A stretch of 50,038 nucleotides of DNA from Parcubacteria group bacterium (GTDB lineage: Bacteria; Patescibacteriota; Patescibacteriia; Buchananbacterales; UBA6539), in NCBI GenBank assembly GCA_002687175.1, contig NYZP01000023.1, positions 1 through 50,038 of the forward strand. Reading direction: 5' to 3'. Numbering within the stretch: position 1 is the stretch's first letter; the number at the start of each line of letters is the position of its first letter. The notes beneath the pieces were generated by a model. It was not told the origin of the DNA and did no database searches. It saw only the letters and a list, made by a program, of their open reading frames with translations. Below, in pieces: positions 1 to 50,038 of the stretch. The translations under genes were made by a program, and so were the position numbers.

Positions 1-90
1 AAAGCTACAAAACGAAAACCAGCTAAACGAAAAGCTGCAAAACGAAAACCAGCTAAACGAAAAGCTGCAAAACGAAAACCAGCTAAACGA
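1..90. repeat. 30-bp tandem repeat x3 (aaagctgcaaaacgaaaaccagctaaacga)
   Basis: Copies at 1-30, 31-60 and 61-90. Copies 2 and 3 are identical; copy 1 differs at one base. Confidence 0.9.
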
Positions 91-105
91 AGAAAGAAAC
101 GATAA
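1..105 (+). CDS. 3' end of a gene encoding a Lys/Arg/Ala-rich basic tail (5'-partial)
   Basis: Frame 1 is open from the window edge and reads KATKRKPAKRKAAKRKPAKRKAAKRKPAKRRKKR, with TAA at 103-105. A hairpin terminator follows. Confidence 0.5.
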   Translation, partial: KATKRKPAKRKAAKRKPAKRKAAKRKPAKRRKKR

Positions 106-125
106 AATAGATTTCATAACAAAAA

Positions 126-150
126 TTCCCGCACTGGCGGGAGTTTTTGT
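126..150 (+). terminator. intrinsic terminator
   Basis: Stem ttcccgc/gcgggag with loop actg, followed by ttttt. Confidence 0.7.
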
Positions 151-193
151 TTACCTTATTATATCGTCAAGATAGGGCAATACCCTGTCCAAG

Positions 194-1450
194 CTAAATC
201 AAAGACTTTTGCTCTGGTTTTAATATCTGGCCTGGTTTTATAGCTTTAATAACCCCATAAACGCCATCATAGCCAGCTACCGGCTCCACCCTGTTTTCCC
301 TAATATTCTTGATAGCCATGGCAATTTCTGGTGATCCAATGGCTTCAATTTCCTCGTAAGATCTGTCTAATAATATTTCAAATTCACTACCGCCTTTTTC
401 AATTATTTCTTCATAAGCTGCTTGAACTTTTTTAGAATTTTTTCCAACTTCTAAAATTTCTGAAATAACCTCTGGTAAAGGAACCAAACTTTTAAAAGGA
501 ATAATATTCTTTGGTTCAAAGCCTTCATCACGATCTGCTAAAACATCGACGCGATTTAAAACACCAATAGTTAATTTCTTTTTACATATTGGACAAATAT
601 CTTTATTCTTGTTTGACTCCTGGGGAGTAAAATTTATATTACATGATCGATGACCATCATGATGATATTTTCCTTCTTCGGGAAAAAATTCAATGGTGTA
701 CAAAAAATTTTTTTTATCTTTATCTTTAATTATTCGATAAATTTCGTCGTAACTTAATTTTTCTTCGTCAATCTCAAAAACATTTGCTTCCCTTCCTAAG
801 TTAGCCGACGAATGTGCGTCAGAATTTGAAATTAAAGTTAAGTTATCTAACATTGATAATCGCCAATTCATCGGTGGATCTGACGACAAACCAGTTTCAA
901 TTCCGTAAATATATTTTGTCATCTCGCCAAAACATTCTTCTAAGGTATCAAAACCAGAGTTGGAACCAAAAACGGAAAACCATGGCGTCCAAGCGTGAGC
1001 TGGAATAACCATGCAATACTTATCAGCTTCTAAAATAATTTTTGTTAGCTCGTCGGCATGAAGCCCCATGATTGGCCGACCATCAGAGGAAATATTAACT
1101 CCCCTCTTTAATAAAGCGGCAACAATTTTTTCCACGGACTCAAAGCTTGGAGCAAAAACACAAAGATGAATTCTCCTAACCTTGTCTCCTTGTTTATAGA
1201 TACAAGAAAGTTCTGCAGTCAGCATAAATAATACTTTACCATCACTTTCTTTAAGCTTAAATAAGCCTGGCTTATCTTCAACCAATTTTTCCTTAAGTTC
1301 TTTAAACCAGACTGGATGAGTAAAGTCGCCAGTACCGACGATTTGGATTCCCTTTTTCTTGGCCCAAATTTCATTATGCTCTAAATCTAAATTTTTAGAA
1401 CAAGCCCGAGAGTATTTTGAGTGAATATGTAGGTCGGCAATGTATCTCAT
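194..1450 (-). CDS. PHP-domain endonuclease Q-like protein (TIGR00375-type)
   Basis: 418-aa ORF. The N-terminus DLHIHSKYSRACS is a PHP metal site, and a later CPICKKK zinc-finger-like cluster resembles EndoQ family proteins (from memory). TTGTAA-N17-TAGAAT lies at 1460-1488 upstream. Confidence 0.7.
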   Translation of the reverse strand: MRYIADLHIHSKYSRACSKNLDLEHNEIWAKKKGIQIVGTGDFTHPVWFKELKEKLVEDKPGLFKLKESDGKVLFMLTAELSCIYKQGDKVRRIHLCVFAPSFESVEKIVAALLKRGVNISSDGRPIMGLHADELTKIILEADKYCMVIPAHAWTPWFSVFGSNSGFDTLEECFGEMTKYIYGIETGLSSDPPMNWRLSMLDNLTLISNSDAHSSANLGREANVFEIDEEKLSYDEIYRIIKDKDKKNFLYTIEFFPEEGKYHHDGHRSCNINFTPQESNKNKDICPICKKKLTIGVLNRVDVLADRDEGFEPKNIIPFKSLVPLPEVISEILEVGKNSKKVQAAYEEIIEKGGSEFEILLDRSYEEIEAIGSPEIAMAIKNIRENRVEPVAGYDGVYGVIKAIKPGQILKPEQKSLI

Positions 1451-1486
1451 AATGATATGATTCTATCATTTAAAGAAAATTTTTAC

Positions 1487-1522
1487 AAAAATAAAAGCGA
1501 ATTACGGTTTTTCATAATTCGC
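1487..1522 (-). terminator. intrinsic terminator
   Basis: 8-bp stem gcgaatta (1497-1504) / taattcgc (1515-1522), followed on the minus strand by a T-run (1487-1496). Confidence 0.6.
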
Positions 1523-1525
1523 GGT

Positions 1526-1702
1526 TTAGGCTTTAACATCAAGCCGGTGTACCGGAAAAGGAACAATGATCGCTTTTTTAATGGGTGGTGATAATTCGTG
1601 CTCGTCAATAATAACGAGCCCACTAAAACAAAAAAAGCAGACGTCATTTTTGCGGTCATGGATCATTCGTAGGTGACCGCAGTGGCTACAAATTCCAATC
1701 AT
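1526..1702 (-). CDS. small zinc-ribbon-like protein (58 aa), below the ORF-track cut-off
   Basis: Hand translation: MIGICSHCGHLRMIHDRKNDVCFFCFSGLVIIDEHELSPPIKKAIIVPFPVHRLDVKA. It has CxxC...CxxC. A strong AAGGAGGG Shine-Dalgarno lies about 7 nt upstream of the ATG, and a terminator follows directly. Confidence 0.6.
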   Translation of the reverse strand: MIGICSHCGHLRMIHDRKNDVCFFCFSGLVIIDEHELSPPIKKAIIVPFPVHRLDVKA

Positions 1703-1776
1703 TTCACGGCCCTCCTTAATTTCAGAATAATCCTTTTTATCACATTATACAAACATTGTCAATGATTTTTATAAAA

Positions 1777-1810
1777 CTAATAGCCCTGGCCTTAAGGCCA
1801 GGGCTATTAG
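1777..1810. terminator. perfect 15-bp hairpin, bidirectional terminator-like
   Basis: ctaatagccctggcc ttaa ggccagggctattag, flanked by A/T runs, immediately after the stop of 1832..2584. Confidence 0.6.
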
Positions 1811-1831
1811 TTTCTCTATTTTCTATAAAAA

Positions 1832-2584
1832 TTAAGCTAGTTTTTCAATTGATTTTAATTGCTCTTCAGTGTTAATCCCTAAAGCTTCTTTTGGTTCAAT
1901 ATCAACCGTAGTTATTTTTTTACCTTGCTTAAAAGCCATATCCACCAGATCGGTTAAATAATACTCACCCTGATCATTGTCATTCTTCAGTTTATCTAAA
2001 TTTTGCCACAGCCAGTCAGCTTCAAAGCAGTAATACCCCGGATTAATCTCTTTAATCTCTTTTTGTTCTGCCGTCGCATCTCTAAATTCAACAATCTTAT
2101 TAATCTTACCCTGATCATCTTTCACTATTCTGCCGAAATTATTAAAAGCTTGTCGCCAATCTTTAAAATCACTAACCTTAGTTGTTGCCATGGTAATAAC
2201 AGATTTTTCTGCTAAATGAGTATTGGCAATTTTTTTAATAGTGATAGAAGTAACTAAAGGAGCATCACCATACCAAACCATTATATGCTGAGCTATACCT
2301 TCTAACTCTTTTCTGCTGGTCATAACTGCATGACCAGTGCCCAATTGCTCTGGCTGTAAAATATATATATAATCCGGCCCTAAGGCCTTTTTAACTAAAT
2401 CGGCCATTTTACCGACCACTAGTGCTGACTTTTCACAGACACCTGACTCTTTGATGGCGTCTAATAAATGTTGAACTAAATGTTTTCCCTTAAACGGAAT
2501 CAAAACTTTAGGTAATTCTTTATTACCCATTCGTTTGCCGACTCCGGCCGCTAAAACTAAAATTTGGATCTTATTTTCCTTCAT
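1832..2584 (-). CDS. sugar-1-phosphate nucleotidyltransferase (GlmU N-terminal-domain-like)
   Basis: 250 aa. LAAGVGKRMG..LPKVL is the NTP-transferase signature. There is no beta-helix domain. Its start overlaps the upstream gene by 14 nt. Confidence 0.8.
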   Translation of the reverse strand: MKENKIQILVLAAGVGKRMGNKELPKVLIPFKGKHLVQHLLDAIKESGVCEKSALVVGKMADLVKKALGPDYIYILQPEQLGTGHAVMTSRKELEGIAQHIMVWYGDAPLVTSITIKKIANTHLAEKSVITMATTKVSDFKDWRQAFNNFGRIVKDDQGKINKIVEFRDATAEQKEIKEINPGYYCFEADWLWQNLDKLKNDNDQGEYYLTDLVDMAFKQGKKITTVDIEPKEALGINTEEQLKSIEKLA

Positions 2585-3287
2585 ATTTTATTTCTTCTTC
2601 ACTAACGCGCCTCACCGGCTTTTCATTTTCTTGTTCTTCAATAACCTGCGCGGCAAGACCAGGAGTACGGCCAATAACAAACAGCGCTTTGCCGGCCTTG
2701 GCAGAAAATCCCATTTCCAGTAAAATAGCGGCCATTACACCATCTACATTAAGTGGCAATTTTTTAACCTTTTGCTTCTCCAGCTCAGTCTCAATTGACT
2801 GAACTAAATCAATATATTTTGATTGATAACTCAACTCTTGACATAGTTTTAATATTTGCTGAGTTCGCGGATCGGCTTCTTTATAAATTTTATGGCCAAA
2901 ACCATAAATCAAATTTTTGTTATCTAAATTATTCTTCACAAACTCGGCAACATCATTAACATTAATTAACTGCTTCATTGCTCCTTCGATTGCCCCGCCG
3001 TGGTAATCCCCTAAGGACAAGACACCGCTGGCAATAGCAGTATTAACGCTGTTGCCACCAGAAGCGACAAATCGTGCTGCTTGGCTAGAAGTTGTACCCA
3101 TCCCATGATCAATCACACTAATTAACATGGTTGAAAATATTTTTGACTCTTGATCGTTAGGTTTTCTAGCAGCCAAAATTAAGAAAATAGCATCGCTAAA
3201 ACTACCTGACATTAAATCGGAAAGTTTCTCACCACGAATGATGTGGTCATCTGCAGTCATTTTAGAAATTGATGTTTTGTAATCCAT
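2571..3287 (-). CDS. citrate-synthase-fold protein, citryl-CoA lyase-like
   Basis: 238 aa with GDYHGGA and GFGHKIYKEADPRTQ motifs of the citrate synthase / ACL C-terminal fold. It is far shorter than a full citrate synthase. Confidence 0.7.
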   Translation of the reverse strand: MDYKTSISKMTADDHIIRGEKLSDLMSGSFSDAIFLILAARKPNDQESKIFSTMLISVIDHGMGTTSSQAARFVASGGNSVNTAIASGVLSLGDYHGGAIEGAMKQLINVNDVAEFVKNNLDNKNLIYGFGHKIYKEADPRTQQILKLCQELSYQSKYIDLVQSIETELEKQKVKKLPLNVDGVMAAILLEMGFSAKAGKALFVIGRTPGLAAQVIEEQENEKPVRRVSEEEIKYEGK

Positions 3288-3311
3288 AACTTTTATCGTT
3301 TTATTTTTTAT

Positions 3312-4217
3312 TTATTTTTCTTGATTTAAAGCAATCTTTACTAAATCAGGAATTTGATAATGATAGTCAGCAATTAAAACTCCTGCTTCTTTTAATACTT
3401 TTTTCTTCGACTGGGCCGTGTCAGCTCCCTTATGAATAATTGCGCCGGCATGACCCAAGGCTAAACTGCGACCAATTTTTTCGGCGAATTGTCCAGAAAT
3501 AAAAGCAACTAACGGCTTAGTAAACTGTTTAGTTTTAACGGCCTCCGCCACTAATTGTTCATAGTTACCACCAATTTCACCAAAAAATACCACTACCTTG
3601 GTTTCCTCATCTTGTTCAAATAATTTTAGAATATCTACAAAATCACAACCAATTAAAACATCTCCGCCAATACCGACCACTGTGCTTTGCCCTAAACCCT
3701 TTTGTGTAAGGACTAAGGCAGTTTCCGCGCACATCCCACCGCTTTTAGAAATAATACCTATGTTGCCGGGTGAATACATCTTGCTCTCCTGGGGCTTACC
3801 AATTGATCCAAGTTTTCCTAAATTAGTATTTAAAATACCAACTGAAGATGGGCCAACAACTTGGCAGTTAAAAAGTTTTGCCTGCTCAATAATTTTAGCA
3901 CTATCCGGGACTGGAACATTTTCCGTGATAATAACTAAAACTTTAACACCACCATTAATCGCCTCTAAGGCGGCGTCTAAAACCATTAGCGGTGGAACAA
4001 ATAAAACGCTGGTGTTAATAGTACCATCATGTTCAAAGGCCTCTAAAACACTATCAAAGATAGGTAAATCTAATACTTTTTGACCACCTTTACCAGGTGT
4101 AACACCACAAGACACCTTAATCCCCGACTCAATCATTGATTGAGCCGCTCGACTTCCTTCTTTGCCGGTCATTCCCTGAACTACAACATTGGTGTTTTGA
4201 TTTATTAAAATACTCAT
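3312..4217 (-). CDS. CoA-binding SucD/AclA-N/CcsB-like subunit
   Basis: 301 aa. It has a VVQGMTGKEG CoA-binding start and the GHAGAI phospho-histidine loop. Confidence 0.8.
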   Translation of the reverse strand: MSILINQNTNVVVQGMTGKEGSRAAQSMIESGIKVSCGVTPGKGGQKVLDLPIFDSVLEAFEHDGTINTSVLFVPPLMVLDAALEAINGGVKVLVIITENVPVPDSAKIIEQAKLFNCQVVGPSSVGILNTNLGKLGSIGKPQESKMYSPGNIGIISKSGGMCAETALVLTQKGLGQSTVVGIGGDVLIGCDFVDILKLFEQDEETKVVVFFGEIGGNYEQLVAEAVKTKQFTKPLVAFISGQFAEKIGRSLALGHAGAIIHKGADTAQSKKKVLKEAGVLIADYHYQIPDLVKIALNQEK

Positions 4218-4218
4218 A

Positions 4219-5454
4219 TTATTTATGTAATTTATGTTCCTTGACTTTTTCGGCCATTAATTTGGCAGCCAAAGTCATTGGAGTTTCTTCACCATATAAA
4301 CTAATATCAAAATCATTCTCTGCCGCGAGTTTTTTTAGCATCGCAAAGGCCTTTTCATCATTTGGCCCAGCACGCCTAACTACTATTGGATAATTTGGTT
4401 TTGGTTTAACTACTTTTAAACCTTCGGCAAAACCAGATAAAGTTTCAAATATATCGGTAAAATTTGCCGTTCCACCAATAACCAAACAACCATTTAAACC
4501 TTCTTTAGATAAAGTAACCTCCGTTAATTTTTTAACTTTTTCAGCCGAGGGATTACCACTGTATTCAGTATAGTTTGCTGGTGCTCCACCAGCTTGGATT
4601 AGAGCATCCATACAAGTTAGTGATGCACCGCCACCAGAGGCTAAGACGGCAATATCACCATCAAGGTCAACAAAAGTTTTTCCAGCCACTCCCCGGTGAT
4701 CATGAATATCAATTCGACGGGCCTCTAGTTCTCGTTGATTTAAAACTGACTTTTCTTCGGTGTCGGTGACATCATGAAAAATTTCCTGTCGGGCAATAGC
4801 ATTGTCATCGATTGTAATCTTGGCATCGCCAGCATAAAGCACGTCATCTTTGGTTTTAATAATTGGGTTGATTTCACAGGCCGTACAGTCATACTTTATA
4901 AAACAGTTAAAAACTTTTTTGATAAGCCCAGCTAGTTGTATTTTTTCTGCTCCCTTGAAACCAACCTGTCTGGCAATTTCCCGAGCTTCAAAGTCATGCA
5001 GAACATCAACTTTTCTAGGATAAAAAATTGTTAAGTCTTTCGGTGCTTCGTCTTCGGCATTAATGCCACCATTTTTAGAAAAAAGAATCATTGGCTGTCT
5101 TTTTACGGTGTCATAAACAATGGCTAAAAAATATTCTTTATCAATTTCTAATTTTTTTTCAATTAGTAAAGTATCGATGGGCTGATTATTGTATTCCTTG
5201 TCATAAAGCTGATCAATCAACTCTAAGGATGTTGCATAATCATCCGAAGTTCCAATCAATCCTAACTTTTTTCTGTTACCACCAATAACTTGCGGCTTAA
5301 TAATAATTTTTTTATTATCCACAAAAAACTGACGGTAGTTCTCTTTGTGATAAGAAAGATTTATATAAGATTTATTATTGGTCACAATTGCCGGTGGAAT
5401 CTTAATACCGCTTTTTTCTAGCAACTCTTTTCCTTTGTATTCTAAAAGTTTCAT
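4219..5454 (-). CDS. ATP-grasp AclB/CcsA-like subunit (SucC family)
   Basis: 411 aa starting MKLLEYKGKELL. Motifs SGGGAS, PANYTEYSGNPS, GGTANFTD and VVRRAGPN match the ATP-citrate-lyase-type versions (ANYGEYSG, IANFT, VRRGGPN) rather than the SucC versions (ANFLDVGGG). Confidence 0.8.
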   Translation of the reverse strand: MKLLEYKGKELLEKSGIKIPPAIVTNNKSYINLSYHKENYRQFFVDNKKIIIKPQVIGGNRKKLGLIGTSDDYATSLELIDQLYDKEYNNQPIDTLLIEKKLEIDKEYFLAIVYDTVKRQPMILFSKNGGINAEDEAPKDLTIFYPRKVDVLHDFEAREIARQVGFKGAEKIQLAGLIKKVFNCFIKYDCTACEINPIIKTKDDVLYAGDAKITIDDNAIARQEIFHDVTDTEEKSVLNQRELEARRIDIHDHRGVAGKTFVDLDGDIAVLASGGGASLTCMDALIQAGGAPANYTEYSGNPSAEKVKKLTEVTLSKEGLNGCLVIGGTANFTDIFETLSGFAEGLKVVKPKPNYPIVVRRAGPNDEKAFAMLKKLAAENDFDISLYGEETPMTLAAKLMAEKVKEHKLHK

Positions 5455-5457
5455 AAA

Positions 5458-6711
5458 TTATTTTATAAATTCTGGTTTACCCGCTTCGCCGCGAGGCGAG
5501 ACTTTTTTAACTTTTGCCTGCTGACGATCCGGTCCAGTTATTTGAAAAACTTTTTCCATTAATTTTTTGTCTGTACCGGTCATTTTGATCTTACGTCGTG
5601 GCATAACTTTACTTTGCGTTTTTTGGGCAACAGCTAATGGGCACTCAACCCATTTTTTTAACATTGTTCCAGCATTGGTAAATGATGGGACATCAGACGT
5701 AATTGTTCCATATAACAAACAATTAACTCCAATTACCTTGCCAGTATATACCATTGTACCAATTGCTGTTTTAGTATAATCCCCAACAATCGCTCCTAAA
5801 TATTGGCGGCCGGTGTCTTTTCCTAACATTTTTACCTTACTGTAGGTATTTTTTAGGTCAGAAAAACTGGTACCGCCACCAATATTAACCCACTCACCAA
5901 TATAGCTGTCTGCAATCACGCCGGTGTGAACTTTATTGCTGTAGCCCTGAACCGTTACGTTGACCACCTCGCCACCCAATTTGGTAACATCACCAATACT
6001 GGAGCTACCATTTAAACTGGTAAAACTAACGATCTGACAATTTTTTCCGATATAAAGCGGTCCTCGTAACACGGACATTTCCTCGATCACACTGTTGTCA
6101 TCAATGATAATTATGCCTTTAGTATTATCAATAAAAGGTTTACCTTCAATGGTAACATTCTTACCTACAAAAACATTTGGTTTTAGTTGTTTAAAATTTT
6201 TAGAAAAATGTTTCAGGTTAATTGGTAATATTTCCTCATTATAAGAAATAACGTCCCAAGGGTATTCGAACAAAGGCCAATTAACTTTTTTGACTGGCAA
6301 TTTTAATTTAATTAAAAATCCAACTACTTCCGGTTGTTTTAGTTTGGTTATATCTTTATTTTTTAAATCAATCTCTGTCAAATCTAAATAGGCACCAACA
6401 ATTTGAGTTTTACTTTTTAACAAAACACTTTTATTTATTTTTTTAATTTCATTAATAATTTTTACACTGGGTACTATTGAACCATCTAAAAATAAAATCT
6501 TTGGATTATTAGCTTTTACCGATTTAAATTTTTGAACAGCAGTCTTCATCAAATAGTCACGAACTAAAAAATTAATTTTAACTGGTTTAAGCTCTTGTTG
6601 TAATAATTTATACAAAGTTGTTCCACCACAAAGAATATCAAAACTTGGCCGAGCTAAAGAAATCGGCTGTAAATTTTGTACATTACTATTTTCGTAAAAA
6701 ATTATTTTCAT
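5458..6711 (-). CDS. GlmU-like protein with left-handed beta-helix acyltransferase half
   Basis: 417 aa. The N-terminal half is nucleotidyltransferase-like and the C-terminal half carries hexapeptide repeats (IGKNCQI, IGDVTKL, IGEWVNIGGG). It resembles the alternative bacterial GlmU family (from memory). Confidence 0.65.
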   Translation of the reverse strand: MKIIFYENSNVQNLQPISLARPSFDILCGGTTLYKLLQQELKPVKINFLVRDYLMKTAVQKFKSVKANNPKILFLDGSIVPSVKIINEIKKINKSVLLKSKTQIVGAYLDLTEIDLKNKDITKLKQPEVVGFLIKLKLPVKKVNWPLFEYPWDVISYNEEILPINLKHFSKNFKQLKPNVFVGKNVTIEGKPFIDNTKGIIIIDDNSVIEEMSVLRGPLYIGKNCQIVSFTSLNGSSSIGDVTKLGGEVVNVTVQGYSNKVHTGVIADSYIGEWVNIGGGTSFSDLKNTYSKVKMLGKDTGRQYLGAIVGDYTKTAIGTMVYTGKVIGVNCLLYGTITSDVPSFTNAGTMLKKWVECPLAVAQKTQSKVMPRRKIKMTGTDKKLMEKVFQITGPDRQQAKVKKVSPRGEAGKPEFIK

Positions 6712-6713
6712 AT

Positions 6714-8552
6714 TTATTCAACAGTTACACTCTTGGCTAAATTTCTTGGTTTATCAACATCACAATCTTTAAGGGTAGCAACATGATAAGCTAAAAGTTG
6801 TAATGGCACTACGGCAAGAATCGGGGTCAGCATTTCTAAAGTTTTGGGAATATAAAAAACTTCATCAGCAATTTTTTTTATTTCCTCGTCACCTTCGGTG
6901 GCCACCGCAATAATTTTTCCTTTTCTGGCTTTTACTTCTTCGATATTACTAATATTTTTTTCGTAGACACTGTCTTTAGGACAGACAAACACAGTAGGAA
7001 AATTTTCATCAATCATTGCTATTGGTCCGTGCTTTAATTCTCCAGACGAGCCACCCTCAGCATGGATGTAAGAAATTTCTTTTAATTTTAATGCTCCTTC
7101 TAAAGCAATTGGAAAATTATATTTTCGTCCTAAAAAGAAAAAATCATTATAGTCTTTATACTTCTCTGCGATTTCTAAAATTGATTGATTAGTTTTTAAA
7201 ATTGTAGAAATGTATTCGGGAATTTTTAAAAGTTCTTCGGTAATGCGTTTACCCATAGTAACAGACATTTGTCTTTGTCGACCTAAAAATAAAGTTAGTA
7301 ATGAGAGGACAGTAAGCTGAGAAACAAAAACCTTAGTTGAGGCTACGCCAATTTCTGGACCGGCGTGATTATAAATTCCAGCATCAGTTTCTTTAGCAAT
7401 AGAACTGCCAGTGACATTAGCAATTCCGATAGTTAATACCCCTTTTTCTTTAACTTCTTTAATTACCGCTAAAGTATCGGCCGTTTCACCTGACTGACTT
7501 AGCACTAAAACTGCCTCTTTTTTGGGGTCAATTACCGCTTTACGGTATCTAAATTCCGAGGAAACACACACCTCTGTTGGTATCCCGGCATACTCTTCGA
7601 GCATATATTCGCCAATTAAAGCGGCATATGAAGCCGTACCACAGGCGACAACGGTAATACGTTCAATTTGACGAAGTTTATCCTCTACCCTTGAAAGGCC
7701 ACCTAAAACAGCCTTGCCTTCCTCGGAGATTAACCTTCCTCGTAAAGTATTCCTTACCGTCTCCGGTTGTTCCATAATTTCTTTAAGCATGAAATGATCA
7801 TACCCGCCTTTTTCCGCTTCCGTTAAATCCCATTCAATTTCTTCAATTTCTTTATCAATGGTACCACCGCCAACTAAACTGGAGATAGCATAATCAGTTC
7901 CTTTGATAACCGCAATCTCGCCATCACCTAAAGTTACAAGTTGTGAAGTATAATTTAAAATAGCTGACGGGTCTGAAGCAATGATTAATTGATCAGCACC
8001 AACGCCAATTCGTAGCGGGCTACTAAACCGAGCAGCAATTAAAGTTTCTGGTTCCGACTTGGCCATCACCAGTAAGGCGTACGCTCCTTTAATAAGTCGT
8101 AAAGATTTTCTGACAGCTTGTTCTAAATCATCACCGGACTTTAAAAATTTTGAAACTAAGTGAGCAATTACTTCCGTATCGGTATCACTGCTAAATTTAT
8201 GTCCCTCTTTTTCTAAATTAGTTTTTAAAGTTTTATAGTTTTCAATGATGCCGTTGTGAACAACAAAGACATTTCCTTCACCATCGCTGTGCGGATGAGC
8301 ATTCTTTTGTGATGGCTCACCGTGAGTAGCCCAACGAGTATGGGCAATGCCAATACTGCCTTCCAAATCTTGATTGGCTAATATTTTTTCCAATTCTGCT
8401 ACGCGCCCCTTAACTTTAAAATTATTGATGGTATCACCATCTAATACTGCGACTCCCGCCGAATCATAACCACGATATTCTAGGCGCCTTAAACCTTCCA
8501 GTAAAATTGGTCTCGCTTGATTTTTTCCAATGTAACCGACAATACCGCACAT
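6714..8552 (-). CDS. glmS: glutamine--fructose-6-phosphate aminotransferase
   Basis: 612 aa with an MCGIVGY Ntn-amidotransferase start, two SIS domains and a C-terminal KSVTVE. Confidence 0.95.
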   Translation of the reverse strand: MCGIVGYIGKNQARPILLEGLRRLEYRGYDSAGVAVLDGDTINNFKVKGRVAELEKILANQDLEGSIGIAHTRWATHGEPSQKNAHPHSDGEGNVFVVHNGIIENYKTLKTNLEKEGHKFSSDTDTEVIAHLVSKFLKSGDDLEQAVRKSLRLIKGAYALLVMAKSEPETLIAARFSSPLRIGVGADQLIIASDPSAILNYTSQLVTLGDGEIAVIKGTDYAISSLVGGGTIDKEIEEIEWDLTEAEKGGYDHFMLKEIMEQPETVRNTLRGRLISEEGKAVLGGLSRVEDKLRQIERITVVACGTASYAALIGEYMLEEYAGIPTEVCVSSEFRYRKAVIDPKKEAVLVLSQSGETADTLAVIKEVKEKGVLTIGIANVTGSSIAKETDAGIYNHAGPEIGVASTKVFVSQLTVLSLLTLFLGRQRQMSVTMGKRITEELLKIPEYISTILKTNQSILEIAEKYKDYNDFFFLGRKYNFPIALEGALKLKEISYIHAEGGSSGELKHGPIAMIDENFPTVFVCPKDSVYEKNISNIEEVKARKGKIIAVATEGDEEIKKIADEVFYIPKTLEMLTPILAVVPLQLLAYHVATLKDCDVDKPRNLAKSVTVE

Positions 8553-8647
8553 ATATTTTTAAAAAATAATTATTAGCTTATTATTTTTAGTAAATTTTAT
8601 TTTGAGAGAAGTACACATAATACTACATTTTTTCATTTAGGTAAACC

Positions 8648-9385
8648 CTAAAGTTTTCCCCAGATAAATTCAAAAGTCATTTTTTGAGTTTGATAAATAT
8701 TTTTATCTTCAATAATAACACCAATTGGTTTTTGATTATCATCAACCGAAATCATAGCTAGTTTATCTGAATAAATAATAATATAAGTTGGAGCACTTTC
8801 TTTTTTGGTTAACCATTTCCTTTCATCCAGTCCCCTAGTTTCGCCACCCGGTCCGATTGAAATTACTTTAACCTTAATTCCTTTTTTAATTCGGTCGTCA
8901 GAAAATTCCGGATAAACATTATACAAATAATCTTTTATCGCTGAGGAAGAAAAAACATAATATTCTTTTTCTGCAATTTCATTCGAGCTACTAATCACAT
9001 CTTGCAGAATTAATTTAATGCCGGAATAACCATCATAAAATTTTGCTACTGGTTTAGCACCAGCTTTATTATAAATTGATTTAAGCTCAGGAATAATTTG
9101 ATCAACTGATTTTTTAGTTTTCTCCAGCTCCTGCTTTTTCCGATCAAGAGTGTCTTTAAGTTTTTCCGGATCTTCCGCAATAAAATACTGTTTTTTATCT
9201 TTATGATAATAACTAATTAAACCTTGTTCTATTAAAGATTTTAGAATATCATAAGTTGTCCCCCGATTTATGTCAGCAATTTCGGCAATTTTCCTAACTG
9301 AAGATGGTCCAGCTTTTAAGCAAGATAAATAGACTTTTACTTCTTTGTCGCTTAAACCAAGGGTTTTTAAAATGTTTTCGATCAT
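8648..9385 (-). CDS. TrmB-family transcriptional regulator
   Basis: N-terminal winged HTH LGLSDKEVKVYLSCLKAGPSSVRKIAEIADINRGTTYDILKSLIEQGLI. Confidence 0.75.
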   Translation of the reverse strand: MIENILKTLGLSDKEVKVYLSCLKAGPSSVRKIAEIADINRGTTYDILKSLIEQGLISYYHKDKKQYFIAEDPEKLKDTLDRKKQELEKTKKSVDQIIPELKSIYNKAGAKPVAKFYDGYSGIKLILQDVISSSNEIAEKEYYVFSSSAIKDYLYNVYPEFSDDRIKKGIKVKVISIGPGGETRGLDERKWLTKKESAPTYIIIYSDKLAMISVDDNQKPIGVIIEDKNIYQTQKMTFEFIWGKL

Positions 9386-9546
9386 AATTAGATATTATAT
9401 ACTTCTTAGATTTATTGTCAAGTTTTTTTCTACACTTTTTGTGGATAAACAAAAAAATAAGTAAATTAAGCCAAATATTTTAAAGTAAATTGTCAATAAA
9501 TTTTGCTAAATTGTCATGGTACTTATTAGCTGATAAAATAACCTAT

Positions 9547-10197
9547 ATGATAAAAGCAGTATTATTTGACCTAGATGGTGTACTAATTAAAACCGAGCAT
9601 GAAACTTTTAAGTTTTACCAGGACTATCTGGAGAAAAAAGGTATAAATCTAAGAGATAGTGATTTTAAATTTAAAGCCGGTCGAAAGTCTAAGGACTTCT
9701 GGAATGATGTTTTAACTCTTGAGCAAAAAAAAATTATCGATTTTGAAAAGCTTACTCAACTAAAAAGAGAAGAATTTAATACTGAACCAGATAAATACGT
9801 TACTAAAGTTGATGGTGGTGAAGAATTATTAAAGTTACTAAAAAAAAATAACTTTAAGTTAGCCATCATATCACAGAATGAATCTCAAATGATTAGCAGT
9901 ATGGCTGATTGGCTAAATATTAGAGAATTTTTTGAGGTTATTCTTTCAATTGATGATATTACTAATTTAAAACCCGATCCGGAAATTTATCTTTTGGCGG
10001 CCAAAAAATTAGGGGTGACATCAAATGAATGTGTGGTTATTGAAGATTCAAAAGATGGTATTGGCTCAGCCAAAAATGCTGGAATGAAATGCATCGGCGT
10101 TAAACATAATTTTATGCCTAAAGGTACTTATGATCAAGCTGATACTACAGTTAAAAAACTTTCAGAAATAAATTTAAATTTAATAAACAGTTTATAA
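9547..10197 (+). CDS. HAD-superfamily hydrolase (beta-phosphoglucomutase-like)
   Basis: MIKAVLFDLDGVLI carries the DxDG motif, with EDSKDG later. I prefer the ATG at 9547 over the TTG at 9490 used by the ORF track. Confidence 0.8.
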   Translation: MIKAVLFDLDGVLIKTEHETFKFYQDYLEKKGINLRDSDFKFKAGRKSKDFWNDVLTLEQKKIIDFEKLTQLKREEFNTEPDKYVTKVDGGEELLKLLKKNNFKLAIISQNESQMISSMADWLNIREFFEVILSIDDITNLKPDPEIYLLAAKKLGVTSNECVVIEDSKDGIGSAKNAGMKCIGVKHNFMPKGTYDQADTTVKKLSEINLNLINSL

Positions 10198-10259
10198 TTT
10201 TTAAAAAGAAAAAAAGCGGTCTCAAATTAATGAAATCGCTTTTGAATTTCAAATAACAA

Positions 10260-10979
10260 TTAAAGCGTTGATTTCTCGGGAACAAATCCACGATTTAGTG
10301 CAGTAACGTGTGACATCTGCTGCATTACTCGTGGATTGTCAACTGAGTTATCGACAAACGAAGTAATCGCATCCCAATACTCTGGAAAGTAGTGGCACTC
10401 AAATTCTTGAGTAATTCCAAAGCGCTCCAGAATCTGCTCTCCTTTGCGGTGAACATCACGCTCCCGAAGACGTTCCAAACGTATCTCGGCCGGAGCATGG
10501 ACATACATCACTTCATCAAAACCCTCGAGGTGGCAAACGGCTACACCGTCAAAAACTAGAAGCATGCCTTCATCAGGAGGAATAACTTCTTCCGTCCTTG
10601 TCAGCTCCCCGCCATCTTCACGATTGTAAACTTCTTCCAAACGAAGTGGTTTACCCTGACGGATTATGTTTAAGCACGTCTGCGCTTTTCCAAAGTCCCA
10701 CCAATTGATCTGATCACGTCGTCGTAAGCTTTCAGCCGATGATTTCTTATCGCCTTCAGCAATCCAAGTTGCTCGATCTCGGCTCGAAAGCCTAAAAAAG
10801 ACATCGAGACCAAGACGACAGCTATGGTGACCACGCTTCTCTGCCTCAGCAACAATCAACGGTGCAATATGGTTAGTCTTGCCTGCACCTGCTTGACCGG
10901 TGAGTGCTAGTAAGGTGACTTTGCCGGAAACACATAAATCTCCGATAACATCACCAAATGTCCGACTTTCATCGTACAT
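10260..10979 (-). CDS. P-loop kinase, uridine kinase/PRK-like
   Basis: Walker A GQAGAGKT. Hand counts of lines give about 42-45% G+C, against about 30% in flanking genes. Confidence 0.6.
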   Translation of the reverse strand: MYDESRTFGDVIGDLCVSGKVTLLALTGQAGAGKTNHIAPLIVAEAEKRGHHSCRLGLDVFFRLSSRDRATWIAEGDKKSSAESLRRRDQINWWDFGKAQTCLNIIRQGKPLRLEEVYNREDGGELTRTEEVIPPDEGMLLVFDGVAVCHLEGFDEVMYVHAPAEIRLERLRERDVHRKGEQILERFGITQEFECHYFPEYWDAITSFVDNSVDNPRVMQQMSHVTALNRGFVPEKSTL

Positions 10980-10982
10980 AGG

Positions 10983-11675
10983 CTACTTCTCCTTTCCCGT
11001 GGTTGAAACACATCCCTCAAGTAACTGCTGAATTACTTCTACTAGTTCGTTGCGGCTTCCCGGAACAATAATGGCTCCAGAATAGCCAGCGGCAATCGCT
11101 GGTGGTCCATCAGAAAATTCACGATCACCAATGGAAATACAATTTTCTGGTTCAAGCTGAAGCCTAGCAGCAATTCCCGCATGAAATGCCGGATTTGGCT
11201 TTGAAGCTCCCAAAATTTCAGGTCCAAAGACTGTGGCCTGAGGTACTACTTCGGCAATGCCTATAGCTTGGAGCGTTCTTTTGCCTATCTCAATTGGCGA
11301 ATTAGTGCCAAAGGCTAAGACAAAATGTTGAGATAGTTCAACCAGTAGCTGACAAATCTCTCGATCAGATGATATCCATTTCTCGGGTTGCCAAGCTACA
11401 CATCGAAGATCACTCCACTGCTCGGGCGTGACACCTAATTCATAGACCGTTTCGGTGACAGTAACCTTTCTGCCAGTGCGAGCCGCGATCTCTCCTTGTT
11501 TAGACTTGAACATTGGTTCAAATTTTCCAAAAGCAAGGCCTAGCACAGATGCACAACCTTCAAGTTCTCGACGACTTCCTGCAGCAAAATACTCAGGAGA
11601 TCGGCAGTATACGGTATTATCAATGTCGGATACAACTCCGACAATACCTTCCGTTACAGATCCCATGATTTTCAA
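10983..11675 (-). CDS. HAD-like phosphatase
   Basis: SDIDNTVY (DxDxT) and GDREFSD motifs. A TTG start lies 6 nt after GGGAGGAG. G+C is elevated like its neighbour. Confidence 0.6.
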   Translation of the reverse strand: MKIMGSVTEGIVGVVSDIDNTVYCRSPEYFAAGSRRELEGCASVLGLAFGKFEPMFKSKQGEIAARTGRKVTVTETVYELGVTPEQWSDLRCVAWQPEKWISSDREICQLLVELSQHFVLAFGTNSPIEIGKRTLQAIGIAEVVPQATVFGPEILGASKPNPAFHAGIAARLQLEPENCISIGDREFSDGPPAIAAGYSGAIIVPGSRNELVEVIQQLLEGCVSTTGKEK

Positions 11676-11784
11676 AACAGACTCCTCCCTTTAGAATACA
11701 CCGAGGGTACGAAATAATTTTATTGTCAAGGTTCCAAATAAAGAACCAAGTTAAATTTTAATTTTTAAAATCTAGCTTGGTTTT

Positions 11785-12795
11785 TTATTTTCCTATATGC
11801 TTAATTACTTTTACTAATTGGTTTATATAACCCCACTCATTATCATACCAAGAAACTATATTTGCCATTTTGTCATCAACTACTTCAGTCGACAGTCCGT
11901 CAATAATTGCCCCCCGAGTGTCTCCTCGATAATCAACTGACACGAGTGGTTTATCAGAAAATCCTAGCGACTCTTTCATTTCTCCTTCGGCTGCTTTTTG
12001 CAAAATACTATTTATTTCTTTAACCGTAATTTTTTTTTCAAATTCTAGAACTAAGGACACTACTGACGGTAAAACTATTGGTACTCTCATCGCCATGCCA
12101 TTTAATTTACCTTTTAGCGCTGGAATTATCTTGTCTACGGTTTCAGAAGCACCAGTACTAGTTGGAATAATTGACTCTGTTGCAGCTCGAGCTCGCCTAA
12201 AGTCTTCCTTATGATGTGGTGCGTCAACTAAATGTTGTTCATTAGTAAAAGCATGGACCGTAGTTAAAAATCCATGCTTAATTTTTAATTGCTCGTGAAT
12301 TGGTTTAATGGTCAAAGCCAAACAGTTAGAGGTACACGAGGCGGCGGCAATTATTTTATGTTTTTTAGGATTGTAATCATCCAAATTTACACCGGCCACC
12401 AAAGTAATGTCATCGTCTTTGATTGAAGTGGTCACTACCACTCGTTTAGCTCCGGCCTCAATATGCTTGGTTGAATCTTTACGGTTTTTAAAAACCCCGG
12501 TTGATTCTATTACCACGTCCACTTCCAAAGTGTCCCAGGGTAAAATTGCGGGGTCTTCTTTTTCGTTAAGTAAAGGAATTGACTTGCCATTAATCACAAT
12601 TTCCTTTTCGGTTGGTGCAGTAACTTCTTTATCCCAAATGCCATAAGACGAATCATACTTTAAAAGATGAGCATAAAAAGCCGCACTACCGCGGCTATTG
12701 ATTGCTACAACATCGATGTCTGGATCATCAAAAACGTTACGTAAAGTTAAACGTCCCATCCGACCAAATCCATTAATTGCAGCTTTGATTGGCAT
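11785..12795 (-). CDS. gap: type I glyceraldehyde-3-phosphate dehydrogenase
   Basis: INGFGRMGR, SCTSNC and WYDNEWGY motifs. The start is moved to the ATG at 12795 (MPIKAAING); the ORF-track N-terminal 30 aa are AT-rich read-through. Confidence 0.9.
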   Translation of the reverse strand: MPIKAAINGFGRMGRLTLRNVFDDPDIDVVAINSRGSAAFYAHLLKYDSSYGIWDKEVTAPTEKEIVINGKSIPLLNEKEDPAILPWDTLEVDVVIESTGVFKNRKDSTKHIEAGAKRVVVTTSIKDDDITLVAGVNLDDYNPKKHKIIAAASCTSNCLALTIKPIHEQLKIKHGFLTTVHAFTNEQHLVDAPHHKEDFRRARAATESIIPTSTGASETVDKIIPALKGKLNGMAMRVPIVLPSVVSLVLEFEKKITVKEINSILQKAAEGEMKESLGFSDKPLVSVDYRGDTRGAIIDGLSTEVVDDKMANIVSWYDNEWGYINQLVKVIKHIGK

Positions 12796-12817
12796 AAAAA
12801 AATAATTAATAATAATT

Positions 12818-12846
12818 ATCTTACCGTAAATCAACCTAAAAGTCAA
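12818..12846 (-). promoter_or_regulatory. sigma70-like promoter for gap
   Basis: On the minus strand, TTGACT (12841-12846), N17, TAAGAT (12818-12823). Confidence 0.5.
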
Positions 12847-12869
12847 TCCAAAAAAATTATTAAAAATAA

Positions 12870-13100
12870 AAAAAGAGGCCACCAAACCACGAAGATTGCG
12901 CTGCTGCAGCGCGAGCGATAGACAACTGCCCCCTGGCTGTATACCCGTGGGGTACGGGAAAAAAGAACGGTTAAATAAGGGAGTGCGGAGGCAGCCGGAA
13001 CATCTTTCTTTGCAGGTTCACGGCCAACGTTAAGGCCGGAGGAAAAGATGCAGGAACGGCTGCCTCCACAAAAAAGGAATGGTGATAAAGAACTACAGGT
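12870..13100 (-). ncRNA. candidate structured RNA B, unknown family
   Basis: G+C-rich block in an AT-rich spacer. A long hairpin pairs ggaggcagccg with cggctgcctcc and has nested catcttt/aaagatg and ggcc/ggcc stems. An upstream promoter-like site lies at 13107-13134, and a minus-strand T-run lies at about 12868-12874. Confidence 0.35.
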
Positions 13101-13106
13101 AAATTT

Positions 13107-13134
13107 ATACTATAACGAAAAAAAATTGAGTCAA
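13107..13134 (-). promoter_or_regulatory. sigma70-like promoter
   Basis: On the minus strand, TTGACT (13129-13134), N16, TAGTAT (13107-13112). Confidence 0.4.
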
Positions 13135-13171
13135 TCCATTAAATTAAAATTAAAACTTCAATAGAATCAAT

Positions 13172-13433
13172 AAAAAAAGACCCCCATGACATGAACTTCG
13201 GAGTATGGTGAGAAGTCATGTATCTTGGGGGCCAGCGGCGAGCGTAGGCTGTGAGGAGCCCTGGAACGAGAAAAGTAAAGAACATTATAGGGATGTGGGG
13301 ACGGTTGTGCTTCTGTGGGGTTGTAGGAGCTGCGTTGGTGCGTTGGTGCGTTGAACTTGTGGAGAAAGGAGCAATCAACCGTCCCCACGGGGTCTGGAAT
13401 AGCACCTGAGTGGTAAAACTTGGGTGCTGTGGT
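13172..13433 (-). ncRNA. candidate structured RNA A, unknown family
   Basis: Perfect 13-bp long-range stem gtggggacggttg/caaccgtccccac, plus stems agcacc/ggtgct and cccccа-type ccccca/tggggg. On the minus strand it ends in a hairpin followed by TCTTTTTTT. A promoter lies at 13440-13468. Confidence 0.4.
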
Positions 13434-13439
13434 AATTTA

Positions 13440-13468
13440 ATTTTATAATAAAAAAATATTTCAGTCAA
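13440..13468 (-). promoter_or_regulatory. sigma70-like promoter
   Basis: On the minus strand, TTGACT (13463-13468), N17, TAAAAT (13440-13445). Confidence 0.45.
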
Positions 13469-13469
13469 C

Positions 13470-13497
13470 CAAAAAGCTCCGTGTTAAACGGAGCTTA
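13470..13497 (-). terminator. intrinsic terminator of the 23S-5S operon
   Basis: On the minus strand, AGCTCCG TTTAACA CGGAGCT followed by TTTTTGG. Confidence 0.65.
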
Positions 13498-13584
13498 ATG
13501 TTATAACTGGCAGCGACCCCGGCCTTCGCCGGGGCATGCTTTCCAAAACACATTTTTGAGTATAAAAAAATTGGGTGCAAAGTT

Positions 13585-13689
13585 CCCGCGATGACCTACT
13601 TTCCCTGTTAAAGTATCATCGGCGCTGAAGAGCTTAACTGCTGTGTTCGGGATGGGAACAGGTGTGACCTCTTCGCTAAAATCACGGGA
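13585..13689 (-). rRNA. rrf: 5S rRNA
   Basis: The reverse complement reads TCCCGTGATTTTAGCGAAGAGGTCACACCTGTTCCCATCCCGAACACAGCAGTTAAGCTCTTCAGCGCCGATGATACT...GTAGGTCATCGCGGGA. Flanking TTGGGTTCAAAGT / ACTTTGCACCCAA form a processing stem. Confidence 0.9.
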
Positions 13690-13738
13690 ACTTTGAACCC
13701 AATCAAAGTTTAAATATATTTTTATATTGTGAGGGATG

Positions 13739-13815
13739 CCTGTCCTCCGTAGTCCCGAACGTAGTGAGGGACGTAGGGGGAGGAACAGGTGTGACCCCAC
13801 TGCTAAAACCACCAG
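13739..13815 (-). pseudogene. 5S rRNA 5'-fragment (about 34 nt) fused to a G+C palindrome
   Basis: On the minus strand, CTGGTGGTTTTAGCAGTGGGGTCACACCTGTTCC (13782-13815) aligns to the first third of the true 5S. It then runs into the hairpin cctgtcctcc...ggaggaacagg (13739-13789). Confidence 0.6.
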
Positions 13816-13890
13816 AATTGGGTACCCAACAAAATGTTCGGTACCATGTTCTAATAGTTTTAATGTATCATCTTTAATCTCAATTCTTGT

Positions 13891-17290
<3,400 letters not shown>

Positions 17291-17513
17291 ACAAGAATTG
17301 AGATACTAAATATCATCTCGGGCAAATCCGAGAGACATCTAATAAGTTCTTGTTATTTTATTTTTTATCAAGATGCTTTAGATACATTATTTAATTTTCA
17401 AAGTTCTTGAGTTTCGTTCCTTAAACTGTCATGCCATTCTTATTTCAATGTCTCTTTATAAACAGACACTGAAATAAATTTAGGATAACTTGGTTTAAAG
17501 AACAGCTGAGGCA

Positions 17514-17541
17514 AACAAAAAACCGCTTGGCCTCAAGCGGA
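17514..17541 (-). terminator. intrinsic terminator
   Basis: On the minus strand, CCGCTTG AGGC CAAGCGG followed by TTTTTTGTTTG, downstream of 17699..17977. Confidence 0.6.
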
Positions 17542-17698
17542 TGGAATAACAAACAAAATATCAGACAATCATGCGCTGAGGACTTTATGAATAAGTAATA
17601 AATTTATCATATAGTTTTGATCTTGTGAGTTATTGCTAGTTAAATCTAGATAACATAACCATTATATATCATTTTATGATTATTGTCAACAGTTTTGC

Positions 17699-17977
17699 CT
17701 ATTTACTGCCTTTTAGCTGTTTTTTGGCTAAGTTAACGGTCCGTCCTAGCTGAATTGTGACTATTACCACTAAAATGGTGATAACTAGTGCATAACTTAG
17801 TAAAGCCAAAACATTATCGCCAGGTTTAGGAAAAAATTGGGCAAAGACTGCCTTGATAGCATCATTCCAAGCCAGAGCCGCTACCAAGCCAAAACCAGCC
17901 GTTGTTAGGCTGGAAACTTTTTCTAGAATTTCAATTTTAAGATCCTTCTTATCTTTGGCACTTTTTTTAACGGACAT
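17699..17977 (-). CDS. small membrane protein (DUF5654-like, from memory)
   Basis: 92 aa with a TTAGFGLVAALAWNDAIKAVF core and a C-terminal TM helix. Confidence 0.55.
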   Translation of the reverse strand: MSVKKSAKDKKDLKIEILEKVSSLTTAGFGLVAALAWNDAIKAVFAQFFPKPGDNVLALLSYALVITILVVIVTIQLGRTVNLAKKQLKGSK

Positions 17978-17978
17978 A

Positions 17979-18674
17979 TTATTTAAATCTTATTGTTCTA
18001 AAAATATCTAAAGCCAACTCTTGTTGTTCTGTTGTTAAACCGCTACCATACAGACTCAGCCTGTTTGGAGTGCCTAGTCCTTGAACAACTTGACTACCAT
18101 CAACATTTCCAAAATAAACTCCAGCATTTTTAATCGCTGGCGAAGAATAAAGTCTGGCTTCAAGACCATCAATTGTTTCAATGGTAACTTGATAGCTTGG
18201 GTTATTCTGCGAGGCATCACCGGAGTACCAACCATAATCAAAAATAAGTTGCATCCCTTCACCAACAAATTCACCGACATAGGAATCAATCCCTTGCAGT
18301 TGATTAAACTTCCAGCCAGGTGGTAAAGAAATTATAAAATTTCTAGTTTCTATTTCTTGCCAACCGACATTGACCGTGTCGTCTTCCATAGGTTGCATGC
18401 TTGGTGCCCAGCCTTTTTTAAAACCAATTCCACAGACTTCTTCAAAAGTTTTTCCTTCCGGAACATAGTCACACATTAAAAGACCGCACTCCTGTCCAGT
18501 AGTTTTTTCACACTCCTCTTGTGTTGTGTAAGTTGTGGTTGCTACTCTAAGGTCTGCATTTTCAGAAACTAAAGCCATTCCAAAAATATTTAATAATAAT
18601 AAACCTCCCGAAACTGCAAGAACTAAAATTACGACTATTAATATTACGAATTTTATACGGCTGGTCATTGGCAT
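17979..18674 (-). CDS. membrane-anchored/secreted hypothetical protein
   Basis: 231 aa with an N-terminal TM/signal anchor. It starts 1 nt after... i.e. its stop abuts the next gene start (17977/17979). Confidence 0.55.
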   Translation of the reverse strand: MPMTSRIKFVILIVVILVLAVSGGLLLLNIFGMALVSENADLRVATTTYTTQEECEKTTGQECGLLMCDYVPEGKTFEEVCGIGFKKGWAPSMQPMEDDTVNVGWQEIETRNFIISLPPGWKFNQLQGIDSYVGEFVGEGMQLIFDYGWYSGDASQNNPSYQVTIETIDGLEARLYSSPAIKNAGVYFGNVDGSQVVQGLGTPNRLSLYGSGLTTEQQELALDIFRTIRFK

Positions 18675-18721
18675 ATTTATATTTTAACATAACAAAAAAA
18701 TCCTGCCTAACAGAATTTTTT

Positions 18722-18809
18722 TGGTGCCGGGAACAGGAATCGAACCTGCACAGGATTACTCCTACTTGGTCCTAAACCAAGCGCGTCTACCTAGTTCCGC
18801 CATCCCGGC
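18722..18809 (-). tRNA. tRNA-Leu(UAG), class II, CCA encoded
   Basis: GCCGGGATGGCGGAACTAGGTAGACGCGCTTGGTTTAGGACCAAGTAGGAGTAATCCTGTGCAGGTTCGATTCCTGTTCCCGGCACCA. The anticodon loop is TTTAGGA. Confidence 0.9.
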
Positions 18810-18994
18810 TTATAAAAAGATAACACCTTACATCATTGCTGATTTTTAACAAAATGTCAACTTGACACAAATTTTTGACTGTGATAATTTAAGGATGAGC
18901 TTAGGCTCAACATAGCGCGAAAGGCCCCGACTTGTCGGGGTTTTCGTTTTTCTAAATCAACATAGCGCCTTCATAATGAAGACGCTTTTTTTGT

Positions 18995-19282
18995 ATGCGA
19001 ATATTTTATGTTTACATAATTACTAACAAAACTAATCACGTCTTTTATATTGGAATCACTAATGATTTAATCAAACGAACCTTTGAACACAAAAGCAAAA
19101 TAAATCCAGGCTTCACGAATAAATACAACGTCAACAAATTGGTTTATTTTGAAGACTTCCTGAGCCCCTATGAAGCAATTAGACGAGAAAAAGAAATTAA
19201 GGGTTGGCTAAGAAAGAAAAAAATTAAACTAATCAGGGCTAACAATCCTGCCTATATTGATTTATCGCAAGACTGGTACTGA
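18995..19282 (+). CDS. GIY-YIG nuclease family protein
   Basis: 95 aa with FYVYIITNK...VFYIGITNDLIKRTFEHK...EAIRREKEIKGW. Confidence 0.85.
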   Translation: MRIFYVYIITNKTNHVFYIGITNDLIKRTFEHKSKINPGFTNKYNVNKLVYFEDFLSPYEAIRREKEIKGWLRKKKIKLIRANNPAYIDLSQDWY

Positions 19283-19383
19283 GATCCTTCATTCGTCCCG
19301 CAGTCGCGGGACTCCTTCAGGATGACAGGCCCTCTGGGTTTGTCATCCTGAGGCAGGTCGCCAAAGGCGACCAACGAAGGATC
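19283..19383. repeat. 101-nt multi-hairpin palindromic element
   Basis: Outer stem gatccttc...gaaggatc. Inner hairpins are tcccgcagtcgcggga, ttcaggatgaca...tgtcatcctgagg and gtcgccaaaggcgac. Confidence 0.7.
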
Positions 19384-19426
19384 TCTGAATCTAATCAACA
19401 AACGTTAATTATTAACAAACAAGTCT

Positions 19427-21319
19427 ATGAAAACAAAGCTTATACTAGTGACAATAATGCTGCTCACCCCGGTCATAATCAAGGCCGAAGAATCAACGGT
19501 GCGTATCAACGAAATCGCCTGGATGGGCACTGAAAACTCAGCCAACGACGAGTGGCTTGAACTTTATAATTCAACTGACAACGACATTGATTTGACGGGT
19601 TGGCGGTTGGAAGCAACTGACGGTAGTCCGGCTATTAATTTAGAAGGTTTAATACTGGCTAGTGGATATTTCTTGCTTGAACGAACTGACGATGACAGCG
19701 CCCCAGACGCCGCCGCCGATCAAATCTACACTGGCTCAATGAGTAATACCGGTGAATGGCTTAAACTATATGATGGTGATAACAATCTTGTTGACGAAGT
19801 CAACGGAACCGACGGCTGGCCAGCCGGTGATAACACAACTAAACAAACCATGGAAAGGTCGTCAGTTTCCGGCTGGCAAACTAGCCTTGAGATTGGTGGT
19901 ACAGCAAAAGCAGAAAACAGTACCGCCGATCCAGATGATGAAGGTGACAATGATGACGAAGATCCGGACGATGAAGATGATAACAAGCCAGCTCCTCCAC
20001 CAACCAACAATGCTAGGGTGATTAAAAAAGGAGAAATAATTATCAACGAAATTTTTCCAAATCCACAAGGTGTTGATCTCGAAGATGAATTCATTGAAAT
20101 AAAAAATGTTAGTGACCGAAATATCGATTTAACAAACTGGACTATTACTAACAGGGCAAAACAAAACTTTTCTGTCCCGTCATTAATCATGATGCCAAGC
20201 AGCGCTGTGGTATTCTATAGACCGCAGACTAATTTAGCACTAAATAACCTTAAAGAAAAAATTACAATTTACTCTAAAAAAAATAAAATTATTGATCGAG
20301 TTGAATATAATAAAAAAGCTCCGGAAAATCAAAGCTTTCAGAGACAAGAAAAAAACAAGTTTTTTTGGGATGATATTTCTCCAGGGATAGATAACATATT
20401 TGAAACAGAAATTTTACCGGTCCCGTTTATTGATGGCCCAAAAAAAACTAATGTGGGTGAGATAATTTCTCTAGATGCTTCAGATTCTTTTGATCCAGAA
20501 AATAGAAAGTTAACTTACTTCTGGGATTTTGGTAATGGTCGAACTGATAGCGGTGTGTTCGTCAGACAAATATATTCAACTGTCGGTGACTTTGAAATTA
20601 TCTTAAAAATTATGGCTGACGAAAATGCTAGTAGCACTATAAAATTAAAAATTGAAGTTGATACAGGCACAGACCAGGATGAACCAGTAGCCATTCCGAC
20701 CAATATTTCATCGATAATAACTCCGTCAACTCATCTGGCAGAATTTCCGTTTATCTTTATTTCAGAATTTCTACCAAACCCCAAGGGACCGGACGGTGAA
20801 TCAGAATTCATTGAAATTTTTTCTAACCATGATAAGCCTGTAAACTTGGCAGGCTGGCAGCTTGATGATGTCGAAGGTGGCAGTAAGCCATATATAATTC
20901 CAGATACCATTATTAAGCCTGGCCAATATTTAACTTTTTCTAGAGTTGATACTAAGATTGCTCTTAATAATAGTGATGAAGAAGTTAGGCTTTTCACTCC
21001 CGGAGGTGTCATGGTTGACTTTGTTGACTACGAAGAAAGCAAAGAAGGGGTTAGCTTGGTTTTGGACGAACAGTTTATCTGGCAACAAAGCAATACACCA
21101 ACGCCAGGTGAGATTAACACCTTAGATAATATTGAAGATGAAGAGAAAGAGGGTGGCAAGAAAAAGGACGCGGACGCGGCTGAACCAAAAGTTTTAGGAG
21201 TAAAAACTGAAGATATTATTAAAAATAACGAACCCAAAAATAAAAATAAATACATTGTTTCCGGAGTATCAGCACTTGTGATTGTTGGTCTAGGAACAAT
21301 TTTAAAATTAAAAAAATAG
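19427..21319 (+). CDS. lamin-tail-domain (x3) / PKD-domain surface protein with C-terminal TM anchor
   Basis: Signal peptide; INEIAWMG...EWLELYN..DLTGWRL; INEIFPNP...EFIEIKN..DLTNWTI; PKD-like DASDSFDPENRKLTYFWDFGNG; a third LTD; and a terminal hydrophobic helix. Confidence 0.8.
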   Translation: MKTKLILVTIMLLTPVIIKAEESTVRINEIAWMGTENSANDEWLELYNSTDNDIDLTGWRLEATDGSPAINLEGLILASGYFLLERTDDDSAPDAAADQIYTGSMSNTGEWLKLYDGDNNLVDEVNGTDGWPAGDNTTKQTMERSSVSGWQTSLEIGGTAKAENSTADPDDEGDNDDEDPDDEDDNKPAPPPTNNARVIKKGEIIINEIFPNPQGVDLEDEFIEIKNVSDRNIDLTNWTITNRAKQNFSVPSLIMMPSSAVVFYRPQTNLALNNLKEKITIYSKKNKIIDRVEYNKKAPENQSFQRQEKNKFFWDDISPGIDNIFETEILPVPFIDGPKKTNVGEIISLDASDSFDPENRKLTYFWDFGNGRTDSGVFVRQIYSTVGDFEIILKIMADENASSTIKLKIEVDTGTDQDEPVAIPTNISSIITPSTHLAEFPFIFISEFLPNPKGPDGESEFIEIFSNHDKPVNLAGWQLDDVEGGSKPYIIPDTIIKPGQYLTFSRVDTKIALNNSDEEVRLFTPGGVMVDFVDYEESKEGVSLVLDEQFIWQQSNTPTPGEINTLDNIEDEEKEGGKKKDADAAEPKVLGVKTEDIIKNNEPKNKNKYIVSGVSALVIVGLGTILKLKK

Positions 21320-21334
21320 TGCTATAATTTAAGC

Positions 21335-22261
21335 ATGGAAATAAAAAATAAAGTGACAATTATTGGTGCCGGCATGGTGGGCAGTACTACTGCCTACAGT
21401 TTAATTGCCGCCAATATCACCGAGGAAATTGCCTTAATTGACCTTAATCAAAAACTGGTAAAAAGTCAGGTAATGGATTTACAACACTCCGTTCCATTGT
21501 GGGGTTACACCCGAGTTAAGGTTGGAAATTATACTGACATTAAGGACAGCAAAATTGTGGCGATTACTTGTGGTGTATCACAAAAATCCGGTGACACTAG
21601 ACTTGATCTGGTCAAAAAAAATTCCGCCATCATCAAAGAAATCGTCCCTAAAATTTTTAAACAAAATCCTAAGGTAATAGTGGTGGTGGTAACCAACCCA
21701 GTCGATGTTTTGACACACCAAATTGTTAAAATGTTTCCGAGCAAAAAAAATCAAATCATGGGCTCAGGTACTATTTTAGATTCCGCTCGTTTTCGTTTTT
21801 TGTTAAGCCAAAAATTAAAAGTTAACCCTCTCAATGTTCATGCATATATTGTTGGTGAACATGGTGATAGCGAACTACCTTTATGGAGTACGGCCGATGT
21901 TGGTGGTACACCATTAGATAAATTTAAAAAAATCTCTACAGCAGAAAAAAAGAAAATTTTTAATCAAACAAAAAATGCTGCTTATACTATTATTGAGGGC
22001 AAACAAGCAACGTACTATGCAATTGGAGCAGTCATTACTCAACTTGCCAAAGCCATTTTGTTTGATCGAAAAACAGTCCTACCAATTTCCCGTTTATTTC
22101 AAGGTGAGTATGGTATCTCTGATATTTGTTTAAGTTTACCGGCAGTGATTGGTCGTCAAGGAATTATTAATAAAATTAATCCAGAAATTTCTGCGACTGA
22201 AAAAAATCAGCTAAAGCGTTCAGCTCAAAAATTAAAAAAAGCTTTTCAATCAATAAAATAA
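21335..22261 (+). CDS. ldh: L-lactate dehydrogenase
   Basis: IIGAGMVGS; GVSQKSGDTRLDL with Gln at the LDH/MDH discriminating position; IVGEHGDS. Confidence 0.85.
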   Translation: MEIKNKVTIIGAGMVGSTTAYSLIAANITEEIALIDLNQKLVKSQVMDLQHSVPLWGYTRVKVGNYTDIKDSKIVAITCGVSQKSGDTRLDLVKKNSAIIKEIVPKIFKQNPKVIVVVVTNPVDVLTHQIVKMFPSKKNQIMGSGTILDSARFRFLLSQKLKVNPLNVHAYIVGEHGDSELPLWSTADVGGTPLDKFKKISTAEKKKIFNQTKNAAYTIIEGKQATYYAIGAVITQLAKAILFDRKTVLPISRLFQGEYGISDICLSLPAVIGRQGIINKINPEISATEKNQLKRSAQKLKKAFQSIK

Positions 22262-22298
22262 ATTTTAAAAAAAATTTCCTTAATGCTATAATGCTACT

Positions 22299-22469
22299 AT
22301 GCTTATCAGTGCAAAATATAAAACAAACTGGTACCGTGTTGGGCTAATAGTCTTCTTGGCTGGAGCTGGTCTTTATTTTATTGGACAATCATTGTCTAAA
22401 CCAGCAGTTCAGTGGCAAACATATAGTGATATTAGGGCAGCGGAACTTAAAGCCGCATTAGAAGAATAA
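22299..22469 (+). CDS. small membrane protein (56 aa), below the ORF-track cut-off
   Basis: MLISAKYKTNWYRVGLIVFLAGAGLYFIGQSLSKPAVQWQTYSDIRAAELKAALEE. A terminator follows. Confidence 0.4.
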   Translation: MLISAKYKTNWYRVGLIVFLAGAGLYFIGQSLSKPAVQWQTYSDIRAAELKAALEE

Positions 22470-22483
22470 AGGTAAATTAAAAA

Positions 22484-22517
22484 CTGTCAGCGAAAATACT
22501 TGCTGACGTTTTTTTTA
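22484..22517 (+). terminator. intrinsic terminator
   Basis: gtcagc...gctgac stem followed by tttttttt. Confidence 0.65.
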
Positions 22518-22574
22518 TTGACTTTATAGAATTAAACTGATACCATTTTATAATCCAAAATAGGAGGGAGAATA

Positions 22575-22988
22575 ATGAATTTTAATCCAGATTTTTGGGA
22601 GATCCCGGCCACAAGTCGTCTTGATGGATTCTCTACAAATCAAGGATTGTGGCAAGAGACTGAGGAAGAAAAAGCTTGGCGCTTTGCCTGGGGTGACTTC
22701 AGAAAAAAAGTTATTCCTGTAGTAAAGGTTATAATTGACTCTGACCTAACTGAAAGGCAAAGGCAAATTGTTATTCTTTACTTCTTTATGAAAAAGACAC
22801 AAGGAGAGATTGCTATTATTCTTGATATCTCTCAATCCACGGTTAGCCGCCACCTTTATGACACTAACCGAAATGGCAAAAAAGTTGGTGGGGCTAAAAG
22901 AAAGCTTAAAAAAATAGTTGCTGCTGGAAAACACCCAGCAATCGAGGAGGCACTAATGGAGCTTGATTCACTACGGAATGTGTCCTAA
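22575..22988 (+). CDS. sigma-70 region-4-type HTH protein
   Basis: 137 aa with LTERQRQIVILYF..KTQGEIAIILDISQSTVSRHL. An AGGAGGGAG Shine-Dalgarno lies upstream. Confidence 0.6.
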   Translation: MNFNPDFWEIPATSRLDGFSTNQGLWQETEEEKAWRFAWGDFRKKVIPVVKVIIDSDLTERQRQIVILYFFMKKTQGEIAIILDISQSTVSRHLYDTNRNGKKVGGAKRKLKKIVAAGKHPAIEEALMELDSLRNVS

Positions 22989-22995
22989 CTTACAT

Positions 22996-23027
22996 GAGTC
23001 TTGAAAGTAATTCAAGACTCTTTTTTT
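22996..23027. terminator. bidirectional terminator between convergent genes
   Basis: gagtcttgaa agtaa ttcaagactc followed by ttttttt. It overlaps the guaA stop. Confidence 0.65.
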
Positions 23028-24831
23028 ATTCCCACTCGATAGTCCCCGGCGGTTTATTGGTGACATCATAAAGTACTAAATCAACGCCAGGAATTTTTAA
23101 AATTTGAGACGTAATTTTATTTAGAATTGATCTGTTCATCTGATAAAAATTTACGGTCATTGCTTCTTGCGATTGAATCGGTCGTAAAATGATGGTCTCT
23201 CCCCCATTTAAACTGAGAGGCGCTAACACCACCGGAAACTGCCAGATATCTTTATATATTTTAAATTTTTTAGTTGCTTGATTGACAATATAGTCAATCT
23301 CTCTTAATAAATCCAAACGATCTTTAGTTAAGTGAGCTTTTTTAACTTTAAATTTTTTGAAATCAACTTTTCCTGGTCCGGCAACGTAAACTACTCTGTT
23401 AATTTCACTAAGCTGGTTGGTAATGTTAACGGATAAGTCATGAAGTTTAGGCCAACTGGCTTGGCCGTGAATAATCGCTGGATGACTATATGTCCGATTG
23501 TCTCCTTGAACTCCAACACTTTTAATTGGCAGAGCTTGAGCTTTTAATTTTGGTCCCACAATTTTTTGTAACTTCTTATTTATTGACTGAGGATTTTTTA
23601 CTTTCTCATTACCTTTAGAACATAAAGCTCTAATGGACAGTCCTGGCCCGGGAAATGGGTGGCGGTTAATTAACGAGTTGGGAAGTCCTAACTTCTTACC
23701 AATTGCCCGTACCTCATCTTTATAAAGAGTGGCCAACGGCTCGACTAGTGTTCCTAATTTCATTAATTTTAAAACTTCTTTAACTCGGTTGTGGTGGGTC
23801 TTAATGGTGTCGGCATGTTTGGTGCCACCGGTTTCAATAGTGTCAGGATAAATCGTTCCCTGAGCTAAAATCCAGTCTCGTTGATTCATCTTTTGCAGAG
23901 CCATTACTTCGTCTTTAACATTTAAAAATTTCGCCCCAATGGCCTGACGCTTGGCCTCCGGTTCAACCATATTTTTTGTTGCTTTTAAAAATCCTTCGCT
24001 AGCGTCAAAAACAAATAGGTCATCAAATCCAGCTTTGGCTAAAGATTTTTTAACTTGGTTAGATTCGTCAAGGCGCATAAAGCCATTATCGACATGCAGG
24101 CCAAACACCCTGGCTTTGCCCAAAATCTTTTCTAAAATGGCAAAACAAACCGTAGAATCAACCCCTCCGGAAACTAATAAAAACACTTTACGCTTACCAA
24201 CGGTTTTTTTAACTTCTTTAATAATACTCTGCCAATATTTGTCCAAAGACCAATCTTTCTTAGTCTGACAAATTTTAAATACAAAATTTTTCAAAATCTG
24301 CATCCCCTCTTCGGTGTGTGCCACTTCTGGATGAAACTGCAAGCCATAAATTTTCTGTTTTTCGTTAGCCATTGCCGCTACTGCACAATCTGTTGTTTTG
24401 CCGGTGGTTAAAAAATTTTTTGGGAGCTGTTTAATACTGTCCCCATGACTCATCCAAATCTTTCCTCGACTCTTAATCCCCAACAATAATTTAGTTGGTT
24501 TAGTTAACTGCAATGAGGCAAAACCATATTCCTTTGTTTTGCCTGGCTTAACCTGACCACCAAAATGATGAGCAATTAGTTGGTGACCGTAACACAGTCC
24601 TAAAATTGGCACCTTTAAATCAAAAATTTTAGAATCATACTTAATAGCGGTTTTATCATGAACACTTTTTGGTCCACCAGATAGAATAATTCCTTTGGCT
24701 CCTTTTAAATCTTTGGCGCGTACATTAGTTGGGTAAATATTAGCTAAAACACCCAGCTGCCTAATGCGCCGGGTAATAAGATGGGTGTATTGTGAGCCAA
24801 AATCGATTATCGCGATCTGTGATTTATTCAT
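23026..24831 (-). CDS. guaA: GMP synthase (glutamine-hydrolysing), long form (601 aa)
   Basis: GATase GLCYGHQL/HPE, the ATP-PPase loop SGGVDS, and a C-terminal PPGTIEWE. Confidence 0.95.
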   Translation of the reverse strand: MNKSQIAIIDFGSQYTHLITRRIRQLGVLANIYPTNVRAKDLKGAKGIILSGGPKSVHDKTAIKYDSKIFDLKVPILGLCYGHQLIAHHFGGQVKPGKTKEYGFASLQLTKPTKLLLGIKSRGKIWMSHGDSIKQLPKNFLTTGKTTDCAVAAMANEKQKIYGLQFHPEVAHTEEGMQILKNFVFKICQTKKDWSLDKYWQSIIKEVKKTVGKRKVFLLVSGGVDSTVCFAILEKILGKARVFGLHVDNGFMRLDESNQVKKSLAKAGFDDLFVFDASEGFLKATKNMVEPEAKRQAIGAKFLNVKDEVMALQKMNQRDWILAQGTIYPDTIETGGTKHADTIKTHHNRVKEVLKLMKLGTLVEPLATLYKDEVRAIGKKLGLPNSLINRHPFPGPGLSIRALCSKGNEKVKNPQSINKKLQKIVGPKLKAQALPIKSVGVQGDNRTYSHPAIIHGQASWPKLHDLSVNITNQLSEINRVVYVAGPGKVDFKKFKVKKAHLTKDRLDLLREIDYIVNQATKKFKIYKDIWQFPVVLAPLSLNGGETIILRPIQSQEAMTVNFYQMNRSILNKITSQILKIPGVDLVLYDVTNKPPGTIEWE

Positions 24832-24886
24832 ACGTTGATTATATCGTAGTTTTGGGCTATTATAAAGCCATTAATAAAAATACTTT

Positions 24887-25966
24887 ATGAAACAAGGTCT
24901 AACATTTGATGATGTCTTGCTGGTTCCCCAAAAATCCAGTGCTTCCCCTAGCAAGGCTGACACTTCAGTTAAGTTAAAAACTCTTAGCTTAGATATTCCT
25001 TTATTATCAGCAGCTATGGATACGGTTACTGAAAGTCCAATGGCCATTGCTTTAGCTAAAGCCGGAGGCTTAGGGATCATCCATAAAAATATGGCTGAGG
25101 CCAAACAAGCCGCGGAGATTAAAAAAGTTAAGGCTAAGGGATTAATTTGTGGCGCTTCGGTGGCTATAGGAGACGCCGCTATTACCCGCGCCCAAATTTT
25201 ATCCAAGGCTGGCGTGGACGCCATTGTCATTGATGTCGCCCACGGCCACTACTATAAAGTAGCCGACACTATTAAAAAACTGAAAAAACTGTTACCCAAA
25301 AAAGTGGTAATTATTGGTGGAAATGTCGCTACCGGACAAGCTACTGCCGACTTGATTAAAGCCGGGGCTGACGTAATTAAAGTTGGGGTTGGCCCGGGTT
25401 CAATCTGTACCACCCGAGTTATTGCTGGAATTGGTGTACCTCAATTAACCGCTGTCATGGACGCCGTAAAAGCCGCTAAAAAAACTAAAACACCGGTGAT
25501 TGCCGACGGTGGTATTAAATATTCTGGAGATATGGTCAAAGCCTTAGCTGCCGGAGCTGATGCGGTGATGGTTGGCGGCATGCTGGCGGGAACTGATGAG
25601 TCCCCTGGTAAAGTAGTTACCCAAAATGGTAAAAAAGTAAAAATGTATCGTGGCATGGGTTCATTCGAAGCCATGGGTAAAGGATCAAAGGATAGATATT
25701 TACAAGGTGACAAAAAACAAAAAGAAGTAGTAGCCGAAGGCGTGGTTGGCTATGTTGATTACAAAGGAAGCGTTGAAAATATTATTGGCCAACTTGTTGG
25801 CGGACTAAAACAAGGCCTGGGTTATTGTGGAGCAAAAAATATTTCTGAATTACATAAGAACGCCGAGTTTATACAAATTTCTGCCGCTGGTTTAAAAGAA
25901 AGTCATCCTCACAGTTTGAAAAAAATTCAAGACACTGCCAATTATTCGGCTAGTGATTTTGTGTAA
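24887..25966 (+). CDS. guaB: IMP dehydrogenase lacking the CBS subdomain
   Basis: [23 protein letters not shown] and GGIKYSGD. It is only 359 aa, with no CBS pair. Confidence 0.85.
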
Positions 25967-25978
25967 GTTCAATTCCCT

Positions 25979-27457
25979 TTAGCCACCCCATGTCGCACCT
26001 TTTGGTGTGGCACCAGCTAACAACACCGTATCGAACGGTGTTTTTAGTTTATATAAGAGGTTTTTCCCCTTGAGTTGAAAGTTCTGAAATACAAATTCTA
26101 GTAGTTGTCTTTTTTCATACACTTCAGAACTCTCAAAAATTTCAGCTGCTCTTTGAGCCAAGCTTAAAACTTGGTTAGCAGTTATGTAGTAAGAAGTATT
26201 TGCTTGTTCATATTGTTTCATTTCTCCCAAAAGTTTATTCTGTTCCCCTCTAAATTCTTCTAATTTTTTATCATATTCATCTGCAGTTAATCTGCCATCT
26301 AATCTATCTTCATACATCATAGATAATTTTCTATCTGTATTATCATAATTAGTCCGTAGTCTCTTTAACTGCTCTTCGTGAAAGTTATTTTTTGATTTCT
26401 CGTAGTTACTTAAGTCTTCTGTTATATCATCAATCATTTCTTGAGATAAGCTAATATTCCTTAATACTTCCATTACAGGCTTTAAAAGCTCATTCTGATT
26501 CAAATAAACCTTCTTACAGGTACCCTTATGGTTTGTGCAGTGGTAATAGACATATTTATTCTTTTTAAACTCAGGCGTAATAGCACATCCGCAATTAGAA
26601 CATTTGATAAGTCCTTGAAATATGTAAGGTTTGTCTGAATGATTTTTTGTTTTACCATCATAACCTCTAAAAACTTCTTTACATTTATCAAATAAATCTT
26701 GAATTATAATAGGCTGATACTTATGAGGATATAATTTTCCTTTATGTATTTGCCAACCGTAATAAAAAGTATTTTTTAATATTAACTCAACCTGCCTTCT
26801 CCCTATTGTTGCTCCCCTAACAGTATTTAGACCCTTGTCTCTCATAATTTTTGCAACTGCTTCCATGGAGTGGTTTCCAGTTGAATAAAGCTCAAATACT
26901 TCTTGAATATGATATGACCTGTCAGGATCAGGTATAACAGTCTTATTGCCGTTATCATCTACTGAATTTAGATAACCAATAGGGGCAACCCCAATTATTT
27001 CTCCTTGTTTAATTTTTTGGTCAAATGTTCTTTTAACATTATCACTAATTTGAAGTACATAACTTTTAGCAACAAAAACAGCGAGGTCCCATCGCTGTAT
27101 CTCAGAACTATTTGAATCTTTACTTATAACTAAATTTTCTCTTATGAAATGAATTTCTAGTTTTCCATCTTTTCTCAAATCATCAAGTTCTACTGATTCC
27201 TTAAAACTTCTTTGTAATCTATCCACGGTTTCAACTATTAAAGCAAGTGGTTCTTTGGACTTCTTAATTTGGTTAATTACTACTTCAAATTTAGTTCTTC
27301 TATCTTTTGTAGATGATTCATCAAACTGATATTCATTTAAGATGTTAAAATCTTTTTTAAAAGCATACTCTCTCGCACGGGCTAATTGTGCTGGAATAGA
27401 TTGTCCATCAATGAGCTGTAATTCGGTTGAAACTCGAGCTAAAATTATTGCTTTCAT
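25979..27457 (-). CDS. large serine recombinase / integrase
   Basis: 492 aa. It has a resolvase N-domain with the catalytic Ser in ILARVSTELQ, a recombinase domain, the zinc ribbon CSNCGC...YYHCTNHKGTC, and a coiled-coil C-terminal part. Confidence 0.9.
   Translation of the reverse strand: MKAIILARVSTELQLIDGQSIPAQLARAREYAFKKDFNILNEYQFDESSTKDRRTKFEVVINQIKKSKEPLALIVETVDRLQRSFKESVELDDLRKDGKLEIHFIRENLVISKDSNSSEIQRWDLAVFVAKSYVLQISDNVKRTFDQKIKQGEIIGVAPIGYLNSVDDNGNKTVIPDPDRSYHIQEVFELYSTGNHSMEAVAKIMRDKGLNTVRGATIGRRQVELILKNTFYYGWQIHKGKLYPHKYQPIIIQDLFDKCKEVFRGYDGKTKNHSDKPYIFQGLIKCSNCGCAITPEFKKNKYVYYHCTNHKGTCKKVYLNQNELLKPVMEVLRNISLSQEMIDDITEDLSNYEKSKNNFHEEQLKRLRTNYDNTDRKLSMMYEDRLDGRLTADEYDKKLEEFRGEQNKLLGEMKQYEQANTSYYITANQVLSLAQRAAEIFESSEVYEKRQLLEFVFQNFQLKGKNLLYKLKTPFDTVLLAGATPKGATWGG
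26022..26045 (+). terminator. intrinsic terminator for guaB (inside the recombinase ORF tail)
   Basis: aacaccg tatcgaa cggtgtt followed by ttt. Confidence 0.55.
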
Positions 27458-27458
27458 A

Positions 27459-27863
27459 TTATTTATATGGATTTATTATTATTTTTTCTAATTCATCAAA
27501 TAAGAATTTTGAACCATAGACTTCTTCACCTTTTATAGATACCATATAAGATACTTTCGAATTATTAGTATAAATATCTAAAATTTCTTTAGTTTGATAT
27601 TTGTAATCAAAGTCAAACCAATTTAATAAAATTAAACAAGTATTTAGATCAGTATTAAAAACAAACAATGGCTCGACATAATTTACTGATGGATTTTCTG
27701 CTTTCTGTTTTTCAAAATAATTTTGACCATCTTTAGCACATTTACTTTTTTGTTCTAATGTTGGTTTAGTTGTTATCTTATTTTCGGTTTGATTATTATT
27801 AAATTGATGGCTGCAACCAGTTAGTATTATTGATAATGCAATTAGTAAAAGTATCTTCTTCAT
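27459..27863 (-). CDS. lipoprotein, hypothetical
   Basis: MKKILLLIALSIILTGCSH contains a lipobox. Confidence 0.6.
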   Translation of the reverse strand: MKKILLLIALSIILTGCSHQFNNNQTENKITTKPTLEQKSKCAKDGQNYFEKQKAENPSVNYVEPLFVFNTDLNTCLILLNWFDFDYKYQTKEILDIYTNNSKVSYMVSIKGEEVYGSKFLFDELEKIIINPYK

Positions 27864-27864
27864 A

Positions 27865-28065
27865 TTATTTTTCTTTTAACCGTTTTATTTCTTCTTCTAA
27901 AGTTAATATTGTGAATATATTATATATACCTACACAAGCTAACACGCCAATTATAAATGCTACTGTAGAATGATTGTTCCACCAATAACTAAACTCCCAA
28001 ATCACTATAACTAGTAAAACCATGACTACTATACTTGGTGCTCTTTCTTTTAATTCGTTTATCAT
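27865..28065 (-). CDS. small membrane protein
   Basis: 66 aa with two hydrophobic helices. The stop-start junction is AAATAATATG. Confidence 0.5.
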   Translation of the reverse strand: MINELKERAPSIVVMVLLVIVIWEFSYWWNNHSTVAFIIGVLACVGIYNIFTILTLEEEIKRLKEK

Positions 28066-28074
28066 AAGATTTTT

Positions 28075-28230
28075 TTATTCATTTTCTTTAAGTTGCAAAT
28101 GATAATAAAGATAAGCAGTAAGTGCTAAAACATAACCAAATGCAGCTTGAACACCTAAAAATTTATAAAAGCCCATTCCCAACAAATAAAGGATTATTGC
28201 TCCGAATAAAGCTTGGTTTTCTTTTTTCAT
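28075..28230 (-). CDS. small membrane protein (51 aa), not in the ORF track
   Basis: Hand translation MKKENQALFGAIILYLLGMGFYKFLGVQAAFGYVLALTAYLYYHLQLKENE. It fills a gap in the co-oriented array. Confidence 0.4.
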   Translation of the reverse strand: MKKENQALFGAIILYLLGMGFYKFLGVQAAFGYVLALTAYLYYHLQLKENE

Positions 28231-28239
28231 ATTATTTTA

Positions 28240-28377
28240 TTAATTCTTCTTTTTATTTTCTTCTTCTGTCTCTTTTAATCTTTTTTGACTCTTTTTTACA
28301 GTCCTATATCCAAAATAAAATGTTAAAGTTAATATCCCAGTTACAATTATTTTAAATAATGATGGTAAATCTTCCAT
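28240..28377 (-). CDS. small membrane protein (45 aa), not in the ORF track
   Basis: MEDLPSLFKIIVTGILTLTFYFGYRTVKKSQKRLKETEEENKKKN. Confidence 0.4.
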   Translation of the reverse strand: MEDLPSLFKIIVTGILTLTFYFGYRTVKKSQKRLKETEEENKKKN

Positions 28378-28378
28378 A

Positions 28379-28744
28379 TTATTTTACTTCTGTTTTTAAT
28401 TGTTTATTAAAAGAAAAGAGCAAGAAAACTATGTAGAAGTAAAAAAGAAATTCAACTATTTTAGTAATGTTTATAAGTATATTTATTAAACTGTTTTCTG
28501 ATTGGTAAAATTGTTGGACTCCAACGCTGAGAATAATAATTATTAGAAATATAGATACATCTCTTTTCGCAACTTTCCACAGAACTGAAACTGATAAAAA
28601 ATAAAATATAAGTCTTATAATTCCAGATATAGCTATCAACCATATTGGAGCCAGTAAATTACCCTCTAGGTCTTGCCCAGACAATGCTACTGTTAGTATG
28701 TAAGATACGATTCCTAATATTGCTATTTTTTTATATTTACTCAT
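28379..28744 (-). CDS. membrane protein, hypothetical
   Basis: 121 aa with 4 predicted TM helices. Confidence 0.55.
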   Translation of the reverse strand: MSKYKKIAILGIVSYILTVALSGQDLEGNLLAPIWLIAISGIIRLIFYFLSVSVLWKVAKRDVSIFLIIIILSVGVQQFYQSENSLINILINITKIVEFLFYFYIVFLLFSFNKQLKTEVK

Positions 28745-28761
28745 ATTTATTTTTTTATATA

Positions 28762-29025
28762 TTATAGAGAATCAAAGTCTAAACTATCAAAATCTACATC
28801 ATCGAAACCTTCTAAGTCAAATTCAAATTCTCTCCCAGACTCAGGTAATTCAAGATAACAAGAAATATCATAACATCTCAAATTTTCATTCTCTTCTAAT
28901 TGCTTAAATATTTTATTTTGACCAAAAACGTAGCCAAGATAATAGGAAAAAAATGCAACAACTATTACTATAGCAAAGAATTCCATTAATTTCTCTTTCT
29001 TGATTTCCTTAAAATTGAACTTCAT
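28762..29025 (-). CDS. hypothetical protein with TM helix and acidic DFD repeats
   Basis: 87-aa ORF in the array. Confidence 0.5.
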   Translation of the reverse strand: MKFNFKEIKKEKLMEFFAIVIVVAFFSYYLGYVFGQNKIFKQLEENENLRCYDISCYLELPESGREFEFDLEGFDDVDFDSLDFDSL

Positions 29026-29042
29026 ACTATTTTAACTAATTA

Positions 29043-29636
29043 TTATAACCAAACTCCATTTTTATCAGTCACCATAGGAATCCAATCTTCGTAAATGTAG
29101 TGCCCTTGTTCTTTTTTTGGTTCTATAAATGGGTATGAATTTTTTATCTGAGGAACAATATCAAGTATTACTTCTATTTGGTTGAAAGGAATCAACCTAC
29201 CATCCTCATCAGAGACTTTAAACTTTAAACCTTTGTGACTGCCTGGTTTTAAAATCTCGTATTCCTGGCTTTCTTTCAAATACTTAGATATAATGTCAGG
29301 CTCAACTCTTGCAAAGGACATCAAAATAGATGGTTCGGCATAAAACTTTTGACCTTTATAAATCTCTTCTCTCGCAATTTTATAATCTAAGAAATTCTTA
29401 TAGAGACCGCTAAAGTCTAATTCATCATAGCGAGCCCTGAAAGGTATTTTATCTTCCTTGGGATTTTTTACAAATAAGTAAAAATAATCATCTCTATTGT
29501 CCCATCCCAAATGACAATGATAGCTATCACCAAACCAATAGAAACATGGCCTATCATTTTCCTTAGAAGAAAAGAACTCTCTATACTCTCCTGAATTATG
29601 AAAAAATGTAATATAGCTCATATTGCTATAGATCAT
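29043..29636 (-). CDS. hypothetical protein
   Basis: 197-aa ORF. I recognise no motif. Confidence 0.55.
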   Translation of the reverse strand: MIYSNMSYITFFHNSGEYREFFSSKENDRPCFYWFGDSYHCHLGWDNRDDYFYLFVKNPKEDKIPFRARYDELDFSGLYKNFLDYKIAREEIYKGQKFYAEPSILMSFARVEPDIISKYLKESQEYEILKPGSHKGLKFKVSDEDGRLIPFNQIEVILDIVPQIKNSYPFIEPKKEQGHYIYEDWIPMVTDKNGVWL

Positions 29637-29790
29637 TTAGAAAAACTACTACCATCCATAAGAATATTCCTGCAAAAAGTCCATAAACAAAACCATCAAT
29701 TTTTGCGTGTCTAACCATCTCCATATAGTGACTATGATTCCTCTCAATTTCTTTTTTACGTTGTTCTCCTGTTAAACTGATATTTTTCAT
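29626..29790 (-). CDS. small membrane protein (54 aa), not in the ORF track
   Basis: MKNISLTGEQRKKEIERNHSHYMEMVRHAKIDGFVYGLFAGIFLWMVVVFLNDL. It overlaps the next start by 11 nt. Confidence 0.35.
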   Translation of the reverse strand: MKNISLTGEQRKKEIERNHSHYMEMVRHAKIDGFVYGLFAGIFLWMVVVFLNDL

Positions 29791-29826
29791 ATTATATCTT
29801 AATTATACTATAAATTAGCCATAAAA

Positions 29827-30186
29827 TTAACCTTCCTCCTTCAATATCTTCTCCCATTTCTCCATAAGTTTTGGGTTACTTAATCCAGCCATAATGGGTA
29901 TTGGTACTGGCATATCTTCAGAGTTAGCAGTTTTTTGAGGTGGTCGGCCCTCTAACATTTGCCAGGTAAGGCTAGGATACTCTTCAATCATTTTCTTAAC
30001 AAACTTTTCAAATAACCCTGGATCCTCTTCAAAAAGTTCTCTTATTCTGGTTTTTATAGACTTAGAATCTTTGGGTCGTCCACCAGGGTTCAAAGAATCA
30101 GAACCAGGTAATATTCTGCCTTTCTCGTCCCTGTTAATAGCTAGTTCCTGTGGATTTTCATTTGGTTCTTCTATTTTTTGATTCAT
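29827..30186 (-). CDS. phage-type small protein with NPGGRPK motif (DUF5681-like, from memory)
   Basis: 119 aa with LNPGGRPKDSKS. Confidence 0.5.
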   Translation of the reverse strand: MNQKIEEPNENPQELAINRDEKGRILPGSDSLNPGGRPKDSKSIKTRIRELFEEDPGLFEKFVKKMIEEYPSLTWQMLEGRPPQKTANSEDMPVPIPIMAGLSNPKLMEKWEKILKEEG

Positions 30187-30808
30187 ATCTTTTAGCGTTA
30201 ATTTTATCTATAGTCTCTTTTAACATAGCTCTACCTCCTATGTTTCTCTCTTCCTTAGTAGAATTATTTAATTTTTTCACTATTAAATTATTATTATTTT
30301 CATTCTTATTATCATTCTTATTATAGGGAGTTGTGATTGACTCATTGTTGTCAGCCATAGAAAAGTGTTTCATTAGTTTATCTTTGTCCTCTTTTAAGTT
30401 GTGATTAGAGGTGTCTAGGTTGTGACTTGGTTGCACTGCTTGTTGTACCATTGGTTGTACTAAAGATTCATCCTTAGTTGTGATTGTAAAATCTTCAATG
30501 GATTGGATATGCTTATTAGTTAGCTGAAAATTCAATGGCTTGATTGTGAACTTACCTCCCCTGCCCCTATGGTCTTTAAACCATACCCAGTTGTGACGAC
30601 GTAAGGAACTAATTATTTTCCTCATATTGTCATACTTAATCTTTTCTTTGAAATCTTCTACTAAAGATAAATAACTTGTCTCAAATCTTCCATTATGTGG
30701 ATTGGTATTCAAAAATATCCAAACTAAAACCTCAAATTCATTATGGGTTATTTTAGAATCTATAAAATCATATTTAATTCTTCTTGGTACTTGTACAAAG
30801 TCATCCAT
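30158..30808 (-). CDS. putative winged-helix replication/regulatory protein
   Basis: 216 aa. The N-terminal two thirds look wHTH-like (LSLVEDF...MRKIISSLRRHNWV). The tail is Asn-rich and low-complexity. Confidence 0.45.
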   Translation of the reverse strand: MDDFVQVPRRIKYDFIDSKITHNEFEVLVWIFLNTNPHNGRFETSYLSLVEDFKEKIKYDNMRKIISSLRRHNWVWFKDHRGRGGKFTIKPLNFQLTNKHIQSIEDFTITTKDESLVQPMVQQAVQPSHNLDTSNHNLKEDKDKLMKHFSMADNNESITTPYNKNDNKNENNNNLIVKKLNNSTKEERNIGGRAMLKETIDKINAKRYESKNRRTK

Positions 30809-31021
30809 ATAACAAAAAGCTGCTAGTAACCAACAACGGAAATCTAACAGCCTTTTGATGTTGTTGGTTAGTTTTAATTATTATTGTTCGATTTTTAATA
30901 CCTTTTCCTTATATGAACTGGGGTTATTATTTCTATCAACTTTTTCAAGAAGTTTAAAAAAACTAACTAAATTTTGATTAGCTTCAGAATCTTCTTGTTT
31001 AGATTTTTCTTTATTAGACAT

Positions 31022-31227
31022 AAAAAAAGATGGGACTTATACCGAATGCTTAATATTCGATACAAATCCCATCTTTATTGGTTTCCCAATATGTACTTTT
31101 TTTTAGGAGGAGCACACCTCCTTAACATGACGTATTTGCTTTACTGTATGAATTTTACCTAGGCGTTTTTAGTGAGGTCGGCCATCCTCAGTGATAATTC
31201 CCCTACAGCAACTATTTTTTAACTTAT
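31022..31227 (-). ncRNA. candidate leader/ncRNA ending in a terminator
   Basis: On the minus strand, TTGACA (31257-31262), N17, TAAGAT (31234-31239). The transcript would end at the hairpin AAGATGGGA...TCCCATCTT (31027-31075) plus U6. Confidence 0.25.
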
Positions 31228-31397
31228 AAAATAATCTTATCTTAACTTATACTACTTGTCAAATAAAAAACCCCTTGCGTGAAGACACTACACTCGACTG
31301 TAGAAAAATGGTATTATAAAAATATAATCCAAAACGCCCCTAATAATAAAATTAGAGACGTAATGGAACAGCTTCTAATAAGAAGCTGAAAAACTGT

Positions 31398-31808
31398 ACA
31401 AAACAGTCCTTTTATAGGGCTGTTTTTGTAATTCTAATGCCGTTGAAGGCACTAAAATTCCATCCTTGAGGTAATAGATAATACCTTTTCGGATGACCAC
31501 CTCGTATGGTGGCTTCAAGGTTCTTATTTTCATAAGTTCCTTTCTTTTATCCAGGTCTTAAAGTTGCCTGGCGTGCTACTAGCACCAGATTTCAAGATTT
31601 TCAGATTGGATAAAAGTAAAACCACCAAAGGCAGGCACCTCACAGACAATCTGGATTTGTTAAAACAAATATACAGCTTATCGGTGATGTTTGAGCACCC
31701 GATAAACCTTTCGGTCTAGCGAGGTGTCTCCCTTTGATGGTCTATCTCTGGAGATATAGAAACAAACCTGCCTTCCTCGGCTCAAAACGAGGAACAAACT
31801 TTAAAAGA
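31398..31808 (-). ncRNA. candidate structured RNA of about 400 nt, unknown family
   Basis: No ORF of 60 aa or more. A near-consensus promoter lies directly upstream. Many nested hairpins are present, plus a 20-nt long-range pairing of 31622-31641 with 31721-31740. A terminator-like hairpin lies at 31403-31423. Confidence 0.4.
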
Positions 31809-31815
31809 TAATTTA

Positions 31816-31843
31816 ATTATAGCAATATATAATTAATAGTCAA
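31816..31843 (-). promoter_or_regulatory. near-consensus sigma70 promoter
   Basis: On the minus strand, TTGACT (31838-31843), N16, TATAAT (31816-31821). Confidence 0.55.
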
Positions 31844-31856
31844 CAAGTTTTCTTGA

Positions 31857-31913
31857 TTCTCAAACCTAAATCTAACCCAGTCAAAAGTTCTGAACTTGTC
31901 CCGTATGCCCACC
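31857..31913. repeat. direct repeat R1
   Basis: ttctcaaacctaaatctaacccagtcaaaagttctgaacttgtcccgtatgcccacc. Confidence 0.85.
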
Positions 31914-31947
31914 TTGGCAATTGAGCTGTATTGTTCGAAGGCCGAGG

Positions 31948-31982
31948 AAAAAAAATCTCCCTGTTGCGGGGAGGTTTTTTTA
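31948..31982. terminator. bidirectional intrinsic terminator
   Basis: A8, then atctccc tgttgcg gggaggt, then T8. Confidence 0.7.
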
Positions 31983-32006
31983 TAAAATATTTTTTTAAGA
32001 ATTTTT

Positions 32007-32456
32007 TTAAGAATTTTTTTTCAATTTATAAAGCGGGTAAAGACTAACAAGATGAATGACAAAAAAATACTTTAGCTGTAAAGGAATATATTCAACATAT
32101 GCTGTGTTGAAAGAAGATACTAAAAAGTACGCCGAATATAACAAAAAAATTAATAAGACAACTGGAAAAATCCATCTCTTATATTTAATAATGTTGATTC
32201 CTATAATTATATTAATTATTGAATAGGCTATAAAAATTAAAGGCATTACTGGAGAATCAATTTTTGGATTATCCTCCAGTGCTAAATCCGACAAGAAGAA
32301 TTCTCCAAATATAATCAATAATTGTAAAATGCTAACCAGTATCCAATAAATAGATGGCACAATGAAACCTAAACCAAGGAATACTTTTAGACTTTTTTTA
32401 GAGTCTATCTTGCTTGATTTAAGTTGAGGGTTTGGTTGTCTTTTTGTATCTAGCAT
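32007..32456 (-). CDS. membrane protein, hypothetical
   Basis: 149 aa with about 4 TM helices. A TATAAT lies about 10 nt upstream of the ATG, suggesting a short or absent leader. Confidence 0.55.
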   Translation of the reverse strand: MLDTKRQPNPQLKSSKIDSKKSLKVFLGLGFIVPSIYWILVSILQLLIIFGEFFLSDLALEDNPKIDSPVMPLIFIAYSIINIIIGINIIKYKRWIFPVVLLIFLLYSAYFLVSSFNTAYVEYIPLQLKYFFVIHLVSLYPLYKLKKNS

Positions 32457-32511
32457 ATTTTATATTATACTTATTATCCCATACTATTCACTAAAATCAA
32501 ACCTTCCATAT

Positions 32512-32566
32512 TTTCAAACCTAAATCTAACCCAATCAAAAGTTCTGAAACTGTCCCGTATGCCACA
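32512..32566. repeat. direct repeat R2
   Basis: tttcaaacctaaatctaacccaatcaaaagttctgaaactgtcccgtatgccaca. Confidence 0.85.
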
Positions 32567-32569
32567 CAA

Positions 32570-32815
32570 TTTAGAACTTTTCCCAATGCGCGTCGCTCCG
32601 CGACGAATTCAGACGGAACTGGTGCGCCGAAGCGCGCGGATTTGTCACGAACCAAGGGGTTCGTTCCAAACTTTTTGACGAAGGAGCTGATTTCCTTTAA
32701 ATCTGCGGATGATGTCAAAAAGTTGGCTTGCGCCGACCCGAACGAAGTCGCAAAACGCCGTAGCGGAAGCGACACCACATAAGCAGAGATGAAAACGAGG
32801 AGAGGGGTTGTGCGA
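32570..32815 (-). other. G+C-rich, hairpin-dense block of unknown nature
   Basis: The composition contrasts sharply with the flanks. Minus-strand hairpins are GCGCGC-UUCG-GCGCAC, ACGAACC-CCUU-GGUUCGU and CGUCGC-GGA-GCGACG. Confidence 0.4.
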
Positions 32816-33056
32816 GACAAAGTTCTCCTTCAACCCCAGGGGCACGACATCTAGGACAATTCATAGGTAGTGTTTCCTTAGGTTTCACCTCATCATCTTT
32901 AGGTTTTGATATTACTCTAAGACACTTTTGACAAAGTTCTCCTTCAACCCCAGGGGCACGACATCTAGGACAATTCATAGGTAGTGCTTCTGAGTCCTCA
33001 TTATCATCAGCTAAATCAAAATTTTCAATACCTCCACTGATTTCTCTGCTTATCAT
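32715..33056 (-). CDS. small zinc-ribbon protein with internal duplication; 3' end uncertain
   Basis: MISREISGG...LPMNCPRCRAPGVEGELCQKC...LPMNCPRCRAPGVEGELC, after which the frame runs into the G+C-rich block. Confidence 0.4.
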   Translation of the reverse strand: MISREISGGIENFDLADDNEDSEALPMNCPRCRAPGVEGELCQKCLRVISKPKDDEVKPKETLPMNCPRCRAPGVEGELCLAQPLSSFSSLLMWCRFRYGVLRLRSGRRKPTF

Positions 33057-33139
33057 ATAATTATATTTATAATTTACTTATTATAATCATATTATATCAA
33101 AAAACTACCTATAATCCCACCATTTCCTCAAATAATCTA

Positions 33140-33219
33140 TTCTCAAACCTAAGTTTTACCCAATTAAGAGTTCTGAACCCTTCGACTTCGCTCAGGGCAG
33201 GCGTGTCCCGTATGCCACC
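33140..33219. repeat. direct repeat R3 (with a 25-nt G+C insert)
   Basis: ttctcaaacctaagttttacccaattaagagttctgaac[ccttcgacttcgctcagggcaggcg]tgtcccgtatgccacc. Confidence 0.8.
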
Positions 33220-33245
33220 TGGTAAAACTTTAATTGTAGCCTAAA

Positions 33246-33896
33246 TTATTTTGTCAGCTTAATCGCCTTCTTTTTTATTGTCCGATAACTTAAAACAATA
33301 AAAATAAACACTCCGATACCACCAATGATTTGCAAATTGATTGGCAGCTTAACCGAGTAGGCAAAAATGTAGGCAAATGGCGCCACGCCGATTAGCGTAG
33401 CGAAAAAATAAGACCACCAATTCATCTCGGTAAAAAGACCAAGGGCATAGCTTAGTAAGTCAACTGGTAAGATTGAGCGAAGAAATACCACACTCCAAAA
33501 CAAATTACGTTTGGGAATCATCTTACTCATTCTTTTAATCTGCTCGGTTTTAAAAAGCTTTTTAACAAACCGCTTGCCGCCCCATTGGGCTAAAATAAAA
33601 GCAATCATCCCCCCAATGGTCCAGCCAATAACGCTGGTGGTCGCCGCCCAAAAACTACCCCACAAGGCCACGGCAATTGGCAACAAAGGAAAAGTACTGA
33701 CCGGAGCAATCACCACCGCCACTACAGTTATTAAAACGTAATACATTATGCCGTTTACTCCTTGAAGATATACCATCCCCTCAAAAAAATCAGCATATTT
33801 TAAAGAAAAATACGAACTAAAAATAAAAATAATTATTATCACTAAGATAATAATTGCTTCTTTGCTAAATAACCTTTTCTTTTTTTGAAACATCAT
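33246..33896 (-). CDS. TVP38/TMEM64 (DedA/VTT) family membrane protein
   Basis: 216 aa, polytopic, with a family-like layout. Confidence 0.7.
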   Translation of the reverse strand: MMFQKKKRLFSKEAIIILVIIIIFIFSSYFSLKYADFFEGMVYLQGVNGIMYYVLITVVAVVIAPVSTFPLLPIAVALWGSFWAATTSVIGWTIGGMIAFILAQWGGKRFVKKLFKTEQIKRMSKMIPKRNLFWSVVFLRSILPVDLLSYALGLFTEMNWWSYFFATLIGVAPFAYIFAYSVKLPINLQIIGGIGVFIFIVLSYRTIKKKAIKLTK

Positions 33897-33899
33897 CCC

Positions 33900-35342
33900 C
33901 TATTTTTTTAAACGCTTGCGCAGCTTAGTGTGGGATTCTTGTAGGGCGGTCATTAAATTACTTTCATCAATTAAACTGTGAACTCTATTTGATATTATAA
34001 ATTGTCCGTCAATCATTAAGTCCCGAATATTTCTTCCACCATGGGTAATCATGTTTCCAACTAGGCTAACAGGATTACTTTCATTGTATGGCATGAATCC
34101 CCGGTCGCGCAGCTTCCAAAATGACAGATCAGCTTTATAGCCCGGCATAATTTTTCCTAACTTTTCCAGCTTTAAAATATTGGCCGCCTGAGAAGTCATC
34201 ATTTTAAATAGATCTTCATAGTTTACACGGTGGGTGGCATTGTGCATAATCCGTGCTTGCAAGGCTTCAGACAAAAGATCCAAACTATTTTTGGAAATAA
34301 CGCTGTCAGTACCTAAACAAATCTGTTTGTCCGCTTTATATTTTACGAATAAGGGATATTTAAAATTACCACTTTTGTGAAGCTTATTGGAAGTTGGCAA
34401 ATGAACAATGCCAATTTTGTGTTTTTTTACCAGTTTAATTTCTTCATCGGAAAAATGAACGGCGTGAGACAAAATTGTATTGGAATTAGCCAGACCTAAA
34501 TCTACCAAAGCTTCAACGGTTCTCTTACCATATTTCTCTACACACTGCTGAACCCATTCTTCATTTTCCGCACTGTGCAAGGTAAGTAAAACTTTATACT
34601 TTTTAACCAGCTGTTTTATTTTCTTTAATTGATCTGGTGAAGCCCGATGAACATAATGAATTGAAATCGCCGGTTGAGAAAAATAATTTTTTCTTTTTGC
34701 TAAAATTTTGGCCACCATCTCTGGCGAATTTTTTGGGTGGGAATTAGATACTGCTGAAATGGCGTTAATCACCCGTTGCCTAGTTAACTTAGCTGCCTCT
34801 TCAACCGGATCAAAGACTCCGTAATGACTCAAAGTGGTAGTAATGCCATACTTTTGTTCTTCGGTAAAATCGCCAACCGCCCCCAGAAAAAAATCTTGAT
34901 TATTCATCTTAGCCTCCAACTCTGCCATTTTTTTTACCTGATCAACCACATTACCTTTATCTAAAGTCATTGAAGAACGCAAAAGATACATCGGTGGATG
35001 AGCATGGGCATTAATAAACCCGGGGGTGACTACAATACCACTTCTTTTTGAGGCATCGTAAATTAGATCAATCTTATTTATCGGAATGGATTTTTTATTT
35101 ACCGGAAACACCTCTTTAATTTTACCGTCCACAATATAGATGGAACGATTCGCTTGAACTTGAAGTTTATTTTTAGAATCAGTAGTGATGACAAATGTTG
35201 CCCCATGAATTAAGATTCTCTTTACTTTTTTGGGATGACCCAGGGCAGTATACCTACTGCGATTCTTACGCTTGGCATCATAATCAACCTCTTCACTTAA
35301 AATATCAGTGATAGTTTTATTCTTTTTAATATTAGCATTCAT
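33900..35342 (-). CDS. amidohydrolase-family metal-dependent hydrolase (deaminase-like)
   Basis: 480 aa with the GFINAHAHPPMY HxH motif. Confidence 0.75.
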   Translation of the reverse strand: MNANIKKNKTITDILSEEVDYDAKRKNRSRYTALGHPKKVKRILIHGATFVITTDSKNKLQVQANRSIYIVDGKIKEVFPVNKKSIPINKIDLIYDASKRSGIVVTPGFINAHAHPPMYLLRSSMTLDKGNVVDQVKKMAELEAKMNNQDFFLGAVGDFTEEQKYGITTTLSHYGVFDPVEEAAKLTRQRVINAISAVSNSHPKNSPEMVAKILAKRKNYFSQPAISIHYVHRASPDQLKKIKQLVKKYKVLLTLHSAENEEWVQQCVEKYGKRTVEALVDLGLANSNTILSHAVHFSDEEIKLVKKHKIGIVHLPTSNKLHKSGNFKYPLFVKYKADKQICLGTDSVISKNSLDLLSEALQARIMHNATHRVNYEDLFKMMTSQAANILKLEKLGKIMPGYKADLSFWKLRDRGFMPYNESNPVSLVGNMITHGGRNIRDLMIDGQFIISNRVHSLIDESNLMTALQESHTKLRKRLKK

Positions 35343-35380
35343 ATTTTTATATTAACTTAAATTTATGATATAATCAATTT

Positions 35381-35542
35381 ATGACTGTTAAATTAAGTGA
35401 CGTAATTCCTAAAGGAGATTTTGTCAAAATCGGTATACTGATAATAATTTCGGTTATTTGCTGGGTTTGGGTTTGGCGGGAATACCAAAAACCCATTATT
35501 CCTCCGGAATGGGAACAACAACTAAAAGCCGAGAACGTCTAA
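35381..35542 (+). CDS. small membrane protein (53 aa), not in the ORF track
   Basis: MTVKLSDVIPKGDFVKIGILIIISVICWVWVWREYQKPIIPPEWEQQLKAENV. TGATATAAT lies just upstream and a terminator lies downstream. Confidence 0.4.
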   Translation: MTVKLSDVIPKGDFVKIGILIIISVICWVWVWREYQKPIIPPEWEQQLKAENV

Positions 35543-35556
35543 ATTATAAAATAAAC

Positions 35557-35588
35557 AAAAAAGATCCCCTGTCTGGGGATGTTTTTTA
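35557..35588. terminator. bidirectional intrinsic terminator
   Basis: A-run, then atcccc tgtct ggggat, then gtttttt. Confidence 0.65.
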
Positions 35589-35636
35589 ATGGAGCGGGCC
35601 GCCAAAGGCGAGCCTCGCTTCTTAATAAAAATGTAA

Positions 35637-35711
35637 TGGAGCGGGTGACCGGATTCGAACCGGCGATCTCTTCCTTGGCAAGGAAGCATTCTACCACTGA
35701 ACTACACCCGC
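35637..35711 (-). tRNA. tRNA-Gly(GCC), CCA encoded
   Basis: GCGGGTGTAGTTCAGTGGTAGAATGCTTCCTTGCCAAGGAAGAGATCGCCGGTTCGAATCCGGTCACCCGCTCCA. Confidence 0.92.
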
Positions 35712-35753
35712 TTGGGTAAATTAGTATATTGATTTTAATGAATAGCTTTGTCA

Positions 35754-35823
35754 TGATAGCTTCCTTGATAAGGAAGCATTCGGACCCTGTCCCGATGGAT
35801 ATCGGGGACTGAACTACACCCGC
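35754..35823 (-). pseudogene. tRNA-Gly 5'-half look-alike G1 (anticodon-position triplet ATC)
   Basis: GCGGGTGTAGTTCAGT[CCCCGATATCCATCGGGACAGGGTCC]GAATGCTTCCTTATCAAGGAAGCTATCA. No T-arm or 3' acceptor strand follows. Confidence 0.75.
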
Positions 35824-35866
35824 AAAATATGAATAAATAAACTAATTGTAACAAATTGCTTAATAA

Positions 35867-35936
35867 TGATGGCTTCCTTAGTAAGGAAGCATTCGGACCC
35901 TGTCCCGATGGATATCGGGGACTGAACTACACCCGC
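35867..35936 (-). pseudogene. tRNA-Gly 5'-half look-alike G2 (triplet ACT)
   Basis: Same architecture and the same 26-nt insert as G1. The anticodon loop is TTACTAA. Confidence 0.75.
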
Positions 35937-35979
35937 TGGGGTTTAATAAAATATACAATTGAAATGAATAGATTAAGGA

Positions 35980-36058
35980 TGATAGCTTCCTTGGCAAGTA
36001 AGCATTCGGACCCTGTCCCGATGGCGATCGGGAACTGAACCAACCAAATCATGCCCGC
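35980..36058 (-). pseudogene. tRNA-Gly 5'-half look-alike G3 (triplet GCC, degenerate acceptor)
   Basis: GCGGGCATGATTTGGTTGGTTCAGTTCCCGATCGCCATCGGGACAGGGTCCGAATGCTTACTTGCCAAGGAAGCTATCA. Confidence 0.65.
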
Positions 36059-36105
36059 TTGAGCTACAAAAAACAGTATAGCAAAAATAATAAAAAAATC
36101 AAGTG

Positions 36106-36567
36106 CTAGTTCCTTAGTTGGTATAAAGCAATACCAGCAGCCGTCGCAACGTTCAATGAATCTTTTTTACCCAGCATTGGTATGGTAATTATGTCATCAG
36201 CTAATTCAATGGTACTCTGATTAACACCAGTAAGCTCATTACCAACAATCAAGGCAAGAGGAAATTTTGGCTTAAATTTTGGTAAAGCTTTATTTTTCTC
36301 ACCAGTCTCTAAAACAACAATTTTAACACCTTGCTTCTTTAATTTTTTTATTAAAGTATTGGTCTGTCGTTTTCGCTCCCAATCTATCCACTCCTCTGCT
36401 CCTAAAGCGGTTTTAGAAATTTGATCTCGTGGCGGAAAACCAGTATAACCACAGAGATAAATTTTGGTAACATCAAAAACATCAGCTGTCCGAAACATCG
36501 AACCGACATTGAACAGACTCCTAACATTTTGTATAATTAAATAAATTTCCTTTTTCTTTATTGACAT
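36106..36567 (-). CDS. SPOUT (SpoU/TrmH-TrmL-like) RNA 2'-O-methyltransferase
   Basis: 153 aa with NVGSMFRTAD, LIVGNELTG and SLNVATAAGIALY. Confidence 0.8.
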   Translation of the reverse strand: MSIKKKEIYLIIQNVRSLFNVGSMFRTADVFDVTKIYLCGYTGFPPRDQISKTALGAEEWIDWERKRQTNTLIKKLKKQGVKIVVLETGEKNKALPKFKPKFPLALIVGNELTGVNQSTIELADDIITIPMLGKKDSLNVATAAGIALYQLRN

Positions 36568-36623
36568 ATAGACTTTTTTATCTTAATATAATTAACGATT
36601 GTCGACAAGAATACCTGCCCTTT

Positions 36624-36680
36624 CAGTTAACTCGCCGTAGACAGCTTTGCTGTCGACACGCTGGACTTAAAGATTTAGTT
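36624..36680 (+). pseudogene. tRNA-Leu(UAA) 5'-half look-alike L2 (decayed)
   Basis: ...cagttaact[cgccgtagacagctttgctgtc]gacacgctggacttaaa|gatttagtta. Confidence 0.55.
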
Positions 36681-36750
36681 AGATATGTTTAATCAAGGTC
36701 AGTAAAGATAGCCGAAGGCAGATATACAAAGCAAAAAAATCAGTAACTAT

Positions 36751-36797
36751 GCCCAGGTGATTGGAACTCGCCGAAGGCGGACACGCTGGACTTAAAG
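36751..36797 (+). pseudogene. tRNA-Leu(UAA) 5'-half look-alike L1
   Basis: gcccaggtgattggaact[cgccgaaggcg]gacacgctggacttaaa. It diverges from the true gene after the anticodon. Confidence 0.7.
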
Positions 36798-36811
36798 ATT
36801 TAGTTAAACAT

Positions 36812-36899
36812 GCCCGGGTGGTGGAACTGGTAGACACGCTGGACTTAAAATCCAGTGGATGTATAATCCGTGCGGGTTCGAGTCCCGCCCCGGGCACCA
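36812..36899 (+). tRNA. tRNA-Leu(UAA), class II, CCA encoded
   Basis: GCCCGGGTGGTGGAACTGGTAGACACGCTGGACTTAAAATCCAGTGGATGTATAATCCGTGCGGGTTCGAGTCCCGCCCCGGGCACCA. Confidence 0.9.
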
Positions 36900-36917
36900 A
36901 TTAATAACTGTAAATAT

Positions 36918-37139
36918 ATGTCTGAAAAAAACAATGGGGGAAGAGGCTCCGAATACCACGGCCCTGAAGATAAAATTCCTGAAGGTTTGGAAGAAGGTAT
37001 TGATGGCCTTCTTGATAAAGCTAAAACTAGTGAAGCTGGCAAAGAAACCCCGGAAAAAGAAATGACCGAGCTTGAGTTTAAAGTTGACCAAAGGGTTTGG
37101 ATGTTAAGAAATAATAAAGGGAAAAAAGGGTCTATCTAG
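36918..37139 (+). CDS. acidic hypothetical protein, possibly the 5' part of a frameshifted gene
   Basis: MSEKNNGGRGSEYHGPEDKIPEGLEEG.... The ATG at 36918 lies after the tRNA; the ORF-track start at 36870 lies inside the tRNA. Confidence 0.45.
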   Translation: MSEKNNGGRGSEYHGPEDKIPEGLEEGIDGLLDKAKTSEAGKETPEKEMTELEFKVDQRVWMLRNNKGKKGSI

Positions 37140-37246
37140 ATTTTGGTTGGACAATAACCGAAATAGATGATGATAAAATTATTGCAACAAAGAAAAATCT
37201 TGGTCCTGAAGGTGGTAGATTTAAAAAAGATAAAACAAGACAAGAG

Positions 37247-37486
37247 ATGATAGATATTCAAAATTTAGAAGGAGATTTTGACATTGACGAAGAAGCGGTT
37301 GAAAAAGAAATTTTATTTTTAGATGAAGATAGAATAGCTAAAAATATTGACTGGAAATCGGCAGTAATAATGGAAAAAGATGGAATAACAGAATACGCTG
37401 AGACGGATAAACGACAATATATGGAAGAGAATCAACGAAGAAGATCGCAACTGGTTAAATTGCTAGAAAAAAATAACCCAACTTAA
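37247..37486 (+). CDS. hypothetical protein; its frame is open upstream to 37118
   Basis: The -1 frame relative to 36918..37139 is open from 37118, and the overlap contains an A6 run (37122-37127). Confidence 0.45.
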   Translation: MIDIQNLEGDFDIDEEAVEKEILFLDEDRIAKNIDWKSAVIMEKDGITEYAETDKRQYMEENQRRRSQLVKLLEKNNPT

Positions 37487-37566
37487 CAAGTTACTAGAAA
37501 ATTAATAAGTTACAAAAAATAACCTGCTTAAGGTTGTTTTTTTATGCCTAAAAATGTAAGATAAAG

Positions 37567-38604
37567 ATGCTTATGAACGAAGATCAAGAAGAAAATCGAA
37601 TAGTTAATCCCGAGGAGCTAAAAAAAGATGAGGCTTTTGATTTATCTTTGCGACCAAAAAATTTAAAAGAATTTGTTGGCCAACAGAAAATTAAGAATAA
37701 TCTACAAATTTTTATGGACGCTGCCAAGGGTCGTGGTGAACCAATTGAACACGTTTTGCTTTACGGTCCACCCGGTTTAGGTAAAACTTCCTTAGCTCAC
37801 ATTATGGCTTCTGAAATGGGTGTTAACATTAGAGTCACTTCCGGCCCGGCTTTAGAAAGAAGCGGTGACTTGGCCGCCATCTTAACAAACTTGGAAGACG
37901 GCGATATTCTATTTATTGATGAGATCCACCGAATGAATAAAGTGATTGAAGAAATTTTATATCCAGCAATGGAGGATTATGCTTTAGATATTGTTATTGG
38001 TAAGGGACCATCAGCCAGGACTTTAAGACTTGACCTACCACGCTTTACCATTGTCGGAGCGACCACTAAGGTCTCGATGCTTTCTTCTCCTTTTAGAGAT
38101 CGCTTTGGTAATATTTATCATCTCAATTTTTATAACGAGAACGAAATTAGCCAGGTTATAGAAAGGGCAGCCAAAATTCTAAAAATTAATATTGCCCTTG
38201 CCGCCGCTGGAAAAATAGCTGCCCGATCTAGAAAAACTCCCCGTATTGCTAACCGACTTTTAAAAAGAGTTCGTGACTTTGCCCAAATTAAAACTGCCGG
38301 TCTGGTAAACGACGAATCCACCGAAAAAGCTTTAGATATGTTAGATATTGATAAATTTGGACTTGATGAAATTGACCGCATAATTCTAGAAACCATCATT
38401 ACTAAATTTAACGGTGGTCCAGTTGGTTTGAACACTATTGCTGCCGCCACTGGTGAAGATATGGCAACGATTGAAGATGTCTATGAGCCATTTTTGATCC
38501 AAATTGGTTTTCTAAAAAGAACTCCTAAGGGTCGCGTTGCTACTGAAGCGGCCTATGAACATCTTGGTTTAAAAAATTCAAAAAACCAAAATAAACTGTT
38601 ATAA
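37567..38604 (+). CDS. ruvB: Holliday junction branch migration ATPase RuvB
   Basis: [21 protein letters not shown] and DEIHR, with a RuvB C-terminal domain. Confidence 0.95.
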
Positions 38605-38614
38605 TAAAATTAGT

Positions 38615-38854
38615 ATGGGTATTCCAATTTCTATTTTCTACTTTATTTATCTAATTTTTGTTTTAATATTTTTGGCATTTACTTTTTTTAACGTTTATCA
38701 TTTAGTCCGTTTTGGTTTTTTAACCATCGGTAATATTGTTATTGTCTGTTTTTATATTGCTATTTCATTTTTAATTTTAGTAATCTCTTGGGGCTACATT
38801 GGTCAAATTGATTGGACCGCAACCATCCCAATTATCCCAACCTTAAACTTTTAG
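38615..38854 (+). CDS. small membrane protein
   Basis: 79 aa with 2-3 TM helices. Confidence 0.5.
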   Translation: MGIPISIFYFIYLIFVLIFLAFTFFNVYHLVRFGFLTIGNIVIVCFYIAISFLILVISWGYIGQIDWTATIPIIPTLNF

Positions 38855-38865
38855 CTAAAAAATAT

Positions 38866-39432
38866 ATGCTAAAATTTCATATTCCCCATCACCTTAAGGG
38901 AGAGAAAATAATTATACTACTTAGACGACATCCATTTATTATTTTAATTAAAATTATTTTTTGGGCTTTCGTCGCTATTTTACCACCTATTTTTTATTTA
39001 ATCTTAGGTGACGAATTAGCAAAAATTTTTTCTAATGAATTACTCTCGCCGTTAGTAGTTTTGTTCACCAGTCTTTGCTATCTTTACATTTGGTTATTTG
39101 CTTTTCACAGTTTTGTTGACTACTACTTAGACGTTTGGATCGTTACCACAGAAAGAATAATTAATATTGAACAAAAAGGTCTTTTTGCCAGAACAGTGTC
39201 CGAACAAAAAATTTACCGTATTCAAGATGTTACTTCGGAACTGAAAGGATTTTTTTCAACCTTACTAGATTTTGGCACCGTTTATATCCAAACCGCGGCC
39301 GAGAAAGAGCGCTTTATTTTTAAACAAGTTCCCGCCCCTTACAAGGTTGCTAGAAAAATTACCAAGATAGTTGAAAAAAATAAAAAATTCCATCGCTTGA
39401 AGGAACAGAAAGACAAAATTACTACTAAATAA
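38866..39432 (+). CDS. membrane protein with bacterial PH (bPH_2/YdbS-like) domain
   Basis: Two TM helices followed by TTERIINIEQKGLFARTVSEQKIYRIQDV...GTVYIQTA. The start is set at the ATG at 38866, after the upstream stop. Confidence 0.55.
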   Translation: MLKFHIPHHLKGEKIIILLRRHPFIILIKIIFWAFVAILPPIFYLILGDELAKIFSNELLSPLVVLFTSLCYLYIWLFAFHSFVDYYLDVWIVTTERIINIEQKGLFARTVSEQKIYRIQDVTSELKGFFSTLLDFGTVYIQTAAEKERFIFKQVPAPYKVARKITKIVEKNKKFHRLKEQKDKITTK

Positions 39433-39561
39433 AAAGAGTAAAAAAATATGGCGCTAGGCCATATTTTTTTGTTTTTATTTTAATTGTGACTAAAAGAACA
39501 AAAATTATATCGCCAATGATTTCAATCTACAAAAAAGTAGCTAAGCTGGCGTTAAAAAATA

Positions 39562-39843
39562 TCAATTACCTATATATCCTTGATTTATAATATTTGTGAC
39601 AAACTGTCCAGGAATGAAAGCTGTTCCTTCCTTTTGAACAATGGTCGCGGCGCTGGAAGTTGGTGTAGCGCCTAAAAAATTGGTTGCCCCGCCTAGGATT
39701 AAACCAACCGCTAAAATAATAAAAAAAGCACTGATCAAACTGGTTACTAGTCCATGATTAGTAATTGCTTTATTCAGAGCTTGTGGCTGGGTGCTGACAC
39801 CAAATAATTTAAGCACGCCATAGCCTGATTGAGTTCTTTGCAT
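39562..39843 (-). CDS. hypothetical small protein with one TM helix
   Basis: 93-aa ORF with no recognised motif. Confidence 0.4.
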   Translation of the reverse strand: MQRTQSGYGVLKLFGVSTQPQALNKAITNHGLVTSLISAFFIILAVGLILGGATNFLGATPTSSAATIVQKEGTAFIPGQFVTNIINQGYIGN

Positions 39844-39955
39844 AATTTTTTTTATTTTTGTTTTTAGACAATGTGCAGATAATAAAAGAGAGCTTGTCTC
39901 AACTCTCTAACTACAGTATAGCATGTCTAAATAATTTTGTCAAGTTGGAAACATA

Positions 39956-41395
39956 ATGATATCATTCAAATGTATGGAAGAAACCAGAAAATTAGCACAC
40001 AACACCATAATTCAAATTCTAGGGAAAGGCTTAACCATCACCTTTGCCTTAGTTGGCTTTGGTTTAACCACTCGGCATTTAGGTCAAGAAGGTTTTGGAT
40101 TTTTAGTTACCATCTATGCCTTTTTAACTATTTTTGGCATCTTGGTTGATTTGGGGTTACAAATGACCACCACTCAATTAATTTCAAATCCTAAAGAAGA
40201 CGAAAGTAAAATTTTAAGTAATGCCTTAACCATCAGGTTAATTGCTTCAATTATTTTTTTGAGCATAGCACCAATTGTCGTCTTGTTCTTTCCCTATCCC
40301 AGTATTGTAAAAATTGGTGTTGCGGTAGCAGCGGTTGGTTTCCTTTTTAATTCACTAACCGCAACTATTACCAGCCTTTTTCAAAAACACTTGACCATGA
40401 TTAAATCAGTTATTGCTGATGAAGCTGCTAAAATAATTTATCTAACTCTAATTTTTGCGGCGGTTTTTTTAAACTGGGGTTTATTCGGTATTATTGCCGC
40501 TTTAGTTGTAGACAGTATTGTCACTTTCGCCATCCTATTTTATTTTGCCCAAAAACAAACTGTCCTAAAACCAAGCTTTGATTTTATAATTTGGAAAAAA
40601 ATATTTACTAAAACTTGGCCCATTGCCTTAACTATTGCTTTAAATTTAATTTATTTCAAAGGTGACCTTTTTATTATGTCATTAATCAGAACTCCGTCAG
40701 AGGTTGGTCTTTATGGTGCTCCTTATCGTGTATTAGAAGTTTTAATAAATATCAGTTTTTTATTACTGGGATTAATTTTGCCGATTCTAGCGGCTTCAGC
40801 CGCAGCCAAAAATTTTACTAAATTTAAAGAAATGCTTCAATCTACTTTTGACTTCTTGGTTATTTTTACGGTGCCAATGATAATTGGTACTTTATTTCTA
40901 GGTGAAAGTATTATGGTTTTTGTTTCTGGGTCCGAGTTTATTATTTCTGGACAACTAATTAAAATTTTAATGTTGGCTACCGGTGCCATCTTTATTGCCT
41001 CTTTGTTTGGTTATGCCGTGGTGGCTTTAGACCAACAAAAAAGAATGATAAAATTTTATGCGATTAATGCTGTCATTTCAATTATTGGTTACATATATTT
41101 AATTTCTAATTATGGTTATTGGGGTGCCGCCTGGATGACGGTTTTTACCGAGGTTTTTATTTTAGTCACTGCCGGTTATGTGATGTATAAAAATATAAAG
41201 TTTTTACCCAAACTTACATTACTTGGTAAGTCAATAATTGCCAGTTTATTAATGGCTATTCCTCTAGTTACTTTTTCCAACTTAAATTTTTTAATTTTGG
41301 CCTTCACCGCAATCATTGTATACTTTGTTACTTTGTACGCTCTAAAAGGTTTTGATAAACAGTTTGTTTTAGACATTATAAAAATTAAAAAATGA
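39956..41395 (+). CDS. MOP-superfamily polysaccharide flippase (Wzx-like)
   Basis: 479 aa, polytopic, with a family-like layout. Confidence 0.7.
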   Translation: MISFKCMEETRKLAHNTIIQILGKGLTITFALVGFGLTTRHLGQEGFGFLVTIYAFLTIFGILVDLGLQMTTTQLISNPKEDESKILSNALTIRLIASIIFLSIAPIVVLFFPYPSIVKIGVAVAAVGFLFNSLTATITSLFQKHLTMIKSVIADEAAKIIYLTLIFAAVFLNWGLFGIIAALVVDSIVTFAILFYFAQKQTVLKPSFDFIIWKKIFTKTWPIALTIALNLIYFKGDLFIMSLIRTPSEVGLYGAPYRVLEVLINISFLLLGLILPILAASAAAKNFTKFKEMLQSTFDFLVIFTVPMIIGTLFLGESIMVFVSGSEFIISGQLIKILMLATGAIFIASLFGYAVVALDQQKRMIKFYAINAVISIIGYIYLISNYGYWGAAWMTVFTEVFILVTAGYVMYKNIKFLPKLTLLGKSIIASLLMAIPLVTFSNLNFLILAFTAIIVYFVTLYALKGFDKQFVLDIIKIKK

Positions 41396-42384
41396 CGCCT
41401 CTCATAATTAATCATAAAATTTACGGCAAGCAAAAAATAACTGAACCGGTTTTGATTGAATTGATTAAATCTCCAGCCCTGCAACGACTCAAGCACATTG
41501 AACAGCATGGTACTTGGCAGTGGCATCAAGACTGGAAAAAAGAAAATTATTTCAGTCGATACTACCACTCGGTCGGAGTGATGTTAGTGCTTAAAAGATT
41601 TAATGCTAGCGTTGAAGAACAACTACATGGTTTATTGCATGACGTCTCCCATACGGTTTTTTCTCATGTTGCCGACTTTCTTTTTGGTAACGATCCCGGT
41701 ACCCACGACTACCAAGACAATAGACTTGCTAAATCATTTAAATTGCAAGGTATTGATAAAATTTTAAAAAAATACGGTTTTGAATCATCACATATTTTAG
41801 ATGATAAAAAATTTCCCCTAGCCGAACGTGACTTACCTGACTTGTGCGCCGACCGTATTGATTATACTCTGTCCGATCCCTGGGCTAAAACTTTTTACAC
41901 TACTTCACCAAAAAAAATTCTAGATAACCTGACGGTTCATAAAAATCAATTTGTCTTCAAAAATAGATTTGGGGCCAAAGAATTTGCCAGTTTATATGAA
42001 AAACACAACTATAATAATTGGTGCAACCCTCTACAAATTGCGATTTTTACTTTATCGGCTCAAATATTACGCGAGGCACTTAACAAAAAAATAATCTCTA
42101 AGAAAGAACTTTACGCCACCGATGAGTACGTTTTAAAAAAATTAAGACGAACAAACAACCCAGTTATTGTAAAAAAATTAGAACAGATCAAAAAATTAAA
42201 AATTCGTATTGTACCAAAAGACCAGGCTGATTTTTGGAGCACTTCAAAACCCAGAGCAGTTGATCCATATTTTTTACAAAAAGGAAAACTGATTCGCCTC
42301 TCAAAAGTTGACACGGCTTATAAAAAAAGGATTGCTAAGTGGGTTAAAAAAATTAAAAAAGGTTTTTGGATAAAAATAGTATAA
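41392..42384 (+). CDS. HD-domain phosphohydrolase
   Basis: YHSVGV...LLHDVSHTVFSHV. An ATGA start/stop overlap links it to the flippase gene. Confidence 0.7.
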   Translation: MTPLIINHKIYGKQKITEPVLIELIKSPALQRLKHIEQHGTWQWHQDWKKENYFSRYYHSVGVMLVLKRFNASVEEQLHGLLHDVSHTVFSHVADFLFGNDPGTHDYQDNRLAKSFKLQGIDKILKKYGFESSHILDDKKFPLAERDLPDLCADRIDYTLSDPWAKTFYTTSPKKILDNLTVHKNQFVFKNRFGAKEFASLYEKHNYNNWCNPLQIAIFTLSAQILREALNKKIISKKELYATDEYVLKKLRRTNNPVIVKKLEQIKKLKIRIVPKDQADFWSTSKPRAVDPYFLQKGKLIRLSKVDTAYKKRIAKWVKKIKKGFWIKIV

Positions 42385-42432
42385 AAAAAGACGAGCCGAG
42401 GATCAATTAAGATCTCAGATCGTCCAGAGACA

Positions 42433-42612
42433 CTACTCATCATCGTCCAAATGGACAGTTTCTTCGTGGGTACTTTTACGCTCCTCGGGGGTTTGGACTA
42501 ACGGAATCCCTCCAAATTGGCTATTCGGTAACCGCCTACCAAAGACTAAGACGCCAAGTCTACCGAAACCTCTCTCGCCATACCCTCCTGCTGGATGATA
42601 ATTTTCCATCAT
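42433..42612 (-). CDS. small Gly-rich protein, doubtful
   Basis: MMENYHPAGGYGERGFGRLG...HLDDDE, encoded in a G+C-richer patch. Confidence 0.3.
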   Translation of the reverse strand: MMENYHPAGGYGERGFGRLGVLVFGRRLPNSQFGGIPLVQTPEERKSTHEETVHLDDDE

Positions 42613-42677
42613 ATCTCTACCCTTTAAGTTAGCTGCCACCAATTTTTAATCACTATATAATATAACAAAAAAATCAA

Positions 42678-43997
42678 ATGTTTATCTTCGATTTCAGTTG
42701 GGAAATTCAACATTTCTTAAATCAATTCTGGCACCAGATAAATTTTTTACTGTTAATTATTTTTGTGCTGACCGGTTATTTAAGTTATAAAAATCCTGCT
42801 TATGCCGTTGGTCTAACCATAATACTACTGCCAACTTATTTATTTCGCTCATCCATTCTTGGAATACCTATTACTTTTTTAGAAATTTTGATCTTAACTA
42901 CTTTCCTTGGCTGGCTTTTAAAATCATACCTAAACGGTCAAGCCAGAAGTTGCTTTCAGTCCAGCTTCTACTGGCCAATTAGCATTGTGCTTATAGCAGC
43001 GACAATTTCTGTATTATTAGCACCGGACCTGAGACAAGCCGCCGGTATCTGGAAAGCCTATTTTATTGAACCAATTTTATTTTTCTTGGTAGCAACTAAA
43101 GTTTGGCGAACAGAACCGGGTCAAAAAATTATTTTATGGTCGTTAGGAATTTCCACTCTAACCATATCTCTTCTTGGTATTTACCAAAAATTTACCGGCT
43201 TTGGTATTTTTGAACCAGCCTGGATGGCCGCCGAACACCGCCGAGTAACTTCAATTTTTAGTTCACCAAATGCCGTTGGCCTCTATCTGTCTCCGATAGT
43301 AATGATTTACGTTGGTTGGCTAATTAGTGAAATAAAAAATTTAAAAAAAATTATTTTAAAACTACTAATTATTCTCCCCGCTTTAATTGCTATTATATTT
43401 ACAGTGTCCCGTGGTACTTGGCTGGGACTAATAGCAGCATCCATATTCATAGCTTTTTTTGCCTGCCCGCCGAAGTCACGCGAAGCGGGACGTAGGTGGG
43501 GTTGGAGTAAAAAATTAACTGCATTAATTGTTACTATAGTAATCTTTATAACGTTACTTATTCCTCTAAGTAGAAATCTACTGCTTCTGGCTATAACTTT
43601 CAAAGATACCTCCGGACAAAATAGACTTGAGCTGTATAGTATGAGTTATAATCATCTTTCTGGAAGTATTAAAGATTTTATTTTTGGTGCCGGCATTGGT
43701 GGCTTTGCTCAAATTCAAGACCAGCAACGCCAACCTTTAAAATTAGAGGCTTTGCTGTACCCTCATAATATATTTTTAAATTTTTGGTTAGAAATTGGAC
43801 TACTGGGCCTAATTGCTTTTGGCTGGCTAAAGATAAAATTTTTCAAAATTGGATTTCAAAATCTAAAAAACAATAAATGGCTTAGTTTGGGAATAATGGC
43901 TGCGATGATTACGATTATAACTCATGGCTTAATTGACGTTCCCTATTTTAAAAATGATTTAGCTGTTTTGTTTTGGTTGTTAGTTGGTCTAGTCTAG
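42678..43997 (+). CDS. O-antigen ligase (Wzy_C)-family membrane protein
   Basis: 439 aa, polytopic, with an FTVSRGTWLGL loop. Confidence 0.7.
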   Translation: MFIFDFSWEIQHFLNQFWHQINFLLLIIFVLTGYLSYKNPAYAVGLTIILLPTYLFRSSILGIPITFLEILILTTFLGWLLKSYLNGQARSCFQSSFYWPISIVLIAATISVLLAPDLRQAAGIWKAYFIEPILFFLVATKVWRTEPGQKIILWSLGISTLTISLLGIYQKFTGFGIFEPAWMAAEHRRVTSIFSSPNAVGLYLSPIVMIYVGWLISEIKNLKKIILKLLIILPALIAIIFTVSRGTWLGLIAASIFIAFFACPPKSREAGRRWGWSKKLTALIVTIVIFITLLIPLSRNLLLLAITFKDTSGQNRLELYSMSYNHLSGSIKDFIFGAGIGGFAQIQDQQRQPLKLEALLYPHNIFLNFWLEIGLLGLIAFGWLKIKFFKIGFQNLKNNKWLSLGIMAAMITIITHGLIDVPYFKNDLAVLFWLLVGLV

Positions 43998-44003
43998 GTA
44001 AAT

Positions 44004-44062
44004 AAAAAACAAAGACCAGAGATCCTGAAACAAGTTCAGGATGACAATGGTCTTTGTTTTTT
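44004..44062. terminator. bidirectional nested-hairpin terminator
   Basis: Outer stem aacaaagacca/tggtctttgtt, inner stem atcctgaa/ttcaggat, flanked by A and T runs. Confidence 0.65.
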
Positions 44063-44069
44063 ATTACTG

Positions 44070-44753
44070 TTATTTTTTGATCAATTTGTCGAGAACTTTT
44101 GCTGCTCTATCCTTCCCACCAAAACCAAATGCGATTCCACCGGCTAAAGAAACCATAAACACTAGACCGGTAAATAATATTTGAATTAATGAAGTAGCCA
44201 CTCGTAGTTGAATAAGCGCCGCCATAAAAGTAAAAATCATAATGGCCCACTTAGCAACATCGGCTAACATCTCAGCCGCGGAAAGTTTTGCGGCAACCGA
44301 AGTTTCTTTCACTAAAGTATGGATGAAGTTACTTACAATAATACCTACAATCAAAATAACTACTGATATAATGACGTTAGGGATGTAGAGAACAACTGCT
44401 TGCAAAAATTCTGAGATCTGATTTAAGTTCAAAATGTCTGCTGTTGCCACAAGTACCACGACGTACAGAAACCACTTTATCAACTCTCCTAAAGCATCGC
44501 TAATTTCCATTTTAAATCCAACTTTTGCTAATATTCCTTTTAGCCCAGTAGTCTCAATTGCTTTATCAACATAAATTCTTTGAGCCACTGTAGCAAATAA
44601 TTTACCAACACTCTTGGCAATTATAAGCCCAACAACGAATACGATAATAGCAATAAGAATGCTGGGAACTAGGCTGACAAAATCAAACCAAATTTCTGTG
44701 AACGAAGTAGTTAAAACTTCTCCCCAATCAGTTAAGCTTGACATAGGCGTCAC
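44070..44753 (-). CDS. membrane protein with conserved-TM-helix repeats (MscS-N-like)
   Basis: 227 aa with repeated hydrophobic modules. Confidence 0.6.
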   Translation of the reverse strand: MTPMSSLTDWGEVLTTSFTEIWFDFVSLVPSILIAIIVFVVGLIIAKSVGKLFATVAQRIYVDKAIETTGLKGILAKVGFKMEISDALGELIKWFLYVVVLVATADILNLNQISEFLQAVVLYIPNVIISVVILIVGIIVSNFIHTLVKETSVAAKLSAAEMLADVAKWAIMIFTFMAALIQLRVATSLIQILFTGLVFMVSLAGGIAFGFGGKDRAAKVLDKLIKK

Positions 44754-44814
44754 CTCCTTTCAATTTTGCTTAAAAGCAAAACTTAAAAATTTGTATTAGT
44801 GCTTCCTAAGATAT

Positions 44815-45177
44815 TTAAACAGCACCTGTAGCCTCTATAAGCTGATTAATAACAAAAGTAGCAAGGGCGTATGAGACAAAGATAATAATCAAACCAATAA
44901 CACCAGCACTGATAATCTTTTTTGCCTGTGATACTTTTTCTTCATTACCGGCTGAAATTAACCAGACAAAACCACCGTAAAGAATAATAATAATTGCAAT
45001 GATCCCCAAAAAGCCGAGCAAGATTCCAATAATATCCATCACTCCTTCCCTAATATCTTTAGTACCTAAGCCAGTGGCCGTACCATATTCAATACCTGTT
45101 TCTAGAGCCAAGACTGGAACAATACTTAAGGCAAATAAAAAAACCATTGATAGTACAATAGCAATTCCTTTTTTCAT
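44815..45177 (-). CDS. pilin-like small membrane protein (TrbC/VirB2-type, from memory)
   Basis: MKKGIAIVLSMVFLF... signal sequence, then GGFVWLISAGNEEKVSQAKKIISAGVIGLIIIF. The start is set at the ATG at 45177, behind GGGGGTG. Confidence 0.6.
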   Translation of the reverse strand: MKKGIAIVLSMVFLFALSIVPVLALETGIEYGTATGLGTKDIREGVMDIIGILLGFLGIIAIIIILYGGFVWLISAGNEEKVSQAKKIISAGVIGLIIIFVSYALATFVINQLIEATGAV

Positions 45178-45327
45178 ATTTTCACCCCCTTTCTTAAGGT
45201 TTATATAATTTAAGAACCTAAATATACTATAACACAAAATAAAAAGTAATACCAAGAGTTTTACAAAAAATACTTTAAATTTACAAACACCCTGCAATAT
45301 GATAAAATACCAAAAGATCATAAAAAT

Positions 45328-47559
45328 ATGACTTTTTTGATTCTTAGACAAAAAACAAAAATAACAACTAATCAAAAAACTTATTTAAAGCTAGGAATAG
45401 GAGTCTTAGCTCTTTTTTTGCTATTACCCTCAGTTGTTCAAGCGAGGATTTTTAATCCCCATAATATTATTACTGATCAAGAGCTGTTTGATAAAAATAC
45501 TTTATCACAAGCCGCCATTCAAAAATTTTTGGAGAGAGAAAATAGTGTTCTAGCACGCTACAGCCAAGTTGTCGAGGGAACACCAATGAAAGCCTCGGAA
45601 ATTATTTGGCAGGTTGGCCAAACGCACAGCATCAATCCAAAATTTTTACTAACCACCTTAGAGAAAGAACAGGGCTTAGTTACTAGAAGCCAAGCAACTG
45701 AAAAAGCTTTGGACTGGGCCACTGGTTATGGTTGTTATGGTGGCGGTTGTAATGAAAAACATCGTGGATTTTTTAATCAAGTAGAAGCTAGTGCCGAGAC
45801 TCAACAGATATACAAACAAAAAGCGGCACAATTTACTTTTAAAGTTAACCAAACAGCAACCACTTTTGATGGCTATAAAGTAACTCCAGCGAATCAAGCA
45901 ACCACTAATTTGTATATTTATACTCCCTACATTGGCAACGCTCCGGAACTGGGAATCAGTTCACGCTTTGGTGCCAATAAACTTTTTTGGCGACTTTGGC
46001 ATCGTTATTTTTCTAACCAAAAATTTCTAGACGGACAAATCATAGCTTTTAATGGCAGCTACTACAAAATTGAAAATAATACTAAAAGAAAATTTTTATC
46101 CCGTGATTTATTTTTAAAAGATCATAAATCAACTGATGCGATAAATGTATCTTCAAAAGATTTAAATGCTTATCCTGATGGACCAACCATCAATTTTAGT
46201 AACGATACCTTAGTAAAGTCATCAGCCTCCGGACAAATTTATTTAATCTCGGAAGATACAAAGCGTCCAGTGATTGATAATGCCGCTTTAGCACTACTGA
46301 CTGATGTTTCAATTGCCGTAGTTACTTCCAACGAAGTACCAACGGTTTCGGAAGATCAATTAGCTGGTTACAGTTTAGGAACTTTAATTTCCAGTGCATC
46401 AATTTTTCCTCAGGGTAAACTGTACAAAGATCCGTCTGGACAAATCTGGCAAGTTAAAGATAGCTTAAAACATGAAGTTGATCCCGTTGTTTGGCAAAAT
46501 AATTTTAACTCATCGCCAACCGAATCAATTTCTGCAGAGGTAATTGAAAAATATCCTACCGGAGCACCGGTGAAGTTAAAAGACGGTACCTTTGTATTTG
46601 CTAATAGCAAATATTATCTAATTTCTAGTGGGGAACGGATGAAAATTGATGATCCCACAATCTTTAATCACGTTTTTGGTCTAAGTAAAAAAAATAGTGC
46701 CCTGACAATTTCGTCGGCACTGTTAGACGTACACGATGCTGGAGAGATAATTGATTATATTGACGACACCATTCAAAATTCTGCTCCGACAACTCCCACC
46801 ACCAGCTCTAGTGGCAACTATAATGCAGTTTTTGATTCTATGACTCCAGATGGTTTAATTCTGACAACCGGCCAAGCGGCTGCAGTCAATATTAAATTTA
46901 AAAATAATGGTTCTACCTCCTGGAACGAATCAAACGTCTGGTTAGAAATTACCAACAAAGGTGAAGCTGCTTCCTCCTTTAGCGTACCTGATAAAGTAAC
47001 AGTTACTGAAACCAGCGTGTCCAACGGTCAAATAGGTAATTTTACTTTTAACTTAACGGCTCCAACTGACAGAAGCGGTCTATTAAATCAAGAATTTACT
47101 TTATACTACAATAAAAATGGAACGCCAACTAAAATTGCCTCCATTGGTAAATTTATTATTGTAAAACCAGGAGTCTCTGCTCAAATTATCGAACACAATA
47201 TTCCAATTGCCGTTAGCAATCTCTGGAAACCAATTGATATTACCATGAAAATCAAAAACACCAGTGCCGACACTGCCTGGCTAAATCGAAAGACTGCCTT
47301 GGAGCTTTATAATCTAGACGGTACAACTTCATACTTTTATGACCCTAACGACTGGGTTAGGGAAGAAGTCGTTGGTGTACCACTTAATGGTTCAACCATT
47401 GAACCGGGAGAGATTGGAGAATTTAAGTTTACTTTGGATCCTCGAAATATTAAACCAAATCATTACATCTTAAACTTTCAATTAAAACTCTTAGATCAAG
47501 ACGAAGATGTCTTCTTAGATGGCCGTGATCAGTGGCATCGAGAGATTAGAGTTGATTAA
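45328..47559 (+). CDS. large secreted hypothetical protein
   Basis: 743 aa with a signal-like N-terminus and Ig-like C-terminal repeats (NGSTSWNESNVWLE). Confidence 0.6.
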   Translation: MTFLILRQKTKITTNQKTYLKLGIGVLALFLLLPSVVQARIFNPHNIITDQELFDKNTLSQAAIQKFLERENSVLARYSQVVEGTPMKASEIIWQVGQTHSINPKFLLTTLEKEQGLVTRSQATEKALDWATGYGCYGGGCNEKHRGFFNQVEASAETQQIYKQKAAQFTFKVNQTATTFDGYKVTPANQATTNLYIYTPYIGNAPELGISSRFGANKLFWRLWHRYFSNQKFLDGQIIAFNGSYYKIENNTKRKFLSRDLFLKDHKSTDAINVSSKDLNAYPDGPTINFSNDTLVKSSASGQIYLISEDTKRPVIDNAALALLTDVSIAVVTSNEVPTVSEDQLAGYSLGTLISSASIFPQGKLYKDPSGQIWQVKDSLKHEVDPVVWQNNFNSSPTESISAEVIEKYPTGAPVKLKDGTFVFANSKYYLISSGERMKIDDPTIFNHVFGLSKKNSALTISSALLDVHDAGEIIDYIDDTIQNSAPTTPTTSSSGNYNAVFDSMTPDGLILTTGQAAAVNIKFKNNGSTSWNESNVWLEITNKGEAASSFSVPDKVTVTETSVSNGQIGNFTFNLTAPTDRSGLLNQEFTLYYNKNGTPTKIASIGKFIIVKPGVSAQIIEHNIPIAVSNLWKPIDITMKIKNTSADTAWLNRKTALELYNLDGTTSYFYDPNDWVREEVVGVPLNGSTIEPGEIGEFKFTLDPRNIKPNHYILNFQLKLLDQDEDVFLDGRDQWHREIRVD

Positions 47560-47615
47560 AAGAAAAAAGGGCTTTGATTTAAATTAAGTTAATTCAAATC
47601 TAACCCTTGTTTTTA

Positions 47616-48965
47616 TTATCCACGCCTTCTTCTGGCGCTTCTGCCAGAGCCTTCCCTTTCGACCGAAATTCTCTCCTTCAAGAGAACGGCACCTCGACTC
47701 GAAGGCTCGAATCTTAGACCTTCGTTGCAAGCCGCCTCAGCTTGGGCCCAATCACCTTTAGCAAAATAGCATTCGGCCAAGGCCAAGTAGCCGTTAGCTT
47801 TTTGTCGTTCCGTTTCCGAAACGTCGATGGCGACTAAAGCCATCTTTACTGCTCCGTCTAACTCCGCCCTGGAAACTGATCTCGAGGATTTCTGATCCAT
47901 TCTTGCAATATTCCAAGCATACAAGGACCAGAGCGGGTATTCACCGGAATCCGTTTTCACTTTGTCCGGCAAAAGACCATTGGCTTCCCACACCAGTAAC
48001 AACTGAGTGAGAATTTTTATGGATCTTGCGTATTCTTCTCCTCTTGCTTCGATATCGGCCTTGAGAAAAATCAGGTCCTCATCGGCAGGAAATTTTTCCA
48101 ACCCCCGATTAATAAGATTGTCGGCTTCAGAAATTTTTTCCGCGACAATTTCCTCACCTAAATCTGGCCAGTCACCGACTACACTTTTAGCTAACAAAGC
48201 GTAACCTTGACCACTGACACGCAGAGCAAGTGACTCTTGAACAAATTCTTTAGTCCGTTCAAATTCGCCATTCAGGTAATGCTCAGTCGCTGTATCAAGC
48301 AACTCTTGGTGGCGCTGTTTGCCAATACTAAATGGCCAATATCTTCCTTGACCGAAAGTGATGGCCAAAAAACTTATCTCACCGCTTTCAGCGGTATTGA
48401 GTGGTGCCCGAAGAGCAACCCAATACAACTTATCGGCTCTTTCAACATACCTGAAGGAACTTTCCAAGCTCCAGCCACGACCGGTATCAATAAAACTATC
48501 TTTTGCTCGAACACCATGCCCGGCGTCTCCGCCACCAATGACTACCGTGTTGGGAGTCAGGTTAGGTGGCTGAAACATGGTCAAAGAAAAATCATCGACC
48601 AAATAGTTACCAAACACATAGAAACCTTCAAGCTCTGAAAGTTTTAGCTCATGCTGTGGTAGACCGTTAATGTACCACTTTGGCGGACTACTGATACCGT
48701 CAAGCGAACGCATTAGGTCATTGTCTTGGAAGAGGCGTTCGTAGTCACCCAAGGTTACTGGTCTTGGCTGAGATGTCGACCTCTTCTCGTAAGATTGAAA
48801 CGAATACGTGTCAACTGAACGTAACTCCAACAATTGCCCATTGCTCATCTTGGCGTAAACGCCAAAAAATTCGGGCAATTGCTCATCATTTTCTTGTCCG
48901 GTTGAATAAGGCACAAAACCCAAAACAAGCACTGAAACAACTAAAAAGCTAATTATGTGCTTCAT
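47616..48965 (-). CDS. secreted protein with TPR-like C-terminal region; G+C-rich
   Basis: 449 aa with a signal peptide. One 60-nt line hand-counted at 55% G+C. Confidence 0.6.
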   Translation of the reverse strand: MKHIISFLVVSVLVLGFVPYSTGQENDEQLPEFFGVYAKMSNGQLLELRSVDTYSFQSYEKRSTSQPRPVTLGDYERLFQDNDLMRSLDGISSPPKWYINGLPQHELKLSELEGFYVFGNYLVDDFSLTMFQPPNLTPNTVVIGGGDAGHGVRAKDSFIDTGRGWSLESSFRYVERADKLYWVALRAPLNTAESGEISFLAITFGQGRYWPFSIGKQRHQELLDTATEHYLNGEFERTKEFVQESLALRVSGQGYALLAKSVVGDWPDLGEEIVAEKISEADNLINRGLEKFPADEDLIFLKADIEARGEEYARSIKILTQLLLVWEANGLLPDKVKTDSGEYPLWSLYAWNIARMDQKSSRSVSRAELDGAVKMALVAIDVSETERQKANGYLALAECYFAKGDWAQAEAACNEGLRFEPSSRGAVLLKERISVEREGSGRSARRRRG

Positions 48966-49177
48966 TAATCTAACTCCTTTTTTGTAATGAACTACGCCAA
49001 AGAACTACTATATATTATAAAAAATGCTACTTTTATTGTAAAGTTTACAATTTATCTAAAACTTGGATTGATCCAATAAAAATTTTACCCTAAATAAAAT
49101 TTTTGAAACAAGTCACAATATTAGCCCAGGCCTTGAGGCCTGGGCTAATATTTAATCTTTTAGTTTTGTTAACAAAA

Positions 49178-49345
49178 TTAAGCTGAACAACTACACTTAA
49201 CTTGGGCTTCACCGCAACCGGAACATTTTGGCATACAGTGATCACCGCCACATTGGTGATCAGCAACATGATGATCTGACTCAGAATCACACATGTCGCA
49301 TTTAAAACCTTGGGTCTCCCCTTGGCATGTTGTACATGAATCCAT
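49178..49345 (-). CDS. Cys/His-rich small protein (55 aa), not in the ORF track
   Basis: Hand translation MDSCTTCQGETQGFKCDMCDSESDHHVADHQCGGDHCMPKCSGCGEAQVKCSCSA. It is followed by the hairpin at about 49118-49150. Confidence 0.45.
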   Translation of the reverse strand: MDSCTTCQGETQGFKCDMCDSESDHHVADHQCGGDHCMPKCSGCGEAQVKCSCSA

Positions 49346-49360
49346 AGATTTGAATTATTA

Positions 49361-49582
49361 CTAATTTTTTAAATATTTAAACCTTGGGACAATTATACCA
49401 TCAACTTCCACGCTTTCCAAAAACATTTTTTTTGGTCTAACCCATAGCTTATCTACTGGATTATCATATAAAGCTTCATAGACCACCAACTCTTCTAATG
49501 TCTCACTATGTTTGGCAACACCAATTACTTTATATTCTTTTCCTTTGTAATGTTTATATTTACCTAATTTTACTTCGGGCAT
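49361..49582 (-). CDS. DUF1653-family protein
   Basis: YKHYKGKEYKVIGVAKHSETLEELVVYEALY...WVRPKKMF. Confidence 0.7.
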   Translation of the reverse strand: MPEVKLGKYKHYKGKEYKVIGVAKHSETLEELVVYEALYDNPVDKLWVRPKKMFLESVEVDGIIVPRFKYLKN

Positions 49583-49585
49583 ACA

Positions 49586-50038
49586 TTACTTTTTAACTTT
49601 ATAGATATCACCATGCCCTGGTACCACATAATCAGCCAACTCTAAAACTTTTTTTCTACTTTCAGCTAACATTTCTTTGTCACTGGCAAACGGATCATCT
49701 TTAGGTGAATCTTCTTTCCAAAAAACATCACCACAAATGGCGACTAGGCCCTGGCTAGTTTTTACCAGTAAGGTTGTGCTGTCATAACTATGACCCGGAG
49801 TTTTTATTAGTTCAATGTTATCGGTCACGCCACCTTGGTAGTCATGATAAACATCTTCCTCCCACCAACCCCAGTAGTCCAAAGTCTTGGCTTTGGGAAA
49901 CATTCCAATATTACGATAATGATCCATGTGTGAGTGCGTAATATAAACTATATTAATATCATCAACCGTTAAGCCTTCTTCTTTTAATTTATCAACTAGA
50001 ATCTGCGGATCAGCCAATGTCCCCGGGTCAACAATAAT
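49586..50038 (-). CDS. MBL-fold metallo-hydrolase, 5'-partial (runs off the window)
   Basis: THSHMDH motif. The frame stays open to 50038 (IIVDPGTLADPQ...). Confidence 0.8.
   Translation of the reverse strand: MIVDPGTLADPQILVDKLKEEGLTVDDINIVYITHSHMDHYRNIGMFPKAKTLDYWGWWEEDVYHDYQGGVTDNIELIKTPGHSYDSTTLLVKTSQGLVAICGDVFWKEDSPKDDPFASDKEMLAESRKKVLELADYVVPGHGDIYKVKK

Follow-up and report, generated by a model that had tools for sequence, protein, structure and literature searches.

The seven closely set genes described here probably form one UDP-GlcNAc transcription unit with its own acetyl-CoA generator, a citryl-CoA synthetase/lyase trio lodged between two GlmU-type genes. Most of central metabolism is missing in CPR bacteria and DPANN archaea, but each N-acetyl sugar in their walls and surface glycans calls for acetyl-CoA. 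The locus lies in a 50,038-nt stretch of DNA (the window) from a tiny marine CPR bacterium with a 1.12-Mb genome. In the pathway that we propose, GlmS would supply GlcN-6-P, which would become GlcN-1-P through a mutase of the PGM/GlmM type whose gene lies on another contig. CcsAB would convert citrate, ATP and CoA into citryl-CoA via a CcsB phosphohistidine, and Ccl would split citryl-CoA into acetyl-CoA and oxaloacetate. The Ccl-derived acetyl-CoA would allow altGlmU to N-acetylate GlcN-1-P, CoA being freed for the next round, and the stand-alone GlmU-N would then uridylylate GlcNAc-1-P. Co-transcription of the genes, citrate as the substrate and its import from outside, the cleavage direction and the use of acetyl-CoA by altGlmU are parts of this scheme that we infer.

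The genes lie on the minus strand, with a consensus promoter before them and a terminal hairpin after them:

9394..9421, minus strand: promoter-like site found by consensus scan, TTGACA-16-TATAAT with 12/12 matches, immediately 5′ of the TrmB start codon, where transcription of the unit likely begins
8648..9385, minus strand: TrmB-family winged-helix regulator, 245 aa (Pfam PF01978)
6714..8552, minus strand: glmS, glutamine--fructose-6-phosphate aminotransferase, 612 aa (TIGR01135)
5458..6711, minus strand: altGlmU, 417 aa (TIGR03991; Pfam NTP_transf_4 and Hexapep)
4219..5454, minus strand: ccsA, putative citryl-CoA synthetase large subunit, 411 aa (ATP-grasp_2 and Citrate_bind)
3312..4217, minus strand: ccsB, putative citryl-CoA synthetase small subunit, 301 aa (CoA-binding and CoA-ligase domains, GHAGA loop)
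2571..3287, minus strand: ccl, putative citryl-CoA lyase, 238 aa (NF004869; C-terminal part of the citrate synthase fold)
1832..2584, minus strand: glmU-N, 250 aa, homologue of the GlmU N-terminal uridylyltransferase domain standing alone (LAAGxGxRM signature)
1774..1813, no strand assigned: palindrome with a perfect 18-bp stem including 9 G-C pairs, 19 nt past the glmU-N stop codon; likely terminator of the unit

The six open reading frames from glmS to glmU-N were recovered with the coordinates and sizes given by the initial annotation, the motifs that it quoted (PANYTEYSGNPS, GGTANFTD, VVRRAGPN, GHAGAI and GFGHKIYKEADPR) are all present in the translations, and domain searches bore out its assignments of the six proteins. 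The gaps from glmS to ccl are, in order, 2, 3, 1 and 24 nt, and ccl overlaps glmU-N by 14 nt; the gaps of 1-3 nt and this overlap would fit translational coupling. None of the RNA-seq runs searched for the locus contains it. The TrmB-type regulator noted upstream is also there, 95 nt from glmS, with a PF01978 winged-helix match (53.9 bits; cut-off 25.6), and it was syntenic with glmS in all 8 related loci examined. At 245 aa it is shorter than the characterised TrmB/TrmBL1 type (∼340 aa, with a C-terminal sugar-binding domain), and the TrmB and TrmBL1 equivalog models reached 25-28 bits, in the N-terminal region only, against cut-offs of 500-650.

On sequence comparison, the trio is best assigned as a genuine citryl-CoA synthetase/lyase set, and neither as SucCD nor as a fused ACL. 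CcsA matched PF08442 (ATP-grasp_2, 100 bits) and PF16114 (Citrate_bind, the citrate-binding domain of the ACL type; 89.8 bits vs a cut-off of 26.8), and its best PDB matches were CcsA (6hxq_B, 170 bits), followed by AclB (6hxj_A, 150) and the best SucC (125). In place of the GGIVRCD and VVRLEGNN of E. coli SucC, CcsA shows GGTANFTD and VVRRAGPN, and an additional DIHDHRGVAGKT insert distinguishes it from the E. coli protein. The ANFTD and RRxGP motifs, invariant in an alignment of 30 CcsA family members, contain the Asn/Thr and Arg with which human ACLY contacts citrate. CcsB contains PF02629 and PF00549 domains and gave no Citrate_synt match, that is, it has no fused lyase domain; its GHAGA at residue 255 aligns with that at 246 in the phosphohistidine loop of E. 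coli SucD. NCBIfam models for SucC (204 bits vs 375.6 and 194 vs 370) and SucD (289 vs 336 and 282 vs 353) stayed below their cut-offs, and models for malate-CoA ligase were well under theirs. ATP-citrate lyase, as AclA/AclB or as fused ACLY, was rejected on gene structure, ccsB and ccl being separate open reading frames. The earlier reading of the pair as ACL/CCS-type rather than SucC-type was thus upheld by the citrate-binding domain, the SucC and SucD scores and the top structure, which also place the pair outside SucCD and ACD. The proposed likeness to a three-subunit CcsA/CcsB plus Ccl system agrees with the finding that Hydrogenobacter CcsA and Ccl are the best solved structures.

The 238-aa protein is predicted to be the lyase that splits citryl-CoA. 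Its match to the Citrate_synt profile (357 positions) spans positions 147-355 and leaves out the N-terminal region of citrate synthase, and the protein passed the curated citryl-CoA lyase model NF004869 (248 bits vs a cut-off of 212). Comparison with PDB entries gave 199 bits for Ccl (6hxp_A) vs 79 for the best citrate synthase. Residues H96, H132 and D182 align with H264, H305 and D362 of E. coli GltA and with their counterparts in H. thermophilus Ccl, so the catalytic His/His/Asp set is kept, and R141 and R207 are conserved as well.

In a quick maximum-likelihood tree with long branches and a single SucC outgroup, CcsA fell into a DPANN-dominated clade (SH-aLRT support 100), with H. thermophilus CcsA at the base and Chlorobium AclB in a polytomy with the CPR/DPANN sequences. 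This placement, in which H. thermophilus CcsA is not the specific sister of the CPR/DPANN clade, and the higher scores of CcsB against SucD structures than against CcsB structures would suit a synthetase that activates another acid (e.g. malate, succinate or a citrate analogue), the lyase-like protein acting on that CoA ester and the product not being citrate-derived acetyl-CoA. We consider such a substrate quite improbable, because CcsA has the Citrate_bind domain and the invariant ANFTD and RRxGP motifs, Ccl keeps the full catalytic set of citrate synthase, and the SucC and malate-CoA ligase models score as low as described above.

The enzymes on either side of the trio belong to UDP-GlcNAc synthesis. 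GlmS scored 810 bits with TIGR01135 (cut-off 418). Its scores of 1040-1070 bits against same-family relatives, vs about 330-350 bits against DPANN GlmS, mark glmS as of the lineage's own type and not DPANN-like. The 417-aa protein reached 280.9 bits with TIGR03991, 'alternative bacterial GlmU' (cut-off 225.3), residues 1-389 covering profile positions 1-394, and consists of a PF13562 N-terminal domain and a left-handed beta-helix (LbH). Its N-terminus (MKIIFYENSNVQNLQPISLARP...) lacks the GxGxR signature, and a His and a VNIGxG motif align with H363 and N377 of E. coli GlmU. It is the sole such gene in the genome and is predicted to be the GlcN-1-P N-acetyltransferase and the acetyl-CoA consumer. 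The 250-aa protein is the single match to E. coli GlmU in the whole genome. Neither protein is a canonical bifunctional GlmU (TIGR01173): the 250-aa protein covers only positions 2-234 of 452 (201 bits vs 367), with GlmU models as a whole matching it over about 2-235 of some 450 positions, and the 417-aa protein matches the LbH part only (31.6 bits). The initial annotation had described the two as halves of a split GlmU; this does not apply to the 417-aa protein, a full-length TIGR03991 member with an N-terminal domain of its own.

The trio is an inserted cassette, since in 7/8 same-family relatives the order is TrmB-glmS-altGlmU-GlmUN-PHP, with altGlmU abutting GlmUN. CcsA homologues were found in 2/61 close relatives and in 16/401 sampled members of the phylum. 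The nearest relatives of the trio, at 60-69% identity, are mostly DPANN archaeal, and its origin is accordingly assigned, on sequence likeness, as DPANN-like. Across both cassette junctions, marine metagenome contigs from independent runs (2014, 2020 and 2023) showed zero differences; the arrangement is therefore not an assembly artefact. The scarcity of CcsA homologues and the DPANN type of the cassette would also fit a cassette that was acquired horizontally, is neutral and has nothing to do functionally with the genes around it. We regard this as extremely improbable: the reading frames are intact, the gaps are 1-3 nt with an overlap into glmU-N, the GC3 of the trio is in line with that of the adjoining genes, the identical arrangement occurs in metagenomes sampled years apart, and the same GlmU/acetyltransferase association arises with phylogenetically different cassettes.

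The extent of that association was counted in 64 informative CPR/DPANN loci, those in which the sequence upstream of ccsA extends for 2.5 kb or more. An acetyltransferase gene lay within 4 kb upstream in 37 of them (LbH/GlmU-like in 27, GNAT in 10). Acetyltransferases of these kinds made up 17.6% of the genes in the 3 kb upstream vs 0.9% in far flanks, an odds ratio of 24, and its p-value overstates independence because the counted loci are phylogenetically related. Three DPANN loci read GlmM-LbH-glmS-ccsA-ccsB-ccl, and another locus (L068) reads Mur ligase-GlmUN-LbH-ccsABccl-MurC-MurB-MurA-glmS; the majority of the DPANN-type loci closest to the window's cassette are without adjacent glm genes. 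The neighbourhood that the initial annotation expected relatives to share is absent from the closest ones, which lack the trio, whereas the GlmU-type linkage recurs widely in CPR/DPANN genomes.

A second module occupies the same position elsewhere. In one same-family relative (G014), a Tdh-like gene, Kbl (533 bits; cut-off 460) and an IMPase-like gene lie between altGlmU and GlmUN. Three other loci (G003, G020 and G024) have the order glmS-GNAT-Tdh-Kbl-...-GlmUN, one (G091) has TrmB-Tdh-Kbl-glmS-altGlmU, and one (G086) holds both modules as glmS-GlmU-ccsA-ccsB-ccl-Tdh-Kbl. In gene order, Tdh-Kbl is a non-orthologous replacement of the trio at one operon slot in a sister genus. No Tdh was found in the window's genome, which has just one ambiguous BioF/Kbl-family gene, outside the operon. 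Tdh-Kbl (threonine dehydrogenase and 2-amino-3-ketobutyrate CoA ligase) resembles the trio in making acetyl-CoA from CoA and a scavengeable substrate, and differs from it in consisting of unrelated enzymes that split threonine, use no ATP and yield glycine as by-product. Acetyl-CoA is the sole metabolite made by both modules. Because the sister genus carries a threonine-splitting module at the same spot, the slot is most likely a built-in acetyl-CoA supply for sugar acetylation. The earlier proposal that citrate-derived acetyl-CoA serves GlcN-1-P acetylation is supported in this sense, as supply, by gene context; the support stops short of physical channelling, and another plausible route to acetyl-CoA exists.

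The 1.12-Mb genome was inventoried with E. coli queries. Apart from Ccl, no citrate synthase was found in the genome, nor were aconitase, the 2-oxoglutarate dehydrogenase E1, succinate dehydrogenase or malate dehydrogenase. As the initial annotation stated, the window itself has no other TCA gene; its LDH/MDH-family gene at 21335-22261 has Gln at the discriminating position and encodes an L-lactate dehydrogenase. Also encoded are a 2-oxoacid:ferredoxin oxidoreductase, both subunits of which score above curated cut-offs, and, adjoining acetate kinase (AckA), a phosphotransacylase of the PduL type, so acetyl-CoA may also come from pyruvate or acetate. CCS/CCL would then be neither the only possible source nor demonstrably required. 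On the side of demand, MurA, MurB, MurC and other Mur ligases are encoded. The E. coli queries found no CoaBC, CoaD or CoaE in the genome, and CoA recycling would therefore be useful. Of the genes to which the initial annotation had pointed as informative, the mutase and another acetyl-CoA source are present, but a citrate transporter of the CitMHS, 2HCT or DASS/CitT type was not found in the genome. Likewise, no oxaloacetate user (MDH, malic enzyme, ATP-type PEPCK or oxaloacetate decarboxylase) was found there.

With the oxidoreductase, PduL, AckA and L-lactate dehydrogenase all encoded, the trio might instead be a general catabolic module for scavenged citrate, sending acetyl-CoA through PduL/AckA to acetate and ATP, and oxaloacetate through pyruvate to the oxidoreductase, its position among the glm genes being incidental or merely regulatory. 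Life on external citrate by way of a two-subunit ACL has been predicted for a Gracilibacterium (PMC6851277). We think this unlikely here, as ATP-dependent cleavage followed by PduL/AckA gives zero net ATP from the acetyl half, the genome search returned no oxaloacetate decarboxylase, malic enzyme or citrate transporter, and both the repeated acetyltransferase adjacency and the replacement by Tdh-Kbl would be left unexplained.

ACL and CCS reactions are close to equilibrium, and the ATP-citrate lyase of Desulfobacter postgatei reportedly runs as an ATP-yielding citrate synthase. Since the genome can probably form acetyl-CoA with its oxidoreductase, the trio could be imagined to work in reverse, making citrate and ATP from acetyl-CoA and oxaloacetate. 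This is very improbable, given that neither aconitase nor any other citrate-consuming enzyme nor an oxaloacetate source was found in the genome, and reverse operation offers no reason for the GlmU linkage or the Tdh-Kbl replacement.

We therefore favour the dedicated acetyl-CoA supply. Tentatively, and with slightly less than even confidence, we extend it to ultra-small CPR/DPANN organisms in general: their UDP-GlcNAc operons may hold an exchangeable 'acetyl-CoA generator' slot (CcsA-CcsB-Ccl on citrate or Tdh-Kbl on threonine), paired with an exchangeable LbH GlmU-type or GNAT acetyltransferase, as a self-contained CoA-recycling module that moves between lineages and domains and ties envelope synthesis to host or community metabolites. 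If true, such a supply in a hexosamine operon would explain why the 'carbon-fixation' markers CCS/CCL occur without a TCA cycle, and scoring them as evidence of an rTCA cycle in metagenome surveys would be a mistake. Citrate and threonine would be concrete metabolites on which CPR/DPANN symbionts may depend.

CCS/CCL homologues of these organisms have already been reported. In a phylogenetic survey (bioRxiv 10.1101/2022.10.25.513756), DPANN and CPR homologues, of the same gene family as the window's trio, are described as misannotated as SCS or CS yet grouping with CCS and CCL; the context in which they are discussed there is the rTCA cycle and syntrophy. For a Gracilibacterium, likewise a CPR bacterium, external citrate has been proposed as a source of acetyl-CoA by way of a predicted two-subunit ACL, with an archaeal affinity noted and no GlmU link proposed (PMC6851277). 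Within the parts of the literature open to our searches, no earlier paper was found that ties CPR/DPANN CCS/CCL to GlmU or amino-sugar acetylation.

Among known systems, the trio resembles CcsA/CcsB (PDB 6HXQ) and Ccl (PDB 6HXP) of H. thermophilus in comprising three separate polypeptides of similar size, with a citrate-binding domain, a phosphohistidine loop and a His/His/Asp triad. In Hydrogenobacter, an autotroph, these enzymes work in the reductive TCA cycle, whereas the window's genome has no TCA cycle and its genes stand inside a UDP-GlcNAc operon. The two-subunit ACL of Chlorobium (AclA/AclB, PDB 6HXJ) has a subunit homologous to CcsA, with ATP-grasp and citrate-binding domains (150 bits), but its alpha subunit carries a fused citrate-synthase-like lyase domain, while CcsB has 301 aa and Ccl is encoded separately. 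The likeness to E. coli GlmU, a bifunctional enzyme, lies for the 250-aa protein in the uridylyltransferase domain and for the 417-aa protein in a His and an Asn aligned with the acetyltransferase site, but here the two activities would reside in two proteins of different ancestry, which are adjacent in relatives and held apart in this genome by the citrate-cleavage cassette.

The initial annotation had described six closely packed ORFs on the minus strand, and their coordinates and sizes were all reproduced. From glmS onwards, successive genes are 2, 3, 1 and 24 nt apart, and at the end of the run glmU-N overlaps ccl by 14 nt. The TrmB-type regulator reported upstream of glmS was also recovered, as a TrmB-family gene 95 nt away. 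A motif scan placed a sigma-70 consensus (12/12 matches) in front of TrmB, and a palindrome with an 18-bp stem is located after glmU-N. A single seven-gene unit spanning 9421 to ~1774 is thus predicted from sequence, in the order TrmB, glmS, altGlmU, ccsA, ccsB, ccl and glmU-N; none of the RNA runs searched for the locus contains it. The ccs/ccl trio occupies the following positions:

5454-4219, minus strand: ccsA
4217-3312, minus strand: ccsB
3287-2571, minus strand: ccl

Because both trio junctions were matched without differences by contigs of independent marine metagenomes (2014, 2020, 2023), we consider the gene arrangement to be real. The gene directly downstream of glmU-N (194-1450) encodes a 418-aa PHP-domain protein assigned to TIGR00375, an uncharacterised family; it keeps this place in every same-family relative examined, as well as in several glm operons that are more distant. 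Two adjoining genes at 10260-11675, whose family is not known, have a G+C content of 0.46-0.47, compared to ~0.35 in their neighbours. The 239-aa member of this pair carries a P-loop-like GQAGAGKT and the 230-aa member a HAD-like DxDxT, and both recur in a relative (G008) upstream of a HAD-TrmB-glmS unit.

Analysis of the trio products bore out their assignment as citryl-CoA synthetase (CcsA/CcsB, CCS) plus citryl-CoA lyase (Ccl, CCL), and as neither ACL nor SucCD. CcsA (411 aa) combines an ATP-grasp domain with an ACL citrate-binding domain. Compared with solved structures, it matched Hydrogenobacter thermophilus CcsA (170 bits) better than Chlorobium AclB (150) and SucC (125), and it did not pass the SucC or malate-CoA ligase models. 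Where it reads GGTANFTD and VVRRAGPN, E. coli SucC reads GGIVRCD and VVRLEGNN. CcsB (301 aa) is SucD-like; it has the GHAGA phosphohistidine loop and lacks a fused lyase domain. The lyase is instead the separate Ccl (238 aa), which passes the curated citryl-CoA lyase model, matches H. thermophilus Ccl with 199 bits versus 79 for the best citrate synthase, and has H96, H132 and D182 aligned with GltA H264, H305 and D362. Domains, structure matches, motifs, the unfused lyase and the catalytic residues therefore all define a CCS plus CCL architecture.

As for the amino-sugar genes, the identity of glmS is unambiguous (810 bits, curated model). The 417-aa altGlmU belongs over its full length to TIGR03991, the "alternative bacterial GlmU" family (281 bits, cut-off 225). 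Its N-terminal PF13562 domain lacks the GxGxR signature of nucleotidyltransferases and is followed by a left-handed beta-helix (LbH), where a His and a VNIGxG motif line up with H363 and N377 of the acetyltransferase site in E. coli GlmU. The 250-aa glmU-N product corresponds to the N-terminal uridylyltransferase domain of GlmU on its own (GlmUN) and has the LAAGxGxRM signature. A genome-wide search showed that each is the sole gene of its kind. The earlier description of a split GlmU consequently holds in the functional sense and fails in the literal one, since the two proteins differ in ancestry and are not the halves of one gene.

The host genome measures 1.12 Mb in 35 contigs with 37% G+C, the window being one entire 50-kb contig. 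It also carries an enlarged rRNA gene:

13889-17290: 23S rRNA gene, 3402 nt versus a 2925-position model, with ~480 nt of inserted sequence

Inserted sequence in rRNA genes is common among CPR. On the basis of its small size, this 23S rRNA feature and the related genomes, the host was assigned to CPR/Patescibacteria. Of 61 close relatives, only two carry a CcsA homologue, and of 401 members sampled from the phylum, only 16 do; apart from the window's own protein, the full-length identity of these homologues to the window CcsA did not exceed 46%. The nearest proteins in a collection of 5.8 billion, at 60-69% identity, belong for the most part to Woesearchaeota and Nanoarchaeota. A tree of 84 sequences put the window CcsA within a DPANN-dominated clade of 25 members (SH-aLRT 100), and the CPR Microgenomates formed a clade apart from it; Chlorobium AclB fell into a polytomy with the CPR/DPANN sequences, and H. 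thermophilus CcsA branched at the base. CcsB and Ccl shared this preference for DPANN-type relatives; glmS, unlike the trio, is of the lineage's own type. The cassette matches neighbouring genes in GC and GC3, which leaves base composition uninformative in either direction on whether the transfer was recent. Seven of eight same-family relatives read TrmB-glmS-altGlmU-GlmUN-PHP, with altGlmU abutting GlmUN, and this is exactly the junction that the trio occupies in the window. Among 60 relatives, only one other CcsA homologue was found (L003, G047:C57). It is on a 5-kb contig that looked, by eye, more G+C-rich than the window, and genes for a membrane protein and a methyltransferase border the trio there; this contig may be mis-binned or represent a separate acquisition.

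In the same-family genome G014, the altGlmU-GlmUN interval holds a threonine-dehydrogenase-like gene (Tdh), a glycine C-acetyltransferase gene (Kbl; 533 bits, cut-off 460) and an IMPase-like gene. When this Kbl was used as a query on 301 genomes of the class, 20 loci were fetched. Tdh-Kbl lay within glm operons in G003, G020, G024, G091 and G062, adjoined PHP in G321, and directly followed glmS-GlmU-ccsA-ccsB-ccl in G086; six more loci had Kbl near a GlmU-like gene, mostly with an SDR (epimerase-like) gene. The sole common ground of CCS/CCL and Tdh/Kbl is the conversion of free CoA to acetyl-CoA. That acetyl-CoA is the only output shared by both modules is the strongest argument that this slot supplies acetyl-CoA for amino-sugar acetylation. 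In G003, G020 and G024, the acetyltransferase following glmS is a GNAT, and the loci (L165, L167 and L168, respectively) read glmS-GNAT-Tdh-Kbl-IMPase-like-(GHMP kinase)-GlmUN. Such an arrangement suggests a route bypassing GlmM, in which the GNAT would acetylate GlcN-6-P, dephosphorylation would follow, a GHMP-type anomeric kinase would re-phosphorylate C1, and uridylylation would complete the path. A BioF/Kbl-family gene on contig C7 of the window's genome was considered as a second Kbl and discarded, as it scored under all curated cut-offs and has no adjoining Tdh.

The linkage of ccsA to acetyltransferase genes was surveyed in 80 loci from species-representative genomes, nearly all with a colinear trio. 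Among the 64 loci with enough upstream sequence, a GlmU-type NTP-transferase/LbH or LbH-only gene lay within 4 kb upstream of ccsA in 27, and a GNAT of 141-147 aa (Pfam) did so in 10 more. Acetyltransferase genes of these kinds accounted for 17.6% of all genes within 3 kb upstream, compared with 0.9% in the distant flanks of these loci, an odds ratio of 24; relatedness among the loci makes the accompanying p-value generous. Gene orders included GlmM-LbH-glmS-ccsA-ccsB-ccl in three DPANN loci (L019, L021, L023), Tdh-Kbl-glmS-altGlmU-YvcK-ccsA-ccsB-ccl in L036, and Mur ligase-GlmUN-LbH-ccsA-ccsB-ccl-MurC-MurB-MurA-glmS in L068. In several CPR genomes, a CofD-related YvcK-type gene separates the GlmU-type gene from ccsA or stands beside the module (L036 8839-9897, L088 4895-5872, and likewise L062, L180 and L182); that of L036 scored 209 bits against the NCBIfam model "UDP-GlcNAc-binding protein YvcK" (cut-off 196). 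In L063, an Nramp-family metal transporter gene (6770-8137, 287 bits) is immediately upstream of GlmU-ccsA-ccsB-ccl, and genes for 455-460 aa occupy the same position in further Daviesbacteria-type loci, namely L049, L058, L069, L070, L072, L075 and L076.

No TCA cycle, PDH, PFL, classical Pta or Acs was found in the genome. Two other loci bear on acetyl-CoA:

C11:14503-17119: two-subunit 2-oxoacid:ferredoxin oxidoreductase (614 bits versus cut-off 483, and 308 versus 262)
C30:29574-31462: PduL-type phosphotransacylase (192 bits, slightly below the cut-off of 209), directly upstream of acetate kinase

Together they probably constitute a branch from pyruvate through acetyl-CoA to acetate and ATP. 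Acetyl-CoA is thus probably made from pyruvate as well; the idea of CCS/CCL as its sole source was rejected on these findings, and the cassette is not demonstrably essential. Because phmmer with E. coli reference proteins missed this oxidoreductase (a 16-bit match only, versus 182 bits with the Pfam model), negatives from E. coli queries alone (Acs, PflB, AceE/F, Pck, MaeA, CoaBC/D/E) are weaker than HMM-based ones. CoA biosynthesis genes were not detected with such queries, a negative of this weaker kind, and CoA recycling would accordingly be attractive. Citrate transporters of the CitMHS, 2HCT and DASS/CitT families were not found in the genome. A nearby LDH/MDH-family gene was rejected as an oxaloacetate sink: the discriminating residue of its product is Gln instead of Arg, and its score is high enough for the L-LDH model.

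All in all, the observation made in the initial annotation is confirmed, and gene context supports its interpretation that the cassette provides acetyl-CoA for GlcN-1-P acetylation. Our literature searches found no paper tying CCS/CCL genes to GlmU or GlcNAc, and nothing relevant on glycine C-acetyltransferase in Patescibacteria. CCS and CCL homologues misannotated as SCS or CS in DPANN/CPR genomes are described, and treated in rTCA terms, in a preprint (bioRxiv 10.1101/2022.10.25.513756); a DPANN vent study counted them among rTCA markers, and a Gracilibacterium with a two-subunit ACL was predicted to live on external citrate (PMC6851277). The enzymes themselves are of a known kind; the novelty lies in how they are wired into a hexosamine operon, in the clean insertion site, in their DPANN-type origin and in their interchange with Tdh-Kbl.

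What the first reader, a model, noticed from the sequence alone, without database searches (positions are those of the whole stretch)
35588..36058. Regular 113-nt array of three tRNA-Gly 5'-half look-alikes with a hairpin replacing D-loop GGTA and varied anticodon triplets
Upstream of the intact tRNA-Gly(GCC) lie three units at 35754, 35867 and 35980, exactly 113 nt apart. Each reproduces tRNA positions from 1 to about 43: the acceptor 5' strand, the D-stem and the whole anticodon arm.

In every unit the D-loop GGTA (G18/G19 region) is replaced by the same 26-nt insert, CCCCGATATCCATCGGGACAGGGTCC. This insert contains a CCCGAT/ATCGGG hairpin.

Homology stops right after the anticodon stem, with no variable loop, T-arm or 3' acceptor. 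The anticodon loops read TTATCAA, TTACTAA and TTGCCAA, against TTGCCAA in the real gene. The AT-rich spacers are also related (tgaata motif), so the whole 113-nt unit is tandemly repeated.

Downstream of the real tRNA (35590-35625) is a G+C hairpin followed by a copy of the 3' end, CCCGCTCCA.

Integration scars normally duplicate 3' parts of tRNAs, not 5' halves with a precise D-loop substitution. I do not know a described element with this architecture. Possible readings are decoy or regulatory tRNA-half RNAs, remnants of serial gene replacement, or a tRNA-targeting mini-element.
Basis: partly seen in the sequence, partly recalled or inferred. Interest (0 to 1): 0.7.

Follow-up and report, generated by a model that had tools for sequence, protein, structure and literature searches.

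The report
Hairpin-substituted tRNA-half copies before tRNA genes
In a marine Patescibacteria genome, the transcribed leaders of two tRNA genes carry tandem copies of the tRNA's own 5' half in which the D-loop is replaced by a G+C hairpin; these are most likely leftovers of recombination driven by selfish elements at tRNA genes, though a function is not ruled out.

Summary
Three units lie upstream of tRNA-Gly(GCC) on the minus strand. Each is tRNA positions 1-16, a 26-nt hairpin insert in place of GGTA, then positions 22-43. The array is identical in two independent metagenome assemblies.

It is not unique:
- tRNA-Leu(TAA), 750 nt away, has two to three 5'-half copies whose D-loop GGTA is also replaced by a G+C hairpin.
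- At the same locus, relatives range from a single clean tRNA-Gly, through a full-length pseudo-tRNA, to a tRNA split in the T-loop. One has the mirror image: tandem tRNA-Lys 3' halves with a hairpin in place of the T-arm.
- The GTCCCG...CGGGAC hairpin recurs near tRNA genes and follows both small GIY-YIG nuclease ORFs in the data.

Best reading (0.5): pseudo-tRNA fragments made by mobile-element or nuclease-driven recombination, then amplified in tandem. They are carried in the pre-tRNA leader and have no function of their own.

One result argues against plain decay. U1 and U2 are 94% identical while their spacers are 57% identical (p = 2.5e-6). A functional leader RNA (0.22) therefore stays open.

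I class it as a new variant of a known kind.

The parts
36075..36102 (-). Promoter-like site (TTGATT, 16 nt, TG-TATACT) directly after the SpoU stop codon and upstream of U3.
   Evidence: Consensus scan. The same TTGnnT-17-TGCTATAAT element is conserved at this position in 8 related loci (alignment A5).
35986..36058 (-). Unit U3, the most diverged copy. It has a 9-nt insertion after GCGGG, an insert variant TCCCGATCGCCATCGGGACAGGGTCC (36033-36008), a mismatch in the anticodon stem, and triplet GCC.
35873..35936 (-). Unit U2: tRNA-Gly 1-16, then the 26-nt insert (35920-35895), then the D-stem 3' strand and anticodon arm. Triplet ACT.
35760..35823 (-). Unit U1: tRNA-Gly 1-16, then the 26-nt insert (35807-35782), then the D-stem 3' strand and anticodon arm. 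Triplet ATC.
35712..35759 (-). Spacer S1, AT-rich. S2 (35824-35872) and S3 (35937-35985) are its homologues at about 57-63% identity. S1 aligns with the trailer and spacer that follow the pseudo-tRNA in relative L011.
35637..35711 (-). Intact tRNA-Gly(GCC) with encoded CCA.
   Evidence: ARAGORN. Rfam 72.6 bits.
35590..35622 (-). Remnant of a tRNA-Gly 3' end. It reads AAGAAGCGA, then the hairpin TCGCC-TTT-GGCGG in the T-arm position, then CCCGCTCCA.
   Evidence: Read from the sequence. Comparable 3' fragments lie downstream of tRNA-Gly in L009, L014, L049 and L019.
35564..35580 (-). Intrinsic terminator-like hairpin with a T-tract, which would close the transcription unit. It is bidirectional.
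36106..36567 (-). SpoU-family 2'-O-methyltransferase gene (153 aa), lying between the two arrays. It served as the synteny anchor.
   Evidence: Pfam PF00588, 116.6 bits. NCBIfam best partial matches are RlmB and TrmH, all below the curated cutoffs.
36561..36589 (+). Promoter-like site (TTGACA, 17 nt, TAATAT) upstream of the tRNA-Leu array.
36617..36679 (+). Unit L2 of a second array. It reads GCCCTTTCAGTTAACT, then the insert CGCCGTAGACAGCTTTGCTGTC, then GACACGCTGGACTTAAAGATTTAGT (tRNA-Leu 22-38 plus a degenerate 3' stem strand).
36693..36745 (+). Degenerate middle unit (L1.5) that keeps the CCGAAGG hairpin core.
   Evidence: Direct-repeat family D2, 70% identity. Alignment A4.
36751..36811 (+). 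Unit L1. It reads GCCCAGGTGATTGGAACT, then the hairpin CGCC-GAA-GGCG in place of D-loop GGTA, then GACACGCTGGACTTAAAGATTTAGT, then TAAACAT. It abuts the real gene.
36812..36899 (+). Intact tRNA-Leu(TAA).
18995..19282 (+). Small GIY-YIG nuclease ORF (95 aa), 186 nt from tRNA-Leu(TAG) at 18722-18809 (minus strand).
   Evidence: tblastn with the Pfam-confirmed GIY-YIG of L009. ORF listing.
19281..19386 (+). G+C-rich, cloverleaf-shaped four-way junction immediately after the GIY-YIG ORF. Its side arms are GTCCCGC-AGTC-GCGGGAC and GGTCGCC-AAA-GGCGACC. These are the same two hairpin types as those substituted into the pseudo-tRNA pieces.
   Evidence: MFE -75.2 kcal/mol, z = -10. No Rfam family at the gathering threshold.

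Best explanation
The three units are non-functional pseudo-tRNA-Gly fragments that sit in the transcribed leader of the tRNA-Gly gene.

Proposed sequence of events:
1. Inferred: in an ancestor, recombination at the tRNA gene produced a second, upstream copy of tRNA-Gly. The recombination was probably set off by a small tRNA-associated selfish element, a GIY-YIG nuclease gene followed by a hairpin-rich tRNA mimic.
2. Shown by comparison with relatives: that upstream copy acquired a G+C hairpin in place of the D-loop G18/G19 segment.
3. Inferred: it then lost its 3' half.
4. Shown for the repeat itself; the mechanism, unequal or break-induced recombination, is inferred: in this lineage the roughly 113-nt block (pseudo 5' half plus spacer) was amplified in tandem to three copies.
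5. Inferred: today the array is transcribed from the conserved promoter as part of the pre-tRNA-Gly leader. It is removed when RNase P matures the tRNA.

The same process acted on the neighbouring tRNA-Leu(TAA) gene.
For: Not conserved, and every stage is seen.
- The same SpoU-promoter-tRNA-Gly locus is a single clean gene in L018, L047 and L052.
- L009 has a full-length pseudo-tRNA with a hairpin for the T-arm, followed by the real gene.
- L011 has a pseudo-tRNA with a D-loop insert at the identical site that shares GGACAGGGTYC with the window insert.
- L016 has only a tiny remnant.
- L049 and L014 have a gene split in the T-loop by a cassette carrying another tRNA-Gly.
- L019 has a 5' fragment with a 52-nt D-loop insert.

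Recurrence.
- A second array of the same design lies at tRNA-Leu(TAA) in this window.
- L018 has a mirror-image array of tRNA-Lys 3' halves with the hairpin TCCCGACGAGTCGGGA in place of the T-arm.
- L026 and L027 have further partial copies.

Link to an element.
- The CCCGA...TCGGG hairpin occurs 9 times in 275 kb of loci, against 1.95 in shuffles. Eight of the nine lie within 310 nt of a tRNA gene.
- Both GIY-YIG ORFs in the data set are followed within 15 nt by a GTCCCG...CGGGAC hairpin.
- In L009 the ORF runs straight into a hairpin-substituted tRNA-Gly 3' end.

Precedent. The GIY-YIG homing endonuclease SegB cleaves phage tRNA genes at RAWTSGAAC, which is the T-loop sequence. It drives recombination-dependent tandem segmental amplification (PMC13096335).

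Position in the leader. The promoter is conserved in 8 relatives. The first GCGGG always follows it, so the array lies inside the transcription unit.
Against: - U1 and U2 are 67/71 identical while their spacers are 24/42 identical (Fisher p = 2.5e-6). Neutral fragments of equal age should have diverged equally. This needs gene conversion, repeated acquisition, or selection.
- The tRNA-derived parts of U1 and U2 are 100% identical to the resident tRNA outside the triplet. In L011 and L009 the pseudo-copy likewise tracks its own genome's tRNA. This means concerted evolution or constraint.
- No GIY-YIG gene lies at the Gly or Leu(TAA) arrays in this window.
- The small (86-95 aa) GIY-YIG proteins have only the catalytic domain. 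Nothing shows they cut tRNA genes.
- I cannot give a step-by-step mechanism that puts a hairpin at the G18 site.
- Only about ten informative relatives were available.
Confidence: 0.5

Rival explanations
1. Functional leader RNAs. The units are cut out of the pre-tRNA leader as stable two-hairpin small RNAs. These would act as regulators, or as decoys for proteins that bind the 5' half or anticodon arm of the cognate tRNA, such as a modification enzyme, a synthetase, or a tRNA-cleaving toxin or defence nuclease. This would resemble the RtT RNAs released from the E. coli tyrT operon.
For: - The U1/U2 sequence is conserved far above the spacers (p = 2.5e-6).
- Of the substitution events separating U1 and U2 from the resident sequence, three fall in the 3-nt hairpin loop. 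I inferred these events from the three triplets. Stems and insert are untouched. The calculation actually run, for at least 4 of 5 changes in 3 of 71 positions, gives p = 1.5e-5.
- The units track the resident tRNA sequence in each genome.
- They lie in a transcription unit with a conserved promoter and a terminator.
- The same design is found at two tRNA genes.
- RtT is a precedent for repeat RNAs released from tRNA operons (PMC4986893).
Against: - The array is absent from close relatives with clean loci.
- Copy number and form differ in every lineage. U3, L1.5, the L011 pseudo-copy and the L016 remnant are visibly decaying.
- Folding z-scores of single units are unremarkable, -1.5 to -1.9.
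- There is no Rfam match.
- No partner gene is consistently linked.
Confidence: 0.22
2. Plain slippage or unequal-crossover duplication of the promoter-proximal part of the tRNA gene, followed by ordinary decay. No mobile element or nuclease is involved, and the hairpins are incidental insertions.
For: - A partial tandem duplication with one end in the leader and one inside the gene gives exactly '5' fragment, then spacer, then intact gene'.
- Tandem repeats carrying tRNA ends are known at E. coli tyrT (own knowledge; the RtT context is).
- L049 has a tRNA-Leu 5' fragment without any hairpin.
Against: - Insertions at the same D-loop site arose in at least two independent founding events, Gly and Leu, and probably a third in L019.
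- The hairpin types are shared with the structures that follow GIY-YIG ORFs.
- G+C-rich segments should decay fastest in a 36% G+C genome, yet they are the best conserved parts.
Confidence: 0.15
3. Scars of serial integration and excision by integrase-type elements that use the tRNA gene as their attachment site.
For: - Partial tRNA genes next to intact ones are the classical footprint of integrated elements (bioRxiv 10.1101/2022.07.05.498093).
- L026 and L027 show textbook direct repeats, from the T-loop to the 3' end, flanking small G+C-rich inserts.
- The window's own CCCGCTCCA remnant may be of this kind.
Against: - The copies are 5' halves, only about 45 nt apart, with no room for an element.
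- All three share one derived insert and one truncation point, so they are duplicates of one another and not successive displaced host halves.
- No integrase gene is near.
Confidence: 0.05

Closest known systems
SegB-type (GIY-YIG) homing-endonuclease-driven segmental amplification at phage tRNA genes (PMC13096335)
   Same: - A GIY-YIG nuclease gene lies next to tRNA genes.
- Breaks occur inside tRNA genes. In L049 and L014 the tRNA is split within GGTTCG|AATCC, which is the SegB motif.
- The result is tandem ladders of a short segment containing tRNA sequence.
   Different: - The setting here is a cellular Patescibacteria genome, not a phage.
- The nucleases are 86-95 aa, catalytic domain only, and untested.
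- The amplified unit holds a dead 5' half with a hairpin in place of the D-loop, not a working tRNA.
- No nuclease gene lies at this particular array.
Partial tRNA genes left by integration of mobile elements (att-site duplications; bioRxiv 10.1101/2022.07.05.498093)
   Same: A partial copy of a tRNA gene sits beside the intact gene. 3' fragments of this classical kind do occur in related loci (L026, L027).
   Different: - Classical scars are 3' parts, separated from the gene by a kilobase-scale element.
- Here the copies are 5' halves in a tight, regular array inside the leader, each with an internal loop-for-hairpin substitution.
E. coli tyrT operon repeats and RtT RNA (Rfam RtT family; PMC4986893 citing Bosl and Kersten 1991)
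   Same: Tandem repeats that contain a piece of the neighbouring tRNA, are co-transcribed with it, and are released during tRNA processing.
   Different: - The tyrT repeats lie downstream and carry the tRNA 3' end (own knowledge).
- There is no loop-substituting hairpin.
- There is no sequence or Rfam similarity.
Archaeal split, permuted or multi-intron tRNA genes (PMC3218864)
   Same: tRNA genes interrupted at non-canonical positions, including the D- and T-loops. 5' halves are encoded apart from 3' halves.
   Different: - This is a bacterium.
- There are no matching 3' halves and no bulge-helix-bulge motifs.
- ATC and ACT would be A34 anticodons, which bacteria hardly use.
- An intact tRNA-Gly is present, so nothing needs assembling.

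Membership tests
Canonical tRNA gene | A complete cloverleaf with a T-arm and a 3' acceptor strand, detectable by tRNA finders. | tested here: not met
   ARAGORN and Rfam call only 35637-35711. None of the units is called, even at E <= 10. Homology ends after the anticodon stem.
Integrase att-site scar (partial tRNA duplication by an integrated element) | A direct repeat of the tRNA 3' part, from the crossover in the anticodon loop or T-loop to the 3' end, flanking an integrated element. | tested here: not met
   The units are 5' parts (positions 1-43) separated by 42-48-nt spacers. No element or integrase lies between or beside them.
Integrase att-site scar (partial tRNA duplication by an integrated element) | Each fragment is an independently displaced piece of a once-functional gene. 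| tested here: not met
   All three units share the same derived 26-nt insert and the same truncation point, so they are copies of one pseudo-copy.
Homing-endonuclease-driven segmental amplification (SegB-like) | A GIY-YIG endonuclease gene adjacent to the amplified tRNA segment. | tested here: inconclusive
   No GIY-YIG ORF lies at the Gly or Leu(TAA) arrays. One lies 186 nt from tRNA-Leu(TAG) in the window, and one directly after tRNA-Gly in relative L009. L016 has remnants of one.
Homing-endonuclease-driven segmental amplification (SegB-like) | The endonuclease cleaves inside tRNA-gene DNA. | not testable with these tools
   There is only indirect evidence. The split point in L049 and L014 lies within the T-loop motif GGTTCG|AATCC, which matches the SegB motif RAWTSGAAC.
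Homing-endonuclease-driven segmental amplification (SegB-like) | Head-to-tail repeats of a short segment that includes tRNA sequence. | tested here: met
   TRF period 113, score 399. L018 has a 59-nt array.
RtT-like RNAs of tRNA operons | Match to the Rfam RtT covariance model. | tested here: not met
   No such hit in cmscan at E <= 10 on 34500-37500, nor at the gathering threshold on the whole window.
RtT-like RNAs of tRNA operons | Repeats co-transcribed with the tRNA and released as discrete RNAs. | not testable with these tools
   Promoter and terminator positions are compatible. No expression data are available.
Split or intron-containing tRNA (archaeal type) | A complementary 3' half elsewhere and bulge-helix-bulge splice motifs. 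| tested here: not met
   The window has no 3' halves other than one remnant without a T-arm. The insert forms a simple bulged hairpin.

The most novel reading that the evidence does not exclude
Patescibacteria may carry a previously undescribed class of tRNA-gene-associated modules. These would be tandem arrays of tRNA-half mimics in which the D-loop (5' halves, upstream) or the T-arm (3' halves, downstream) is replaced by a conserved G+C hairpin. They would be evolutionarily tied to small GIY-YIG nucleases and maintained by selection. Possible roles are nuclease-resistant 'immune' copies, homing arms of a selfish element, or processed leader RNAs that decoy proteins recognising the cognate tRNA.
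Probability: 0.3. Interest if true: 0.8.

Novelty: new variant of a known kind. Interest (0 to 1): 0.6.

Why it matters
Partial tRNA genes are usually written off as integration scars. Here they have a regular, recurring anatomy:
- The copy is a 5' or 3' half of the neighbouring tRNA.
- One of the two loops that form the tRNA elbow is exchanged for a tight hairpin.
- The copies form tandem arrays.
- The arrays lie inside the transcription unit.
- The pattern is seen at several tRNA genes and in several Patescibacteria lineages.

If selfish nucleases drive this, it would extend tRNA-gene targeting and segmental amplification by GIY-YIG enzymes from T-even phages to the tiny genomes of ultra-small bacteria. 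That would explain part of their unusual RNA-gene architecture.

If the units are functional RNAs, they would be a new kind of tRNA-mimic leader.

Either way, annotators should expect such pseudo-halves next to tRNA genes in these genomes. They break short-read assemblies.

Tried and rejected
- Searching public DNA for the insert. The 19-mer ATCGGGACAGGGTCCGAAT gave 0 hits in viral contigs. It gave 3 hits in metagenome contigs, all chance matches inside unrelated high-G+C coding sequence with no tRNA nearby.
- Genome-collection scan with a SpoU alignment. It returned only one close relative (L018) and two intermediate ones. The rest were too distant to be informative.
- Closest relatives by amidohydrolase identity (P0002, P0005). 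Their contigs end before the tRNA or have a different neighbourhood.
- Rfam. No family matches the units, the G+C-rich cloverleaf-like element or the spacers.
- Dispersed REP-like hairpin family. A hairpin census of the window found no dispersed copies of the insert hairpin.
- Spacers as promoter copies. Similarity of the spacers to the promoter region is only marginal (z 1.5-1.9), and no spacer passes the promoter scan. I make no claim here.
- GIY-YIG relatives in viral contigs. There was one weak partial hit and nothing usable.
- Split or trans-spliced tRNA, CRISPR-like array, type III toxin-antitoxin RNA array. All rejected. There are no 3' halves, no cas or toxin genes, the spacers are homologous to each other, and an intact tRNA and terminator follow directly.
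- Mis-assembly. Rejected by two identical independent assemblies.
Full report
**1. What is there**

The window comes from a marine Patescibacteria (candidate phyla radiation) genome close to Candidatus Buchananbacteria. Its G+C content is about 36%. Source names of homologues are, and identical contigs come from TARA and JGI marine samples.

tRNA-Gly(GCC) lies on the minus strand at 35637-35711. Upstream on that strand, Tandem Repeats Finder reports a 113-nt period (2.5 copies, 84% matches, score 399).

Read on the minus strand, each unit has three parts:
- GCGGGTGTAGTTCAGT, which is tRNA positions 1-16.
- A 26-nt insert, CCCCGATATCCATCGGGACAGGGTCC, in place of GGTA.
- GAATGCTTCCTTNNNAAGGAAG, which is the D-stem 3' strand and the whole anticodon arm.

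An AT-rich spacer of 42-48 nt follows each unit. The triplets are ATC (U1), ACT (U2) and GCC (U3). The insert occurs nowhere else in the window, and shuffles expect none.

It differs from the others at 3 insert positions, has a 9-nt insertion after GCGGG, and has a mismatch in the anticodon stem.

Downstream of the gene lies a remnant: AAGAAGCGA, the hairpin TCGCC-TTT-GGCGG, then CCCGCTCCA. A terminator follows.

The 566-nt region is identical in two independent assemblies (L004, L005). Three other assemblies end inside the array. So the array is real and not a mis-assembly.

**2. It lies in the transcribed leader**

A promoter-like site (TTGATT, 16 nt, TG-TATACT) lies at 36102-36075, between the stop codon of a SpoU-family methyltransferase gene and U3.

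The same element (TTGnnT, 17 nt, TGCTATAAT) sits directly after the SpoU gene in eight related loci. In all of them the first GCGGG follows it by 16-40 nt (alignment A5). In relatives with a clean locus, that GCGGG is the start of the real tRNA.

By inference, the window's array is transcribed as a roughly 350-nt leader of pre-tRNA-Gly and ends at the terminator at 35580-35564.

**3.

tRNA-Leu(TAA) lies at 36812-36899 on the plus strand, 750 nt away and transcribed divergently. It is preceded by a promoter-like site at 36561-36589 and by two to three copies of its own 5' half.
- L1 (36751-36811) reads GCCCAGGTGATTGGAACT, CGCC-GAA-GGCG, GACACGCTGGACTTAAAGATTTAGT.
- The real gene reads GCCCGGGTGGTGGAACT, GGTA, GACACGCTGGACTTAAAATCCAGT.

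So here too the D-loop GGTA is replaced by a G+C hairpin, and the copy stops after the anticodon arm. L2 (36617-36679) has a longer insert at the same site. A degenerate copy lies between L1 and L2.

L1 and L2 share derived changes, as U1-U3 do. Each array therefore grew from a single founding pseudo-half.

**4. What relatives show**

I fetched the same locus from relatives, using the neighbouring amidohydrolase and SpoU proteins as anchors.

| Locus | State of the tRNA-Gly locus |
|---|---|
| L018, L047, L052 | A single clean tRNA-Gly right after the promoter |
| L009 | A full-length pseudo-tRNA-Gly with hairpin TCCAGATGAAATCGGGA in place of the T-arm, then the real gene, then an intact 86-aa GIY-YIG ORF (Pfam 74 bits). 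The ORF's 3' end runs into AGAGATCG-TCCCGATGAAATCGGGA-TCACCCGC, a second tRNA 3' end with the same hairpin for its T-arm. |
| L011 | A pseudo-tRNA-Gly with a 23-nt insert at exactly the window's site. The insert shares GGACAGGGTYC with the window's. The rest of this copy is degenerate. |
| L016 | Only a stub upstream, and remnants of the GIY-YIG start and hairpin downstream |
| L049, L014 | A CCA-ending tRNA-Gly split in the T-loop (GGTTCG\|AATCC) by a cassette: another complete tRNA-Gly between inverted repeats of about 20-30 nt |
| L019 (SpoU 58% identical) | A 5' fragment with a 52-nt insert at the same D-loop site, and a 5' fragment upstream of its tRNA-Leu |

Elsewhere:
- L018 has the mirror image of the window's array. 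At least three 59-nt tandem units lie downstream of tRNA-Lys(CTT). Each is GCAAACGGTCG, the hairpin TCCCGACGAGTCGGGA in place of the T-arm, then CTGCGCCCACCA.
- L026 and L027 show classical direct repeats, from the T-loop to the 3' end, around small G+C-rich inserts.

The structure is therefore lineage-specific and fast-changing. It is one form of a wider pattern of partial tRNA copies with loop-substituting hairpins.

**5. Link to a small nuclease gene**

- The motif CCCGA...TCGGG occurs 9 times in 275 kb of non-redundant loci, against 1.95 in shuffles. Eight of the nine lie within 310 nt of a tRNA gene.
- The only two GIY-YIG ORFs in the data set are each within 200 nt of a tRNA gene. Each is followed within 15 nt by a GTCCCG...CGGGAC hairpin.
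- In the window, the GIY-YIG ORF at 18995-19282 is followed by a very stable cloverleaf-shaped element at 19281-19386 (MFE -75 kcal/mol, z = -10). Its side arms are GTCCCGC-AGTC-GCGGGAC and GGTCGCC-AAA-GGCGACC.
- These are the two hairpin types found in the D-loop position of the Gly units, the D-loop position of the Leu units, and the T-arm position of the Gly 3' remnant.

Known biology offers a mechanism of this kind. The GIY-YIG homing endonuclease SegB cuts phage tRNA genes at RAWTSGAAC, the T-loop sequence. It drives recombination-dependent tandem amplification of a tRNA-containing segment (PMC13096335).

**6. Most likely explanation, and its weak point**

I read the units as pseudo-tRNA fragments. 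They would have been created by element- or break-driven recombination at the tRNA gene, then triplicated, and are now carried passively in the leader (confidence 0.5).

*Shown:*
- The homology of the units to one another and to the L011 pseudo-copy.
- The variability of the locus among relatives.
- The recurrence of the hairpins near tRNAs and GIY-YIG ORFs.

*Inferred:*
- Involvement of the nuclease.
- The amplification mechanism.
- Co-transcription of the array and its removal by RNase P.

The weak point is conservation:
- U1 and U2 are 67/71 identical while their spacers are 24/42 identical (p = 2.5e-6).
- Outside the triplet, their tRNA-derived parts equal the resident tRNA.
- The pseudo-copies in L009 and L011 likewise match their own genome's tRNA.

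This needs gene conversion, repeated acquisition of a constrained element part, or selection on the units.

The triplet changes are all transitions. I infer three events from the three triplets: a shared G>A, then one C>T in each of U1 and U2. In the isolated unit the triplet is simply the 3-nt loop of an 8-bp hairpin. The pattern 'stem fixed, loop free' therefore fits either a maintained hairpin or a deamination-prone loop. It does not indicate designed anticodon diversity. The Leu units show no such variation.

**7. Rivals**

- Functional leader RNAs or decoys (0.22). This explains the conservation. It fits poorly with absence from close relatives and with the visible decay of U3, L1.5 and the L011 and L016 copies.
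- Plain duplication and decay without any element (0.15). This does not explain repeated hairpin substitution at the same D-loop site in independent founding events. It also does not explain the sharing of hairpin types with structures next to GIY-YIG genes.
- Integrase scars (0.05). This fails on anatomy: 5' halves, no room for an element, and one shared derived insert.
- Split or trans-spliced tRNAs, CRISPR-like arrays and toxin-antitoxin RNA arrays were rejected (section 1).

**8. Novelty**

Three things are already known: partial tRNA genes beside intact ones, repeats with tRNA ends in tRNA operons (RtT), and nuclease-driven amplification at tRNA genes.

I found no description of tandem tRNA-half copies with a D-loop or T-arm replaced by a hairpin, in Patescibacteria or elsewhere. 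I class it as a new variant of a known kind. There is a 0.3 chance that it is a maintained, previously undescribed module.

Noticed in passing
window 36561-36899 (+): A second array of the same design lies at tRNA-Leu(TAA). It has two to three 5'-half copies with D-loop GGTA replaced by a CGCC-GAA-GGCG-type hairpin, directly after a promoter-like site.
   Followed up: yes
window 18995-19386 (+): A small GIY-YIG ORF (95 aa) lies 186 nt from tRNA-Leu(TAG). Two ATCAACATAGCGC hairpins precede it. A very stable cloverleaf-shaped G+C-rich element follows it (MFE -75 kcal/mol, z = -10) and has no Rfam family. A related structured element lies at L033 3053-3160 and inside the L027 insert.
   Followed up: partly
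L009 3818-3920; L011 1172-1275; L016 713-815; L018 3020-3112; L049 3077-3222: In relatives, the real tRNA-Gly has a leader and trailer that are complementary to each other. The pairing is 9-12 bp in most and about 20-30 nt in L049. The sequences differ between species but always pair, which extends the acceptor stem. These genes lack an encoded CCA. The window's gene has CCA and no such pairing. This may be a processing stalk or the inverted ends of a mobile tRNA cassette.
   Followed up: partly
L018 1990-2270 (-): A tandem 59-nt array lies downstream of tRNA-Lys(CTT). Each unit is the variable-region segment, a hairpin in place of the T-arm, and the 3' acceptor strand with CCA. Part of the array is masked as N in the record.
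   Followed up: partly
window 13889-17290 (-): The 23S rRNA gene spans 3402 nt against a 2925-position model, so it carries roughly 480 nt of insertion, as is common in these bacteria.
   Followed up: no
window 36106-36567 (-): The SpoU-family methyltransferase lies exactly between the two arrays. Some sources name its homologues tRNA G18 2'-O-methylase (TrmH). The units lack precisely the G18/G19 segment. This may be coincidence. The protein is below every NCBIfam cutoff (best partial matches RlmB and TrmH).
   Followed up: partly
window 32715-33056 (-) and 32540-32570 / 33160-33225: A short ORF has an internal repeat (PMNCPRCRAPGVEGELC, twice). Two intergenic copies of AGTTCTGAA...GTCCCGTATGCCAC flank this region. 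Their nature is unknown.
   Followed up: no
window 12886-13100: A G+C-rich intergenic stretch with long complementary segments (GGAGGCAGCCG...CGGCTGCCTCC) lies next to the 5S rRNA gene. It has no Rfam match at the gathering threshold.
   Followed up: no
L049 2405-2500 (-): Upstream of tRNA-Leu(TAA) is a 27-nt 5' fragment of a different tRNA-Leu allele (GCCCGGG...) from the resident gene (GCCGCGG...). This suggests that the gene was replaced by an incoming allele.
   Followed up: partly

Follow-up and report, generated by a model that had tools for sequence, protein, structure and literature searches.

Among bacterial genes, those for tRNA normally rank with the most stable and the most sharply delimited. 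REP/REPIN sequences and the Rickettsia palindromic elements are small G+C-rich imperfect palindromes. The integration of mobile elements is known to leave partial tRNA genes in the form of attL/attR duplicates, and a partial tRNA gene of this origin is the nearest described phenomenon to the copies reported here (PMC9897764). In Archaea and red algae, tRNA genes are disrupted in several ways, being split, interrupted by multiple introns or permuted (PMC4390854, PMC3978253). Further, rRNA precursors contain leader-trailer helices (PMC11404451).

Here, we describe a locus in a 50,038-nt stretch of DNA from a Parcubacteria group bacterium, which was analysed as a whole and is referred to as the window. 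A SPOUT methyltransferase gene is located between tRNA-Gly(GCC) and tRNA-Leu(UAA), and upstream of each tRNA lies an array of partial copies of that same tRNA (Table 1). Three true tRNAs have been identified in the window by ARAGORN and Rfam, and the known RNA families detected there by Rfam are tRNA and rRNA, with no others. Long-period tandem arrays are otherwise rare in the window as judged by TRF. Three-digit labels such as L010 refer to other loci and assemblies, and L1, L2 and G1-G3 to the copies themselves.

Two arrays of partial tRNA copies

The contigs and runs that contain the locus originate from marine and seawater metagenomes, and the locus was found in no RNA run. The arrays are real and no assembly artefact, because four assemblies agree base for base and unitigs of further runs tile the region without variants. 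Contigs of these four independent assemblies are 100% identical over the parts that each covers, both arrays are spanned at 100% identity in L004, which comes from a separate JGI sample, and in three further runs the depth of the unitigs rises only where units share words. The assemblies L005, L006 and L007 break inside the Gly array, as would be seen if misassembly or chimerism of a metagenomic contig rich in repeats had produced the arrays; against the agreement just described, the likelihood of such an artefact is negligible.

Table 1. Positions of the tRNA genes, partial copies and neighbouring features in the window
Feature	Position	Strand	Evidence
tRNA-Leu(UAG)	18722-18809	-	ARAGORN, Rfam
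Bidirectional intrinsic-terminator-like hairpin, closes the Gly unit (predicted)	35564-35580	.	sequence prediction
Trailer: stable hairpin and second copy of the tRNA-Gly 3' end, CCCGCTCCATTA	35587-35636	-	family D9
tRNA-Gly(GCC), intact, encoded CCA	35637-35711	-	ARAGORN, Rfam
G1, anticodon ATC, otherwise as G2	35760-35823	-	alignment
G2, tRNA-Gly nt 1-43, GGTA replaced by CCCCGATATCCATCGGGACAGGGTCC, anticodon ACT	35873-35936	-	alignment
G3, promoter-proximal and most decayed Gly copy, hairpin TCCCGATCGCCATCGGGACAGGGTCC, anticodon GCC	35986-36058	-	alignment
Sigma-70-like promoter TTGATT-16-TATACT with TG extension, presumed start of the Gly unit (predicted)	36075-36102	-	conserved in relatives
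Minimal SpoU/TrmH-type SPOUT methyltransferase, 153 aa	36106-36567	-	Pfam SpoU_methylase, E 1.3e-33
Sigma-70-like promoter TTGACA-17-TAATAT, presumed start of the Leu unit (predicted)	36561-36589	+	conserved in relatives
L2, most promoter-proximal and most decayed Leu copy	36617-36689	+	alignment, BLAST
Decayed middle Leu copy	36690-36750	+	repeat family D5; alignment
L1, tRNA-Leu copy, nt 1 to about nt 48	36751-36811	+	alignment, BLAST
tRNA-Leu(UAA), intact, encoded CCA	36812-36899	+	ARAGORN; Rfam tRNA, 62.1 bits

Upstream of tRNA-Leu(UAA), three units of about 59-76 nt each were seen by alignment. They follow each other without spacers and occupy the entire space from the SPOUT start to tRNA-Leu; owing to indels, the array lies below the TRF threshold. 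The last unit of the array is the intact tRNA-Leu(UAA), the sole functional one. L1 and the tRNA have an exact 17-mer in common (GACACGCTGGACTTAAA, 36780-36796 vs 36833-36849; BLAST E 2e-4 in the 50-kb window), which is also found in L2 at 36655-36671. The 5' strands of the acceptor and D stems are recognisable in both L1 and L2, with GCCCAGGTGATTGGAACT in L1 corresponding to GCCCGGGTGGTGGAACT in tRNA-Leu. The earlier note on this DNA had reported a hairpin in place of the D-loop GGTA of L1, and had described L2 as a more decayed copy with a 22-nt insert at the same position. Both descriptions are borne out by the alignment, in which CGCCGAAGGCG (36769-36779) replaces GGTA in L1 and the hairpin insert CGCCGTAGACAGCTTTGCTGTC (36633-36654) occupies the same D-loop site in L2. 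The middle copy keeps the hairpin AGCCGAAGGCAG (36710-36721); its identity to L1 is 70% within family D5, and 35 of 64 aligned columns are identical. Decay is greater toward the promoter, L2 and the middle copy being more decayed than L1.

After the anticodon, L1 and L2 share GATTTAGTTA, which had been taken for a non-tRNA continuation beginning where the match of L1 to the tRNA was thought to stop, just after the anticodon. The sequence is indeed shared, but it is of tRNA origin. It is identical at 6 of 10 positions to AATCCAGTGG, the anticodon-stem 3' strand and variable-region start of the tRNA, and despite two C-to-T changes the anticodon stem is still paired via G-U. As GATTTAGTTA is a diverged anticodon-stem 3' strand, the copies end near nt 48 and not at nt 37/38. 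Together with the insert start CGCCG(A/T)AG, it is a derived character common to L1 and L2.

Upstream of tRNA-Gly(GCC), there are three units with a 113-nt period (family D1), which TRF reports with a score of 399, a period of 113, 2.5 copies and 84% matches. G1-G3 each consist of tRNA-Gly nt 1-43 with one common insert, a 26-nt hairpin in place of GGTA, for which three matches were found against 0.00 expected; G3 has a further 9-nt insertion in the acceptor/D region. Decay is again greater toward the promoter, with G3 more decayed than G2 and G1. G1 and G2 are identical at 62 of 64 positions, both differences being in the anticodon, compared with 29 of 49 in the spacers (Fisher p = 4e-7). Homology is still evident among the Gly spacers (p = 0.0005-0.02), which have diverged by about 40%. 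Downstream of tRNA-Gly, a 3' fragment made up of a hairpin and CCCGCTCCA (35590-35617) is followed by the terminator-like hairpin. CCCGCTCCATTA in the trailer and the 3' end of tRNA-Gly form a 12-nt direct repeat at a distance of 47 nt, and the trailer has a fold z-score of -2.9. The Gly unit folds with z = -3.5, in a sequence that is full of repeats and palindromic anticodon arms, and the whole Leu leader with z = -0.9.

In every Leu and Gly copy, a G+C hairpin replaces the D-loop GGTA at the same position. The earlier proposal that two unrelated tRNAs share a site of hairpin replacement is thus upheld, the inserts falling at one site in the alignment and not at different positions, whereas the truncation right after the anticodon that formed its second half is not, as the copies reach about nt 48.

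Several known classes of sequence were compared with the copies. A tRNA (RF00005) is defined by a cloverleaf with both acceptor strands, a T-arm and a score of at least the 29-bit gathering score; L1, L2 and G1-G3, in which the 3' half is wholly absent, fall outside this definition and give no RF00005 match even at E<=10. Split or intron-containing tRNAs were rejected as well, as the window contains no 3'-half copies and excising the inserts leaves only a 5' fragment. A CRISPR-like repeat-spacer array is at odds with Gly spacers that are mutually homologous and with Leu units that have no spacers. Both arrays show the head-to-tail order, shared period and homologous content of a tandem duplication array. 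Exact-pattern scans for the pseudo-copies found none in genome representatives and none in viral contigs, and when tRNA-Gly with an interrupted D-loop was sought by a gapped scan, all matches were normal tRNAs or due to chance.

An att-site tRNA fragment, that is, a direct repeat of part of a tRNA bounding a kb-scale element that encodes an integrase, was also rejected, as the units are 60-113 nt apart, no integrase was found in the ORFs scanned and no viral contig contains the copies. A related explanation is that tRNA-targeting integrative elements carrying a partial gene copy were repeatedly inserted and then deleted, with stacked partial tRNAs left as scars. Partial tRNA genes beside intact ones are a known footprint of integrated elements (PMC9897764), and the orientation and order of the tRNAs around the SPOUT gene vary among relatives, which indicates that rearrangements occur. 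Such scars are nevertheless an improbable source of the arrays. The copies are 5' parts where 3' parts are usual, only 0-49 nt separate the units, no integrase or transposase occurs in the ten window ORFs scanned or beside the arrays, and neither pseudo-copy was found in any viral contig. Because of the short spacing and the homology of their spacers, the Gly units are understood to have been amplified in place.

Ancestral gene start and proposed origin of the copies

Consensus promoters were found only at the outer edge of each array, before L2 and before G3, and no other consensus promoter was found inside the arrays. The element before L2, TTGACA-17-TAATAT, is a putative promoter as judged from its sequence, and it overlaps the SPOUT start codon on the opposite strand. 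In alignments of relatives, the conserved promoters and flanks directly precede the 5' end of the tRNA or of an outer tRNA, and the upstream flank of L2 has homologues in L010, L097 and L098, where they flank the 5' end of the outer tRNA-Leu. The most decayed copies, L2 and G3, are located at the ancestral start of the tRNA gene, while the intact tRNA lies further in. The arrays are therefore interpreted as partial tandem self-duplications within the transcription unit. This is the layout that tandem duplication of a 5' portion must produce, since the 3' half is adjoined by the last copy alone.

On balance, we lean towards the view that L1, L2 and G1-G3 are non-coding remnants of partial tandem self-duplication with palindromic inserts. 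The duplicated segment would be the front of the tRNA gene, starting a few bases ahead of +1 and reaching about nt 45-50, and it would have been repeated in tandem inside the transcription unit of the same gene. Only the last copy would then be contiguous with the 3' half and serve as the sole source of tRNA, and the promoter-proximal pseudo-copies would decay. In one early copy per array, a small G+C-rich palindrome would have landed at the D-loop, just 5' of G18G19, and re-duplication of the hairpin-bearing copy would have brought each array to three units, Leu-like in one and Gly-like in the other. The derived characters common to L1 and L2, and the single insert common to G1-G3, imply that each array received its insert once, before re-duplication. 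Transcription probably starts at the ancestral promoter and runs through the whole array, giving a long pre-tRNA leader that RNase P would remove. We infer this order of events, along with transcription as one unit and the absence of function.

Alternatively, the copies may be functional, either as cis-acting pre-tRNA leader elements or as a source of tRNA-half-like small RNAs. They could, for instance, insulate or guide the folding and processing of the downstream tRNA, or mimic an anticodon arm, and the hairpin, by removing G18G19, would keep the copy from completing a tRNA fold. In G1 and G2, conservation of the pseudo-tRNA parts far exceeds that of the spacers, and only the anticodon triplet has changed. 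Such identity is beyond plain neutral decay and needs gene conversion or selection, and gene conversion between adjacent repeats can explain it. The anticodon stem of L1 and L2 is maintained by G-U pairs and the hairpin site recurs at the D-loop, but single units fold no better than shuffles (z = -0.03 to -1.05) and there is no sign that the inserts tie up the acceptor strand of the copy, whose pairing probability in seven copies is no higher than with shuffled inserts. In relatives, nested units described below persist across species with compensated helices and with the outer acceptor and T stems and CCA retained; at this locus, L2, the middle copy and G3 are visibly decaying, and the closest relatives are without arrays. 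A functional role of the copies is accordingly regarded as possible, though rather unlikely.

The earlier note also speculated on a functional tie between the arrays and the SPOUT gene, and counted the protein in a family with TrmH and TrmL. The protein matches Pfam SpoU_methylase over its full length (116.6 vs a cut-off of 29.7), which supports the presence of the domain. A closer assignment did not hold, as none of the NCBIfam equivalog cut-offs is reached by the scores for RlmB (96.5/160), TrmH (76.2/227) or TrmL (36.2/191); the protein comes closest to RlmB/TrmH, with TrmL matching only weakly. Among solved structures, TrmH enzymes are its best relatives, with Aquifex TrmH (1ZJR) at the top. 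TrmH is the Gm18 methyltransferase. A total of 1223 SPOUT homologues were found at E<=1e-10. The tRNA-Leu(-)/SPOUT(+)/tRNA-Gly arrangement is ancestral in the clade, and the position of the SPOUT gene between a divergent tRNA-Leu(UAA) and a tRNA-Gly(GCC) is kept in relatives down to about 55% identity. The closest syntenic relatives, L008 (78% SPOUT identity), L013 (76%) and L015 (72%), are without arrays.

Because the synteny is ancestral and close relatives keep the gene without arrays, the proposed link is not supported, and the SPOUT gene is considered a conserved syntenic neighbour with no part in the arrays. Loss of the arrays in close relatives that conserve the methyltransferase is also the outcome by which, in the terms of the earlier note itself, the idea would be refuted. 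In a more specific form of the proposal, the look-alike RNAs would be decoys or regulators of the SPOUT protein, acting either as RNAs without the G18 target or as antisense copies in the SPOUT mRNA leader. The gene does lie between both arrays, its nearest characterised relatives include the Gm18 enzyme, G18G19 is absent from the copies, and the Leu array fills all the space from the SPOUT start to tRNA-Leu. However, relatives with a 72-78% identical SPOUT protein and the same ancestral synteny do without arrays, similar remnants flank tRNA-Arg, -Pro and -Lys genes that do not adjoin a SPOUT gene, and the substrate is not given by family for a protein under every equivalog cut-off. Such a role in decoying or regulating the enzyme is very unlikely.

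Self-fragments, palindromes and nested tRNAs in relatives

We surveyed 170 further loci around SPOUT homologues and 56 Patescibacteria tRNA genes, using flanks swapped between loci as a control. Self-fragments within 500 nt were detected at 18 of the 56 tRNA genes, whereas the control gave 3 of 56 (Fisher p = 5e-4). Nearly all fragments share the strand of the gene, those from its 5' part lying upstream and those from its 3' part downstream (p = 4e-4), as expected from partial duplications that overlap one end of the gene and are followed by selection for the intact copy. A self-duplication process specific to tRNA genes seems to be common in Patescibacteria.

Many of the 5' pieces in relatives contain a G+C hairpin in the D-arm region. 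The hairpin replaces TGG in the D-arm of L021, is inserted in the D-arm after nt 12 in L017 and after nt 13 in L025, and directly follows G18G19 in L062 and L044; L098 has a D-loop insert. That two independent inserts occupy the same 4-nt site in the window, and that at least six other lineages show a D-arm bias, would call for a preferred target or a filter by selection. The inserts of L1, L2 and G1-G3 are likely small palindromic elements, and the stem of the G insert, TCCC(C)GAT...ATCGGGA, is shared with tRNA-remnant hairpins of L095, L098 and L069. No transposase was seen in association with the palindromes.

A palindrome family, R1, was characterized in parallel. It consists of (GCGGG)CTTG-CCCGCC-GAAG, a covarying stem-loop and CGTAGG-CGGG, and its covariance model, built on 51 copies from many phyla, is strict, with termini fixed by the search pattern. 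The pattern occurs at no fewer than 120 loci from many phyla in species-representative genomes, with several copies per genome. Among the matches listed, the four bases before the core are conserved though they lie outside the pattern, 21 of 126 copies are at most 300 nt from a tRNA, and around a dozen directly adjoin the 5' end of a tRNA-Gly or tRNA-Pro, the initial 4-6 nt of which recur on the far side of the element. In CPR loci, five or six of the seven matches are inside tRNA remnants. The window contains one copy (43456-43504; 30 bits, E 7e-6), and excising 45 nt (43461-43505) leaves an ORF of the Wzy_C family in frame. No Rfam family covers this element, which occurs in many phyla and abuts tRNA 5' ends, and no description of it was found in the literature searched. 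Membership of the array inserts in R1 was considered and rejected, as the L1 insert scores 3.9 bits (E 1.4 in 1.35 kb) and those of L2 and G1-G3 are unmatched. The likeness of the L1 insert to R1 (CGCC-GAAG-GCG) is a lead only.

In L010, L097 and L098, an intact tRNA-Leu is found in place of the anticodon arm of an outer tRNA-Leu, and the helix around the nested tRNA, of 12-16 bp, begins with TCCCG, ends with CGGGA and extends the acceptor stem. In these three loci and in L017, an intact tRNA is bracketed by a 12-17 bp helix of this kind. Three helix positions per strand differ between L010 and L097, all of them compensatory and none uncompensated. In L010, L095 and L098, an intact tRNA-Gly lies within the T-loop of an outer tRNA-Gly. 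A CCA is encoded on the outer 3' piece of the L010 tRNA-Gly and of the L025 tRNA-Gly remnant, and the outer piece of L095 also ends in CCA. Helices of at least 13 bp that extend the acceptor stem occur only at tRNAs with self-fragments, and the window tRNAs have no such helix. In the literature searched, neither nested tRNA genes nor arrays of this kind are described for CPR bacteria.

Simple tandem duplication does not explain the nested states of L010, L097 and L098. These states are orthologous and have lasted across species, a persistence that speaks for constraint on the helices. Instead of constraint, the cause may be a mutational process by which palindromes stay perfect. It is conceivable, but on our assessment doubtful, that nested tRNA units are under selection in Patescibacteria. 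They would then represent a new pre-tRNA architecture, in which an intact tRNA is held in a hairpin-expanded older copy of itself together with a conserved helix, with a maturation route of its own and with palindromes colonising tRNA loops and 5' ends; the window arrays would be one state of this architecture and would act as functional leader elements. In this architecture, the intact tRNA would lie at the D-, anticodon- or T-loop position of the older copy. An example of such maturation would be the cutting of a leader-trailer helix, possibly with two-piece tRNA-like by-products that carry CCA.

Significance and comparison with known systems

At the window locus, and for about a third of the sampled Patescibacteria tRNA genes, the intact gene is surrounded by pieces of its own predecessors, with G+C hairpins at loop positions. 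If these pieces are only debris, they reveal that streamlined genomes undergo duplication and insertion by a process specific to tRNA genes. They also set a practical trap for tRNA annotation and break metagenome assemblies, as several contigs end inside the arrays. If the nested forms are selected, as the compensatory helix changes suggest, they would represent an undescribed way of building and maturing pre-tRNA in a major bacterial radiation.

Like the scars of mobile-element integration, the arrays place truncated, non-functional copies on the same strand beside an intact gene, where they can confuse annotation (PMC9897764). Unlike such scars, the window copies derive from the 5' portion and form stacks of two or three, they are spaced by 0-49 nt with no integrase rather than set around a kb-sized island, and they carry a D-loop hairpin inside the transcription unit, behind the ancestral promoter. 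The disrupted tRNA genes of Archaea and red algae also have hairpin-like inserts at non-canonical positions, including the D-loop, and pieces flanked by complementary sequences. In contrast, the window copies have no matching 3' halves, removal of their inserts restores no tRNA, and the host is a bacterium in which the intact gene lies alongside.

The inserts resemble REP-like palindromes and Rickettsia palindromic elements, as small G+C-rich imperfect palindromes are scattered here in an A+T-rich genome. One family of them, R1, has covarying inner stems, a conserved 5' flank, several copies per genome and, in the window, a copy within an ORF in frame. The inserts of L1, L2 and G1-G3, however, do not score as R1, and no transposase was seen. 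To our knowledge, REP sequences have not been described as preferring tRNA loops, or tRNA 5' ends with a duplicated GCGGG. The helix that brackets the tRNA in L010, L097, L098 and L017 resembles those formed by leader and trailer in rRNA precursors, and its evolution proceeds through compensatory changes, whereas the window arrays are without such a helix. In the outer tRNA of these relatives, a long helix replaces the anticodon arm, as in the tRNA-like domain of tmRNA.

R1 elements in the window and across bacterial phyla

A Wzy_C (O-antigen-ligase-like) ORF of the window is interrupted in frame by a G+C-rich palindromic element, which supplies 15 extra codons, stop-free, and the reading frame is unchanged when 45 nt are removed. 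With a score of 30 bits under R1, a covariance model built from 51 copies from many phyla, the element belongs to the CCCGCC-GAAG...CGTAGG-CGGG family. A tRNA-Gly remnant in the related CPR locus L098 holds a copy resembling the window element, with a core motif identical by eye.

The CTTG-CCCGCC-GAAG-hairpin-CGTAGG-CGGG element was detected in many bacterial phyla by a scan of representative-genome contigs (L175-L294, at least 120 loci). It matched no Rfam family, and no description of it was found in the literature. Among the matches listed, the inner stem covaries, the 5′ flank is conserved and the element is enriched ~15-fold in the vicinity of tRNA genes. Also among these matches, the element often adjoins the 5′ end of tRNA-Gly or tRNA-Pro and is then flanked on either side by a copy of GCGGG. 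In L292, the element overlaps an RNase P RNA gene.

Nested tRNA genes and the surroundings of tRNA-Leu genes

In four related CPR loci (L010, L095, L097 and L098), an intact tRNA-Leu or tRNA-Gly sits within a hairpin-expanded outer self-copy. Substitutions in the helices bracketing the nested tRNAs are compensatory only and, in L010, the encoded CCA is confined to the outer 3′ piece.

In the window, the entire Leu array and its tRNA are enclosed by a 20-nt inverted repeat with arms 75% complementary. Each arm is the start region of a divergent small gene (TATATGTC...AAA), and the repeat is judged to be a by-product of similar translation starts. L013, a relative without arrays, carries the hairpin GGCCGCCGAAGGCGACC ~47 nt upstream of tRNA-Leu(UAA). 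This hairpin falls outside the predicted promoter and shares its core with the L1 insert, the G+C hairpin replacing the D-loop GGTA; it may be all that is left of a copy since lost, or an element of independent origin.

The window's tRNA-Leu(UAG) is without self-copies. About 190 nt upstream of it lie G+C-rich nested inverted repeats (hairpins GGTCGCCAAAGGCGACC and TCCCGCAGTCGCGGGA), directly downstream of a GIY-YIG nuclease ORF.

Positions of features in the window and in related loci
Feature	Locus	Position (nt)
30-nt tandem repeat	window	1-91
23S rRNA gene	window	13889-17290
GIY-YIG nuclease ORF, 95 aa	window	18995-19282
Nested inverted repeats	window	19283-19400
ORF, 113 aa	window	32715-33056
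Identical 20-mer in 113-aa ORF	window	32827; 32941
Inverted repeat around Leu array	window	36551-36570 / 36915-36934
Wzy_C ORF	window	42678-43997
Palindromic element (…CCTGCCCGCCGAAGTCACGCGAAGCGGGACGTAGGTGGGG…) in Wzy_C ORF	window	43456-43504
Removable 45 nt	window	43461-43505
Hairpin GGCCGCCGAAGGCGACC	L013	2925-2945
Nested tRNAs	L010	2760-2950; 3520-3775
Nested tRNAs	L095	2340-2680
Nested tRNAs	L097	1599-1760
Nested tRNAs	L098	1380-1700; 2430-2720
R1-type element, examples	L191, L207, L218, L227, L259, L266, L270, L097	

Other repeats and surplus sequence in the window

The extreme start of the window is a tandem repeat of three copies (98% matches). The 113-aa ORF has an internal duplication, ~114 nt apart, in which the peptide PMNCPRCRAPGVEGELC occurs twice; this is a further mid-size tandem duplication, here coding. 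The 23S rRNA gene is 3402 nt long versus a model of 2925 positions, from which we infer ~480 nt of surplus sequence, a putative insertion or intervening sequence.
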